Shown: one piece after another, positions 1 to 64,000 of the stretch
Position numbering within the stretch: the first letter of the stretch is position 1
Layout: every line of letters starts with the position of its first letter
Notes under the pieces: model-generated
Databases searched by the model: none
Told to the model about the DNA's origin: nothing
What the model saw: only the letters and a program-made list of their open reading frames with translations
Assembly: GCA_023920165.1 (NCBI GenBank)
Contig: CP089277.1
Coordinates: 682,001 to 746,000, forward strand
DNA length: 64,000 nt
Source: Curvularia clavata
Taxonomy: Eukaryota
Direction: 5' to 3'
Translations under genes and position numbers: made by a program

Positions 1-1476
1 AAGCACCAGAGGACCAAGACAAAAGCCAGGTCGATGGCGCCGTCCCAGAGGGCAATGCCCCTGCACTGGCCGACACCAAGTTCAACGTCGAGGTCAAGCT
101 TGCCGACCTGCAGGCAGACCCCAATAACCCTCTTTTCTCAGTCAAATCCTTTGAGGACCTACAACTGTAAGCTTCATGAGATCGCTGCCTGAACGAACTA
201 ACAAATGCAGCTCTGACGCACTGCTCAAGGGCATCCGCAACATGAACTTCCGTAAACCCTCCAAAGTCCAGGAGAAGGCCCTGCCACTGCTCCTGATGAA
301 CCCGCCCACCAACATGATTGCTCAGTCCCAGTCCGGAACTGGTAAGACAGCTGCTTTCTCGCTGAACATCCTTTCTCGCATCGACCTCTCCAACCCCGAA
401 CCGCAGGCACTGGCACTCGCGCCCAGCCGAGAGCTCGCTCGTCAGATTTTGGGCGTCATCACCCACATGGGCCAGTTTATGGAGGGCCTCAAGACCATGG
501 CGGCTATCCCCGACCCGTCGCGGAGAGGACAACCGTTCAATGCACAGGTGCTGGTGGGCACACCAGGAACGGTTCAAGACATGATCAGGCGGCGATTGAT
601 CAACCCCAAGCACGTCAAGATCCTCGTCCTGGACGAGGCAGACAACATGCTGGATCAACAGGGTTTGGGCGACCAGTGCACCCGCGTCAAGGCCCTGCTG
701 CCCAAGGATATCCAGACAGTTCTTTTCTCCGCTACCTTCCCACCCAACGTCATTGCATATGCGAAGCGCTTTGCGCCCAATGCAAACACGCTGACTCTGG
801 CCCACGAGGAGCTGACCATTGAAGGCATCAAGCAGCTCTACGTTGATATCGACAAGGACAACGACAAGTACGCCACACTACTCAAATTCTACGGTCTGAT
901 GACCCAAGCCTCTTCTATTATTTTCGTGCGAACCCGTAAGACGGCTGAGGAGCTCGAGCAACGCATGGTAGCAGAGGGTCACAAGGTTGCACAGTTGAGC
1001 GGTGCCCTCGAGGGTCCTGAGCGCGACCGTATCATTGATCAGTTCCGTTCCGGAGAGGCCAAGGTTCTCATTACCACCAACGTGCTTGCCCGTGGTATCG
1101 ATGTACAGTCTGTTACCATGGTCATCAACTACGTAAGTCATGATGCTATTAGCCCAGCGCACAAAGGCTTGATGCTAACAAATCGCAGGACGTTCCAACA
1201 ATGGCAAACGGTATTGATGCTGACCCTGAAACGTATCTCCACCGAATCGGTCGAACTGGTCGTTTTGGACGTGTCGGTGTCGCGCTAACCTTTGTGCATG
1301 ACAAGCAAAGCTGGTCGCAACTACACTCTATCGCATCCTATTTCAAGACAGATCTATACCCAATCGATACATCTGACTGGGATGCCGTGGAGGAGATGAT
1401 TCAGGCCGTTATCAAGTCTTCGCGAGCAGGAAAGACTACAGAAGAGATGACTGAAATGATTACCAAGGGGGCCTAG
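1..1476 (+). CDS. DBP5: DEAD-box RNA helicase Dbp5 (mRNA export); 5' end lies outside the window
   Basis: Exons 1-166, 211-1132, 1189-1476; introns 167-210 and 1133-1188 (GT..CTAAC..CAG). N-terminal [23 protein letters not shown], then [20 protein letters not shown] and [12 protein letters not shown]. Confidence 0.95.
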
Positions 1477-1931
1477 AAAATTTTGAGCGTACAGAATATG
1501 GAAACATGGTAGTTTTGTCTCCAAATTAGGAAAGATATGAAAGGGAAAGGAATTGCATACCATGGAAATGAATCAAAGATACCCAAGCTTAAGCAAGCAA
1601 GCAAGTTTACCAAGTCCGTTTTGTTGGTCTCTCCCCACAACTAGTAACACCGCCACTCTTCAAACTAGCTGTTACAGCTCTCTATTACTTTAATTCTCTT
1701 GGCACTTACAACTATACTGTTTTAAAAGTAGCAGTGATTGTCACAATTACTGTTTACTATGTTGACAGCTTGTTTTGATTTTCCAGACTTCCAGGTTGGA
1801 GAGTTTACACCGTTAATGATAAATAGCTGCGACAGATACCGCTTCTTTCAAAAAGTAGATGAGCTAGTTTTATTCAAATTTCATTAGTCATAGGATAGAG
1901 AATCCATTCATTTGCATTCCTCGTTTCATCA

Positions 1932-2865
1932 TCACGTCTCAAACGCACTGGGAGCCGTAACCAATATAACAACAAGACTACTTCCTATCAGGGCACCCGC
2001 AATAGCACTAACCAGAATAATACTGCCCCTCGACGCCGGAAACTTGCCGCGAATAACATAATGCTGCGCTTCAAAGTATCTGTGAAATCCAATCAAAAGC
2101 ATAATGATACTGATGCCTATGAATGTCGCGCCGAGCGGTTTCCCCAACTGTCGCAGTTTGGCCTGTGGCGAGGACGGCGACGTGTGGTCTGGCGCATTGG
2201 ACAGCGATGTGTTGAGTCGGAAGAGCTGCGTGATGGCTATGCCTATGCTGGCGAAGGAGAGGGAGGTGCGCAGCCAGGCGAGGAATGTGCGTTCTGTTTG
2301 TTGCGCGATGGGTTAGCATTGCGTTCTGGGTCATATGTACTCTGTATATCTTGAAAAAGAAATGCGGGGAGAAGGGGGAAGGGAATAGAGAAGACATACC
2401 CAGCGCCAAATGATCCCTCGCTACACTCCCCTTGTTATCCAGCTCTATGCTCCCGTATTTCTCCCAGAAACCAGCCCACCATCCTTTTTCCCGGCGTGTG
2501 GTTGCTGCCGCTGCGCTTTCGGCGCCCGTTGTTCGCGCTTCTCTTTCCTGTTGTCTTTCCCCGCCGCCAGATACGCTGTGTTCGCTGTGACCTTTTTTGT
2601 GCGACTGCGCGGGCTGGAGTCGAGACCCCGATGTGGTTTCTTGCTCTGCGCCGTCCGTGGCTGGCGATGGGCTGGGATGACGTTGGGTGTGGTCGCGTGG
2701 GTGCATGCTTGGCGATAGGGTGTTGTAATCTTTGAGGGAACTGGGCTTGGATGACTGAATTATCGGCGATGTTTCGTTCGCTATTGTCGCTGGTCGTGTA
2801 GCGTTGGCGCGCTCGGAAGAAGATGTGTCTGGGATGCGTTTGCGAGGGCCCGAGGAGTCTGGCAT
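1932..2865 (-). CDS. DUF202 (YidH/Vtc1-like) three-TM membrane protein with disordered N-terminus
   Basis: Intron 2294-2399 joins ARDHLAL to ERTFLAWLRTSLSFASIGIAITQLFRL, the DUF202 signature; further hydrophobic helices follow. Confidence 0.85.
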
Positions 2866-3576
2866 GGTGCTTCCCGGTAACTATGCGGATCTAGTGGTTC
2901 TCTACTGGGTTTTGGACAAAAATGGCAAAAGATCTAGACAACAGTATGGACTTTGGGAGAAAGGGGGATAGAGCTGTTGTTACAGTAAGCTACATGTGGC
3001 TGGGCTTGCAGAACAAAGTTTCAAATGGTAATACATATCGGCATGGAAACGTCCTCGGGAATCGGGGGAACGTCATTTAAGCTCGATAAGGCGACATGAG
3101 CGTTCCTGGCGCGTTGACCCACTCCCCACGGGGAAGGGGATCAAGGCTCGACTTGCCCTGCATGCTGCAATTGAACGTGCACAAAAAGTACAGGCTAGCT
3201 CATGAGGTCCTCTTGTCGCAAAGAAGAGGTTGTACTAGTGCGTGAGCGATTGGTACGATGCCGGACATCAAATCCGCGACTGGCCTATCAGGGTCGAACA
3301 TTCTCCGCAACGGAGCCAAGCCACCTTTCTCTGTCAATTGTCCAATCCAATCAGAACATCAGCAAAGTTGGTATTTCAAATCTAAAAATTGTTACTGGTA
3401 TATACTCCTTGCACAGCAAGCCATCATGCCTCCAAAACATGCTTATCATAAATGCGCAGCGACGAAACACAACACTCCTGGTTGCAACAATGTCTTGAAA
3501 TCGCCCTTGCGAACGCCACCCAATGACCCCGAAACGGATCGACCAACAAGAACTTCAAAATCCGCCGTGCACTTTC

Positions 3577-4736
3577 TTACTCGTTGTAGTGGTACACCTG
3601 TCATTGCTGTTAGCAAGGTGGTCATTATAGTCATGGAAAATAGGAAAACATACAAGGTAGTTGGGCAGTCCATAGCTCTCCCAATTCAATCGGGCTGCCA
3701 TCTTAGCAAAACCCTCAGTCTCAATGAGGTGATAGAATGAAAATGGCGGGAACATGGCACCATCACGGTGGACCTCAGCCTTGACCAACAGTGTAGCACC
3801 TCCTACACCGTCGAGCTTGATCTTGGCATGAGGGTCTGCAGACGGGTCATACATCTTGGCCATCAGGCTGCGGTAGGTTGGCATCTCAGCATAACCTTCG
3901 AGCAGGATATCGTCCTTGCCCATCTTGTTACCCAGCTCCTTTGCCGTGGGGCTGTCGATCCAATTGTTGAAGTCGTACTCGCGTATGTCCATGGCCTTCT
4001 TTTCCTCGTTGTAGTATCTCTGGAAGCAGTTGGGCACAATAATAGGCACGTTGTAATCGGCCAGATCCTGAATTAAAGTGGGCGGGGTCTCCACAATGTC
4101 GGCATCCATCCACAGAACCCAAGACGTTGTAGGACCTAGCGTTGTGAACAGGAGCGAGTTGCGTGCCTTTGCCATGGCGGCCCTGCGCGACTTCTGGTTC
4201 TCCATCTTGTGGCGCTCGGCCTCGTTCTGCGATTGGAGTGGCGACTCGGTGTCCTGGCGGAGGATTGTGATGGAAGCGAAGCGCTTGCTCTTGCTGCCCG
4301 ATTGCGTCTTTGCAATTTGTGCTTGCAATGCGGTGTACGCAGCATTGCCCTCCTTTGTCTTTGGTATTATGAAGCCGAGGGAGATAAGGTGGTGGGGGTA
4401 GGTGAGTTTCATGATGTTGTCCCAGTAGCCTTGATAGAACCTAGCCAATGGTGTAAGGATGAGGACTGTTTCCTCATTTTCGGCGGGCGTGCGGGAGTTT
4501 GTCACGTTGTTCATGTAGTAGTGAACTACTGGCGGCGGGCCCTGAGGAGAATTCGATTTCGACTTGCGGAAGGGAAGCGATGGTGGAGAGAGTGGATTGG
4601 AGGCTACATCACCCCCACCTGACTTGGAAACGGACGGAGTATCGCTGCCGGAGAAGAAGAAGACAAAGAAGCCAATGCAGAGGATACCGGCAAGGATTAT
4701 GGTGATGGGATTCGAGCGTCGGAACGAGCGTGACAT
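3577..4736 (-). CDS. MNN9: Anp1/Mnn9-family (GT62) mannan polymerase subunit, Mnn9-like
   Basis: Type II TM anchor, VLILTPLARF, WVLWMDADIV (DxD), LDGVGG, HLIETEGFAKMA. Intron 3598-3653 gives the C-terminus GLPNYLVYHYNE*. Confidence 0.9.
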
Positions 4737-5246
4737 GATGGCTGGAGTAGATTAGGGGTAAAGGCGAACCGCGGCTGCCAGAGGAGAACAGGGCCCAACT
4801 ACGGCTGGCGCATCAGAAGGAAGAGGCGGTGGGTGGTAGACGGGGTGAACGTGGTGAGCGTGGATCGGCGCAGGGAGAAGCGCGAGACGTGGCCTGGCCG
4901 ACGCTCGGAAATAGGGTTGACAGCGAGCACAACCACGGATTATGTGCTGGAGGCCGGTCTGGGAGACAGAATTGAAAAGGAGGGCGAGGACACGGCTGGT
5001 GTGTGGGTGAAAAAGGGTGGGTAAGCAGATTAATTACAGGAGGAGCGTCGACAATGTCCGTATGCACAGTCGCGAATGTTGCGGCTCTGCTTACGTACAC
5101 CTCCAATCGCTGCAGCCCTCCGCCTGGCTAACTGCCTTTGTATACGGTAGTAGAACTAGTGTCGCTCGCTAGCGTCGAAGCGTCATGGATGCTTGTATCT
5201 CCAACACCACTTCTGCCCAGCGCCGTCGTCAATTGAGTCTCGACAA

Positions 5247-8200
5247 ATGCCTCTGCTGGTCGCCCGACGATGGCCAGTCGTGACGCGTTTCCACGCTGCC
5301 CTGGCTAGTCGGCGCCCTGCACAGCGCTTCTATGCCGCACCCCCACCATCAACCAGCGGCTTGCGCGAAGGAGCCAGACGAAAGCCGATCACTGGTGGTA
5401 TAATTATACCCGACTCTGTTCAAACACAAGTAAGATACACACGTCCTCCGTCCAACACTATGTGCTAACGTTTCCGTAGCCGCATCATCTCTTCGAGTCT
5501 ATCAAGCCCTTGTCGCCATCTCACGCTCCAAAGAGAAACTTCGCCGTTTTCTTCGTCACGCCCTCCTATGCGCACTTCCTACTTGACGATGACGCTTTCC
5601 TCCGCACAGCCCTTCGGCGCATCTATAAGGAGGCTATTGAAACTCCAGGTCTCACCATAAGTGCGCTTTGCGCTGTCGTAGATAAATTGCCAGCTCCCCA
5701 ACCGTGGAATGATCGGACTTTGGAGTCTCAGCTATCACTGCGCAAACAAAGTCCACCTGTTGCTGGAACGGGCTTTGAAGGCATAGCCTACGTTTCTCTC
5801 CCGTCTCGTGCTTCTGTGCCATCCAATGAGTCTCCCTTGTCACCAGAGCATGGTGCCATCGACTTCATCACTTCGGACTACGTTTCCAAGGACGAGGTCT
5901 GTCTTGACACATTGCGCCTACCCCTTGCCAATACTGTTTTCCAGACGGGAATGCCGACGACTATGTTCCATTCAAGCTGGAAGACTAATGGAAAGACTGG
6001 CGAACTGACTCAGGTTACCAAAACGACACCTTCCCACCATGCCGTTCGGTTGGCGGAAAGCAGTAATGCTTCGGATCTCGAGTCTGCTCTTAGCATTCCA
6101 TTACTTCCCCTCACCTTACCTCGTGTTGTAGAGGGATGCATGGGCAATATCATTCGTCGTGTTGTTGACGCTAATGGGAAAAGTATCCAGGCATCTTCAG
6201 AACTGGAGAACGTGGTTCCCAGGTTCTTCTCGTCTAGAAATCAACCAGCACAAGCGACAGTTGCTTGGGCGTTGGTTATTCCTAAGAACTTGAAACATAC
6301 AATCAGCGCCAGAACCGAAGAACTTCTTGCCAGCCTACCGACTGGAGATGGTTCAAATTCCGTTGACCATGCCTGGGAACGTCTATGGCGCAGCGATCCG
6401 CCTGTTTGGAACACTCTTGTATCTCATGCGCTTTCTGAGGGTGCCCGTCTCCATCGTGTCCTAAGCGGAGGAGGTGGATGGGGAAAGAAAGCAGGTCTGC
6501 TGTCCTTGGATCCGGTACCTGCCAAGGAATCGTCTGGATTGCCAACTGGCCCGGAGTCTCTAGCCACCGTTGACGATCCAGGAAACTTTGAATCCAATCT
6601 TACACCAGTCGTGCAAGATGGCGATTCGATACAATTTTTTACCTTGCCCAAATCTGAGCTTGCTCAAGAGGCGCGAGAGTCTGACAACTACCAAACAGTC
6701 TCCAAATTGACGGATGCCAACGACTCTGAAGGCTGGGAACTAGGCACAATCCCCAGCACAATGGATTCCATACCTGGAGAGTCATGGCAACACATGGGAG
6801 GCGAAAAGCATCATTCTGCTTTCTTTCAAGGTAGTTTCGGCGCTTTGACAGAAGGTGCCCTGACGATAACTCGTCGCCGTCGCAGGGACGTGGATAAGAC
6901 TAGCTCAGTCTACACGACTATGCTTGATGTGCCTTTCTCCCGTTTCTGGGCCATCAATCCAGCTCAATCACCTGAGAGCATCGCGAACCATAAAGACGTA
7001 GATCGTGTTGGTAAGGATAAGGATGTAGGTGAGCCTAATTCAGGGTAGCCTCTACTCACACTGTATTCTAATTCCAAAAGTAGTCAGTTCAAAACTCAAA
7101 TAAACTGTATTCTTCATTATCCAGAGATGTTACCAGCTCTTCTTCTCGCCATATAGGAAGTGTTCGGGCTAACTGCCAATCAAATGACTTGCAAACGGGT
7201 CTTTTTCGACATAATCTGATTGTCGACAAACCAGTGTCAATGTGCAGATTTTCAAGTTCTGCACTAGCAAAATATGGACAGTCTAGAAGCGTGAGGATAG
7301 ACTCGGATAGCTCGACGACTGACGTTGAAAGGCCCAAATCTACAAGCCAACAACCTGAATCAGGAAAGTTGCAAGGAAAGCCTAGAGATTTTTCCACCGA
7401 GATAGAAGGTCTCCAAAAATCTGCACCGAAGTTGACATTACCGGACTTAATACGCGTGCTCGGTGTCACTGGTGTCCCTAAGTCTGGTCGGCTTCGTGCT
7501 CGCACCGCTAGGATTATAATGTATGAGATTAGAAGGAGGTTCAACGAACAACTGTTTGAATACCGGGCCATTACTTCAGGCCGCCATAGGCAAAGTTCCA
7601 GAAGAGCAAACCTCCAAAGCGTACAAGTCAAGCCTGAACTCGGGAGTACAAATCAAGGCGAAAGCTCAACCAGACGCATTCCTCGTCAAGAGAAGGGTAG
7701 TTCTCGGAAGAAACAGAAGGATACCAGTGACGACAGCGATGACGCCAAGAGGAGAAAGGACAGTGCACATGACCATAGGCAGAATAAGAGGGTATCCAGC
7801 CCTAAGAAGAAAAGGACACAGGCCCCGCCAATCCGCAAACTCTCTATCAATCCCAAACCTAAACCAAAAGCACTAAGAACAACACTCCACATGCTATCCT
7901 TCAAGGTTTCTCGCCTAGCAGACGAAGCCGGAGCCATCATCGCAGCTATCCGCTCACGCCAACCACGCACAGCACAGCAGTCACGAGCCCGCTTGCCAAC
8001 AAGAACGCGCCGCTCCCTAGAGGGACAACGAATATCTCAATCACGCCTATCAGTCTTGAAGAAAAACACTCCACACCGTGCTGGCACTCATCTTCGACAA
8101 CACCCCAAGAAGCAATACCCACCTAGAGTCCGCCGCGTCCAAGCACGACTACGCCCCCGCGTCAACATAAAACTGCATCCCTCCTTCAGCTTGGGAACTA

Positions 8201-8457
8201 TCCGCTTCCCAGACGGCAGCAGAGCGAAACTCAAGCGGCGACCTCGTCCTCACCACTTCTTACATTCATCATCTAGTCGCAGCGTGGGGGAGAGAGGCAT
8301 GTTGAGAAGAGTACCAGTGGTGGTGGTACAGCGGAAGAGGGAGGCGAAGAGGTCGCAGAGGAAGAGGCAGAGGGAGGCGAAGAGGTTAGCCGAGACGGTG
8401 GAGTCGTGGCTTGGTGGTGGGATGACTGGGAATGGAAGTAAAGGTGGGATAATGTAA
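5247..8457 (+). CDS. Hypothetical protein with mitochondrial-presequence-like N-terminus and a probable long basic C-terminal extension
   Basis: ATG 5247; intron 5430-5479 joins in frame to the 512-aa ORF (LRLPLANTVFQTG, RLHRVLSGGGGWGKKAGLLSLDP). Candidate intron 7029-7087 joins in frame to the 422-aa ORF ending at 8457; otherwise the stop is at 7048. Confidence 0.65.
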
Positions 8458-9274
8458 TTGATCAGAGGAGATTGAGAGAAGGGGTGAGGGGTGAGGGGTG
8501 AAATGTATAGATGGTTATTGTAAGATATACAGTGGTGTTGTAAAGTATATGTAATTCTTTATGTAGTCGCGTGTGGAATAGTATATATGGGGTATCTCCC
8601 GTGGAAATGCTCTTTTCTGATTACCTTGTTTGGGACCGTATGTGAATAACTCTGAACAGTGTGTCCTCAGCTGTGCATTTAATGACTAGCCAGAAAGTGC
8701 CAGTAGACAAAGACCACCACACGACAAAACACGAGCACATTGCTTCACTATAAAAAGCCCTAATTCATCATTTCCCGTCACGCACACATCGCATCTATGC
8801 TAAGCCAGTTGCCCCCCCTGGGAAAAGAAAGGAAACCCAGCAAATTCACGTCTCCCCCCGGCACTCCGCCACCGATTACACAAAACAAGTGGGCAAGTTT
8901 GCTTTGATGTTCGCATAGCCCACCAATTCCATCCATCCAGCTTTTTTACGCTCCTGTGTAACTCCGAGGCTCATAAATTACTAGAATTGGGGAAAGAAAA
9001 AAACTAGGAAGAAAAGAGAACAAGACATGAGATTATTCCTAGTACTTCGGCCGTTTTCACGCCCAAAAAAAAAGGAAAATCAGTCTCGTATACGTGCACA
9101 GAATGACAAGATGGGAACCTCGGGTACGAGGTAAGCGGCAAGATGCAGCTACATCCAATCTTTAGGAGATGTGAGATGGTCGTGGAAATGGCACATGAGG
9201 TCTCATGTGTGTGCGTGTGTGATTATGCGTCAGGACGCGCCCGACACAACAGACGGTTAGACTGCGAGACTGGT

Positions 9275-10255
9275 TTATAGATCCACCTTGGAGGCCGTGA
9301 AATCCCATAGCATCTTCACGAGAGAATCGGGCAGCGTGTAAAGGTCGACGTGGAATTCACCGTCTGTCACATGTCAGCATATGTTTCTCGCTCCAGATGT
9401 TTGAACCAACTTACTCTCGACGTCGTTCTTGGTGTACGTCTCGCTCGTCTTGTTGTCATGGACCAGGGTGACGACGTGTAGAAGATCATCTTCACCGAGC
9501 TTTTGCAGACCGTCCGCCAGCTTCTCCATGTCTACGTTCTTGTCCTTTCGGCTCTTCTTCTTGGCGGCATCCTTGTTGCGCATACCATTTGCGTCGGCAG
9601 AACCGGACTCGGCGAGGAGGGCGAGAAGTTCTGGCTTAGGATTCCGGAAAGTCTGTCATAGTGGGATCAGTAACTTTTTCCAACGCGACACGGGACATGA
9701 TGGCTAGAGACTTACCACCTGGTGCTTAGCTTCGTACCGCTCAGACTGGAAGTTGAGGTCGTGCTCGAGTGTGTGGTCACCGCCCTTGCCAACAGCGGTC
9801 AAAACAATGGTCATGTCGAACTCACCCCAACCCTTCTCATCGATACGGAACGGAGGCTTCTTGATGACTTTGCTCGCAGTTAGCATTTCTACACTCAAGG
9901 TGGCAAAGGGAAGCACGCGCACCATGCTTGTTCTTCTCGAATGACGGGTGAAGGTTGTAGACAGCCTTCTCAAAGACGTTGGGCATGACTTCGTTACCTT
10001 GGTCGTCTAATAGCCAAACCTCTATACTCCATGTCCGCATGGGAAAACCCTCGACAGGTGAAGGTTCATCGCTGTTCGTAGGTTAATGACTGCTCTTGTG
10101 GATACGCGTCAGGACGGCGCTTGCGAATGCGCGCGACGGAGACATACATGGGCTTTTGGTGGGTGACGAGCTTGACCCATCGCTTGACCTATTCGACTGT
10201 CAGTTTCTGTGCAGGCAACTGCGCATTTATTGAGGGCGCAACGTACGTCTGGCAT
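9275..10255 (-). CDS. TAF14: YEATS-domain transcription factor subunit Taf14 (Tfg3/Anc1)
   Basis: Six exons; introns 10189-10246, 10072-10147, 9868-9922, 9653-9715, 9364-9414. Motifs GFPMRTWSIE, YNLHPSF, PPFRIDEKGWGEFDM and ET domain GEFHVDLYTLPDSL. Confidence 0.95.
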
Positions 10256-10923
10256 CTTGTCTGACTTGCGCCTCGAGGACGGAGTATACTAAAGCAACTA
10301 GTTGTTGGCTGCGGTGTTTCGCACAAGGTAATTTTATCGAATACAGGCTAGAACGGGAGCCGAGATGTATGCGACCTTGGTAGTCTGGCTCTGGCGATAA
10401 AACCGTGACGCGTTTGGGAGAGGTGAGGGTTGAAAGTGCAGGCGGTGGCTGGTCTGGTCGCGAGCTACGACTTGGTGGAGGTTAGGTGATGCACGTCGCG
10501 GGCGGGGCGGTGGAGGCTGTTTACGAGCCGGTACTTGGTCTTGGCGCAGACGGTCAAGCCCTGCGACGCCTCCACGTCTTGTGAATGTACATACGGCAAT
10601 GGTCCAGTCAAATTCACCATGTAAGAGAGTTTCTTTCACGTTTGCAGGTGAAGGACAGAGTGAAGGCCCGGTTTGTTCCTAGCTGGGAGAGAGACTACAA
10701 CACCTACGAGTTACCAAGAAAGCCGATTTGGGGGAAATGCCGTTGACTACAGTAGTCTGGCTGTTTAGTTACTATCTAATTGTTTGCAGGTTACAGGGCA
10801 CCTCTGCTACCGCCAGGATATATTATCATCCCAAAATGTTCCTCGTTGTTCGTGCAATACATGCTCATCCATCATCCCTTGTCCCTCGTTATCCTCCGCC
10901 TCAGCCCGATGCTGACATCTCTT

Positions 10924-11834
10924 TTACTCCGACTTGCCGAAGAGGGCCTCGTTCTCTTGCTGGGCCTTGATGAAGGCTTCCTTGAACTGGTTGGCATCTG
11001 GTATACATAGTTAGCATTCTCCTCTTTTGTTGCACAAACACGTCATCACTCACTCTCGCTGTTGGCGAAACGGATCGCAAGTGTCTGCGCCTCAGGCTCG
11101 CCCTCACTGACATCGGCGGCGGCGTTCCAGACCCAGCTGCGGTCGCTACCTACGTTGGGGGACAGCTTCATGTCGGGGACAACTATGCACGTCTCAGTAT
11201 CATCGTCTCTTCTTGCCCATGGCGTGAATCATACCGTAGTGGTTGGCGCAAACCTTGAGAGTCTTGTCTCGTCGCATGACAAGGCGTGTCTTGCCGTTCT
11301 CCTTGTGCTTCAGTAACCGGACATCACCAGTGCCTCGCTCCTTCCACTCTCGCGACTCTCTGTCAAACTTGAAGAGCTTGGCGCGCATCTTGAACACTTG
11401 CTCCTCGAGCTCCTCGTTGGTCTTGGTGTCAACCTTCTCGGTAAGGTGAACGACGGGCTGGAACTCGACGTCAGGCTCTTCGTTTTCAGGGTTCTCATCC
11501 TAATACAATGTCAGCAGGGTCTCTAAAGCAGCTCGGTCAAGATACGCACATCTGCCTTGTTCTTGGAAGAACCTGATGGCTCGTCGACGTCATCCTCCTC
11601 CTTCTTTGCCTTTGCAGGGCCGCCACCGAACATGGAGAAGACGTTGTCCTTTACTGCAGCCGCGGCCTCGGTCGCCTTTTCCGTGATGGGCTTGCTCTCT
11701 GTGCTCTCGGTCGTCGTCTCGGCCTTGTCGGCAGCCTTGTCAGTGGTGACCTTTGCAGTCTCGTCTTTGACAAGAGTTGCGCCAGGGTTGGCGGCCTGGT
11801 CGGCGGCGGGGTCTGGTTTGGCGGCTTCAGACAT
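10924..11834 (-). CDS. YRB1: Ran-binding protein 1 (Yrb1)
   Basis: Introns 11500-11549, 11183-11234, 10998-11053. RanBD motifs [51 protein letters not shown]. Confidence 0.95.
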
Positions 11835-12408
11835 TTTTGTTGTATCGGTAATGTATATTAGAGCGTGTGGTAAAGTGGCAAAGAGAAAGTCTTTGTGTTA
11901 GGTGGATTCAAGAGTTGAGTGTTCAGTGTCAACGGACTGCCCACAAATTGAGGAAGTGGGATACATGCCCCTCCCTAGGGCGCCTTACTTGATTGGGTAC
12001 AGGGACGTGCGTGACGCAGCTGCCCGACACACTATTTCACTGCAACCTTTTGCAACCAGCGTCGTCTTGAGTGCTCTTTGTACACCGTAATGAGAACAGT
12101 ATTAAAGCAAGCTCGAAATTGCTCGTTATGGATGTAATCTTATGTCGAGGCTAGGGTGCAAAAACTTCATCAAGCCTAAGTAATACCATGCTATGTAAAC
12201 AAACCACGCCTATAACCCGCCATCCCATATAAACGCCACGTACCACAACCAGTCCAGTGTACACACCGGGTATCATGTTTATAACTCCATTCCCTCGTGT
12301 CCGTCAACAATTACAGATTCTACCCGATGAAAGGAAACCATCAGAAACTAGTATTGTGTCCTTAACAGCGGGCTCTCACATTGAGTGGCCCCTCTCCCAA
12401 GTCCAATC

Positions 12409-14625
12409 TTACGCATCTCCTCGTACTTTGGAGCATGCCCAGCTTTGCTTCTCTTTGCTGTCTTTCTCGGAGAGTCCTGCCATCATTTCCATCCTGCATC
12501 GCAAGCGAAGCGCATTCATCCTAGCCTTCTTCATGGCCGAAGATGTGCGTACTGGTGCCGTGACTTCCCGTAAACCCACCCATGTCGCTTCGGGTAGCTG
12601 TCTTGCCAGGCGACCATTCAACTTCAATTGATTCAACTGCTCCTGAATCTTCTGCCTTGCACGTAGAATTTGCTCCGAAGCAATAGCAACGTTGTGCTGT
12701 GCGCGTTGGATATGTTGTTGAGCAATGGCGACGTTGATGTCCCGCACATGTATGCATGTTTGCATATGCTGTGCTGCGATCAATGAGACGTTCCTTAGAG
12801 CGTCTTGTGTATTGAAGAGACCCATTTTGGCACGATCCATGAACTGATCCAATACAGACTTGTTGTGACCCAGCATCACTTCAAAAGATTGTCGTAGAAG
12901 TGGCTTCGAGTGAGTCGCAATGCTGACGTTAAACTTATCAAACGGATATTCGTGCTCGAGGTCGACAATGTATTCTCCCGTCATAATCCGCTTGTAGCGG
13001 ATAGGAACCAGTTGCGACTGACGAGAAATCTGGATTTGCAGCTGTGATCTCTTACGTCTTGAAGCAAAAGCTTTCGAAGGGCGGAGTACAAATTGGTGAT
13101 CTCCAGTAGTATGTATCTCGAAGCTTCCGGTGCTTGCACATTTTGCCTTGGTCTTTGGGCCAGGCTGTTTCGCTGAAGCTGGTAAGACTGTGAGAGCTCG
13201 CATTGCTGTCGGTGCGGGCGAAGAGGAGGCAGATGATACCACTGATGAAGACATCGACGCAATAGGAGTAATGTCAGGATTAACATTCTCCACTTCAGGA
13301 AGTAATGATGACGCCGACACGCTTCGTGAAGCCTTCTGGAGTAGCATAGGGGCAAAGGCTGCGCCCTGGAACAGAGCAGGTATCAACACACACAGAACCA
13401 GCGCAGATATGAGCATCTTGGCCAGAGGCAACGGCACGCTAGCTTTCTTCATGAGAATATTTGTCTTGTTACCAATCCATGATGTGTGCACTTTCTTGTT
13501 CTCTTTTGTGTCTCGAGACATGAGGTGAGGGCTAATGTGAGCAAGGTGGCGATTGAGTTGCGATGGGTCGAGCCTGCTAAAGCCACGATGGTTCAAGGGC
13601 AGTACTGCTTTCAGCTCGTAGTCAGCGTTCGGGTCGTCGCGGCCCTCGACATGCACCTGCAAGGCTGTCGAATCTTGTACAAGCGATGCAGTACCGTGGG
13701 GAATGACCTGGGCCAGATCGATACATGGAATCTTCGCAGAGCCAAAGATCTTTCGGGCAAAGTCAATGGCCTCTCTTTCAGTGCTTGAATGTGGTTGTGT
13801 GCGATGACACATGACAACAAGGTCAGGTCGGTCAGCCGAGTCAGCGGCCGTGTTCTGTCTAAATTCGAGTTGATTACCGTTCTCTAGTTTGACCACGACA
13901 TGGGTTGGCTTCCCACGAGAGGTTACGACTTCAAGATGGATGCAACGAGAAACCTGTGGAACAGGTACGTACGGCTCGATCTGTCCGCGTACCATGACCG
14001 ATTTGGAGATGCTAGGATAAGCACCAAGAGCCATAGCAATCTGTGCAGTGGTAATGTCTTCTGCCCATCTTTCAGGCATGCCAATGTATAGTATCTTATA
14101 GGAATCTGGGGTGGGCAGGGGGTCTCTTGACAAGGCTGCCTTGACGGACAGTCTGACCTCGCCACAGCCATAACGGCTGAATACCTGTGGAAGCTCGTCG
14201 GTATAGTCGGTTGAGCTCTGAATGACATTACCTCCTTGGACAACCTTGTCATTGTCCGTTGGCTGCTCGTCTAGCGTGATGCGCCAGGAACTCTCACTCC
14301 CAGAGAGGTATGAGGGCACTTCGGTCAATGTGGAGTCTTCGCCCATGACTGTGGGGTGCATGCTGGCTTGCTGATCTGGGTGCTCGGCTTGCGAAGAATA
14401 AACGCTGTCGTGCAAGCCTCTGCCGCCCATCTCGTACTCGGCCTCATCGTCAGTGAAGTCGTCAGACGTGTCGTCGGGGGTGGGACCGTCGGTCGAGGCG
14501 ATTGATGCCGTGTGAGCTTCGTCGTCCGACACATCCATTACACCGTCGCCAAGCATATCATAGTTGCTGTCTTCAAGGGAGCTGGCCACGTCTTCGGGCT
14601 GCGGGCGTTGGGTGGACCGCATCAT
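12409..14625 (-). CDS. Hypothetical single-pass membrane protein with acidic N-terminus and C-terminal coiled coil
   Basis: Uninterrupted ORF of over 730 codons; likely ATG at 14625 (MMRSTQRPQPEDVASSLED). Central hydrophobic segment MLISALVLCVLIPALFQGAAF. Confidence 0.8.
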   Translation of the reverse strand: MMRSTQRPQPEDVASSLEDSNYDMLGDGVMDVSDDEAHTASIASTDGPTPDDTSDDFTDDEAEYEMGGRGLHDSVYSSQAEHPDQQASMHPTVMGEDSTLTEVPSYLSGSESSWRITLDEQPTDNDKVVQGGNVIQSSTDYTDELPQVFSRYGCGEVRLSVKAALSRDPLPTPDSYKILYIGMPERWAEDITTAQIAMALGAYPSISKSVMVRGQIEPYVPVPQVSRCIHLEVVTSRGKPTHVVVKLENGNQLEFRQNTAADSADRPDLVVMCHRTQPHSSTEREAIDFARKIFGSAKIPCIDLAQVIPHGTASLVQDSTALQVHVEGRDDPNADYELKAVLPLNHRGFSRLDPSQLNRHLAHISPHLMSRDTKENKKVHTSWIGNKTNILMKKASVPLPLAKMLISALVLCVLIPALFQGAAFAPMLLQKASRSVSASSLLPEVENVNPDITPIASMSSSVVSSASSSPAPTAMRALTVLPASAKQPGPKTKAKCASTGSFEIHTTGDHQFVLRPSKAFASRRKRSQLQIQISRQSQLVPIRYKRIMTGEYIVDLEHEYPFDKFNVSIATHSKPLLRQSFEVMLGHNKSVLDQFMDRAKMGLFNTQDALRNVSLIAAQHMQTCIHVRDINVAIAQQHIQRAQHNVAIASEQILRARQKIQEQLNQLKLNGRLARQLPEATWVGLREVTAPVRTSSAMKKARMNALRLRCRMEMMAGLSEKDSKEKQSWACSKVRGDA

Positions 14626-15441
14626 GAGCGTTTCGAGATCAAGTTGAGTAAGTGATCCGTCCACTCGCACGGGAGGGAACTTGAGATCTTGAGATGCGGG
14701 TGGTTCGCTGCAAGGCATGTCAGATTGGTATCATGTAGAAAACAGTGAGTGGAGAGATCTATAGTTGTGGGAGAAGGGAGCAGAAGGGAGGAAGCCAGAT
14801 GGAGGGGCAAGGGTGAGAGTGGCAGCAGGCACCTGGTCAACGCTGCCTAACTAGTTACCTACTGGCGAGACGCGTCTGGGTGCCTTGGGGCAGAGTGGGG
14901 CGGATGCGAACCAAGTAAGAGACGCCACGGGATTTGGCCGCTGTGAGGAATTCCCAGAGTTGCTCAGTTGGTGCAATCAAACTCAAGTGAGTCTCGAGAC
15001 AGATGCAGGCAATGGTGATGACACAGCACGGCTAGGGGGCCATGGTGAAGCGGGATGATGCCTACGGGGATACCCCGCATAGTAATCGATAGGGCCCCAA
15101 ACGCGGTTCACATGCTCAGCGAGAGTGGGGGCCAACACCAAACGCGCGACAGCGGAATAGTCATGGAATCCGCTTCGAGACAACATGGGCACTACTCATA
15201 CATTTGAAACGTGGTTCGTCTTCGTAAATACATGGCTTTGCCGCCAATGTGCAGCAATTGAGGCGCACAGACAACGCCCGCATAGTCCTGATGATCCTCT
15301 ACTGAAAGGCCGCCCGACCAACATGCAATACCAACACCTTACGCCTTACTGAAACCAGTAGTCAATGCTCATACGCCCACAAAATGCTTACGCGAGGTTG
15401 GTAGATGGGTGTGCAACAGGAAGAAACCATGGTCCTTGTGC

Positions 15442-17075
15442 TCAGGGCGACGCCCAGCCGCCGGCCACCTCGACCCATTCAGTCAGGCAAGACCCTTCTT
15501 TGCCTTCTACGTCGACAATGTCCGTATCACACCTACAACGGCATCCGACGCCATTTTCCTTGACCGGGTCTGGCGTCGCCCAGTACTTGTCTTCCTCAAT
15601 GCGCTCTTTCTCGTTCAGTGTCGTCATCTCCAGATACGGCTCTCTAGGGAGCTGTCGTGCGGGTGCGTTTGCAGGACAATGCTGGATAGTGGTATGCCGG
15701 TACCCAAAGTCACGGAAGTAGTGTATGTCCTCAGGACCAAGCAGCGCTCCCACGGCTAATGAGTGAATAGGTGCGTCTCCCCATCTCTCCATCCAGAAAC
15801 CACCGCTGCGGTCCATCAACTCGAAGAAGTCATTGTATTCTTTGCTGCGAAACCAGTTTAGGTTGGCAATCTCAAAATTACTCCAGAAGTGGCACATGTT
15901 GTACGATTCGCCCTCCATGTTTTCGGGGTGGATTTCGGGTAGAGCCTCGGAGTCGAACTCTGAGTCCATAATGTCTTGAGGGAAGAAAGCTTTCTTGGAC
16001 TTGGGCTCATTCTTCTGCCCATTCTCCTCCTCTGGCTTTGGTTTCTCGACAAACATTTCCCACATACCCTTGGAAGTGAGGTTGTTGTTTCGTTTGTAGG
16101 CTGATGCATATCTCCAGATATTGGGTACCGTCTCCCTCAGCTCTTTTACAGCAATGGTAAAGCCATACGTCTTTTTGTTTCGAATCATGTGGATGAATGG
16201 ATCGTATGTGATGTCGCAAAAGTACTTGATCTCCGGCTCGAGACGCCAATACCACTCGTATTTGGCAAGAAGTTCGTGTTGGTAGAATTTGCTATGCAAG
16301 GTCAGCCGAGCCTCGTTTTTTGTTGTTGTATAGTCTGCCAACATACCCTGAGTAAAACCGACACATGTGGTGATAGCTCTCCATGCCACCGTACATGATG
16401 GCCTTGTCTCCCTGTTTGGCGATGCCCTCCTTTGCGACATCTGGGTCAACCCAGTCTGGGAAGCCCCATTGCTCTGGCGGGATCTTGCCCCACTCCACTG
16501 GAGCGCTAACGTGGCTCAAGACCACCTCTCTAAATGTTTCGTTGAAGTCGCCGTCATTGAGGAAGACGTATGGATAGTGGAACCAGCGATTGAAATGTCT
16601 CTCAATCGACTTGATGGACTGTATGACACCCTCCAATTCCTTGTTTCTCGCTAGCACTACAAAGGCGGCGTTTGCTCGGGGTCCGTTGACCTGTGGCTCG
16701 AGGCAGCCTACGGCAAAAGGCTTGTCGTATTTTTCGCTAATCTTTCTACAGATTGTTAGCCAACCGCTTGGTGCCGCAGCGATGAGCATGATCGCACCTT
16801 ATTGACGGCGGGGTGCCCGCAGGCATGTTCATAATACCCTGAGAGTCTGGCGACCTCACGAAAAGAATTATGATTATGATTATTACAAGACATGGGAACA
16901 GGAGCACCAGGCCCAAGGGAATGGAAATGGACGAGGATCCCTTCAGTCGTATCCGGCGGCGGAAGAAGGATAGTCGGGGGGATGCTTTATCTGCGCGAAG
17001 CGGTAGGTCATCATATCTGTCGAGACTCGCTTTTGTGGATGGCAGCCTCTGCGTCAAGTCCTGCAGGAGACCCAT
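15442..17075 (-). CDS. GT15 alpha-1,2-mannosyltransferase (Kre2/Ktr family, Ktr5-like)
   Basis: Introns 16746-16797 and 16292-16346. Type II TM, ANAAFVVLARNKEL, YPYVFLND, SYHHMCRFYSG, WYWRLEP, YNMCHFWSNFEI, ERWGDAPIHS. Confidence 0.92.
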
Positions 17076-17695
17076 GACTGGAGGTTTGTGACAGCAGCGT
17101 TGGTAGAGCAAATGGTGACTGCCACTGGCAGTACTGTGTTGGGTGATGCCAGTCGTGGGCAGCCAAGTGTACGTTCTGGTACGGGCGGGTTTTGAGGTGA
17201 ATGAATGTAGGCGTTGTCGCGTGGCAGCTCCGAGCCGGCGTGCGATCTTGGATAGCAGTCAGGACTGGGCGCGAAGGTCTGTGGGTGGGAGGGTGGGTGG
17301 AGGGAGTCGAAAGGGGAAGCTAGGATTGTCGAATGTCAATTATTAACGGCTGGCGATTGCGTATGCGTTTCGAGAAGTACTAGTCGCCAGGGAACATATC
17401 GGTGGAGACGCGCCAAGCTCCCTAATGTAGAGCGCAGGTCGATAGTAGGTGCATCCGTCCAATGCAAGCCGCAGTTACGCCGGCTGGAACTTCTACGCCC
17501 TCGGCCAAAGGAACCGGCTCGATGCACAGCCTACTGCCAGGGTGTTGCAGAAGACCAGGCCAGCTCATGTCTAAGAGAGCCGCACGGAAAAAGCGCCGCT
17601 AAGCGACTCCTACATACACGTCCCTCGGGCCATGCGTCTCCTTCAGGCTCCGGCCTAGATTCCGCATCAGCAATCCTTCCACCGCTGGTCTCAAA

Positions 17696-18245
17696 ATGAG
17701 CTTCAAGGCGAAGGATCTCCAGTTTGGTGAGTGCAGCCCGAAGGAATTGGAACCGCCACTGACCACCTAGCGCAGACAGCTCTCAGCCAGCCTTTTTGCA
17801 ACGATTGCGTGGGCAGCTTCAAAGTGGAGACACCGCCCGTCATGAACATCCCATTGCCAGAAACAAAAGAATGGCCAAGGACGACGACGAGGACGACGCG
17901 CCGACCTACGTCTTGGAAGAAACTAACCAGTCATTGAGCAAAGAAGAGTATGATGCACTTGTCTCGGGCAAGGACGGCAAGGGCGAAACGGAGCCCGTAA
18001 TAGAAGAATCGGAGCAAAAAGCGGATAGAGAAGTTGATTTGAAACCAAAAGACAAGATTGCTGAAGTTGGCACAAATGCGAAGAAGCGCAAGGCCGCAAA
18101 GATCATTGGGGGCGACCAAGACGATGGTACAGGCGAAAACGAAGCGGAAAGGAACAATGAGAAGCCAGCCACCAAAACAGCCAAGAAGCCAAAAAAGAAA
18201 GCCAAAGCAGTCAAACTTACTTTTGGAGACGAAGACGAGGGATGA
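17696..18245 (+). CDS. Small charged protein, DUF4604-like
   Basis: Intron 17727-17775 gives MSFKAKDLQFDSSQPAFLQRLRGQ; ends KKKAKAVKLTFGDEDEG. This resembles DUF4604 from memory. Confidence 0.75.
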
Positions 18246-18887
18246 GACTCACCCTGTGCTTACAGGATCTCGTCCATTGAAATGCATGTTCCAGTAGGAA
18301 ACTTCGGTTCTCTATATTCTGGTTCAAACCCCTGGCTGCAAAAAGCAACAAAATAAGTCCTACTACATTAGCCTTGTACCTATAGGGCCGCAGTCCTGCT
18401 AGCGCGACCAAGAATGTCAACGTTAAGCCAACCATATCATGATAACGCAGAGACAACTTGGATCCCTCTATCCGTCTGAGATGGGAAGCTATGGAAAATG
18501 AGGTCAAGTAACTATGATTCAGACAATATATGTTACACGTTTTTCAAGCCGATACTGCATGTGTCGTCCTTTTTTTATAGTGTTCAGGTGCTTGCTGATC
18601 CTTCTCTTACTTTCCCTTATGCCTTTCCCTTGGCCCAGACAAAGAAAGCCTCAAAACACCTATTTTCGAGCTGGATCGACGGACTTGAACAAGCTATTCG
18701 GATTGACCAATCGCGTCAAGGATTTGTGGCTGGCAGGTTGGTGGAAAGATGCAGTTTCCGATCGGAAGCATGTCGGAACACTAAACAGGGGTATGCATTG
18801 AGCCTTGGTTTGCTCTCCGGGAGTCCGCATTCTCCAGATCTCCTTCACGCGGCGTTCTTTGTCCTTCACGCCAGCTCCTCCAAAACA

Positions 18888-19694
18888 ATGGCGCGCTTAT
18901 CGCTTGAGGTAATTCACTTGGTTACCTAAACAAACAAGCATCTCATTCACCAATTAGGATTTTGACCAACACATCGCGAACCTACGCGCCCAGCTGCTGT
19001 TTCTCAACGAGACTCTTGAGGCCACAGATCACAATGCTCCCGACTGGCTCGCGACAGACCTCATCTCACTGCGAAACAAATCGGGCAGATTGCAGGACGA
19101 CATGAAGAGATTCAGAGACCAGCTTGAAAGCGAAGGGTTAGCAGAAAAGAAGGTACGCGCACGCCAGCCACACTCAGGATAGGCACATTGCTTACTCGGC
19201 AGCAGACCAAAACTTCACATAAGCGACTAAGCCTTGAAGGCGCAAAATATGACTCCTCTACGCCCAAACCTCAGTCCCATACACCAAGTTCTCAAGCCAT
19301 ATCCCCTCTACCCGGTCAATCACCGACACCACGTGCAAAGTCGACCCAGGCAGAAGAAACACATTTAGTTCCACATGTCGACGTTACAGAAGAAGTCAAC
19401 AGACGGCTACAAGAGAGCCGCCTACGGCGCTTGATGCAGACTCCGAGCACTGCGCAGAAGCGAAAGTACGACGAGTACGAGGATGTGCCCAGGTCGGAAG
19501 GGTCAGCCGCGGCAGACGAAGAAGGGTTAAGAGGCCCATACAGCGGCGGCGAGTCTGAAAAAACACCAACGAAACGGCTAAGGAGTAGCGGGACGTTTGA
19601 ACATGCGGGGCAGAGACAAGATGATGGTCCTGTGAGGTACGATACAGAGCGCTTCGAAGACAGAACCGACGTGAAAAGGCGCAAGTTCCGGTGA
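18888..19694 (+). CDS. Hypothetical protein (N-terminal coiled coil, C-terminal NLS-like KRRK)
   Basis: Good start context ACAATGG; introns 18909-18957 and 19153-19205 keep frame into the 168-aa ORF. Confidence 0.7.
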
Positions 19695-20111
19695 TAATGC
19701 GCGGTATCTCTGGTAGCAGCATGCAATACACTTGCGTCGTGGACTCTGGATGCGCCCAGAGTGCGGCAACTGTCAGCGAAACAATCTTTGTCATACACCT
19801 CAAAGCTCGTTTCACAACTTGTGTTGGATAGAAAATTGATTATATTAAGACCATCAACTGGATTGCTGCTTAATACCGCGGGGCGGCGTGCATTCCATAT
19901 GCTCCCCAGCACCTCCGCTCTGGTGGGGAAGCTGCAGCCGAGCGGAAGCTAACCGCTCGGTCTTTGCATCATGGAACTTTTTGAAGTGGCATCCACCCGA
20001 CTTCTCGACTCAACCACCTAGAATCGCCAGAACAGACCCGACGCCGTACACTTATCTTGTTGCAACCCTGCTGTCTTGAGGTCAACTTGTGAACGCAGCC
20101 GTCCCATCGCA

Positions 20112-20645
20112 ATGGCGACTCCAACCCCCATGCCGCCAGAACAACGGCTGGCGTTAGAACAGCAACAACGCTATGAACGCATAACACGGAATCTGGCGAT
20201 CGGGGGGCTTGTAATGTGCCCAGTAATCGCGCTGCTCCCACCGCGAAAACTAGATCTCTACACCTTCTCCCTTGGAATCGGATTTTACCTGTCCGCCGAC
20301 CACCTTATCACCCTTCGCACCGGCCGGGGCCTCGTACAGAACCTTTCGCCTATGCGCACAATGGAGCTTCCCACAGAACGAGCGCGAGAGACACAAAGGA
20401 TATTACAGGAAGAGAGAGAGAAGGGCAGAAAGGCGCTGGAGAGAAAGGAGGGGCAGGAAAAGAGTGTCCTAGGGAAATTATGGATGGGAGACGAGGACGA
20501 GGGATGGAAAGAGAGGCGGCTTGAGGAAGAGAGGAAAGCGCTTGAAGAGGGACGGGGTTACGGCGATTTGATCATGGAGCAAATCTGGGACGTGTGGAAT
20601 TGGGATAAAAAGAAGGGAAAAGACAATGATGGCAAGAAAGAGTGA
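20112..20645 (+). CDS. Hypothetical small membrane protein
   Basis: Intronless 177-aa ORF with hydrophobic AIGGLVMCPVIALLPPRKLDLYTFSLG and a charged tail with LWMGDEDEGWKERR and IMEQIWDVWNW. Confidence 0.75.
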   Translation: MATPTPMPPEQRLALEQQQRYERITRNLAIGGLVMCPVIALLPPRKLDLYTFSLGIGFYLSADHLITLRTGRGLVQNLSPMRTMELPTERARETQRILQEEREKGRKALERKEGQEKSVLGKLWMGDEDEGWKERRLEEERKALEEGRGYGDLIMEQIWDVWNWDKKKGKDNDGKKE

Positions 20646-21306
20646 ATGTTGCGACTTGGTATTTACGAGTTACGACTGCATATGTATTATAGTGTAAATT
20701 ACGATGGGTGGTGCAATATTTTCCACTGCTGTGTGGGACAAGTCATTCCGTGTAGGAGTACTTAGTGTTGATTTGGGAAGTCATACTGAGTTGCTAGTAC
20801 AAGGCAACAAATTTCGCGCATTCACAATGCGCAATGCCCCAGGCAGCAACTTTGCGGGTTATTTTAAGCTACCATCATACGGATCCGGTGAACAAACAGT
20901 CGTCCAGGGGATCTGTGCACCACAAGAATGGCAAAGAGCAAGATGCACAACACCAAATGGCCAATACAAGCATACCATGCAAACAAAAACAATGCTTTGA
21001 ATATCAAGCACTGGCTGATTCACATTGCAAAGGTGTTTGCCCAATGGGTGTGAGTCACAACACAGGTACCCATTTGCTGATTCGTTTACCGGAACGCGGT
21101 CGACAAGTTTACCAAGCACTCTATAGCCATTTGTCTCAGCCATGACCAACAGGTTAACAGGTTAACACCTATATCTGGATGCTGATCACACGGCCTCCTA
21201 TATCCTGTGCAACATAACTCCTATCATCACAAGGCTCTAGGCCACGGTCGATCACGCTCTCTAACAACACATCCGATTCTACTGCGATAAGTAACGGCAT
21301 ATCACA

Positions 21307-22521
21307 ATGTCTCAGCCGAGTTTTTCATTCGGAACAGCCACTGAGGACGAGTTTCTCCCGCCCTTGGATCAAGAGCAGCTCTCACAAGCCGACTTTCAGG
21401 AGTTGTTCGGCTCTGGTATTCCGGAAGAGGATTTCTTCTCAGTGAGCACCGGGAATAGTTTCGACGGGAGTAGCCTCGAATATGACGATGTCTCAACAGC
21501 ACCTATTGACTCAGTGAGCTCTTCCGCCATATCGACGCCGAACTTCTCAAATTACAGTTTTGGCCAGAATTCGCCCGCGTATTCAAATCCAAGACTAGAC
21601 AAACCCCATACTCGCCCGTTTGAACCCCAGCGAGCCCATGAACAAAGCACGCCTCAACAGACTTTGAGCTATCGACCTCGCCACACCAGACAGTACACAA
21701 ATCATGTCCATCACTATGCAACTCCGCTGCCGCAGCCTGGTCTCCGCCGACGGTCACTCAGTCACAGCGACGTAGACCGGATTGCTACGTCTGCCCGCAT
21801 GCCGAACCCAACATTCGTCCGTCTCCAAGCGCCGCGTTGCCGAACGCCTACACACGAAGAACTTCGAAGAGGAGAGCTAAGTTCTCATTGTAGAAGCAAT
21901 TCTTTCGAGCCCCGAGGCAGATCAAAGCAGCCCACAAGCAGTCCATATTCGCTTCATTCAGGTCCTTTCATATGTGGCATGTTGCCGACTCCGATTGGAA
22001 CACCCTTGAACGAGGTGGAAGACAAGAACTCAGACATCAACACTCTTCATTATCATCACAACATGACTGCGACAGGTGTTGCTTTTCCACCGTTTTCTGG
22101 AGATCCTGTCTTTCGGCAGATGTCGCGTCCAGAGGAGCTTGCGAGGAGTAAGCAAATCATCGAGATTGGCGCCCTTGCTGTCACCAACCAAGCGAAAATC
22201 GATCCGAGGCTCGAACCATGCGACCCGATCCCGAACCGTGATCTCGTGTTAAAGAAATTGGTTGATATTGAAGAGCATGTGAAAAAGGCTGGGGGCGCCA
22301 AAGCACTCGACAGTTGCAAAACCATACGCAAGGTGTTGACCGGGAAGACACAGTGTGAAGGCGAGATGGACGCCGTAAGCGCAGTGTTGAATAATGATGT
22401 CGATGCATCAAAAAACGTCACTACCGAAACGTACTCTGAAATGTTTGATGGCCATGACGAGAACGAGATAATGGACACGTTGATGAAGCAGCATGCAACT
22501 AGGGATATCAGTGTTGTATAG
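21307..22521 (+). CDS. Hypothetical largely disordered protein
   Basis: Intronless 404-aa ORF with good start context CACAATGT; no domain recognised. Confidence 0.75.
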   Translation: MSQPSFSFGTATEDEFLPPLDQEQLSQADFQELFGSGIPEEDFFSVSTGNSFDGSSLEYDDVSTAPIDSVSSSAISTPNFSNYSFGQNSPAYSNPRLDKPHTRPFEPQRAHEQSTPQQTLSYRPRHTRQYTNHVHHYATPLPQPGLRRRSLSHSDVDRIATSARMPNPTFVRLQAPRCRTPTHEELRRGELSSHCRSNSFEPRGRSKQPTSSPYSLHSGPFICGMLPTPIGTPLNEVEDKNSDINTLHYHHNMTATGVAFPPFSGDPVFRQMSRPEELARSKQIIEIGALAVTNQAKIDPRLEPCDPIPNRDLVLKKLVDIEEHVKKAGGAKALDSCKTIRKVLTGKTQCEGEMDAVSAVLNNDVDASKNVTTETYSEMFDGHDENEIMDTLMKQHATRDISVV

Positions 22522-22899
22522 ATTGAAGATGGAAGTTGAAAGACTCGTTGCCCCAACAGTAAACGCATAGAGTCTTTTGCTTAGCGACAAGGTACATGAT
22601 GTGACTTCAGATACCTAGGTTTCATGTTAACATGATGTAGCGGGTTGGCGGCGTCAGGGGCAATGTTGGCATATTTACGACGATAGACAAAATGATTTTA
22701 CTTTCAAAAAAAAGTCCCCAGAGTCTACCGATAATATAGGCGTGAAGATGAACCCATATGTATCCCAAACACGCTAAGTCACGGCCTCACACATGATCCG
22801 CAGGATGCCGCCCCACCAACCACTGCTTGCCTTCAGCCACACATTCACCAACGTGTCAAGATAGTCCCATCTCACAACTCAATGTTCATACCTGCAGAG

Positions 22900-23958
22900 A
22901 TGATATCGCAACTAGGAACATTAGTTTCGGCGTTCGCATTATTTACATCAGCCATCGCAGAGGTCGCACCGGAAATCACCACTGTCGCAGAAGGCTACAA
23001 CGTGATTGCCAAGGTCCCGTGTGTCGGATGTCCATTCTTATACCAAGACACATCCAAAGGCAGCGATGAGCCATGGACACAAAGAGAAGATGCAAATGCC
23101 TTGGTACGATTGTCGTTATACCTTGCCTATCATTCATCCTGATGAACCTTACAGTTGTTGAACATCTCACTACCATACGACTCAGCACATCTTAGCATAA
23201 ACAACGCCGCATTATTAACAGGCACCAAGATCCTGCCTCGGATCTATGTCAACCAGGTTTTGGAAGATATATCCAAAGAAGACATTTCCTCGCTCGTTCT
23301 CTCCAACCAGCTCGACAATCTCGGAGGCAGCTACTTTGGCGCATCCTACTCGTACACCCTGGGTCGTGTCAAGGACTCAAATAAAGCACTACTCTTTCAG
23401 TTCGACATCGTGGAACTATGGGCTGATCTAACCTCTCCGCCTACGACAGTCATTCTGGACAGGAAAGAGCAAAAGATACTGGAGCTGGTGCTCATGCAGC
23501 GGCCCCTGCTCTCTCCAGGCGATCCAGCTGGCGCCTATGAGATCATCCGCGCCCACTTGATCGCGCGACCGCCAGCACTGGCTAAGAGTGCCAGAGGCCC
23601 TAAGAAAGTCACCATGTGGTTCCGTGACTGGGACGCCAATGGTAAGAAGGGTACCGCAACGCATATTGTCAATTCAGCTTCGCAGTCTTTCGCCGCATAT
23701 CTCAGCTCGGGCGTCTGGTCACTCTTCATCTTTGTGTTTGCTGTCATTGCACTGTTCGTTGTGGTGTGTCTGTTTGTTATCTTTGGGTGCGGATGGTGCA
23801 ATGAGAATGACTACGAGATTGCACAGCATGGTAAAAAGAGCAAACATAGCACGGCTGGAAAAGGCAGGGATATCGAGGCTGCAAGGAGGTTCTTGAGTCC
23901 CGAGGAACTAGGGTTGAGGGGAAGCGGGAAAGTTGTCGGGGTCGGAAAGAGTGATTGA
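22900..23958 (+). CDS. Type I membrane protein of unknown function (signal peptide, CxxC, C-terminal TM)
   Basis: Signal peptide MISQLGTLVSAFALFTSAIA (alternative ATG 22882), KVPCVGCPF, intron 23104-23154, TM VWSLFIFVFAVIALFVVVCLFVIFGC. Confidence 0.8.
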
Positions 23959-24743
23959 TGGAGCCAGCTGGTGTGTGCGTATATGGGGTACTGATCACAG
24001 CGCTTTTTTTCCTTGAATTCGAGAATCTCCGCCAAACAGCAACCCTCCTTGGATTTAATCCACATCGCAGTATATCTCTTGATGCAACGTAACCCTGGGG
24101 CGGGACTAGTGCATCTCTTGCTGAACCTCCACAGGGCCCAGTATCTCAAATCCTAGCGTCGATCACCCTAGGATCACCACTCTTGGCTCCTGTGCTGTGA
24201 TCACCAGCGACGATCTTCGGAGTCCCCCAAGCTCCAATCCAAATGACTCTAGCTATTAGCTGCACCCGTCACCACAAAGGAATGAACGTCGTTTTCACTG
24301 CTTCTTAGGATATACGACGTCATCCCGCCTCTACCCGCACACGGCCCACGTCATGTGTCCAACCAGCGCAGTACAACGCGCAAGCAACGCTTGTGGCGCC
24401 GTAGTTGCTTATTGCTGCGATTACACCTCATAGCAAAATGTTAGTCTGACGCGATGATGATTAGAGGGCTTTACTGAGGCTGGGCTGCGGCTAGAACCCC
24501 CATAGCATGTTTGTTGCCCAAGATCTGTCGGTTGTCACGGCGGCAAGTCGTCATAGCATGTGTATCAGTGTGGGAGTATGACAACATAGTCTGGGTTTGG
24601 GGGAGGAGTGATATAGAAGCTGGATAAGACCCTTTCTTTTGGAGAGTGTATATAGCAAGTGGGCAATACTACTGCTGCACTGTTTGCAAATCCTACTACT
24701 TTTATCTATCATCACTACTACCGTCGTCGGCTGAGTAGACAAG

Positions 24744-26116
24744 ATGACCATCACCAATACTTCAGGCTCTGTAAAGGGCATCTTCTCCCTTCATGTCATC
24801 ACAGCCGGACTGTCCTTCATCCTCCTGCTGGGCGCCCTTGCACTCTTCGCCAAGCAGTTGACCGGTGGCCCAGGACGCCCACGGGCTTTCATGAAGTTCT
24901 GGCAATCAACAGGCAAGAGACATAGGTAAATCCTATCACTTCCCCTCCTTCAACCAAAGCATACTAATCAATCCCCCAAACAGTGCCACCGGTACCCAGT
25001 TCTTTGTCATTACTGGCCTCTTCTGTCTCATGACCGCTTACGCTACTCAATCCGCCATCGTCGCCCTCCAAACAAGATACCCATCTTCCCCTTACTATGT
25101 CACCTCGGCATATGCCTACCCCCGATACACGGGGACCTCAGGCTTTAACCCCTCGACTCAATACGGCAAAATCATCTCCATCCTCTCCTTCCTCTACCAA
25201 TGCGCCCAGATCCTGCTTCAAACCAGCATCGTGGGTGCCATCTGGATCGCTGCAAACCACATTCACAGCAACGGGACTCATCTGCGCGAGCCCGGCTTCC
25301 TCAGCGTCATCTGGAATCTCTTCTGGATGCTTGCGATCCTTGGTCTGGGGTTTGCCAGTTGGGCTGTGGGTCTGGCGAGACGGGGTAGCGGAAACAGCGC
25401 GAGGGCGTATCCGACGCTGATTGGGGGTGATTACACCGTGCGGACATTGTTTGTTACATATGTGGTTGTGGTGATTGTGGCGTCGACGAGTGTGACGATC
25501 GAGGCGGTGTTGTGTTGGATTGGGATTAGGAAGAATGGGCTTCCTGGGGTAGGTCTTATATCCTCTTTCAAGCTTACATTGTATAGAGAAGAGAATGCTA
25601 ACGAGTACACAGAACACCTTCAAATCCGCACTTACTCGCATAGTCATGCTTGTTACACCGATTGTCTGGATCCGCAACGCCTTTTCGGTTGCGCAGATTG
25701 TTATCATCTACTACAACAACAACGCTTGGTCCCGCAGGACAAACAGAGCCCTGGCTTTCCTCTTCATCATTTTCGGCCAGCTGTGCGATTTGGCTATTCT
25801 GGCCTTGCTGCTCTGGTGTGCGTGGAGCTTCGGCCGCAAGGATGACACGCCGTATGTGGTCAAGGACTCACGGTATAGCGAGAGCGTCCGGGATGGCAAT
25901 GTTAGGGATAGCGTGATGGCTGATGGTACCACCACTACTACCAACGGCAACGGATACAACACTACTGCCAACGGCAATGGATACAACACTGCTGCCAACA
26001 GCAACGGATACAATACTGCGACCAACGGCAACACATACACCACCACTCCCAATGGCAATGGACACAACAGCGGATACAACAGGGATCCCGAGTACGTCCC
26101 GCACGTTAGTGTGTGA
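24744..26116 (+). CDS. Multi-pass (about 7 TM) membrane protein with repetitive N/G/Y/T C-terminal tail
   Basis: Introns 24926-24983 and 25549-25612 join three hydrophobic ORFs in frame. Confidence 0.8.
25943..26068 (+). repeat. Coding 27-bp tandem repeat, about 4.7 copies (NGNGYNTxx)
   Basis: Units start at 25943, 25970, 25997, 26024, 26051; consensus aacggcaacggatacaacactgctgcc. Confidence 0.9.
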
Positions 26117-26993
26117 ATGAGATGAAGTCCCAGGTTTTTTTTGTGGCTTCCGGAGATGAGCAGGCGTATGGACTTGTCCAGAAAATTGGCTCGAAGCGTG
26201 GTATTTCCTTGTGATTCTTTAATATGGTTCTTGGCCAGCTTTTTCTTAGCGTACTAGCGTGTACATATATATACGGATGCTTGTAATGAAGTAATTTATC
26301 TTCTTGTTATAAGCAAGGATCAACCTTGTCTCACGTGATTAGCTGGCTTGTGTGAAAGTGAAGATAATATCGCAATTATCACTTCTACTAACGCCTTTGT
26401 AATGCAGTTATAGCGTAACTGCAAGGCGTAGCTATAAGAGTCTTTCTCGGATGGAAGAGTAGTAGTGTTGCAATGTCTGAATATGGGACAAACTGGTGTA
26501 GTCGGACCCGCCCAAAAAGCTACATACTTGAATACGTATTTAATACACAAACCGTGATTCCCTCTTGTGTTCCAATATCTCTATTCGCCTCGAGTTCTTC
26601 CTCACCCCATCCCTGTCTTCGCTAAACCACACATTATCCTGAATCCATGCACCCAAAAAAAGGTCGACGTAGCCACCATATCTACAAGCATCATCCACAT
26701 CATCTTTCTCCACTTTTAGTTTCATATTTGCCCACAGACAGACAAGAAAAAAGCTCTTGATATCCAAAAAAGAAAATTAATTCATCTACAACGAATGAGT
26801 AGCTAAAAGTGAAAAAAAAGCCCTCAAGGCACTTCCCTCGACGGAAGAACGCGCCCCGGGCTACTGGGTATCTTAGAAAAACAGCATGCACTTTCCCTTT
26901 ATGAAATGCAACCAAATCGCGTGAGCAAAACGTACAAACGAACCAGCGTACTACATTCCTCATACGCTCATGACTTCATCCTCATCTTCACAT

Positions 26994-29234
26994 TCAAGCA
27001 TACGTCCTCACTCCCCTTTCATCACCATGCCTGAAAAACCCACTCCCACTGAACCCCTCTTCCTTTGGCGTGATCCACTCATCAGGCGACGCAACACCTT
27101 CTGTGCTTGATCTCTGCGCCAAGTCCTCGGAGTAAACGCTCTCGGAGTCATGGCGCCAGCCGTGCTGTGCGCCATGGGAGTAAAAATTGGTGTCTTGGTT
27201 GCGCGAGTTGGCACGCGGAGTGGAGCAGCTCATGCGCTGACTGTCTTCTGAGGACGAAAGGATGAGCATGTCGGGGGATGGGGTGGGGTAGGAAGGCGAA
27301 GTGGTAGCGCCGCTGGCGATGAGTTTGTTGACGAGGGCATGGAGATTAGAGAGGTCGTCTTGGAAGGTTTGGACGCGATGTTCCAGTGCTATTCGCGCGT
27401 TTCGCTCAAGCTCGAGTTTGGCGTGCATGTCTTGCAGGGCCTTGGCTTGTTCGGTGTTGCTGGGACCATGAGCGACGGGCGCAGTCCATGTTGGAGAGTT
27501 GGTCACGGGTACAGGCTCGTCTGCTACGGGTGCACTGCTACTCTGACGGCGAAGCTCTTGGTGGATGCTCGGTGCAGAGCGCGAGTGAGACCGTGACGCA
27601 GATACGGAAGTACTTCGGTCTCTTGATCGAAGGTTCCGGGGCGCGTTTTCAAGGATGATGGTTTGTCTGTTGTTGCGGGATGAAAGGCGGTGAGTGAGAG
27701 TTTCAAGGTCGGAATACTTCGTCTCCAGCCGTGCAACACGCTCCTCTATCGAAACTCGCTTCTCACTCGATGACGGAAGAGACTGCTCCGGTGAGATTTC
27801 TTCCTTGGCAGGCTCATGAACTGGTTCGCGTTCTGCCGGCGGCGGGCCGACCAGCACGGCGTTGTCCAAATCGCCGAAATTGAAATTTGAGACCGGGACT
27901 TGCTCGACTGCGTCTTCCATGTGCTTTGGCGGTTCCGCTTCTGGTGATGTTGGTGTTTGAGGATCATCGGCTTGCACAAGCGTAGCGCTCATCTCGTTGA
28001 ATGACCCCACTTCTGGCTCCTGGAAGGTCGGCTCTTGCATCTGCACACTGCGGAGGGTCTCTGGCTCCGCCGACCTTGCTGTTCCAGGTCGGCTGTAGAC
28101 ACTTGCCGACATGTAGCTCTGTCGCCAGTATTTAATCTCGGCACTTCTTCTTCTCTCAGTCGAAGCGAATCCCTTGGCTATGTCATGAAGAGCATCTGCA
28201 CTCCGTGATCTGCGCCGGTCTGGTTTCGAGGTCGCTTGGAATGGGCTGGAGACGGCAATGCCGATACCAGAAGGAGATATTTCATCTTCTTCCTGCCTTT
28301 CATCCCAGGTCGCCATGTTTGGCCGCGACTCGTCCAAGCTGTGGCGATGAGCAACAGCGCTGGGGATTGTAGGGAGCGTAGCCCTCCGGCGGCCAAGGTC
28401 CGGCCTGTTCACGTCGAAAGTAAGATATTCATCAGGCGGACTGACTGGTGGTGCATTCACGTTCATTGGGTAAGGCAAATGCTGGCCCAAGGGGTGCAAT
28501 GGCTCCAGCTCCTTGACCGGCAAATCAGAAATGCGCGGCCCAGCTGGAGACGGAGATTTTCGTGCTTCTGTTGGTGGTGTCGATCTTAACAAGCCCGGAT
28601 CCTATACAATGTTAGCAATATAACGTCACGTGTTCCACAATTCACTTACGCTATGGTGATAGCTGTGGCCGCGACGCGTGGTCTCTTCCTCCTGATGGTG
28701 TTCTGGCTCGGGACTCTTCTTGCCGAACATCTTGCGGAAGACATTCCTGAGTCCGCTTTTGCGCTTCTTCTGCACATTCTTTGCAGCGGCGCTTTCGGGC
28801 GTTGACCGGAAAGGCGTCGGAGATGCGAGGCCGCTCTGGGGCACGACGCTGTCGCGCTGGATGATGGTCACCGGCTGCATATTGAGCGGTGATCTCACCG
28901 GAGGGTGCTCTTGCGCTTCCTCGTGTTGCTGCGACTGCTCTGCGACGAGATTTGATCGCAATGGCATGGGATGGTCCGAAACTGCTGGTGGAGAATGCAA
29001 GGGCCTCGGCGGAGACACAGATTGTTGGCGCTGCTCTTCGAGCGACGTGTCTGGCGGATGAGTGGCTTCATTGCGTGCTGCATTTTCTGCGTACTTCTTC
29101 TCTTCCTCGTCATTCAGCGGCGTGTCCTCGGTGATAGGAATGGGGCCGCTAATCTTTAAATCCCCCCTCCTGATAGCTTCGGCCTTCCAACTGGACCGGT
29201 GCAGTAGCGAAGGCGGCGATGCCGATGCACTCAT
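26994..29234 (-). CDS. Hypothetical disordered protein with two coiled coils
   Basis: Likely ATG 29234 (MSASASPPSL..RRGDLKISGPIPI); intron 28602-28649 joins the 253-aa and 532-aa ORFs. Coiled coils SIEERVARLETK and LELERNARIALEHRV. Confidence 0.8.
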
Positions 29235-29637
29235 GTTAGTGACGACGAAGCCTTCTCGTTGAAGCATGGAGGTACCGAGGCGATTTCCGGGAAGGGAAAT
29301 AACGTCAGTGTAAGGCGGGCCACTTTTGGAGATTGCGGTGTCGTAGTTGCGACAGGGATGCCTCAGTTCAGACGGTGGCGCTTCCAACGACCATCACCAC
29401 TTGTGCAAGCCGGTGTGCATTCGAGAAGGGCGACGGAATAGCCAAGCCAGTGCGGAAACGATTCCTTCGTTGTGCTAAAGAAAGAAATGATGATTGCTGG
29501 CGAGTGGGAACAATCTGCTGGAAAGAATTGACAAAAGGGCTGGAAATGAACAAAAATAGAATGGAAGCAGATTGGGCAAAGACAAAGAGTGACGAGGTTA
29601 AACAACGCGAGTAGTAATGGGTATGCAGTGCCACCGA

Positions 29638-29669
29638 CAGCAGGAGCAGCAGCAGCAGCAGGAACAGCA
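29638..29669. repeat. Imperfect CAG/CTG microsatellite, non-coding
   Basis: cagcaggagcagcagcagcagcaggaacagca. Confidence 0.8.
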
Positions 29670-30347
29670 AGAGAGCAAAGAGGACGACGACCGAGGGAAC
29701 GGCGGGCGCGTAAAGGGCCTATGTATCAAACGGAACGACAGGCTTGGGCAGATTGGAGCGTCATGGACCTTTTCGGACCAGGGTGGTCTGGGTGGGGAGG
29801 CTTTGTCGGAGGCGCGCACGGCTGGAAGAAGGGTAGGAAGCTATTATAGAATGGCGTATTTGCGAATCAAGGAGCATGACCGACAAACAGGCATGGCCTG
29901 ACTTTTTGCTTGCCAGTAGCACGCTTTGGGGCTGGTGGATTGGCAGCCGTTGCTGCTACGGCTACGGCTGCAGCAGCATAGCATGGAGAAAGCTGGTCGC
30001 CAACACATGCACTGCACTCTGCGGCGGCCCACGGCGGCGCAAAGGCAGGCATGTCGCTGCTGGACCGATCAGTGGAACCTGATGGATGCAGCTGCACGGA
30101 TTCTCCTCAAACGGGTACGGCCTGGCAATCGATAATACGCTGCAGAGTCCGTCCGCGAACCTCTCAGCGCCAGTATCTGAAACGTCGGCCTTTTACCTAT
30201 TCGACATGGCCCTCCGCAGCTATAGGGTTATGGGTGCCACACCCACACACGCGGATACTCTGGTCTACGCCTACCCGTACTCAGATACAGACAAACGCCA
30301 GCCTAGCATCGACCCCGCAGAAAGCCTAATCTCAACGAGAGCTGGGC

Positions 30348-30363
30348 GGGGGGGGGGGGGGGG
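30348..30363. repeat. Poly-G homopolymer (G16)
   Basis: Sixteen consecutive G residues in intergenic DNA. Confidence 0.9.
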
Positions 30364-31764
30364 ACGAAGGCGAGTCCAAGGGCCGACAGCTCGCGACCGC
30401 CCCACTCCCATGGACAGGGCCTCAATCCTGTGTCGTGCGTCCGTCGCAAGTGACATGTCCGCCAGGCGAGTCTAGGTTTGTGGTTGGCGCCGCCATGTCA
30501 TGAAGATAGAAGCCTCTTTTTTGGCTGCCCTCGTCGGTCGCGTTCGTTTAAGTCCCGAACCTTGCACTGTCAATCCCCCCTGACCTCATCCGTGCATTAA
30601 CGCGTTTGAGAAGGTCGACCCTAAACCCTAAGAGACAACCAACAGGCTGCCTGGGACGGGCTACATTTGCTCAGGCCCTCTGCTCCCCTCCTCCCCCACT
30701 CTCCAAGATACCGTCTATCGTGAATTTGTTTGGTACTCTACTGCAGGTGTTGATGTAAACTCGCATGAGCACGACGACCAACGAGAGGCCAAGACAGCTT
30801 CAACGCTCAGCACATTCGGTCCAGAGCCGAGTGCCCTGACAAGAGCGTTGAGAAGCGGCTGCGACGTGGCCGAGTCCGCCTGGCTCGCGCCGTTTTGATC
30901 TGTCTTCATTTCTTCCCTTTTGTCATGCCATATGATACCTCTACATCCGCGCGTGCCCGCTGATTGTATGCGTACTCAGTTAGGTTGGCTGCGCCATTGT
31001 ATTGGATTTTGCATTTGCGACTCGCCAGCCGTCACACTCTAACCTGCACATCACACACACTCATGGTAGCTCCCGCGCCGAGAGAGGGTTTTGTGGCTAC
31101 GTTGCGTTACCGAGCACATTACTCGCAGCCGCAGTCTTTTTCCCATCTCGTGGTTGCGTGCGCCCGCAGCAGAAAAAGGACCCTTGGCGTATTCGATACG
31201 CACGCCCTGCTGCTGCTAGATGCTGCATGTCGAGAGGATAGCTTTGCCGTCGTGCCGTCGTCGGCAGCACTCCAAGGCTCGTATTGTCCAGCCAGCATAG
31301 CGCGCCGGGGCTTGGTGTTTGATCGTATGGTCAGTCTCAACCTGGGACGCGCTTTTGACGCTGGACTACTGCAGCTAGAGTCATGGCCTACCGCCGTCTG
31401 TATGTGTGAGCTGCAGTCGCTTCGGTGCCGCCGCTGAGCCAAACCACCGCACGGATGCAGCGTCGTGGCCGCCACAGCGCTTGGGCCGCCCGGCCAATAA
31501 CAAGCCACCGAACATGCGCGCAAGCCATTTCCCCACATCCTCTTGCTTTTGTCTGTTCATTGCTCCAACAAAGCCATTCTGGGCACAGAACCACTCTCCT
31601 CTGACAGTGTTTGTTTGTGATGCCGCGGCTCGCTTGTCGATCCAACACCGATAACAACTTGAGCTGCGGCCCACAGTTCCACGGTTGGCCCCATGTCGCA
31701 GCCTCTTTCTCCCCCCTCCCCCCTCCCCCCATGCTGCACGAGCAATATCCTCCCGTCTTGCCAT

Positions 31765-34564
31765 CTATTTCGTTTGGTCCGCGTAAACGTCCGCGAGGTT
31801 CGGGTACCTGAGATCGGCGTGATCTTCTAGATGCTGCATCCACGCTTTGAGGAACTTTGAACCACTACACGACAAAACATTCAACATGTGTTAGCAATCA
31901 ATGCATATTCAAGTTGCTTTTTGTACGGCCACCACCGCCGCTCTTTGCCGTTGAGTATGCTGTATGTACGGCGTCCCGGGGGCATGGGTGTGGTATGCAG
32001 ACGACAGGGGAGAGGTGCGTGGAAACTCTGGCAATGACAAGACAAGGGAGCATGTGTCACGGCAGTTTCATCCTTTGGGTCCACTGAGTCTGCCTCTGCG
32101 CGCGGGACGCGACAGGCACAACCTCAAGTTTCAGGATCCAAAAGAGGCCGCACACAGCAGTGGGCAGAGGTTGATTGTGGGATCAAAAGGGAAGGACGGC
32201 GTCTGCCGGGGTCATAGATTAGGAACGCAGTGGATACGTACCTGCCAATTGTGTCCGAGTCTCCAATCACACAGAGATGCCGCTTCGGGCGTGTCATGGC
32301 CACTGCAATGCTCTCGTCAGCTCTTGATCAAAAAGGCTCGCTGCAGATGGCAATTCAATGCGTCGATATTGCGGCCCGATGGTGATTGGCACTTTCGTGA
32401 CGTACCATTGAGTCGTCTCTTCTCGCCCAGAAACCCAACTTCATGCTCTGTGTTGCTCCGCACCGTACTGACAATGACAGCTTCCTTCTCCCTGCCCTGG
32501 AATCCGTCAACGGACCCCAGTTCGATGCCAGGATATTCCTCTTTAAGCATCCCGGCAAGCAATGCGAGCTACTCACGTCAACCTTCGTCCCGGCTGCCGG
32601 TATACGTATGCCTACCTGTGCATTGTATGGCGTAACCACTGCAATGTCCTCGGCCTTTACGCCGGCATTGACCAGATTTCCGACGTGCATCCTCACCAAT
32701 GCTGCCTCAGCCTCGTTGCACTTACTATCACCTAGACTCATGCCTTTGCCTCCTTTCCCAATCACACCCTCGTCTTCTGTCTTTTCAGGAAAATCTCCTC
32801 CCTGCGTGTCCCAGAAGACCAGAGGTTCCCGCGTGTCTTCAGTGTCCTCAACCTCATACTTGAGGTCCTTGAGCAGTCGCTCCTTGACAAAATCAGCTGC
32901 GATGAGCTTCGAATCATAGAGCTCGTCGGACGGAAAGCGCATGATCTTCTCATGCATTCGGTATTGCGTTGTGAGCATCCGCTTGATCGACGGGCCGTGC
33001 AAGGACAGAAGTCGATCGAACAATGTTGTCTCCAGGGTTATACCCTCGAGCGGCTTTATCAAGGATCTATCCGCATCATCTTCCGACGCCTTGGCTTTCT
33101 TCTCTTTGCTCTTCTTTGCAGATTTGGCGTCCTTGGAATTCAAGGACTTAATAGTCGGTGGTAATTGCAAGTGGTCACCAGCCAGCACCAGTTTGTTTGC
33201 CTTGACCCACAGAAGAGGCACCCAGCACTGCGCCTCCAGAGCCTGACTCGCTTCATCCACAATAACAACGTCAAACTCTTGCCCCTTGATGTGAAAACCC
33301 CCCGCCCCGTGTAATGTGGCGAGTACCACCTTACTCCCCGTGACGAGGTTGTTGACACATCCCTTCTCTCGCTCTCTATACTCCTGACGTAGCTCTTTCA
33401 GCTCCGTGTAAATCTGCCGCCGTTCTTTCGCGTTGCGTGTCTTGCGAATAGACGATTGTTTTTCGTCCATCTCTTTGCGGACATCTTGGACCAAGGCAGC
33501 GGCTTCTGAAGTTCGAGTGAGTACGTCCAGAGAGTGATTGAGCACTGACGGCAGGAGGCGTGCTGGATGTCCCAAGCGTACCATGGGTACCTTGTGAGGA
33601 GCTAGCCGCTCGACAATGTTGTCCACTGATATGTTAGAAGGGCCGCATACTAGTAGACGTAGTTTTTGCTTGACAAGTTGTAGAATTAGTTCAATGAGGG
33701 TGTGTGTTTTTCCTGTGCCGGGTGGCCCATGGATAAGAGCGACTTCTCGTGAGGCTAGCGCGAATCTGACAGCTTCTTTCTGGCTATCATTCAGTGAAGG
33801 GTCATTCCATTCGAGCTTATGAAGTGGATTTGAAGGGTCGTTCAAATCAGATGGAAGAGGACTTGGCGACGCCTGTCCAAACAGCACTCGCATGAAAGGC
33901 GTATACTCTTGGTCCCCGAGTTTCTGGAGCCGGCTCATAGTCTGGTTCATCCTATCATCAATGAGCAATCACGCAAAGCTGTTTGGTCGAGGAGAACATT
34001 TGTAGGCAGCAAAAACGTACCTTTTGTAGGTGACGTCGTTGGCCAATTTGACTCTAATCCACATATCAGCCTCCACTGTCCTATCGCAGCAGCACCACAA
34101 GCCCATTTTGCGTAGACTGACATCCATAATTTGCTGCCACTCGGCACATCCGCATCCTCTTTATCCAGCACAATTTCCACATTCTCCCGCCGCACTCTCA
34201 GCACAACACCCTCGACGCCTTTCTTCTCCAGCTCTTTCTTCTCGACCTTCTTTGCGCTTCCGCTAGGCTGGTCCTGCACAGAGATTATGTCGCCGACGCG
34301 GATGCCGTGCTCAGGAATGTCGGGTTTCTCGCCTTTGGCCACAACGGCGGAGTCCAGGCCGAGCTCGACAACTGTCTTGCCGCCTAGTCCTGTACGTATG
34401 GAGGATACAGTAAGGTTCAGAATTGCGAGGCCGGCGCGGGCGAGGGCCGTAGGCGTGTGCGACGAGAGCAACGCATTAGTCTCTGAGAGTTCGGCTTGAA
34501 GCTCGGCGTCGAGAAGCGTTAGTTGCGAGGCGGCGAAGGAGGGGATGTCTGTAGGATTCGACAT
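31765..34564 (-). CDS. HCS1: SF1 Upf1-like helicase Hcs1 / IGHMBP2 (SMUBP-2)
   Basis: Introns 34054-34121, 33952-34020, 32569-32615, 32303-32405, 31865-32241. Motifs [51 protein letters not shown]; last exon [22 protein letters not shown]. Confidence 0.93.
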
Positions 34565-35259
34565 TATTTGGGTCTGGAAAGTCAATGTCTAGTGTAGGGA
34601 ATGTAAAAGTGAGGTACAGGTGAATGAGGGAAAGCGTAGGTGCGTTTAGTAGGATGGTGGGGTAGCCTTTTGGGGTGCGCGGGCAGGGCTTGTTTGTGAG
34701 TTTTTGATGTTGATTGTGGGTTGCGGACGCGCTGTTGTCTGTCACTAGCAGACAACTCAAGAATGAGTGCAGAACTGTACCTTGTGCTGCGAACGAAGCA
34801 GTTGCAAATCGCGTCGTCGTCATAGTTCCTTCGGTATCGCGTCTTGCGCTAGCCTAGCTTGGACTGGCCACTCGAGAGATGGAGAGGTGCGAGCAACTAC
34901 GCAGACCATCACACTCATTCAGAGAACATATGCATCATCTTTTTGCCCTCGGTATGGTCGGAAAGGATCTGTGAAGACGTCGCTTATGTACTCTTCTTTC
35001 ACAAAATGGTGGTCGAATGGCTTGCTCCGCCAATCCTACTAGACAGTAGCAGTATACCTTCCCCGGCCTATTCTCTCATCAGTTCATGGTAAAGCGAACA
35101 ATGCACTTGCTTCACGGGTACATGAACTCATAAGAGCAAGTATCAGAAAAATTGGCTGTTGAAGGCTCTATCGTCGAGCACGAGCATTTCTATTTTTCAT
35201 CTTTGTCTCGCAAAATCGCTAGTTCCACTTTGATGGATATTTTCCAAACGTACTGTATC

Positions 35260-36640
35260 TCATACATCATTGATGCGCCCTACACAGTAGCCTGTAAAGT
35301 TGTATAACCAGAATGTCTCAGGAGTAGACAAATTTGTTCCGTGTTCGGCCACTGCAGTCAAACTCGTCTGGTTTCGCGTGAGCCATTTCTTGTCAAATTC
35401 TATGTTGGACGCAAGGCCCAGGAACCGAGTACGTGGGACCAGCCACCAAAAGTCCTCACGGCCCACGCAACCAAGATCGACCTTTGGGTTCCAGCTAGTA
35501 TATAATCCATCCGGGCTTTTGTTAGTCTCGATGGCTGCAACGACAATAAGGCCGACGGCGAAGCTCGTCAAGAGCAGTGTATAAATCCTGTACCATGTGC
35601 TGGATATGCACGGTATGATGACGTTTGTTGTCTTCCCTTTAAAGAAAAGTACCATATATAGAATGGCGGTAATGGAAGTAAAGAGGAGATAGAAAATATC
35701 GAGCAAGAAGAAAGTCATCGTATATAGCACGTGCCCCCCATAAACTGGCACAGCGCAGAATAATGCCAACAGCCAAACCGCCCATACCAAGCATAGGAAG
35801 CAGACACGAAAAATGCGACTTCCCCATGACTCTGCGGGAGTTTTGAAGCCGGCCGAATGAAACTGCGACACCAACAATGGGTCAAGTCCGCTCCGAGATT
35901 CGTGGACATGGATTTCACCATCCTTACTATCAGATCTCAGTGAGCGCGGAGACACCAATTCCCATGTAGAGCTCTTGCGCGGCATATAGTCCTGGTAAAC
36001 ATAGTCCTCTGTCAGCCACGCGGCGGCACACAAGCGTAGCAGGCCCAGGATAGCCAGCGGGAAGAATAGGGTATCAATTCCGAATCCAATGCTTGTAGCT
36101 GTCGGCAATGATGATTGAGCAATGGCACTCATGAGAAGATACACGGCCGAGACTCCTTGTAGCGTCGTGATAACAGTTTTGAACATGGTCAAAGAAAAGA
36201 CTTTTGTATGTGTACCCTCCGGACGCCGGAGGCAGTGGGCCGCGGTGATCGAGCCCATGTGTTCTCCGCCATCCCATCCATTCGACGTCCAGAATATCGC
36301 GTTACTCGCTGCGAAGTCTTCACGACTCCAGTTCTTGGCGCGAATTCGCCGGTCAGTTATGGCTGCGTATCGCCAAATGATGGATGTTGGGTTGTAGATA
36401 CACATGTAGTCGTACCATCTGGGTCTGCGGTCCGTGAGGTATGATGGTTGAGGTGCTCCTGAAACCACATGCTACAAATGGAAATAGTTGTATTAGCATA
36501 ACTGTTTTCTCAACTGGATATTGCGGATGGCATACGGCAATCAAGGGTGCGAGACAGAGCGTGATCAATGAAATCCAATCTGGGAAAGTAATGCATTTGC
36601 TATTCAAGCGCATTGGCTCAATAGTGATGCTCGCAACCAT
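35260..36640 (-). CDS. Multi-pass membrane protein of unknown function
   Basis: Intron 36472-36535 joins DWISLITLCLAPLIA to HVVSGAPQPSYL; 402-aa second exon with several TM helices. Confidence 0.8.
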
Positions 36641-39265
36641 GATTTAGAGTCGTATGCCAAGTCGTTGAAGGTGAAAGAGTTGGACACGTATTTTTGAGGC
36701 TAGAGGCCTGGTGCAGCGAAGCAACCAAAGCCTTGGCTTATATTTAATAAACATTGAATGTGGTGGGCCTGAAATGATAAGGCTGTAAGCAGGACGATTG
36801 TTACTCTTACTGGCCGTAAGCTGCGCATTTCCCCTGTCTACGCCAGCCAATTGGTGCGTGTATGTGGGTCGCAGGATGAGGATGGAGCGTTCCATAAGAC
36901 GTATGGTTCGGCATTCGACTTGTAGTCAGTACAAAGGCAGACTTGGTACGGCGCGAGACGACGTGCAACTTTCTCGACATTTTACTCTCTTGCCTGAGCA
37001 AGACTGTAGCGGTAGGTGTTACAAGAAATCACTGGTCGTCTTTGTGGATTGAATCGACCAATAACCCGGTACATGTAGCCGGGGGCTGCGCATTCGAACA
37101 CAGCCACACAAAATATCGAATTTACCCGGAAACGTGGGCAACATCGATGATTGGATCCAGGTGACTAACATGCAGATTCGCTTGCGATAAGCGCGATTTC
37201 AACGTAGCACGCATATATGATGATAGTAATGCTGGACGATCAGCATATCGAAATATCCAAATGTGCTTCCGCGGCGATATTGCCGGAACACATTGTCATT
37301 ACTGGTAGTTCGTAGACTTGCAAAGGCCATCAAATGAGTAAGAGGAGCCATAAAACGTCATCTCGCTATCGAAAATGATCATCTTGAATAGAGACTAGAT
37401 TCATTTTCGGAAAAACAATATGGGAAGATATTTAGTCCTTCGAAGATGAAGGGCCTCGTGGGACGCTTGAGTATGAGCAGGCTTATCGATAAGAAGTTGA
37501 ATGTGTACTTCTTCACATGACGCTGAAAGTCCGGTGCTTGCTCCATTTTCGCCTGGCCTACGGAAGATAGGTTTCCGTCAAGTCTCATCAAACGCATGAA
37601 CAATAGCCATGGTAAGCTATGACTTACAGGAAGGGATCTTCTGTACTATACCCAGAAATCATGTTGCGGTACGGACGTAAGCTACGTGGCGTTTGTCCGT
37701 TCTGCTCGCCCCCCACTCCCCTACATTTGAACCTGAAAGAAACAGCAAATGGGATTTGCCCCTGGTTTCAGCACCTGTTCGACTTGATACTGAAAATCAA
37801 GAAAGAAATAAGAATTGCAAACATTGAAAATGGACGTGATTGTGTGTTTGCCCCGGATTTCGGAATCCAGTGTATTTTGTTCGGCCTTCTAGGCCAACAT
37901 CGGCTAAAGTACCAGTGACCAACTCGATGTATCTTAGGTACCTAGGCTTTTCCCGAACTGCAGAAACTTGATTACCCGAAGGGATCGATCTCCAAGCCCA
38001 GGCGCATGCCACTACACATGTCCCGGCCCCTCCTCTGTATTGCTGTGGTGACACAGAAGCCAGCGATCGATCAGATAATGGGCTTCATGAATGCGCTGTA
38101 CCCAAGAAATCCCCGTTCCCCACTAAGTAACACAGTCGTACAAGTTTCCTCGTGATGAAGATCTCTATACACGGTTAGTTACATCCGAAATATCTTAGTG
38201 TTCTGAACTCAGGTTCTTACGCCAAGGATGACTGCTGACCTCCCCGTAGTACTGCCGGACTCCGGATATCGTTTTTCTGTAGCCTTGTATCTTGTAAGAT
38301 ACTGTCACATGTGTTATATCGTTTGCTGGTTGATAACACTCTGATTTGTACCGAGGTGTTGTTGTTAATTATCAATACGTGGAAATGCATCGATAGTCTC
38401 AAAGTATGGAGAGATCCCCCCCCGGTTTTCTACCCCGCATTTTTGGCCACGCGGGCCTACAAAAACCAATCCGTAGAGGCAATATCTCCGCCCTTAATAC
38501 ACAACTGGATGGCTACTGGCTACACTACGGGCCAGGTACCGAAAAAAGATCAGAACTACAAATCGCTAACCAGGATAGCACAGCCTTGTCATCCGTACCA
38601 TCATGTACGTCACTACATCACAAAATTTCACCACGATGGTCTATGCTGTTGCTTCCAAACGAATCGTCCTGAGTAGGCTTTGGAAATACGAGAAGAACGA
38701 GAAAATAGATTCCCCGACCCAGTTTTCTACCAGCATTGACATGGTCCGTAAAACTCTGCGTGCGATAGAATTTGTCCGTATGAGTACGTGTCCCATGACC
38801 TACTGCCTAGTGCCAGTAGGCGCCGCAAGCCCTACAACAATAACTCAAGCCTAATGTGGGTATTTCCCCTGGCTGACGTAAAGCGCTATCTAATTTGATA
38901 GGTCACCCTTTGTCGGAAACCCAGACTATCACACTTACACGAGGTAATAGAGCATACTACTCCACCCTATGCGGTGCAATCTCCACTCTGGGGAACCTTG
39001 GAAGTTTCTTGCAGAGCATGGATACTTCCGCAAATACGGTAAATCCGGGGTGTTCATCAAAACACCCTGCCTAATGCATTGCATGGACATCGCCGATGGA
39101 TTCTTTGCCCGAGGTTGCGTTGTTGAGAAGAGTCATGTTTGCTTGTGAAATTACTCAGGCCTGATGGATAAGTACCGCACCACTTGGCCGCCGGTGAAGG
39201 GGTCACCAAGCTTCCATGCTTCAGTCTGTACCAAGATCAAGTCCTGAGGAAGAACATATTTCAAA

Positions 39266-41002
39266 ATGAAGTTTTCAACGGCTCTCACATTCCTTCCTCT
39301 AGTCTACGCGATCCCGGCGCCCCTTGAGAAGCGTGCAAACCCCACAGTAGTTGCACCTTTACCCAAGGCTACTGTTGCCGGAGCCGGTGCCCTAGGGGTT
39401 GAATCGTTCAAAGGAATACCTTTCGCACAGCCACCCGTTGGCCAGCTGCGACTTAAGCCACCTCAGCCATTGACAGGAGATATCGGAAAGATCGATGGTA
39501 CCGGCACACCAACAGCATGTCCCCAATTCTTCTTCAGTGTTGACCAGTCGAATATTCCTACCAATGTGTTGGGCACTATACTCAACTTACCCTTGTTTCA
39601 AACAGTCACCAATGCTGGAGAGGACTGCTTGACCATCACCGTGCAGCGGCCAGCGGGAACAAAGCCTGACGCAAAGCTACCGGTGCTTTTCTGGATTTTT
39701 GGCGGTGGCTTTGAACTTGGCTCAACGCAAATGTACGATGGGACCAGCCTTATCCGCGAATCTGTCGACCAGGGCAAGCCCATCGTCTTTGTAGCCGTCA
39801 ACTACCGCGTGGGAGGATTCGGTTTTATGCCCGGAAAAGAAATCCTTCAGGATGGCTCTTCCAACCTCGGATTACTCGATCAACGGCTGGGTTTGCAATG
39901 GGTCCAAGACAACATTGCTGCCTTTGGCGGCGACCCAACTAAGGTCACAATCTGGGGTGAAAGCGCTGGTTCTATCTCAGTGCTAGACCACATGGTATTG
40001 TACAATGGCGACAATACCTACAAGGGCAAGCCTCTCTTCAGGGCGGGTATCATGAACTCTGGCTCCATCGTTCCCACCGATCCCGTGGATTGCCCCAAGG
40101 GCCAAGCTATCTACGACCGAGTAAGTTACCCAATCATGGTTTCAAGGTCATTCACGCTAATTTCATCACAGGTCGTCGAAGCAGGTGGATGCAAAGGCTC
40201 AAGTGACACGCTGGCATGTCTCCGTGCTCTTCCCTATAGCAAGTTTCTCACCGCTGCGAACACCGTTCCAGGCCTTCTGTCTTACATCGGAGTAAACCTC
40301 TCCTATCTCCCACGTCCTGACGGAAAGGTACTTACTGCTTCTCCCGATGCTCTTGTACAAGCTGGAAAGTACGCCAAGGTACCCTTCATCGTTGGTGATC
40401 AAGAGGATGAGGGAACATTATTCGGACTCTTTACTGCCAACATCACTACAACTAGCGAGATCACAACCTACTTTAACAGCATCTACTTTAACAGCGCTTC
40501 GCGACAACAGATTCAAGATATAGTGGGTAGCTACCAAACCACCACTGAAGACGGCTCTCCATTCCGGACTGGCTTACTCAACAACCTCTCACCTCAATTC
40601 AAGCGCATGTCAGCCATCATTGGTGACCTGACTTTCACACTGACCCGACGCCTCTTCCTCGAAGTCGCGACTCAGGTCAATCCCGACGTGCCATCATGGT
40701 CGTACCTTTCTACCTACGACTATGGAACCCCTATTCTTGGTACCTTCCATGGTTCCGACCTTCTTCAGGTCTTCTTTGGTATTCTTCCCAACAATGCCCG
40801 AAAGACCATTCGAGGATACTACTATTCCTTCGTCTACAACCTGGATCCAAATGTAGGAAACGATTTTGGAAACTGGCCACAGTGGAGTCAAGGGAAGAAA
40901 CTCATCAATTTTGGAGCAAACAGCAATAGCTATCTGGATGATGATTTTAGAAGCGACACATACGAGGCCATCAAGAGGAATGTTGCTGTTCTAAAAGTAT
41001 AA
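39266..41002 (+). CDS. Secreted type-B carboxylesterase / fungal lipase
   Basis: Signal peptide and LEKR propeptide; [18 protein letters not shown] oxyanion hole, GESAG nucleophile, DQEDEG, FHGSDL. In-frame 51-nt intron 40121-40171. Confidence 0.93.
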
Positions 41003-41633
41003 GGGCCGGGGAAAAGCTTTGCTTGTATCATATCATTCTAGTACTATTATTTTCAAGTCCGAATTCATTAATTCTTTCAAAAAAAACCCCTTGTGATTGA
41101 AGAACTGACCATGTGTTAAATTAACCATCTATAGAGAAACCCGGAATGGCTGATTATGTAGGGTGATGATCATCATTGTTATCTTGCCAAAAGACAATCT
41201 TTATCAAACTAATGTCGCATTAACAACTAAATTTTTTACTTCTCTGACATAGGGAAAGTATGTCTCATTGTCTACTCATACGCTACCATGGCACACTTGC
41301 CAACTTCATTGGCTCAAAAGCACCGAGAGTATATTTGGATGCACCACAGCGCTCTTGACTCCAGTTGACACTATCTGGTCGAGGGGCATCACATCGTTAT
41401 TATTAGATCAACCAAAAAAAACCCCAAATTCATTGTGAAAGCGTTCAAGTGCAAAAGCTGAAACGTGTTCCTCCTGCTATGTTAAGGTACCTAAAATGAA
41501 TGGTCCGCCAACCAGCTCTTCTTGTTCTGCAACACCAAAGATGGCAAAAAGGTGTTGCAGCGCACTCTCGACTTCACCACTCTATCGAGTACCATACAAG
41601 CGCAAAAAAAAGAACTCTTGCGAGATCAACTGC

Positions 41634-41719
41634 TGACTCAGCCGAGGTTTGAACTCGGGACCTTCAGTGTGCCTAACTGGTTGTTAGACTGACGTGATAA
41701 CCAACTACACCACCGAGCC
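41634..41719 (-). tRNA. tRNA-Val(AAC) with a 12-nt intron
   Basis: Acceptor GGCTCGG/CTGAGTC, anticodon arm TCAGT-CT-AAC-A-[intron 41670-41681]-C-ACTGA, T-arm CCGAG-TTCAAAC-CTCGG. Downstream T8 Pol III terminator at about 41604-41611. Confidence 0.95.
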
Positions 41720-42783
41720 TTGCTTGCTGATGTCGATTTTGAATCTTAGAAACAATATCAAGATAGAAAACCTTTCCACGTGCCATCAACTAAACGAAAG
41801 TCCCTTTTCTGGAGAGAGCTTTGTTCCAATGTCATGTGCTTGGAGGCAGCCTGAATTAAAATTTTCGCAAAGCGCGGGGCGAGACTCGCCGAACCCACCC
41901 TCCCCACTTCCAAAGATGTATCCCCGAGATCCTCGTAAACGAACGACAATGTCAGTCACGAAGCGCCACGATTTGTTTCACACTTTACGACGTTCTGGAA
42001 CCATGGGCCTGATGCACTTCAAACATGCCTGAAATAGTTTGCTACACGAACACAGTCTTTACCTGCGACGGAAATTGCGAAAATTCATCAATGGTGGAAC
42101 GTATTGGTCGTGTAAACGCAGGCGTGATTCCTACTCAATGAAGTGCATCATGTTTCATCTCAACAGGAGTTGTTTCGTTAAAACGGCTGCTGCACGGGCG
42201 CGACAGTGCGACCGTGCTATACTGAAGACTAACCGCACCGAGACTAGCACCCACCATTGCGGAGACTTACAGCTTGGAAGCGTTGCCAATATGAGCTTGA
42301 ATAAGGTTCAACACTGGATTGTCGTTCCTTTGAAAATTGTGGACTGCTACCCGTCCGTTGGTATTGGCGACAATCTTGGTACAGCTCGGCAGGTGCTTAA
42401 CCACAACATGAGCGATGGAAAGAGAAGTGAAGTCAAGAATACGCTGCGATACTATCCTGCACATGTAGAGATGCAGGCGATCCTGGAAAACACTGATGCG
42501 ACAGGTAGCATTGGCCATGTTTTGGTAAAGGATAAACATGGACATGTATGAAGCCGAAGGCTGGAATTGCGCGATAGGGGCAGTCGAGGAAACCCTGTAC
42601 CAACGACCACTGCGAATTTTTGCTGTATCCCCTTTTTCGCCTCCGTAGTGCAACTTCCCCGTTCTGCCTAGTACCACACACGACTCCTGAATAGTTGCAG
42701 CTAGTTCTGACACCAAGCCTCTGAGCCTTAATACATCGAGTATATCTCGAAATGGTGATGGGGTCGCGGCCACGATCGAACCT

Positions 42784-42822
42784 AACGTAGGCACGCGTCA
42801 GCCAACGTGGGCACGCGTCAGC
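42784..42822. repeat. Tandem duplication with a 20-bp period
   Basis: aacgtaggcacgcgtcagc-c-aacgtgggcacgcgtcagc (one mismatch). Confidence 0.85.
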
Positions 42823-42926
42823 TTCCACACATGAACGGTCCATTCACGAAAAGCAGCGCATCAGGCCTCAGTAACTTGCTCCACTAGGTGTCTGGAGAGG
42901 TCGCTGGACCTGCGCCTTCTCCATGG

Positions 42927-43820
42927 GCCAAGACTTTGAAGTGTTACAACCTGGGTGGAGTTAAGCCGCAAACGGACTCGCTAACCCCCTGGGGGCGCCA
43001 ATAGGTTAAGTAAATGTCACGTATTAAATCTCCCACTGCGTTTCCAAGGCCGCAACCCTGGCTCTCCGCTCCACCCAGATCAGACGCCAAGTGTTGCGTT
43101 GGAGGCTTAGCCTTTTCTAAGCTCATCGCCGAGTGCTGTCAGTCTGGATCTTTTGATCTTCGTACCAAGCCTCACAATTTCCTTTCCGCCCCCTCAATCA
43201 ACGGCTATTGGTACTTTATCGGGTAGACGATACTTCCAACCGCCCTTTTGCTAGAATATCTGCATCAAATATACTTGGCAAATCAGCCTCGTGAAGCAGC
43301 CACAAGCTTGGAACCTCAGGCATTAATCCAGTCACATTCTAGAGTTGTTAACGCCTTGGACCTAAGCTTGGCAACTCTCAAAGGTCACTGTGACGAGTGA
43401 AGAACCACGAATGCTTGCCTTGTCGTTGGTAGCTCTTTTGTCGTCGATTGAATGGATTTATGCGGTCACTGTTCAGCCCTTCCCAGACTATTACTGTCTT
43501 CCATGTTTGCCCTAGCGATTAACGCTGAAGAATTTCCCCAGAATAATTTCAAGGGAGCCCCAACCTCATGGCGATCACTGAACCCTCGACCCCTGGCCGT
43601 CAGGCTGCCTGGTATAGCATCTCTGTGCATTGGACTCGGCAACTAGCATGAATCTTGTACTAAGCTTCCTTTACAACAGTTCTAACCCGACATCAAACAT
43701 CGGGCAAAGCTTGGCAATGCTGCCCGTGCAAGCAAAGCTCTGCCATGCTGTGCTTGTGGATACTTGGCACAGCTTCATGAAAGTTTCACACCACCTCCAA
43801 GCTGGTTAACCTATCTTGGC
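42927..43820. promoter_or_regulatory. Cluster of PacC/Rim101-type GCCARG sites upstream of the gene at 44077
   Basis: GCCAAG at 42927, 43086; CCTGGC at 43057, 43592; CTTGGCA at 43274, 43367, 43710, 43763, 43815. TATAA near 43873. Confidence 0.7.
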
Positions 43821-44076
43821 AAGAGTCGCACAGGTGGGCCTCCAACGCCACAGCTGGAGAAGGCATACAGAGTATAAGAAGATGTTGAACCCACTTCTTT
43901 TGTTCTCCAGTCCGGTCACTCACTCTTAGTTTTTCACCAGCTTTGCATTCACTACCGTCGCCGGGCGACTTAATTCACTTTTGATCATCTACTCATTTTC
44001 TTTTTGGAATTCACCATCCAACACTTCCTACTACTACTCATCTAATCAAAAGATTTAAACACCCCGAACCGACAAG

Positions 44077-44694
44077 ATGCTTCCTCAACACATCCTCATT
44101 GCGCTCGCCGCCACTGTCGCCGCCGTCCCGCTTAACATCAACTTGGGTGCCTATTCGCCTGCCCTGGTAGTCGGTGATGGTGAAATCTCGCTGGGATCAA
44201 CGGAATCAGCTTCTCAGCTGATGGCCACGCTCGCTACTGGAGCCGCAGCAAACGCCGGAGGAGAGGGCGCACAAGGTCAGCAAAGAGCCGAACAGCCTGC
44301 AGCTGGAGGCGAACAACCTCAAGGACAACCAGCTGAAGGTGCACCAGCCAAACGTTCTATCCTCCGCCGCGCTATCGACGATATCCTCGGAAAGCGTGCT
44401 CCCGTCGATGCCAAGATGGAGGCAGTGGAGGCCGCCATGCAGTGGATCAAGCGTGACCTCGCTGGCTTCAACGCTGCTCTCGGTTATGCCAAGGAGGCCC
44501 AGAAGGATCAGCCCAAGGTCGAGTTGGGTACCGAGAATGCTGGTGTCGGTATCGTCGTCAACCCCGGAATCAACGTTCCAGCCAACTCCGCCGCCGCCGG
44601 CGCACCAGCTGGAGGCAAGAAGGAAAAGCGCGATGAAGTTGTCGAAGAGGAGGACGCCCCTAAGATGACTCTGGTCGCCATCACCGAAGTTTGA
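44077..44694 (+). CDS. Secreted Cys-free protein with multiple dibasic (Kex2-type) sites
   Basis: Signal peptide MLPQHILIALAATVAA; four KR and one RR; strongly C/G-ending codons; pyrimidine-rich 5' UTR. Confidence 0.9.
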   Translation: MLPQHILIALAATVAAVPLNINLGAYSPALVVGDGEISLGSTESASQLMATLATGAAANAGGEGAQGQQRAEQPAAGGEQPQGQPAEGAPAKRSILRRAIDDILGKRAPVDAKMEAVEAAMQWIKRDLAGFNAALGYAKEAQKDQPKVELGTENAGVGIVVNPGINVPANSAAAGAPAGGKKEKRDEVVEEEDAPKMTLVAITEV

Positions 44695-45508
44695 GCATCA
44701 AGCAGTGGATCTCCCATTGGCATTTAACTGTTCTCAACTATCGAATGTACGATGATGGACATGGAAACGAAGTCGAGCTATTTTTCTTTTCTTTTCTAGC
44801 GAATATCAACAGGTTCCTGTACACGGCGGACCCGAAGATCAGGAGTTTTTATGGGGATATGGACGTTTGTGGGCAAAACATTAAGACTTGGTTGTGTGAG
44901 CCATTAAAATATTGAGATTCCAATTTATGAGTATTTGATCAATATCCTGCGCACCACTTTAGCTACGATTCTAGCATGTTCCAGTGTTCTGATCTGCCTC
45001 AGCATACATTCTCTCAACCCTTAGCAACGAGCAACTGAGTCGAAGTTGACTACGAAACACTACTTCGCATGCGAGACTGCCGCCCTTTGCGCCTTCGGCG
45101 CATTGAGCCGGCGGCATTGCGCAATCAGAGGCTCTTTCGGGACGGTAGATCGTCCTCCCCGAAAGTATCAGTCGCTTTCCGCCCCCAAAGCCAAGCTTTG
45201 TTCCAAGTCGCAACAAAGTCTCAGCAACGGTTGTGAGCTGGCTTGGCGAACACTGACTCAGGGAACATCGCGGAGGGTGAAACGTAGGATTCGTGCGCCG
45301 AACAAGGGTACAGCAGCCGAAGTGCGGGATTTTTCCTAAGAGGAAGGAGTGGCTAAACAAGGAAGTCTTGTAGAACTAGGTACAATATCATGTCAAGGGT
45401 AGCTTATAATATTGATGGCCGGTATACAGAGGAGTAGGGTTGCGGCAAAGAGCACCGCGTATATTGGACTTTCTAGCGACCTGACTCGAAATACACCGTG
45501 TTTCAGCC

Positions 45509-47500
45509 TCAAGACCGAGGCTGCCAGAACTTCCAGCTCTTCGCCCTGTTCCCCTTTTCCGCAGTACCAATAACGTTGCCAACGACCTTCTGATCCATCT
45601 GATCAAGCTTATAGTTTTTGAGGAAAAGTGTTAACGGTAGAATAGGCGCAGCACAACACAATGCGCCAATCAGGAGATAGCGCATTGTCTCCTGGTATGC
45701 CTGATTGATTGCGATGCGCACAGGTGAGCCGGGTGGATAGGTAACATAATCTGCAGCCACCGTGATACTGCCATAGATCGATGACCACTCTGCTGCATTT
45801 GCTTCTGGAAGATACTGCTGAAGCTTCAAAGGAATATAGGTCGACCAAATAGCGCCGGAGATGGCTGATCCAACAGCACCACCAACCTCAAGGAGTGTGA
45901 GCCATACAGTGGTTGCCGCTGCGACTTGTTGATGCGAAGCCGAGGCTTGGACGCCAAGTTGTACCGGTACATTGAGGAAACCGCCGCCGATACCGACGAC
46001 GATCTGGATACCCACAAGTGTAGCAGTAGACGCGTCTTGCGTACGGTACGCCAGCATGAGGCCCATTCCCATCAGGTAGATCACTGCACCGCAGGTGACA
46101 TAGTACTTGTAATGAGCCGTATATTTGATGATTAGTGAGACGGCGACAGACGAGACAGTCGAACTGAAGCTAAACACTCGCGTGATATAGCCAGCGGCAG
46201 TGATGGATTGGCCTTGGACAATCTGGAGGTACGAGTAGAAATACGGAAAGACCGACATGTAAAATGCCACTATCAAAAGGTTAGTGCTCAATCCCAGCCA
46301 CGTTTCCATACGACTTACTGAAATAGAAAAAGGCTATCAAGACACCTGCGATAATCGTCCGCTCTTTGAACAAACCGGGTGGGAAGAAGGCCATTGGCGC
46401 TAGCTTTTTGCTGGTCTCCCATAACGGAAATAGCAGTAAAAGAACACCTCCAATTACCAGCATAGCAATCATGCTTGGGTTACTCCATTGTCCGTCGGCG
46501 TTTGGGGCCAATGTTAGTGGCAGCAAGATCAACGAGATTGCAGCGGCGAATAACAACAGTCCACCAGCATCAAGATCAAACCAGATGTTCTTCACAACTT
46601 GCAAGATACTGCTACCATGGAACGGACTGGGAACCTCGAACCCCAAGTTCCTAGCTCGTCGCTGATTCATGAACAGGCTGGCCGCCAACGGAATAAAACA
46701 AACGGGCAGGATGATAGCCCAAATGCCATAACCCCATCGCCAAATCGTATTCTTGAGAATTGACTGCCCAACCTCCGGTCCAGCCCAAGTAGTCCACAGG
46801 AACGGCAGATCAAAAAGAGTCGAGAACAAGGCACGGTTCAACAAGTCGGTGGTGTCGGCTACGAAGATTTGCTGCAAGACCTGGAGTCCGTTATAGCCGA
46901 TGGACCAAAAGATTTGCGCACCGGCAAATGTTTGAACACTGTTGGAGGCTGCTTGCATGATGTAACCAATCGTGTATAGAGAAACGATAATGGTAAAAGA
47001 CTCCAGGCGACCGAACACATCAGCGATCTTTCCTGCTGGGGGCTTGATGACAGCTGCATAGGTATGTTAGTAGCTTTTCGCGGATACGGGACACATGTCT
47101 CTCACAGGCCACCACTCCCTGTACCACGGTGACAGTGGAAACCAGAGAATGTGCAGAAAAGGCACTCGTTGCGAACGGTAACAAGACACCCGTGACTTGA
47201 ATCTCCAGAGAGGTGGCGTTAGCGATGAGGAGAAGACTGAGAATGCTATCAGTAAGTTGGTAGTGCAAGGCAAGAAGGTGTAGCTTACGATATATAGGCG
47301 ATGACGAGCGAGGTCTTCGTCCAGGCCTTGCTCACGGCTTCAATACGCTTTACACCGGCCTGAGTGGTAGCATCGGTCGATGTTTCACTAGGAAAGACTT
47401 CATGGTTGTACTCGACATCCTTGTCATGGTCCAAATGGTTTGTCTGGTTGTGAAGTACTGGGTCGTCAAGCGCTTGGCCAGGCCTTGCCGAGTCTCTCAT
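45509..47500 (-). CDS. Siderophore-iron MFS transporter (MirB/Sit1/ARN family)
   Basis: Introns 47237-47288, 47054-47105, 46270-46318. Motifs QAGVKRIEAVSKAWT, ATSAFSAHSL, KIADVFGRLES, QIFVADTTDLLNRA, WRWGYGIWAII, EVGGAVGSAISGAIW. Confidence 0.92.
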
Positions 47501-47602
47501 GATTGTGCTCGGCAAGAGTCGAATCACCAGAGAAAGAGCAAGTGGAGGTCGCAGTTTTCGCGGAAACTTCCAAGACAAGGTACGACCGGGGCGCTGCCTA
47601 CT

Positions 47603-47845
47603 TTATCTGATTGACCCTGCATTGCAACCTTGCTGATTCACCCCAACGGGATGAGCGATGGTGGCGTGCTATTGGCAATGAATTTTCCTGCCAAGAGCGG
47701 CGGTGACTTGCCGAGAAGACATTCACCACGCGACCATGGCTCAAATCATCCCGCAAGTCTGTGCGATGGCCACATGGCGCAACCGTGTACCATGTACTTG
47801 GATCGTTTAGTTTGTTGACTAGCGACATGATCCATCTTATCTGAT
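47603..47845 (-). promoter_or_regulatory. Two SreA/Sre1-type extended GATA sites (ATCAGATAA)
   Basis: TTATCTGAT on the + strand at 47603-47611 and 47837-47845, upstream of the siderophore transporter ATG. Confidence 0.75.
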
Positions 47846-48575
47846 CTGTCTGGAGAATGAGAGTTCTTGGCGTGAATAGTAGCGGCTTGGATCGCCGAAG
47901 CTACTACGTCAAGGCTGACTTGAGGGGTTTTCTTCAGTTCGCCTCAAGCAAGTCAAACACTGGTCAGATAGACATCGTGTCGTTTTGTTCAAGTATTCTT
48001 TCACGACATGTACACCGCAGCTATCAGAGCTGAACAGGTTACGTCAGGTACCGGGATATGTGGTGCAAGAAGACACAAGGCTGATGCTGTGGTTTCCGAA
48101 TTCTCTCAACATCGAATGTTACTTTTCGAGTCTGTGTCCCATGACATTAGAGTGTCAGACCTAAGATATTCTGGACGCCCTCCAGTCCTCCCTTGATGCG
48201 ATCTGCAGCGTTGGAGATCTAGGGTCTTCGTTCAGCCGAACCATCCGGAAGCGGGGCTCCACAAGCTCGAGGCATCTCGTGAACAGCTCAATGCCACAAA
48301 CATGGGCACCATATTCCATTCGAGTCGATCTTTGAAACATCTGCCTTCTTCAGAGATTAAGAAAGTACTCGTATTAATTCATTAAGACTAACCGTAACAT
48401 TCGGAGTCGGAGGGTTGTTGAGAAAATGAAACACGATAAGGGTGCTCTACCTCACCGCAGAGCGACCTGAGCAAGGGATCTGGTCAAAAGCTCTAAACTT
48501 CACCTCCATCTCCCTGCGCTCTCTGTTTCTTTCTTCATGCGCATCCCTAGTGGGGTTGGTGCTCTTGTTTGTCGC

Positions 48576-50574
48576 TTAAGCACTTGCGCTGCCTTCAGTA
48601 CCACCCTCGCCAGTGTGTATCTCTTTCTTTACGGCCAACTCGGGGTTCAGAGCCTCCATTTGCTCTCTTTCCTTGCCACTCATCTCTTCTAGACTGGGTA
48701 CCACCCACTTTGCGCTCTCCCAAGGTTTGACTCCCAACAAGTACATTGTATCGATCTCTTCAAGGGTACGACCTTGACCTTCGATGACGAAAAAGTAGAC
48801 GAGCAGGCCGCCAAGTATATTTGTGCCAGCAAACACGTAGCCGTAGCGAAAGTCGATAGCTCCAGTAATGAAAGGAGTGAAGAATGCAAGGAGAAAGTTC
48901 CATAGCCAATTCGATGCCGTTGATAATGCCATAGCTTTCGCGCGGTATCGGCTGGGATATAGTTCGCCACAGATTGTCCAACTGATCGCTAATTAGTGGC
49001 ATGTAAAAGACTGATAGAAGATGCACTCACATCATAGGACCCCAAGTTGTTGCGAATCCAAAAATGAAGAAGCAGGCGAAGCATATCATAGCTGTAGCGG
49101 CACTCTCGGTGTTCTCTGGGTTCGCTCGATCAAGCGAAAAGTGGCCAACAGAAGCGAATATCAAGAAGCAGATGAACATCCAACACGAGCCCGCAATGAG
49201 CGACTTACGGCGGCCGTAATGTTCAACGATGTACAAGCCATAGAAAGTGACACCGAAGTTGATGCCGTTCTACTAGTGGTCAGTATGCGCCTTGAGCAAC
49301 GACTTGAATTGGGAGAACGAACGAGGATCATTTGTGTTACGAACGAGTTCTTGATACCAGTACCCGAGAAAACGACGGTACCATAGTAGAAGCTTTGGAA
49401 TGTTAGTGAGTTCTTTACAGGTCAAAGTAGATACTAACAAGTAATTCGCGCCCGTCAACTGCTGCATCATCTGCAGTCCCATACCGATCGCTATTCTGTA
49501 GGCCATCTTCGGTGCTGTCCACATTCCAAGCCATTCCTGGATAGGTCCGTGGTCGATCTTGCTCTCAGCCTCAAACTTGGCCTTCATCTCCGCAAGCTCC
49601 AGTTGGATATGGTAATTGTTTTCCGGCACGCCATATACCTTTGTCATAGTTGCAGTCGCCTTATCAACTTTGCCATGGCGGTAATTGAAACGGGGCGTTT
49701 CCGAGAAGAACAAGATACCGAATGCGAGAATTACAGCGGGTACGAATGAAAGACCCAACGTAATCTGCCAAGAAGCTTTTTTACCAGCTTGGTGTTTCTC
49801 CGCTGCGTAGTTGAAGACTGCTGCAAGGAAGATACCAAAAGTGATCATGAGCTGGTAGGTTGAGATGAGAGCTCCACGGATGTGACGCGGAGCCGTTTCC
49901 GCCTTCGCATTATTAGCCCCTGCATCATCTACTCTTCATCACGACAATACATACCTGGTACATTGGCACGAGCAGACTTAAAGCTCCAACACCCAGACCG
50001 GCAACAAACCTGCCCATCATGATTTGGTACCACTTATCGGTTGCACAGATCTGTACTATAATACCCACAGAGAATATGCCGCACCAAAAAATAATACTCC
50101 TCTTCCTACCAATCTTGTCCGCGATTGGTGCCGCGATGAGTGCTCCGAAGAGAGTACCAATAGAGAGAAGAGCTACGATGAGTCCAGATCGTACGTTTGA
50201 GAAGTAATACTCCCCGTTTCTGTGTCTCTGACCGAAGCGACGAAGGAAGTCGACCATGCCCAGGAACCCGGAAATCTGACCAGTGTCGTAGCTGTACACC
50301 AAGCGTGGTTAGTACTATTATAAAGAACAATGTGGTGTAGCGACAAGAGAGTCAATGAAGGAATAACGAATAGCTGGGCGCATAGAGAAAGGAATAAGTG
50401 TCCGTACCCAAACACGAAACCTCCCATCGACACCAAGACACCCATCCCCAATCCCGCCCTGGTGATGCGAGGCAGTGGTGTATTGTCATATCCAGCATGT
50501 TCGCCTGCAGTCACCGAACTCCTGCGTCTCCAATCCTTTATAGGATTGGAGAACTTCTCTTTCATCTTTTCCAT
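48576..50574 (-). CDS. Hexose transporter (sugar porter, HXT-like)
   Basis: Introns 50292-50407, 49903-49954, 49393-49438, 49270-49322, 48982-49030. Motifs GGFVFGYDTGQISG, DKIGRK, PMYQAETAPRHIRG, ETPRF, QQLTGANYFFYYG, TTWGP. Confidence 0.93.
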
Positions 50575-51993
50575 TGTCACTGTTATTGCTTGGCTTAGAT
50601 GTCCAGGATCAATGTGGTCAGAGTAGAACTCTAAGGTAGGCGTAACAAGACATCCTGGGCTTTTGCTTCAACATGTATCTCTTATATACGTGAGACGAAA
50701 GGATGACCCACTTCGCGACCTCGGGGTTCTGGACGTTCCATGCATTGCTGACTGCGTTCTCATTCGCTCTCTCCAGTTCTTTCCCCGTGGGCACGAGACC
50801 AGGTATAGGCGGGTTAAGATGGCGACAACTGCGGGGCGGATGGGTTCGGATGATACATTGGTAATACTGAGGATTTGAAGCATCACGCGCATGCGAAGAG
50901 GAAATACTTTTCAATTTCGATTAGTATTTCTTCGACTTGGCTGGGTACTCCTGGAATGAAAAGAATGGCGAGAGAGAACAGTAGCAGCGCAGTAACATAT
51001 ACAGTCTTTCTTTTGAACCTACTCGAAGTACCGATTCCGCCAGAATACAATGTTGTATAACTTTACAATACAAACGTTCCACATCTCTTACATTCGATCA
51101 GTCCTCCACATTCTCCGCCGGTTCCCCGACCCACCGACCGCCCCAATCAAACACAAGCAACTTGTGCAACACAAACGCGATTGACGTCATAGCAAGCTGA
51201 CACAACCCCGGGCAGTATCATCAATCTTAACCAGACAAGCATTTTTCTGACATTTCTAGAAAAGGTGTAGTGTTAGTGGACCCTGGGTCATCCGCCAACT
51301 TCCGGACCGGACAAAGAAAGGCTTATTACCACGACACCTAGCCCCCTCATCATCGTATCTCGTGATATAGCAAAAGGGATTGTCCAATCGCGGTTGGTGA
51401 TCGGAAGGGAGAGGCGACGGTGGCAAGCAAGACATTTGGTTGTGAGATTTTGATGTGGCAGCCGCGGAGGAGATGTCAGGTTTTGGGATAGCGCGCTACG
51501 TGTGGGTTTTGGAAGGGATGCAGAAGTTGTAAGCTGGCGTGACTTGTGACTCATGGTCTGAGAGCAATGGGTTAGGGAATAAGGCAGAAACGGGAGTTGT
51601 TTTTGCTTTTTCTGTATTGTAAGAAAATGATGTGGATGGAGGTTTTGGTCACAGCTTCATGAGCAGAGTATCTTCACTTGATTCTTGAGACATTGTGCTT
51701 CATCGGGAAAGAGGACAAATATCATGCCTGTCTTGCTTGCAGATATTGATCTTCTCCGCTGTTCGTCCATGGAGTTTCGGATCTTCGCAAGGCGTTCTGA
51801 ACGGAGTCGTCTCTCCGTCGCGTATCAAGACGTGCTGCGTATACGAGAGTATCCACTTCTTTTCACCGGGCTATTCGATACCGAAAGCATACAGGAAGGT
51901 TGTACGATCTTCGATCTGTGTAACATGCTCGAAGGCAGGATCTCGTCATACTCATCCGACTACCCTCCACTCATGTCTCAGAGAGCATCAAGG

Positions 51994-52875
51994 CTATGGC
52001 AATGTGTAGCCCCCATCAATAACTAAATTGGCGCCCGCTGTTGGAAAGTTTGTTAGCACCCATCTTACCAATGGCAGGCAAACAACCAATTATACGAAAG
52101 ACGAAGTGAACCAAAACTTACTCATATAACTGCTCGCATCACTTGCCAAGAAAACATATGCCCCCTTCAGCTCACCTGGTGCACACAACCTCCCCGCAGG
52201 AACCATGCTCAACCACTTTTCCCTCCACTCCTTGGGATGAACATCCAGCATATCTGTCTCGATAAACCCAGGCGAAATACAATTGACCCTTGCGAAATCA
52301 ACCCACTCGACACTAAGGCAGCGCGCAAGCTGTACCACACCCGCTTTTGATGCGTTATACGCTGCTTGTTTCTGCGGTACATTGACTAACGTCGCTGACA
52401 CACTCGCAGTGAAAATAACGTTACCGTGACCCTGCTTTTTGAATATGACACCCGCAGCTTGCGCAGTGTAGAATGCGCCGTCAAGGTTGACAGCCATGAT
52501 GTGCCGCCATTCTTCCTCGGTGTAGTCTTCTGCTGGATGGTGGTTTGCAATTCCTGCATTTGCGACAACGATGTCTAGACCGCCAAAGTCCTTTGCGATT
52601 GTGTTGATGACGCTGGTGATCTCATCCTTGTTTTCAACGGCTGCCTTGTATGCTTTAACGGTTACGCCAGTGGAGGAGGCAATGTCGGCGGCGATGGCAT
52701 CGGCGTCCTTGGTGCTTGAGTACAGGATAGCGACGTTTGCGCCTGCTTCAGCGAGTGCTTTGGAGGCTGCGAGACCAATTCCACGTACGCCGCCTGTTAC
52801 GGCGGCAGTTTTCCCCTTGAGCGAGAAAAAGGACTGGACATGGGCGTCCGGGTTGGATGGTCTGGCTAGAGGCAT
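51994..52875 (-). CDS. NADP(H)-type short-chain ketose reductase (L-sorbose reductase Sou1 / L-xylulose reductase-like)
   Basis: FSLKGKTAAVTGGVRGIG, VANAGI, VNVPQKQAAYNASK, RVNCISPGFIET. Intron 52038-52121 gives the terminus TGANLVIDGGYTLP*. Confidence 0.88.
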
Positions 52876-52991
52876 TGTAGACGGCAGCGAACAGGAAGAA
52901 ATACGAGAGAGTGCAATTGAGGGGAAGCGAAGAATGAGGTTTTGAATAATCGGGCCATGATAAATTCCATCCTACTGATTGATCAGCGTTT

Positions 52992-53066
52992 CGGAGTGGG
53001 GGTACCTGCTCGAAGTCCACACATAAATCATGTATGCGAAGATGGTGCGTCGGGGACCCCACTCCG
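52992..53066. promoter_or_regulatory. Inverted 10-bp repeat with CGG triplets and CreA-type sites in a divergent promoter
   Basis: CGGAGTGGGG at 52992-53001 and CCCCACTCCG at 53057-53066; CGG-N10-CCG at 53051-53066. Confidence 0.55.
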
Positions 53067-53211
53067 TAGAGGTTGACGGATACCCTTGACCCCAACATCC
53101 CCGCATTTGTGCTTCGCAAGGCGCGAAACTTGCCCTCATATGTTGGATACAAGTATACGAAATGGCGCACTCAAGCTCAACAAGTCCCGGTAGTCGATTC
53201 GAACAATCGAC

Positions 53212-54427
53212 ATGTCATCCGCAACCATGACTGAAAAGGTAAACTTGTTACAAAAACATCAAAACCAATTTCGCTAAGGCTAATTTCCATCTTAGAACCC
53301 AGCCTTCGTACTACGGGCTGTCAAAGATGTTGCATTTGAAGACCGCGAAATACCCAAGTTGCGCGATGAACACGAAGTCCGCGTACACATTTCGCAGACC
53401 GGAATCTGTGGCAGCGACGTTCACTACTGGCAGCGCGGCCGAATCGGCGATTTCGTCCTCAAAAGTCCCATTATCCTAGGGCATGAGAGTTCTGGAATAG
53501 TCGTGGAGACCGGCTCTGCAGTCAAAAATCTCAAAGTGGGAGACCGTGTTGCAATTGAGCCTGGTGTCCCGTGTAGACGGTGCGATTACTGTCGGTCTGG
53601 GTCCTACAACTTGTGCAATGACACCATCTTTGCGGCAACGCCACCATGGGACGGAACTCTGGCCAAGTACTATACTGTCGCGAGCGATTACTGTTATAAG
53701 ATACCTGACCATATGAACATGGAAGAAGCCGCTTTGGTCGAACCAGTCTCAGTCGCGGTTCAGATATGCAAAGTTGCGGACCTACGCGCGAACCAGACAG
53801 TTGTCGTGTTCGGTGCTGGACCTATCGGAGTGCTGTCGCAAGCGGTAGCAAAAGCCTCAGGCGCAAAAAAGATCATTGCTGTAGACATATCGCAGGCGCG
53901 ATTAGACTTTGCTAAAGAGTACGCTGCAGACGGCGTTTTCTTACCACCAAAAGCAGAACAGGGAGCGGATCCTGTTGCGCATTCAGAAGCTATTGCGGCA
54001 GCGATAAAGGAAAAGTTTGAGCTGGGCGAAGGCGCCGATATTGTCCTGGAATGCACGGGCGCCGAATCATGCATTCAAGCCGGTATCAATGTAGCAAAGA
54101 AAGGCGGCACTTATGTTCAAGCTGGCATGGGAAAAGAGGCACGTCTGCAACTTATCAAATCACTCAAATTGTCCCGCTAACTGTGGTTCCCAGAATGTTG
54201 TATTCCCGATCACGACGGCATGCATTCGTGCCTTGACGATCAAAGGTTCCATCCGCTACTCAGTGGGATGCTATCCAAGTGCTGTGGACCTGGTAGCTTC
54301 AGGAAAGGTGGATGTAAAGAAGCTCATCACAAACAGATTCAAGTTTGAAGAGGCCGAGAAGGCTTTTGAGTTAGTGAAAGCTGCAAAGGAAGGCGTTTTC
54401 AAAGTAATCATAGAAGGTGTACAGTAG
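53212..54427 (+). CDS. Zn-dependent NAD polyol dehydrogenase (sorbitol/xylitol dehydrogenase family)
   Basis: Introns 53239-53295 and GC-AG 54139-54193. Motifs NPAFVL, GICGSDVHYW, GHE, CxxCxxCx7C, GAGPIG, VDIS (NAD-type Asp), GSIRY. Confidence 0.92.
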
Positions 54428-55051
54428 AACTGAATATGATTGGAGAGGAGAGGCAATGTACCAAGGTTTTCATGCTCATTCGTTTGGGTGAGATTGGGAG
54501 AGGGCTAGATACTGATTTTTGGCTATTCGAAAATGTCGCAAAGAAATGAGTTTGAAACGCGTGGAGAATATTCGATGCATGCATGCGCACAGTTTCAAAC
54601 ATGACGTCATCGAGCAACGCCATAGGTATATCTCAACCCGAGAGGGGTTACTGGGTGCGGTTAACCCATCGATCGAAGGCGTGGAATGTGCAAATAGGAC
54701 ACAATAGCGAGCATGACGTGGTAAACATCCGATGGTTGACAGTGCTCCGTAACGAGGCTCCGTGGAATATGACACAGTTAGCGTTGGGGTGACAGTCAAC
54801 CGCCTCTAGCATGACTCGCACATTACCCCAGTCTATCCTGGTCGGTACTGCAACCCGCATTCCACTAGCATGAACTGAAGCTTGAAATCTGGGGAAACTA
54901 CATCGCGTGCAGGATGTTGGCTCACCCCACACTTCGGGCTATGTCGACTTGCATTTATATCCATGATGCTGCGCCCTCATTCAAGAATTCTGCCTGAGTG
55001 ATCAGTCGACCTCTCTGATTCTGCTGCCCTTATTGCGTTGACTTTGCACCT

Positions 55052-56690
55052 ATGAAAGACTCAGATATTGTTGGCCATGCCATCGCAGATGTGCTTCCTC
55101 ATACCGACAAGTATTGGTTTCAGATACCGCATCTACGTCGCCTGAACCTGATCTTACTGGTACCCTTACTTTCTTCGGCGGTTGCTGGATATGATGGTAG
55201 GGATATGCGCCTTGCATTTTTGAATGTTGACCCAAGTCGCTGACAGCTGAAAAGGCTCGTTAATGAATGGCCTCCAATCTCTGCCTCAATGGAGGGATTA
55301 CTTTGGCCATCCCGCCGGCGCTCTCCTCGGGCTTGTCAATGCAGCGCAGTCCGCTGGCTCCGTGGTCGTCTTGCCTTTCGTCGGCATACTCTCCGATCGT
55401 TATGGGCGTCGAATGGTGCTGCTCAGCGGTCTCATTGGCGTAATCCTCGCAACAGTAATACAGGCAACAGCCACGACCCTTGCGCAGTTCATTGTTTCTA
55501 GAGCTGTCGTGGGTGCTGCCGGTATGTTTGTAGTTCAGCCCTCGCCAATGCTGATTGCGGAGTTGGCGTATCCAACCCACCGAGGCAAATACACAAGTGC
55601 TTTCTGGACCATGTATTATCTGGGTGCGATCCTAGCCGCATGGACAACTTTCGGAACTCAGAATCACTCTGGTAATTGGAGCTGGAGGATTCCGACTATT
55701 TTACAAGCTGGTTATCCATTAGTCCAGCTCTCGTGCTTCTGGACGTTGCCTGAATCACCGAGGTAAGGATTGGGTGCTCAATTACACAGAACAAGACACT
55801 GACATGTGCATAACAGATGGCTCGTGGCAAAGGAGCGTGTCCAAGAGGCAAGGCAAATACTTGCCCACTACCATTCTGGTGGCGATGAGCATAGCCCATT
55901 GGTAGCACTAGAGATGAGTGAAATCGTGTCTGCTATCCGACAAGAAAGCGCAGCGAAATCCGTCCAGTGGAGTTCACTCGTGGCTACTCCGGGGAACCGA
56001 AAGCGGCTGTTTCTTGCAATATGTGTCGGTGGCTTCGCTCAGTGGAACGGTATTGGAGTCGTCAGCTACTATTTGACCCTCGTCTTAGACTCGATTGGAA
56101 TAACGGATCCATTCATGCAAACGTTGATCAACGGACTCTTACAAATTTTCAACTTCGCTGCAGCGGTCAGTGCGGCTCTCCTAGTGGACCGACTTGGACG
56201 ACGAACTCTGTTTCTCTGGAGTGGTGTGGGCATGCTGGTCTCCTACATTATCTGGACAGCATGCTCAGCGGTGAACAACGAGGAGAACAACAAAGCGGCA
56301 GGCTACGTCGTAGTTGTGTGTCTCTTCATCTTTTACTTCCATTACGACATCGCGTACACGCCGCTCCTCATGAGCTATCCGACCGAGATCTTCACCTACA
56401 GTCTCCGCTCTAAGGGAATCAGTTGTGAATTGATTTCCATTTATGTGTCATTGGTCATCCAGGCCTTCGTTAATCCTATTGGCATGGAGAACCTGGGATG
56501 GAAGTACTACATAGTGTTTTGCTGTCTGCTGGTTGTCTTCCTTGGTATCACGTATCTCTTCTTCCCAGAAACAAAGGGCCGGAGTCTGGAAGAGATTGCA
56601 GAGATCTTCGATGGCCCTGGAATATCACTTGATGTAGATGTTGTAAAGAAGGAGGAGGTGTTTAGCAAGCAGCATATCGAGGTAGTTTAG
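55052..56690 (+). CDS. Sugar porter, lactose permease/cellodextrin transporter-like clade
   Basis: Introns 55197-55254 and 55763-55816. Motifs GYDGSLMNGLQSL, DRYGRR, ELAYPTHRG, PESPRW, QWNGIGVVSYYL, PETKGRSLEEI. Confidence 0.92.
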
Positions 56691-56756
56691 AGAGTGGTAG
56701 AAAGTGGCTCTACGATTTTCTGTCTAAGCATCATAATAGAGAAACGAAGCTGTGCT

Positions 56757-58928
56757 CTAATCCCACGAAAATTGTGTCCCAGTGAAGGCATTCGATCCGC
56801 TTGGGGTTGGCTCCCCTATGTTATCGATGTTCGGAAGGAATTCGGCCCATAATCCCCCTTGCATGAGCACATCGACCTCGGCATCGTTGGCGTTTGGCCA
56901 CATCATGCTGTAAACATTGTTGATCTGCGTATGTGGAGATTCTTCAGTAGGGAGTTCCATCATATCACCATGAGGGGTTGCGAGCATGTGGGCATCCTGC
57001 ACGGCGGGTTGAGGTTGTAAAAATGGTCCGCAGAGACGCTGAAGCACGTTCAGACAGTCCTGTGCGCTCGGATTTATCGATAGTAATTGCTTCATAGTCG
57101 ACATCGTTTGATTGATCTGTGTACGCCAGCTTTCAGATGCCGGTGAAGTAGGCTTGTTGCGCAAACAAACACACGGTATAAGCGAAGCCTGAAACAAGAA
57201 ATACAGGGCATACCAAGCAGACATTCTGGATGGTGAGGAATTAGCCCAGAACGTGCTGATGGCTTTGATACTCTCCTCGGCCTCGCGAAGACATCTAGCG
57301 TATGCTTCTTGTACCGATGACGGCACATCACCCTCAATGGGCTGTGACCTGGCTTGGAGTACATGACGAATAACGTAGGGCCGATACATGATGATCTTGA
57401 AGTTGCTGAGGCGCCACCACATGATTGCATGGCCTGTTGCAAACTGAGGAGGCATGACTGCATCGCGGCGATACCAACCAGGTACCGAAATCTCCCATTT
57501 CCCTATCATCGTATCATCGAGGCGAACCAGTTCACCAGCTGCTGGGAAAGGCATTGATATGACCTTTGTGTAAATTTCATTAGTCAGAATGTGAAATCTG
57601 GACTGCATTATGACGGCGCTGAAGGTCGTGACATGGTCGGCCTCATCCGGAGCTGTACGCGACAGATTTGTCAGGGCTCTATCGGAAACATTGATTGGTA
57701 AATGGACCTCAACATTTTTGTTTGGCCAAGCGAGAGGGCGACCAAATGTGACCGCTGCGCCGATATTGAAAACGAACATTGACCACCACACACGTCGGCG
57801 GATTTCCATATTGAGTGGTGATATATCCCAGTGATGAAACTCTTTGTGCAGCCCTAGCCCCATAGCCATGTGGAGAGCGAGGCCAAGGTAGTTGTAGCCA
57901 CTGTTTGGTTTGTTCCGCTTCTGGAGATAGTTTGACATAAGCGTGAGGGTTTGAACAAGAGTGATGTTGCCAACCTCCAAACTTTCGATGGATAGGTTGG
58001 ATTTTGCTGCTGCAAAGAGTCGGTGGTCTATATTGGTGGGTTTTGTTGCTGTCGTGAAGTGACCGATTGCAGCAATCATAAAGGCTAGCGCATGCCAGCT
58101 GCGCCCATTGGGCCGAGGAATGACTTGGGCGTATTGAGCACGGAATGTGTGTTCCTCTACTAGGGGGTATGAGTTGTGGTAAAGACCGAAATAGCCATTG
58201 ATGGCTGCATCCAGGTCAATCGCTCCTAGATCGAGACTATCCCAAAGAGGAGTATACAGCCAGTGCCCATTGTCTGGTAGAGCAGTGCTGGCGCTGGATT
58301 GAAGAGGTGCTTTTCGTGAGGAATGCTGTGCGCCTGGGAGGAGCAGTCTCAGCATAGCAGCACCCGATGCAACACCCAGATACCCAGCTTCATTTTCGTC
58401 TACCGTTAAGGAAGCCATGCCATCAGCTACCCGCTCATCTTCCCCTGGGGAGGTGTGCGTATGTGTGCTGGCAATATCTGTTTCAACTGGAGTAGTATCT
58501 TGCGATTGCTCATCCCAACTGAAGTCGGCTGGGCCAGACGGCGGAGCCTCAAGCGCAACATCGATGGGGGAGTCGTCAGCTGTGTCCACATCTGCAGTCG
58601 CATCATGTTGTTGGTGAAGTTCTGGGGCATCGTTGCTCTGAGCTGCTTCCAGCTGTCGCACACGCGCCTCGGCGACTTGGACGCGCTGCTCAGCACGTGC
58701 GACTTGGGCTTGTGATCGGCGAAGTTGCTCCTCGACTTGAGTCAGATACTTTCGTGTCAGCGGTGTTCTGCTATGCCGCTCGTATAAACAATGTCTTCGA
58801 TTTCTCTTGCAAGGCCCGCACTCAGGCAGCGACTTATCGCATCGAGCTTTTCGTCTGCGACATTCATTGCAGGCTTGGTCGCGGTCGCGGTCGCGGTCTT
58901 CAGCTTCAAGGTTGCTGGTGCTGTTCAT
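56757..58928 (-). CDS. Zn(II)2Cys6 transcription factor, Gal4-like
   Basis: Intronless 723 aa. CNECRRRKARCDKSLPECGPCKRNRRHC, Gal4-type linker RTPLTRKYLTQVE, middle-homology region YNYLGLALHMAMGLGLH..EIRRRVWW, acidic tail. Confidence 0.93.
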   Translation of the reverse strand: MNSTSNLEAEDRDRDRDQACNECRRRKARCDKSLPECGPCKRNRRHCLYERHSRTPLTRKYLTQVEEQLRRSQAQVARAEQRVQVAEARVRQLEAAQSNDAPELHQQHDATADVDTADDSPIDVALEAPPSGPADFSWDEQSQDTTPVETDIASTHTHTSPGEDERVADGMASLTVDENEAGYLGVASGAAMLRLLLPGAQHSSRKAPLQSSASTALPDNGHWLYTPLWDSLDLGAIDLDAAINGYFGLYHNSYPLVEEHTFRAQYAQVIPRPNGRSWHALAFMIAAIGHFTTATKPTNIDHRLFAAAKSNLSIESLEVGNITLVQTLTLMSNYLQKRNKPNSGYNYLGLALHMAMGLGLHKEFHHWDISPLNMEIRRRVWWSMFVFNIGAAVTFGRPLAWPNKNVEVHLPINVSDRALTNLSRTAPDEADHVTTFSAVIMQSRFHILTNEIYTKVISMPFPAAGELVRLDDTMIGKWEISVPGWYRRDAVMPPQFATGHAIMWWRLSNFKIIMYRPYVIRHVLQARSQPIEGDVPSSVQEAYARCLREAEESIKAISTFWANSSPSRMSAWYALYFLFQASLIPCVCLRNKPTSPASESWRTQINQTMSTMKQLLSINPSAQDCLNVLQRLCGPFLQPQPAVQDAHMLATPHGDMMELPTEESPHTQINNVYSMMWPNANDAEVDVLMQGGLWAEFLPNIDNIGEPTPSGSNAFTGTQFSWD

Positions 58929-59248
58929 ATGCGCGTAGCCCCCTCATGCTTGAGGGTGGTTGTGGTGTTGCCACGAGGCGTAGTGCGAAGTGTGTTGCGG
59001 GGTTTGAGCTAAGGGTTCACTGACTAGGTCGGGGTATGTTGCGGGCACAGGAAGCGAGTCATTGGCGACACAAATCACGATACTAACAATCTGTATCCTT
59101 TGGGGCCCGGTCTAAAATGGGAATATTTGGAATGTTGATGATGTCTCCAGTGCAAATCTTAATGCTGATTCTTTGTAGTACGACAGCCATGTCTCAAAAC
59201 GCCTTGACGCCTGCTTCCATGCATTTTAAAGAAACTTCACCGCGCCCT

Positions 59249-60018
59249 TCATGCTTTCGCTTGCGACTTCTGCCATTTGGTGACCCGTTTCCTGATATCC
59301 GCTGCCGTCTGTTGCATGGGGTTGAGTTTGAGATCCCTTGCCATCTTCGCATAGTCGTCGCCGTACTTATTGACCAGTCGCTCCACCCATTCTTGCTCTC
59401 GCTGACTCTGTCCCCTAGGTCCCTTCCTCGCACCATTCATAGCTGCCTCTTCCAGCTGTCTGATGACCGGATTCTCTGGTTCATCTTCTCTATGCTCTGG
59501 CACCATTGCGAATCCGTTCCACTCCATCTCCTCGCCGCCGCCTTCAATCTCATTGAGCGGATCGTTGAGTGGGTTGTCGGTCTTCTCGAGCTTGCCAGTT
59601 ACGCGAAGAATGGCGCCTGTTTCGGGGTCGCGCTCGACTTCCACTTCCTCTGTGACAATGTTTTCGGGCTTCTTTGCTTTTGAGACAATATTCAACGCAT
59701 TGGCTGTGCTATTCGAGGCCGTGTCTGCGCGCGATGACTTTTCATCGTTGAGGCCAAGGAGCGCAATAGTCTTTTCTGTGCCACCAGTGGCATGGTTGAG
59801 GCGCGCCGTAAGACCGAGGCGGCGGTAGTTTTGCGAAAGAGTTTCTTTTTGATTCCTGTGGCATTGGTTAGATCCCAGCAAGATGTCAAATGTGAGATGC
59901 TGTCGTACCAGTGCTTTGCGATGATGGGGTTCTGCAAGATCTTCTTCTTGGATGGTCCCTTCTGGCGCTTCTTCGGGATCGAAGACCTGTTTTTCTTCTT
60001 TTGGAGCTCGCGACCCAT
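59249..60018 (-). CDS. NOP16: Nucleolar protein Nop16
   Basis: Intron 59856-59908. MGRELQKKKNRSS, WNQKETLSQNYRRLGL, LVNKYGDDYAKMARDLKLNPMQQT. Confidence 0.93.
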
Positions 60019-60264
60019 TTCTGCTAGGCTGTGATGTGTTTGTGCTTTAGGCTATCGAGGAGTGGTGGTAGGGAGCAGTCGCAAGGCGCATCTTTCAAAA
60101 GTTTTGGCGAACTTTCTGCCGCCTCGGCGCTAGTGTTATCGATAGTCGGACCACCGAAGCACGCCTGAGGCCACTCTACAGCTCCCGAGGGACAGCCCCC
60201 CTAGATCACCACCAATCCCCTCATTCCTCAATATCCGGATATTTACATCCAACCACGTGCCGCC

Positions 60265-61716
60265 ATGGTGTCGCGTCGCAACAGGACGTTATTGTCCTTG
60301 GCAATCTTTACCGGAGTCCTGGCCTGGAACGTAGCTGCTGCAGCCATCAAGGGCGAGACTGGAATCCCAGTAGAGAATCTGACCACGCACGAGATTGAGG
60401 AGCAATTGCAGGTATTTTTACGCCATTCTTTCACTTGTCCATACGCTCTCAACTTTCCAGAGTGCCGGGTGTCGGATACTCGCGGATGTAACCTACTCCG
60501 TTCAAGATACAGCACACATACTGATGTCGCGTGTTCATTCCAGTGCTAACATGCATCACGTAGGAATGTCCCCTTGTGCAAGCTCTCAACCAGCACAAGG
60601 TAGCCTCGAACCCCACAACCTCGTCTGTCACTGCCCAGATCTTCGCTTTTCTGTTCCCTGGTAGCCCTGCAGTAAACTCCCTGCTTGCCACCCTCTATAT
60701 CTCTGGTCCACCCAACTTTCTTCTTGCACTATGTCCTCCCAACATAGACCCTTCGTCGCTGTCTGTCATGGTCGCATTTGCTGTGGGCGGTCTGCTGGGT
60801 GATACACTCTTCCATTTACTGCCAGAGATCTTTTTAGGCGAGGACGAGCGCGATTCTGTCAAGTTTGTCATGGTGGAGCCGAATAAGAACCTGCTGTTAG
60901 GTGTCGCTATCATGGTTGGCTTTATCACATTCGTAGCCATGGATAAGGGACTGCGCATCGCAACGGGAGGTCAGGGCGGCCATGACCATTCGCACGGGCA
61001 CTCGCATGAGAAGGTCGATTCCACTGCACAGGCCACGGGAGTCGATCTCGACGGATCAAAAGACAAGGTCCGCGCCCGGAAGGCTGCTACGGACGACAAA
61101 ACGACCATAGCAAATGCACCAACAGAGACGGACAAGGAGATCAACGCCAGCGTCAAGCTTGGTGGCTACCTTAATCTCATTGCAGACTTTACCCACAACA
61201 TCACTGATGGTCTCGCACTCAGCTCATCCTTCTACGCATCGCCCACAATCGGCGCTACAACTACTGTGGCTGTCTTCTTCCATGAGATTCCCCATGAGGT
61301 TGGCGATTTTGCTCTTCTCATTCAATCCGGTTTCAGTAAACGTGCGGCCATGGGCGCTCAATTCTTAACCGCTGTGGGCGCCTTTCTCGGAACGTGCATT
61401 GGCATCGCTGTGCAAGAGTTTGGTGGAAACTCCAGTTCTGCTGTCTCAAGCGGCCCTGGTCTCATGGGCACAAGTCTGCAATGGGGTGACATGTTGCTAC
61501 CTTTCACCGCCGGTACCTTCCTGTACGTTGGGACCGTCGCTGTCATCCCCGAATTGTTGGAGACTGGCCCCAACAAGGGCCAGGAACTAAGAAAGACCCT
61601 GATGCAGTTCTCTGCAATGTTCGTTGGCGCGGGCATTATGCTTTTGTAAGTATCACAATCTCCACCAGTGCCATCGTGAAACATGGGCTGACCTGCCTAG
61701 TATATCCTGGGATTAG
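60265..61716 (+). CDS. YKE4: ZIP-family (LIV-1/Ke4) ER zinc transporter Yke4
   Basis: Introns 60412-60563 and 61646-61700. AFAVGGLLGDTLFHLLPE, HDHSHGHSH, YLNLIADFTHNITDG, FFHEIPHEVGDFALL. Confidence 0.9.
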
Positions 61717-62804
61717 TCATAGATCCTGGACGCCTCTGGAATTTCCTTAACCTAACAACCTCTCCATCCGGATTGAGAATGTTATATAAATATTCCAGGG
61801 TCAGCGCTTCACTTTCTCAACGTGTATAACGACTCCTCGGTCAGATAGAGTCTCGGCTTGTACAATCACATCATATATAGAGTCATCATGGTTACTGCGC
61901 GCATCAAATCATCTTACCATCCATTTGTTGCGGGACCAAAATGGTTTCAAATATCTAACACAGCATGAACTGCACTGAGTCTCCTAGACGACCGTATGGA
62001 CGGTTGTGCGCCCTTGCTCATAGCGGACGCGACGAGATAACCCCTCAGACCGCACTGATAATGCTAGCGGCCTAATCGTAGACCACGACGTACACAGTAA
62101 GCTTCGCGGGCGAACCGGATGTCTCACGGTCATATCGCGGCCGTGATCATAACTTTGCTGGACAGTCCATGAAGCCACTTCTAAGCTCGCCTAGGCTCGG
62201 CCGTCAGCACCGTTTACCTCTGAGGCATGGAGGGCTTCGCTAGCGCGCTACCCCGGATTATACGGTCTTTGCGTTTTCGCCTACGGTCGAGTCGAATCTC
62301 CCCCTGTGCCATCTCATCAGTGCACACTAACAACGTATATCGTGCCAAGCATCCGGAGTTTGATGAGACTTCACTCATTCGGGCAAGGCCAGCAGCGTCG
62401 GAGCCGTTTCCTGCGTCGCACTTAGCGAGCAAGCCACGCTTCAAGACAAAGTGTACACTAGTGTCGCCGTCTTACCGCTCTAACGGCTGCGAGCTAGTTG
62501 CTTACTAGCCATAGCCTCCCATCGCACATATGGGCTGCATAGCGGTTAGGCCGCAGCTCGAATCACATTGACCCTCTTAATCTGACAGTTTTCCTCTTCT
62601 TATCCTCATCTCTTCTCACTCGCACCTTGAAGTTTGCATTTCCATCGGTATCATCCAACAGCCATCACGTTGTCTGTTTCGAGCAAACCCCCAATCCGAC
62701 GACATAACTTCGCAACATCTGCCATTCAAGTATCATTTCTCATAGGAGGGGCTGGTACCATAGAAGAGCTGGAATATAAAGACGACTACTTAGAACAGAA
62801 CGAT

Positions 62805-63179
62805 ATGTACTTCGCTCCCAGACCGGACCTCAAAGCCACAGCTCGTAGCCGACCTCTACTCACAACGCTGCTCATCTTCTCGTGTATTCTGGTCTTCTTT
62901 TATCAGCTCGTACCATCTTTTACCGAGGCGACGGACGAAATTGTTGGTCTAGTCACAGTTCATTTCAGCTTGCGTCCAGCGGGGAGCGATACTTGTACGA
63001 CGGAAGTTGGCAGCGCTCAATGCTGCGGTCTATTCCTCGCCGCCACCCCTTGCTTAGAGGAATGCAGGAAACAACATGTCGACCGAGAGACATTATCGCT
63101 CACCCTCGAATACGATGAATGCGCAAGTCAGTGCTTGGCCGAGTATCACGCAGCATGTCCTGGCAGTGCGGGCAGATAA
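62805..63179 (+). CDS. Small 8-cysteine protein with N-terminal signal/anchor
   Basis: 124 aa from ATG 62805; TATAAA about 30 bp upstream; hydrophobic LLTTLLIFSCILVFFYQLV; eight Cys in the C-terminal domain. Confidence 0.7.
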   Translation: MYFAPRPDLKATARSRPLLTTLLIFSCILVFFYQLVPSFTEATDEIVGLVTVHFSLRPAGSDTCTTEVGSAQCCGLFLAATPCLEECRKQHVDRETLSLTLEYDECASQCLAEYHAACPGSAGR

Positions 63180-64000
63180 AGCAAGCAAAGCTGGGAGCAG
63201 ATGAAGAGAACCACACATCTCCTTTCAGGAGGAACCAACATAACCTGATTCCCTATGTCAACCTTGAACAACACGACACAACTCAGTCAGGCCCCCATAT
63301 ACACACGGCAAGGGAGGCGGTGCAAAGTGGGGGCCAAGACTGCGGTGCAGTGGTGACCGGTTAAACCGGCACGTGCTTGTGGCTGGGCGACCCGTAACCG
63401 AGCCGATTCCGCCCATACGAACATTTTCACTAGGAGATTGTAATTACTTCCAGGGGAAGGATTTGTTCCGTTGTTGTAGTAATGACAAGACCATTGGCGT
63501 CGCGCAACGGAGGTACCGGAACGTCCGAGACAGGAAGGCCATATTTGTACCAACATCATAATGATTATGGTAGTGGAGGCAACTTCGGACAAACGGCACA
63601 GGGTCTGCGTGTAATTTGCTTTTTGCTTTTTGGAAGGCAGAAATTATCCAAATGTTCTTGGTGGGGTAAAGAACGAAAGCTCAAGCAAGGATCATGACCA
63701 ACAGAGAAAAAGGGGTGACGGAGAGCCTCATTATGGCTTCTTCCGCTTACCAAAGCCGTCGCTGGGGATCTGCACGGCAAGGAGAAATGACAATCGTGTT
63801 ACCGCAACAGATACGGATCTTACGTTAGATTTCTTATGGGAGAATTTTACAATGGCTGATGATCTTGATAATTTGCTTGAACAATGCAGGGATTTTCAAC
63901 ACGTTGCGACACTTACATGATAAATGATCCCTAGCCTATCTACTAGACACTATAAAGGAAGCTCCGTCGCAGTACTGATTGATACAAGGATATTCACCTA

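Follow-up and report, generated by a model that had tools for sequence, protein, structure and literature searches.

A conserved central island in the long, incompletely spliced terminal intron of a fungal IGHMBP2/Hcs1-family helicase gene

Budding-yeast DBP2 is reportedly controlled through a poorly spliced, conserved intron, as Barta and Iggo are said to have described in 1995. In fission-yeast dbp2, decay-promoting or poorly spliced introns limit helicase expression (PMC4695336), and in plant DRH1 helicase genes a conserved RNA element, the 'DEAD' element, gives splicing feedback (bioRxiv 10.64898/2026.01.23.701338). The locus analyzed here, within a window of 64,000 nucleotides (the whole stretch of DNA that was analyzed), is like these systems in that a helicase gene has an unusually long or conserved intron towards the 3' end, RNA that still contains this intron, and a conserved element inside it. 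It differs from dbp2, DBP2 and DRH1, which are DEAD-box (SF2) helicase genes with demonstrated feedback, in that the host is an SF1 helicase of the IGHMBP2/Hcs1 family, feedback is inferred and no RNA structure is supported. Among the open-access papers that were searched, we found no report of an intron element in HCS1/IGHMBP2 of fungi.

The host protein scored 373.6 bits against the family model TIGR00376 (curated cut-off 348.9) and matched the SMUBP-2 structure 4b3g with an E of 4.4e-90. The domains AAA_11 and AAA_12 were also found in it, and the proteins of relatives are named 'DNA polymerase alpha-associated DNA helicase A' in their sources. The gene thus encodes an SF1 helicase of the IGHMBP2/Hcs1 family in a Pleosporales-like fungus, and its human counterpart is a disease gene. 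The 3' part of the gene contains the following features:

31765..31864, minus strand: last coding exon, 32 residues, stop codon TAG at 31767-31765 (ORF 31765..31890; peptide kept in relatives)
31865..32241 (read 32241->31865), minus strand: terminal (fifth) U2-type spliceosomal intron, 377 nt (GT..AG; RNA joint; orthologous position)
31890..31895, minus strand: GCTAAC, matching the branch-site consensus; the branch A is 31891 and lies 26 nt upstream of the 3' splice site (sequence; CTRAC-type motifs at the same place in relatives)
32236..32241, minus strand: 5' splice site GTACGT (sequence; RNA joint)
32242..32302, minus strand: penultimate exon, 61 nt, 20 residues (RNA joints on both sides; tblastn to relatives)
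32303..32405, minus strand: neighbouring 103-nt intron, used as control (joint 32302->32406 in X6 and X16)
32569..32615, minus strand: neighbouring 47-nt intron, used as control (joint 32568->32616 in X6)

The last intron is of the U2 type, with GT..AG ends, a branch-site consensus and excision in RNA; its 3' end is TAG and its splice signals follow the consensus. The 377-nt intron drawn in the initial annotation is real, as a contig of data set X6, which is labelled RNA by guess on the basis of its three spliced joints, joins 31864 to 32242 and skips exactly 377 nt. This joint reads CT..AC on the plus strand at a depth of 46.4, and the contig continues from 31866 to 31400 with no further joint after the last intron. 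The other introns of the gene are indeed short, two of them by RNA joints (47 and 103 nt) and two by sequence and homology (68 and 69 nt), the last intron having 3.7 to 8 times the length of these four. It shares with U2-type introns of filamentous ascomycetes, where alternative splicing commonly takes the form of retention, the GT-AG ends, the CTAAC branch site, the RNA-supported excision and the unspliced form, and it differs from ordinary ascomycete introns in its size (377 nt versus 47-103 nt for its RNA-verified neighbours), its clade-wide length and its conserved island.

Fully constitutive splicing, which the initial annotation had set against its own reading, does not hold, since unspliced RNA of the last intron was found in all four RNA data sets, twice within contigs from which the upstream intron had been spliced. 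A 435-nt X6 contig (31837-32271, depth 16.3) spans the whole intron and both junctions. In X16, record 4 (a 201-nt contig) joins 32454-32406 to 32302-32151, so that the 103-nt intron is out and the last intron is in; in X18, from a relative that is 90-95% alike, the upstream intron is spliced and the last one unspliced, the loose end behind 32303 being upstream exon; and an X17 contig reads unspliced across the 5' splice site. Cover by metatranscriptome contigs is limited to 31996-32303, with the 5' two thirds of the last intron, and the X16-X18 contigs give no cover of 31865-31995 and of most exons. Intron-containing RNA is present at an appreciable level in 4/4 runs, where levels are rough, being taken from the depths of assembled contigs that carry no strand. 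No X6 contig lies inside the 103-nt intron, an absence that is no proof of its full splicing.

As first annotated, retention gives 38 other residues and an in-frame stop:

32124..32126, minus strand: in-frame stop codon if the intron is retained (ORF 32124..32327)

This frame is lost in relatives, by a 1-nt indel in alignment A1 and by a change from 66 nt to 67 nt in the X18 relative. An alternative C-terminus coded by the retained intron was rejected because the frame is not conserved, and the intron stretch is taken as non-coding because indels break it. A cassette exon or nested intron was also rejected, as X6 contains no forms besides the complete 377-nt joint and the wholly unspliced RNA.

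The intron occupies the same site in 62 of the 69 informative loci (those with both flanks found), down to about 60% protein identity; 56 of these have the same position and phase by rule and six have slightly shifted ends. In 18 loci its length is 174-329 nt, and in the other 38 rule-conforming loci 54-166 nt. Judged by sequence comparison, the position of the intron is therefore old and widely shared, and the nearest, Pleosporales-like clade has a long intron here (174-377 nt). The window copy is the longest seen, partly because of a private insertion, and it also has a degenerate copy of a second element:

31950..31985, minus strand: 36-nt insertion of the window lineage only (gaps in at least five of seven other A1 rows)
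32122..32135, minus strand: second element, CCCGA.AACGTGGG where conserved in relatives, here only as the degenerate copy CCTGAAACTTGAGG (alignment)

Relatives share a core of about 100 nt (79% identity over 102 nt between L001 and L010), and in the window all of it but the island has decayed; outside the island the identity between the window's intron and those of relatives is only 47-54%. Of 48 distinct orthologous introns, 10 contain AACGTGGG of the second element, where 0.11 would be expected, and the window lacks it.

The conserved part of the window's intron consists of:

32035..32071 (read 32071-32035), minus strand: central island, intron positions 171-207, made of an invariant 16-mer, a pyrimidine-rich loop and a short 3' arm (23 of 30 columns invariant, six lineages)
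32054..32069, minus strand: invariant 16-mer GAAACTGCCGTGACAC (found without mismatch in the window and at 9 of 80 loci)
32034..32060, minus strand: small hairpin of GUGACA (32060-32055) with UGUCAU (32039-32034), the innermost helix of the initial annotation (pair probability 0.96)

The island is under strong purifying selection. Its 16-nt run is the longest invariant run in the 1.4-kb gene alignment, where the exon maximum is 11; column shuffles reached a 16-nt run in 0 of 5000 trials and 23 invariant columns out of 30 in 1 of 5000. The 16-mer is found once per carrying locus, always within the orthologous intron, and within the window's intron BLAST found matches in relatives for the island alone. 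Over the 64-kb window and the loci of relatives (361 kb), an island sequence model matched this intron alone, and no island was found elsewhere. The same model found no diverged copy in the more distant long introns, and only about three deep lineages carry the island. A distant relative, L019, has the 11-mer GTGTCACGGCA, the reverse complement of the island core. The hairpin is paired in 90.5% of cells in relatives, with 4-6 bp, a loop of about 15 nt and a consensus energy of -2.47 kcal/mol, and among relatives no compensatory (both-side) changes were found in it. An AG follows the UGAC-pyrimidine stretch at 23-29 nt in three of the six distinct sequences and at 49 nt in the other three.

Several candidates were tried for the island and set aside. 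A fixed pairing partner, sought within the 70 nt downstream and in the whole intron with its flanking exons, was rejected as the sites differ by lineage; 8 of 10 duplex partners were no better than shuffles at the 5% level. Three pairings proposed by eye (the block GUGGG with CCCAC/CCUC; in two lineages, the loop CCCCUG with CAGGGG at the 3' splice site; and in the window, CUGCC with GGCAG at the exon end) were rejected because they depend on alignment shifts, have 4-6 bp of G/C or are not common to the three deep lineages. A presumed similarity between the island and part of U6 snRNA was dropped, as there was no such match among the Rfam models. Separately, TGCTGTAACAC in L008, L013 and L017 resembles the island, an impression from alignment A3 only, and the coding region of the next gene lies more than 2 kb from the island.

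The initial annotation had read the whole intron as one nested rod, serving as a helicase-sensed splicing switch, a milRNA or ncRNA precursor or an introner-like element. Its seven complementary pairs (31922-30/32146-54, 31941-46/32141-46, 31951-55/32123-27, 31971-78/32103-10, 31997-32002/32088-93, 32022-27/32064-69 and 32034-39/32055-60, helices 1 to 7) can all be found in the sequence as given, the outermost and the innermost having a single G-U apiece, and they lie in an intron far longer than its four neighbours. As drawn, the rod is not a valid structure because base 32146 is used in two helices; one pair was dropped for the energies and probabilities given here. Every one of 300 dinucleotide shuffles gave nested chains of at least seven helices (at least 5 bp each), and 295 of them gave chains of at least 45 bp. 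The best nested chain has 11 helices and 64 bp, versus shuffle means of 9.8 and 54.7, and 64 bp was reached by only 14 of 300 shuffles, a point on the side of the rod. In folding, the MFE was -109.5 kcal/mol versus -104.2±5.6 for shuffles (z = -0.96; 15 of 100 shuffles as good), and the plus strand gave z = +1.25. The rod alone has -44.9 kcal/mol, and forcing it costs 12 kcal/mol (-97.3 versus -109.5); mean pair probability was 0.0001-0.026 for the five outer helices and 0.96 for the two inner ones only. Conservation, strong for the island of about 35 nt at the two innermost helices, does not extend to the rest of the rod: helices 1, 2, 5 and 6 are paired in 45-60% in relatives, helices 3 and 4 have their 3' arms in the 36-nt window-only insertion, helix 4 has no letters in six other distinct alignment rows, and only the innermost hairpin is kept. 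Orthologous introns also fold no better than shuffles (12 of 12 tested, L080 and L015 left out; z from -1.42 to +1.20). The near-clade RNAalifold consensus has six pairs changed on both sides, which 174 of 500 shuffles equal, and its covariation score exceeds that of 499 of 500 shuffles, for which the tool warns that this is possible without structure. The rod would shorten the distance from donor to branch point, as in a known case, with helices that are neither thermodynamically favoured nor conserved. Of the four findings that the initial annotation said would refute it, three were made wholly or partly: a folding z-score near zero, no further copies in the window or the loci of relatives, and no conservation of the rod. 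There is no whole-intron rod structure: seven nested helices in a GC-balanced sequence of 377 nt are what chance leads one to expect, the claim as first made falls, and its proposed functions as a rod are hardly credible.

The more specific identities offered for the intron fare no better, as it is most likely no introner-like element, snoRNA host or milRNA precursor. With the introner-like elements of Dothideomycetes (PMC3609843) it shares a length above that of regular introns and a Dothideomycete-like genome; it differs from them in having no predicted structure more stable than shuffles, a shared old position and no sister copies in the 64-kb window or the relatives' loci. The introner-like reading thus fails on both stable structure (z = -0.96) and recent gain (62/69 loci occupied). 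As to sister copies, the best other matches in the window are 13-23 nt (E at least 0.83), and in the 361 kb from relatives all matches lie within the orthologous intron. The internally symmetrical stwintrons described in Hypoxylaceae (PMC8469720) are similar in the idea of a long fungal intron that folds back; they carry terminal inverted repeats 45-55 nt long and occur in many sister copies, whereas the longest inverted repeat here is 14 nt at 86% and internal. For a milRNA precursor there is no long near-perfect hairpin, the conserved one having 4-6 bp and a loop of about 15 nt.

Where unusually long introns of fungi contain conserved islands, these are often snoRNAs, and the shared core of about 100 nt in relatives would suit an intron that hosts a small stable ncRNA (atypical snoRNA-like or orphan) with the island as its conserved core. 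Against this, the Rfam check found no match of note in the window or in four relatives' loci: the window gave nothing beyond a noise-level hit to mir-622, located in an exon and scoring 15.8 bits versus a gathering score of 86, and the four loci gave none. No C box (UGAUGA), D box (CUGA), H or ACA box was seen by eye at invariant columns of A1 and A3, the core has decayed in the window and the consensus structures are weak (-19.15 and -14.33 kcal/mol), so that we consider such a host very unlikely. An intron of the fission-yeast type, in which U(U/C/G)AAAC recruits a YTH-domain Mmi1-like factor and the exosome to promote decay, is suggested by two TGAAAC at positions 109 and 172 of the window's intron, where about 0.17 would be expected; one of the two overlaps the start of the island, and the mechanism is described for the dbp2 and rps2202 introns (PMC4695336). 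The hexamer is present in one copy in L001, L004, L006 and L028, in none in L010 and L011 and in none of 11 more distant long introns, with no conserved cluster, and the invariant part is GAAAC with 11 further bases rather than the hexamer. This makes decay promotion of that type extremely unlikely. A plain long intron is the more serious alternative: its unspliced RNA would be passive, late splicing from length alone, in fungi that recognise short introns as units, would explain that RNA without regulation, and the island would be kept for a reason other than splicing, such as a DNA-level protein site or an element of an overlapping transcript. The consensus splice signals and the lack of global structure fit this account, as does the metatranscriptome cover of the 5' part only (31996-32303), which nascent RNA would give; the reverse orientation of GTGTCACGGCA in L019 would suit a DNA-level site, invariance without covariation suits a site read as sequence in DNA or RNA, and transcripts overlap here, a 5.4-kb X6 contig extending from the last exon well beyond 31400. 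However, the 435-nt X6 contig contains the intron in full with its two junctions, the middle of a last intron more than 2 kb from the next gene's coding region is an odd place for a fungal promoter element, and the persistence of a long intron and its core across lineages that are about 50% identical elsewhere in the intron is left unaccounted for. We regard this account as somewhat unlikely.

The reading that we prefer, tentatively and at slightly short of an even chance, is a slowly spliced or retained terminal intron with a gene-specific cis element. An ordinary U2-type terminal intron would be removed slowly or incompletely, so that a sizeable share of transcripts would carry it, and in the helicase that these would encode, 38 unconserved residues would take the place of the conserved last 33. 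The island, with its 16-mer GAAACUGCCGUGACAC partly in the 4-6 bp hairpin, may act in cis on the pre-mRNA as a putative sequence-specific binding site that sets the spliced fraction and hence the dosage of the helicase; its layout, UGAC followed by a pyrimidine run and AG, suggests that it could be a decoy 3' splice site. The autoregulatory splicing switch of the initial annotation survives in part and on other grounds than those first given: a control element for splicing or retention is possible because splicing is not fully constitutive and the island is conserved, and the whole-intron structure on which the switch had been built is absent. Counting against this reading are the decay of the shared core and the loss of AACGTGGG in the window, the unequal distances of the AG, the absence of compensatory changes in the hairpin, the small number of deep lineages with the island and the reversed 11-mer in L019. 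The data themselves show the intron, its splicing, the unspliced RNA, the conservation and the absence of a global fold; any link from island to retention, and any feedback by the helicase, is what we infer. In the most far-reaching version, which we hold to be quite unlikely, the 16-mer and hairpin would be a sensor, and the Hcs1/IGHMBP2 helicase or a partner would bind or remodel its own pre-mRNA and shift splicing against retention or decay, a loop that would be new for SF1 helicases and a Pleosporaceae-specific counterpart of DBP2/DRH1.

The result that remains is modest but real, a gene-specific conserved element in the long, incompletely spliced terminal intron of a helicase gene, and a 16-base target would make a role in retention directly testable. 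The length of the intron also seems to have misled gene prediction, as only 2 of the 10 public protein models fetched from related fungi have a fully correct 3' end. If the island controls retention, intron-based control of helicase dosage would extend from DEAD-box helicases to an SF1 helicase of filamentous fungi.

The helicase gene lies on the minus strand and its 3' part is organized as follows.

Features of the 3' part of the helicase gene
33951-32616, minus strand: large exon of the helicase gene, TIGR00376 match
Joint 32568->32616, minus strand: 47-nt intron, from an X6 RNA contig
Joint 32302->32406, minus strand: 103-nt intron, from an X6 RNA contig
32241->31865, minus strand: terminal intron, starting GTACGT, with GCTAAC 26 nt before its end, ending TAG

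The large exon scored 373.6 bits against the IGHMBP2-family model TIGR00376 (cut-off 348.9), carries the Pfam domains AAA_11/AAA_12 and matched the solved SMUBP-2 helicase structure (E 4.4e-90), and its nearest named proteins were 'DNA polymerase alpha-associated DNA helicase A' and SMUBP-2 from Pleosporales (Stemphylium, Alternaria; 91-92% identity). Because of these matches, the HCS1 label and Dothideomycete setting given in the initial annotation are reasonable. Contigs from four public runs (X6, X16, X17 and X18) were compared with positions 31400-33000. X6 shares the organism label of the window, and its RNA label is a guess, but it contains three spliced joints, all with CT..AC on the plus strand. 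One of them (31864->32242) skips exactly 377 nt, and the terminal intron is real. It is the last of the gene, since the X6 contigs hold no further downstream joint to 31400, and it is as unusually long as had been claimed, 3.7-8 times its neighbours (47, 68, 69 and 103 nt; the 68- and 69-nt 5' introns come from sequence and homology to relatives' proteins). Public Pleosporales models of this gene disagree at the 3' end: among 10 compared, P0007 and P0045 were fully right, P0003 and P0072 partly right, and six (P0001, P0004, P0005, P0015, P0027, P0039) were truncated or read into an intron or a wrong terminal exon.

The initial annotation had described this intron as one long rod of seven nested helices (numbered here 1 to 7 from the outside). 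All seven pairs are present as written, including the G-U pairs in the outermost and innermost ones, but base 32146 is used in two helices, so that the structure as drawn is, strictly speaking, invalid. The intron folds no better than expected (MFE -109.5 kcal/mol, z = -0.96): 100 dinucleotide shuffles averaged -104.2 ± 5.6 kcal/mol, and 15 of them folded as well. Its opposite strand gave z = +1.25. The rod alone amounts to -44.9 kcal/mol, and enforcing it yields -97.3 kcal/mol, a penalty of 12 kcal/mol relative to the unconstrained fold. Mean pair probabilities are 0.0001-0.026 for the five outer helices, and only the two innermost, which form a local hairpin, reach 0.96. Furthermore, a script that looked in 300 shuffles for the best chain of collinear, nested helices (≥5 bp each) found at least seven helices in every one and at least 45 bp in 295; the best real chain (11 helices, 64 bp) compares with a shuffle mean of 9.8 and 54.7, and 14 of 300 shuffles attained 64 bp. 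The intron holds 26 inverted pairs of at least 6 nt, the longest 14 nt at 86%. The rod does not exceed chance and is not a real feature.

Comparison with relatives led to the same picture. A portion of the large exon, used as query against metagenome contigs, retrieved 80 loci (59-88% protein identity), in which the intron site was located by a script anchored on two conserved flanking peptides.

State of the intron site in 80 relatives' loci
56/80: intron with GT..AG ends, identical in site and phase
6/80: intron present, ends a few bases off the rule
7/80: no intron at the site; two of these (L005, L021) resemble spliced mRNA contigs
11/80: contig stops short of the site

The position is old and no recent insertion, since an intron occupies it in 56 plus 6 loci. 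The other five of the seven loci without it are L042, L046, L047, L059 and L061 (some contigs are 25-251 kb), and L042, L046 and L047 look like genomic losses and not cDNA because they keep an intron between the two upstream exons. Of the 56 loci that conform to the rule, 38 have introns of 54-166 nt, and the remaining 18, for the most part the nearest relatives, have introns of 174-329 nt; at 377 nt, the window's exceeds all others among 48 distinct sequences. It is a canonical terminal intron kept long in one clade. In alignment A1 (nearest relatives; 8 rows, 7 distinct), the six distinct rows besides the window's have no bases at all at the flagship 8-bp helix 4, and 4-6 of them show gaps at helix 3, while helices 1, 2, 5 and 6 are 45-60% paired. 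One feature touches two of these helices:

31950-31985: 36-nt insertion confined to the window's lineage, holding the 3' arms of helices 3 and 4

Only helix 7 is kept (90.5% paired), with no two-sided changes across A1. None of 12 orthologous long introns folded better than shuffles (z -1.42 to +1.20), and consensus folds were weak both in the near clade (-19.15 kcal/mol, covariation term +1.48) and in four more distant introns (-14.33 kcal/mol). In the distant long introns L008, L013, L017 and L016, a conserved ACGUGC/ACGUCG adjoining the branch site on its downstream side is complementary to the 5' splice site GUACGU, and the two form 6 pairs in the consensus fold of these introns; this complementarity is absent from the window's clade.

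What is conserved instead is an island of about 35 nt (32071-32035, minus strand), with the following core:

32069-32054, minus strand: 16-mer GAAACTGCCGTGACAC, identical in the window and 9 loci

It occurs once per locus, always in the orthologous intron. In a 1.4-kb alignment of the gene's 3' end from six lineages, no invariant run is longer than this 16-mer (exon maximum 11), and 23 of 30 columns are invariant at 32071-32042, an exon-like level, against 27% in the whole intron, 28% in other introns and 25% in the 3' UTR. Shuffling the 759 non-coding columns never gave a 16-column run in 5000 trials (maximum 12) and reached 23/30 once in 5000. Outside the island the window's intron is 47-54% identical to relatives, and the island is the only part matching them by BLAST. 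About three deep lineages carry it (the window; L001/L004/L006/L028; L010/L011), and a sequence model of it found nothing beyond their introns in 361 kb of relatives' loci plus the window. Strong purifying selection acts on this central element, which has no copy elsewhere nearby. The island overlaps the two innermost rod helices, with the 5' arm and loop conserved as sequence; its hairpin has 4-6 bp (consensus -2.47 kcal/mol) and no compensatory changes were seen in relatives, covariation tests being of low power with so few deep lineages carrying the island. A more distant relative, L019, has no forward copy of the 11-base core and carries its reverse complement, GTGTCACGGCA, at about position 195 of the intron L019:1202-1450.

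Additionally, 10 of the 48 distinct introns (0.11 expected; e.g. L001:1842-1849, L008:5170-5177, L013:5210-5217) contain a second block, CCCGA.AACGTGGG, roughly a third of the way along; this block reaches more distant relatives than the island does. Relatives also share a core of about 100 nt (L001 vs L010, 79% identical over 102 nt); this core and the second block are decayed in the window:

32135-32122: CCTGAAACTTGAGG, degenerate copy of CCCGA.AACGTGGG

The intron's conserved 5' portion is non-coding: a 1-nt indel shifts the frame between window and relatives, and the X18 relative has 67 nt in place of 66.

Several known kinds of element did not account for the intron. The initial annotation had offered an introner-like element or a milRNA precursor. 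Introner-like elements are defined by copy numbers in the hundreds, by their greater length and by a stable predicted structure (PMC3609843); here the structure did not exceed shuffles, the position is ancient, and no sister copies turned up in the 64-kb window or 361 kb of relatives' loci. The conserved hairpin (4-6 bp) is too short for a milRNA precursor. Symmetrical stwintrons are described with terminal inverted repeats of 45-55 nt (PMC8469720), whereas this intron has none. Rfam gave one noise match, in an exon, across the window and nothing in four relatives' loci, ruling out a known RNA family. Nor is the intron a host of a box C/D or H/ACA snoRNA: by eye, no such box motif falls on invariant columns of A1 or A3, alignments of orthologous introns. 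The Mmi1-type motif U(U/C/G)AAAC, as given in PMC4695336, has 2 copies in the window and 0 in L010, L011 and 11 further long introns, which excludes a conserved cluster.

Removal of the intron is incomplete; splicing is not fully constitutive, since intron-containing RNA was found in all four data sets. In X6, a 435-nt contig spans the entire intron together with its two junctions at depth 16.3, with the spliced joint at 46.4 and flanking exon contigs at 33-39; roughly a quarter to half of transcripts would be unspliced by this crude contig depth. All of the RNA evidence comes from contigs, which do not yield strand, transcript ends or dependable levels. Within the 103-nt intron X6 has no contig, which speaks against a genomic DNA origin, although gaps in contig cover are no proof. 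A 201-nt contig of X16 (root metatranscriptome) has the 103-nt intron spliced and then 91 nt of the last intron, X18 (soil metatranscriptome) shows the same pattern in a relative 90-95% alike, its loose end being upstream exon, and an X17 contig crosses the last intron's 5' splice site unspliced. Elsewhere in the region, a G-rich low-complexity tract, GGGGGGAGGGGGGAGGGGGGAG (31700-31742, minus-strand 3' UTR, about 25 nt past the stop codon), drew two unrelated 31-nt X16 contigs at high depth. A 5407-nt X6 contig begins in the last exon and extends about 4.9 kb beyond 31400, so transcription seems to run without a break from the 3' end of the helicase gene into the next minus-strand gene region (ORF 28626-29393).

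The island could be a pre-mRNA site for a sequence-specific factor that would tune splicing against retention, a tentative reading to which we give slightly less than an even chance. Its layout (UGAC, a pyrimidine-rich run, then AG at a distance of 23-29 nt in three of six distinct sequences and of 49 nt in the remaining three) resembles a 3' splice site, and a decoy role is therefore conceivable. The main rival, which we consider rather unlikely, is passive: a long last intron would merely be spliced late and the island would serve another purpose, possibly at the DNA level. The reversed core in L019 speaks for it, as do the metatranscriptome contigs ending around 31996-32038, which nascent transcripts would also give.

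Budding yeast DBP2 is a helicase-gene precedent for the preferred reading. Further helicase-gene precedents are dbp2 of fission yeast (PMC4695336) and DRH1 of plants (bioRxiv 10.64898/2026.01.23.701338). The open-access literature searched gave no earlier description of an intronic element in the HCS1/IGHMBP2 genes of fungi. Both the island and the retention are genuine, but they belong to a known kind. Read-through gives 38 residues and then a stop at 32124-32126, as the initial annotation had it. The retained form would lose the conserved C-terminal 33 residues and gain a premature stop and a long 3' tail, and through this loss and the premature stop it would lower the functional output of the helicase gene.
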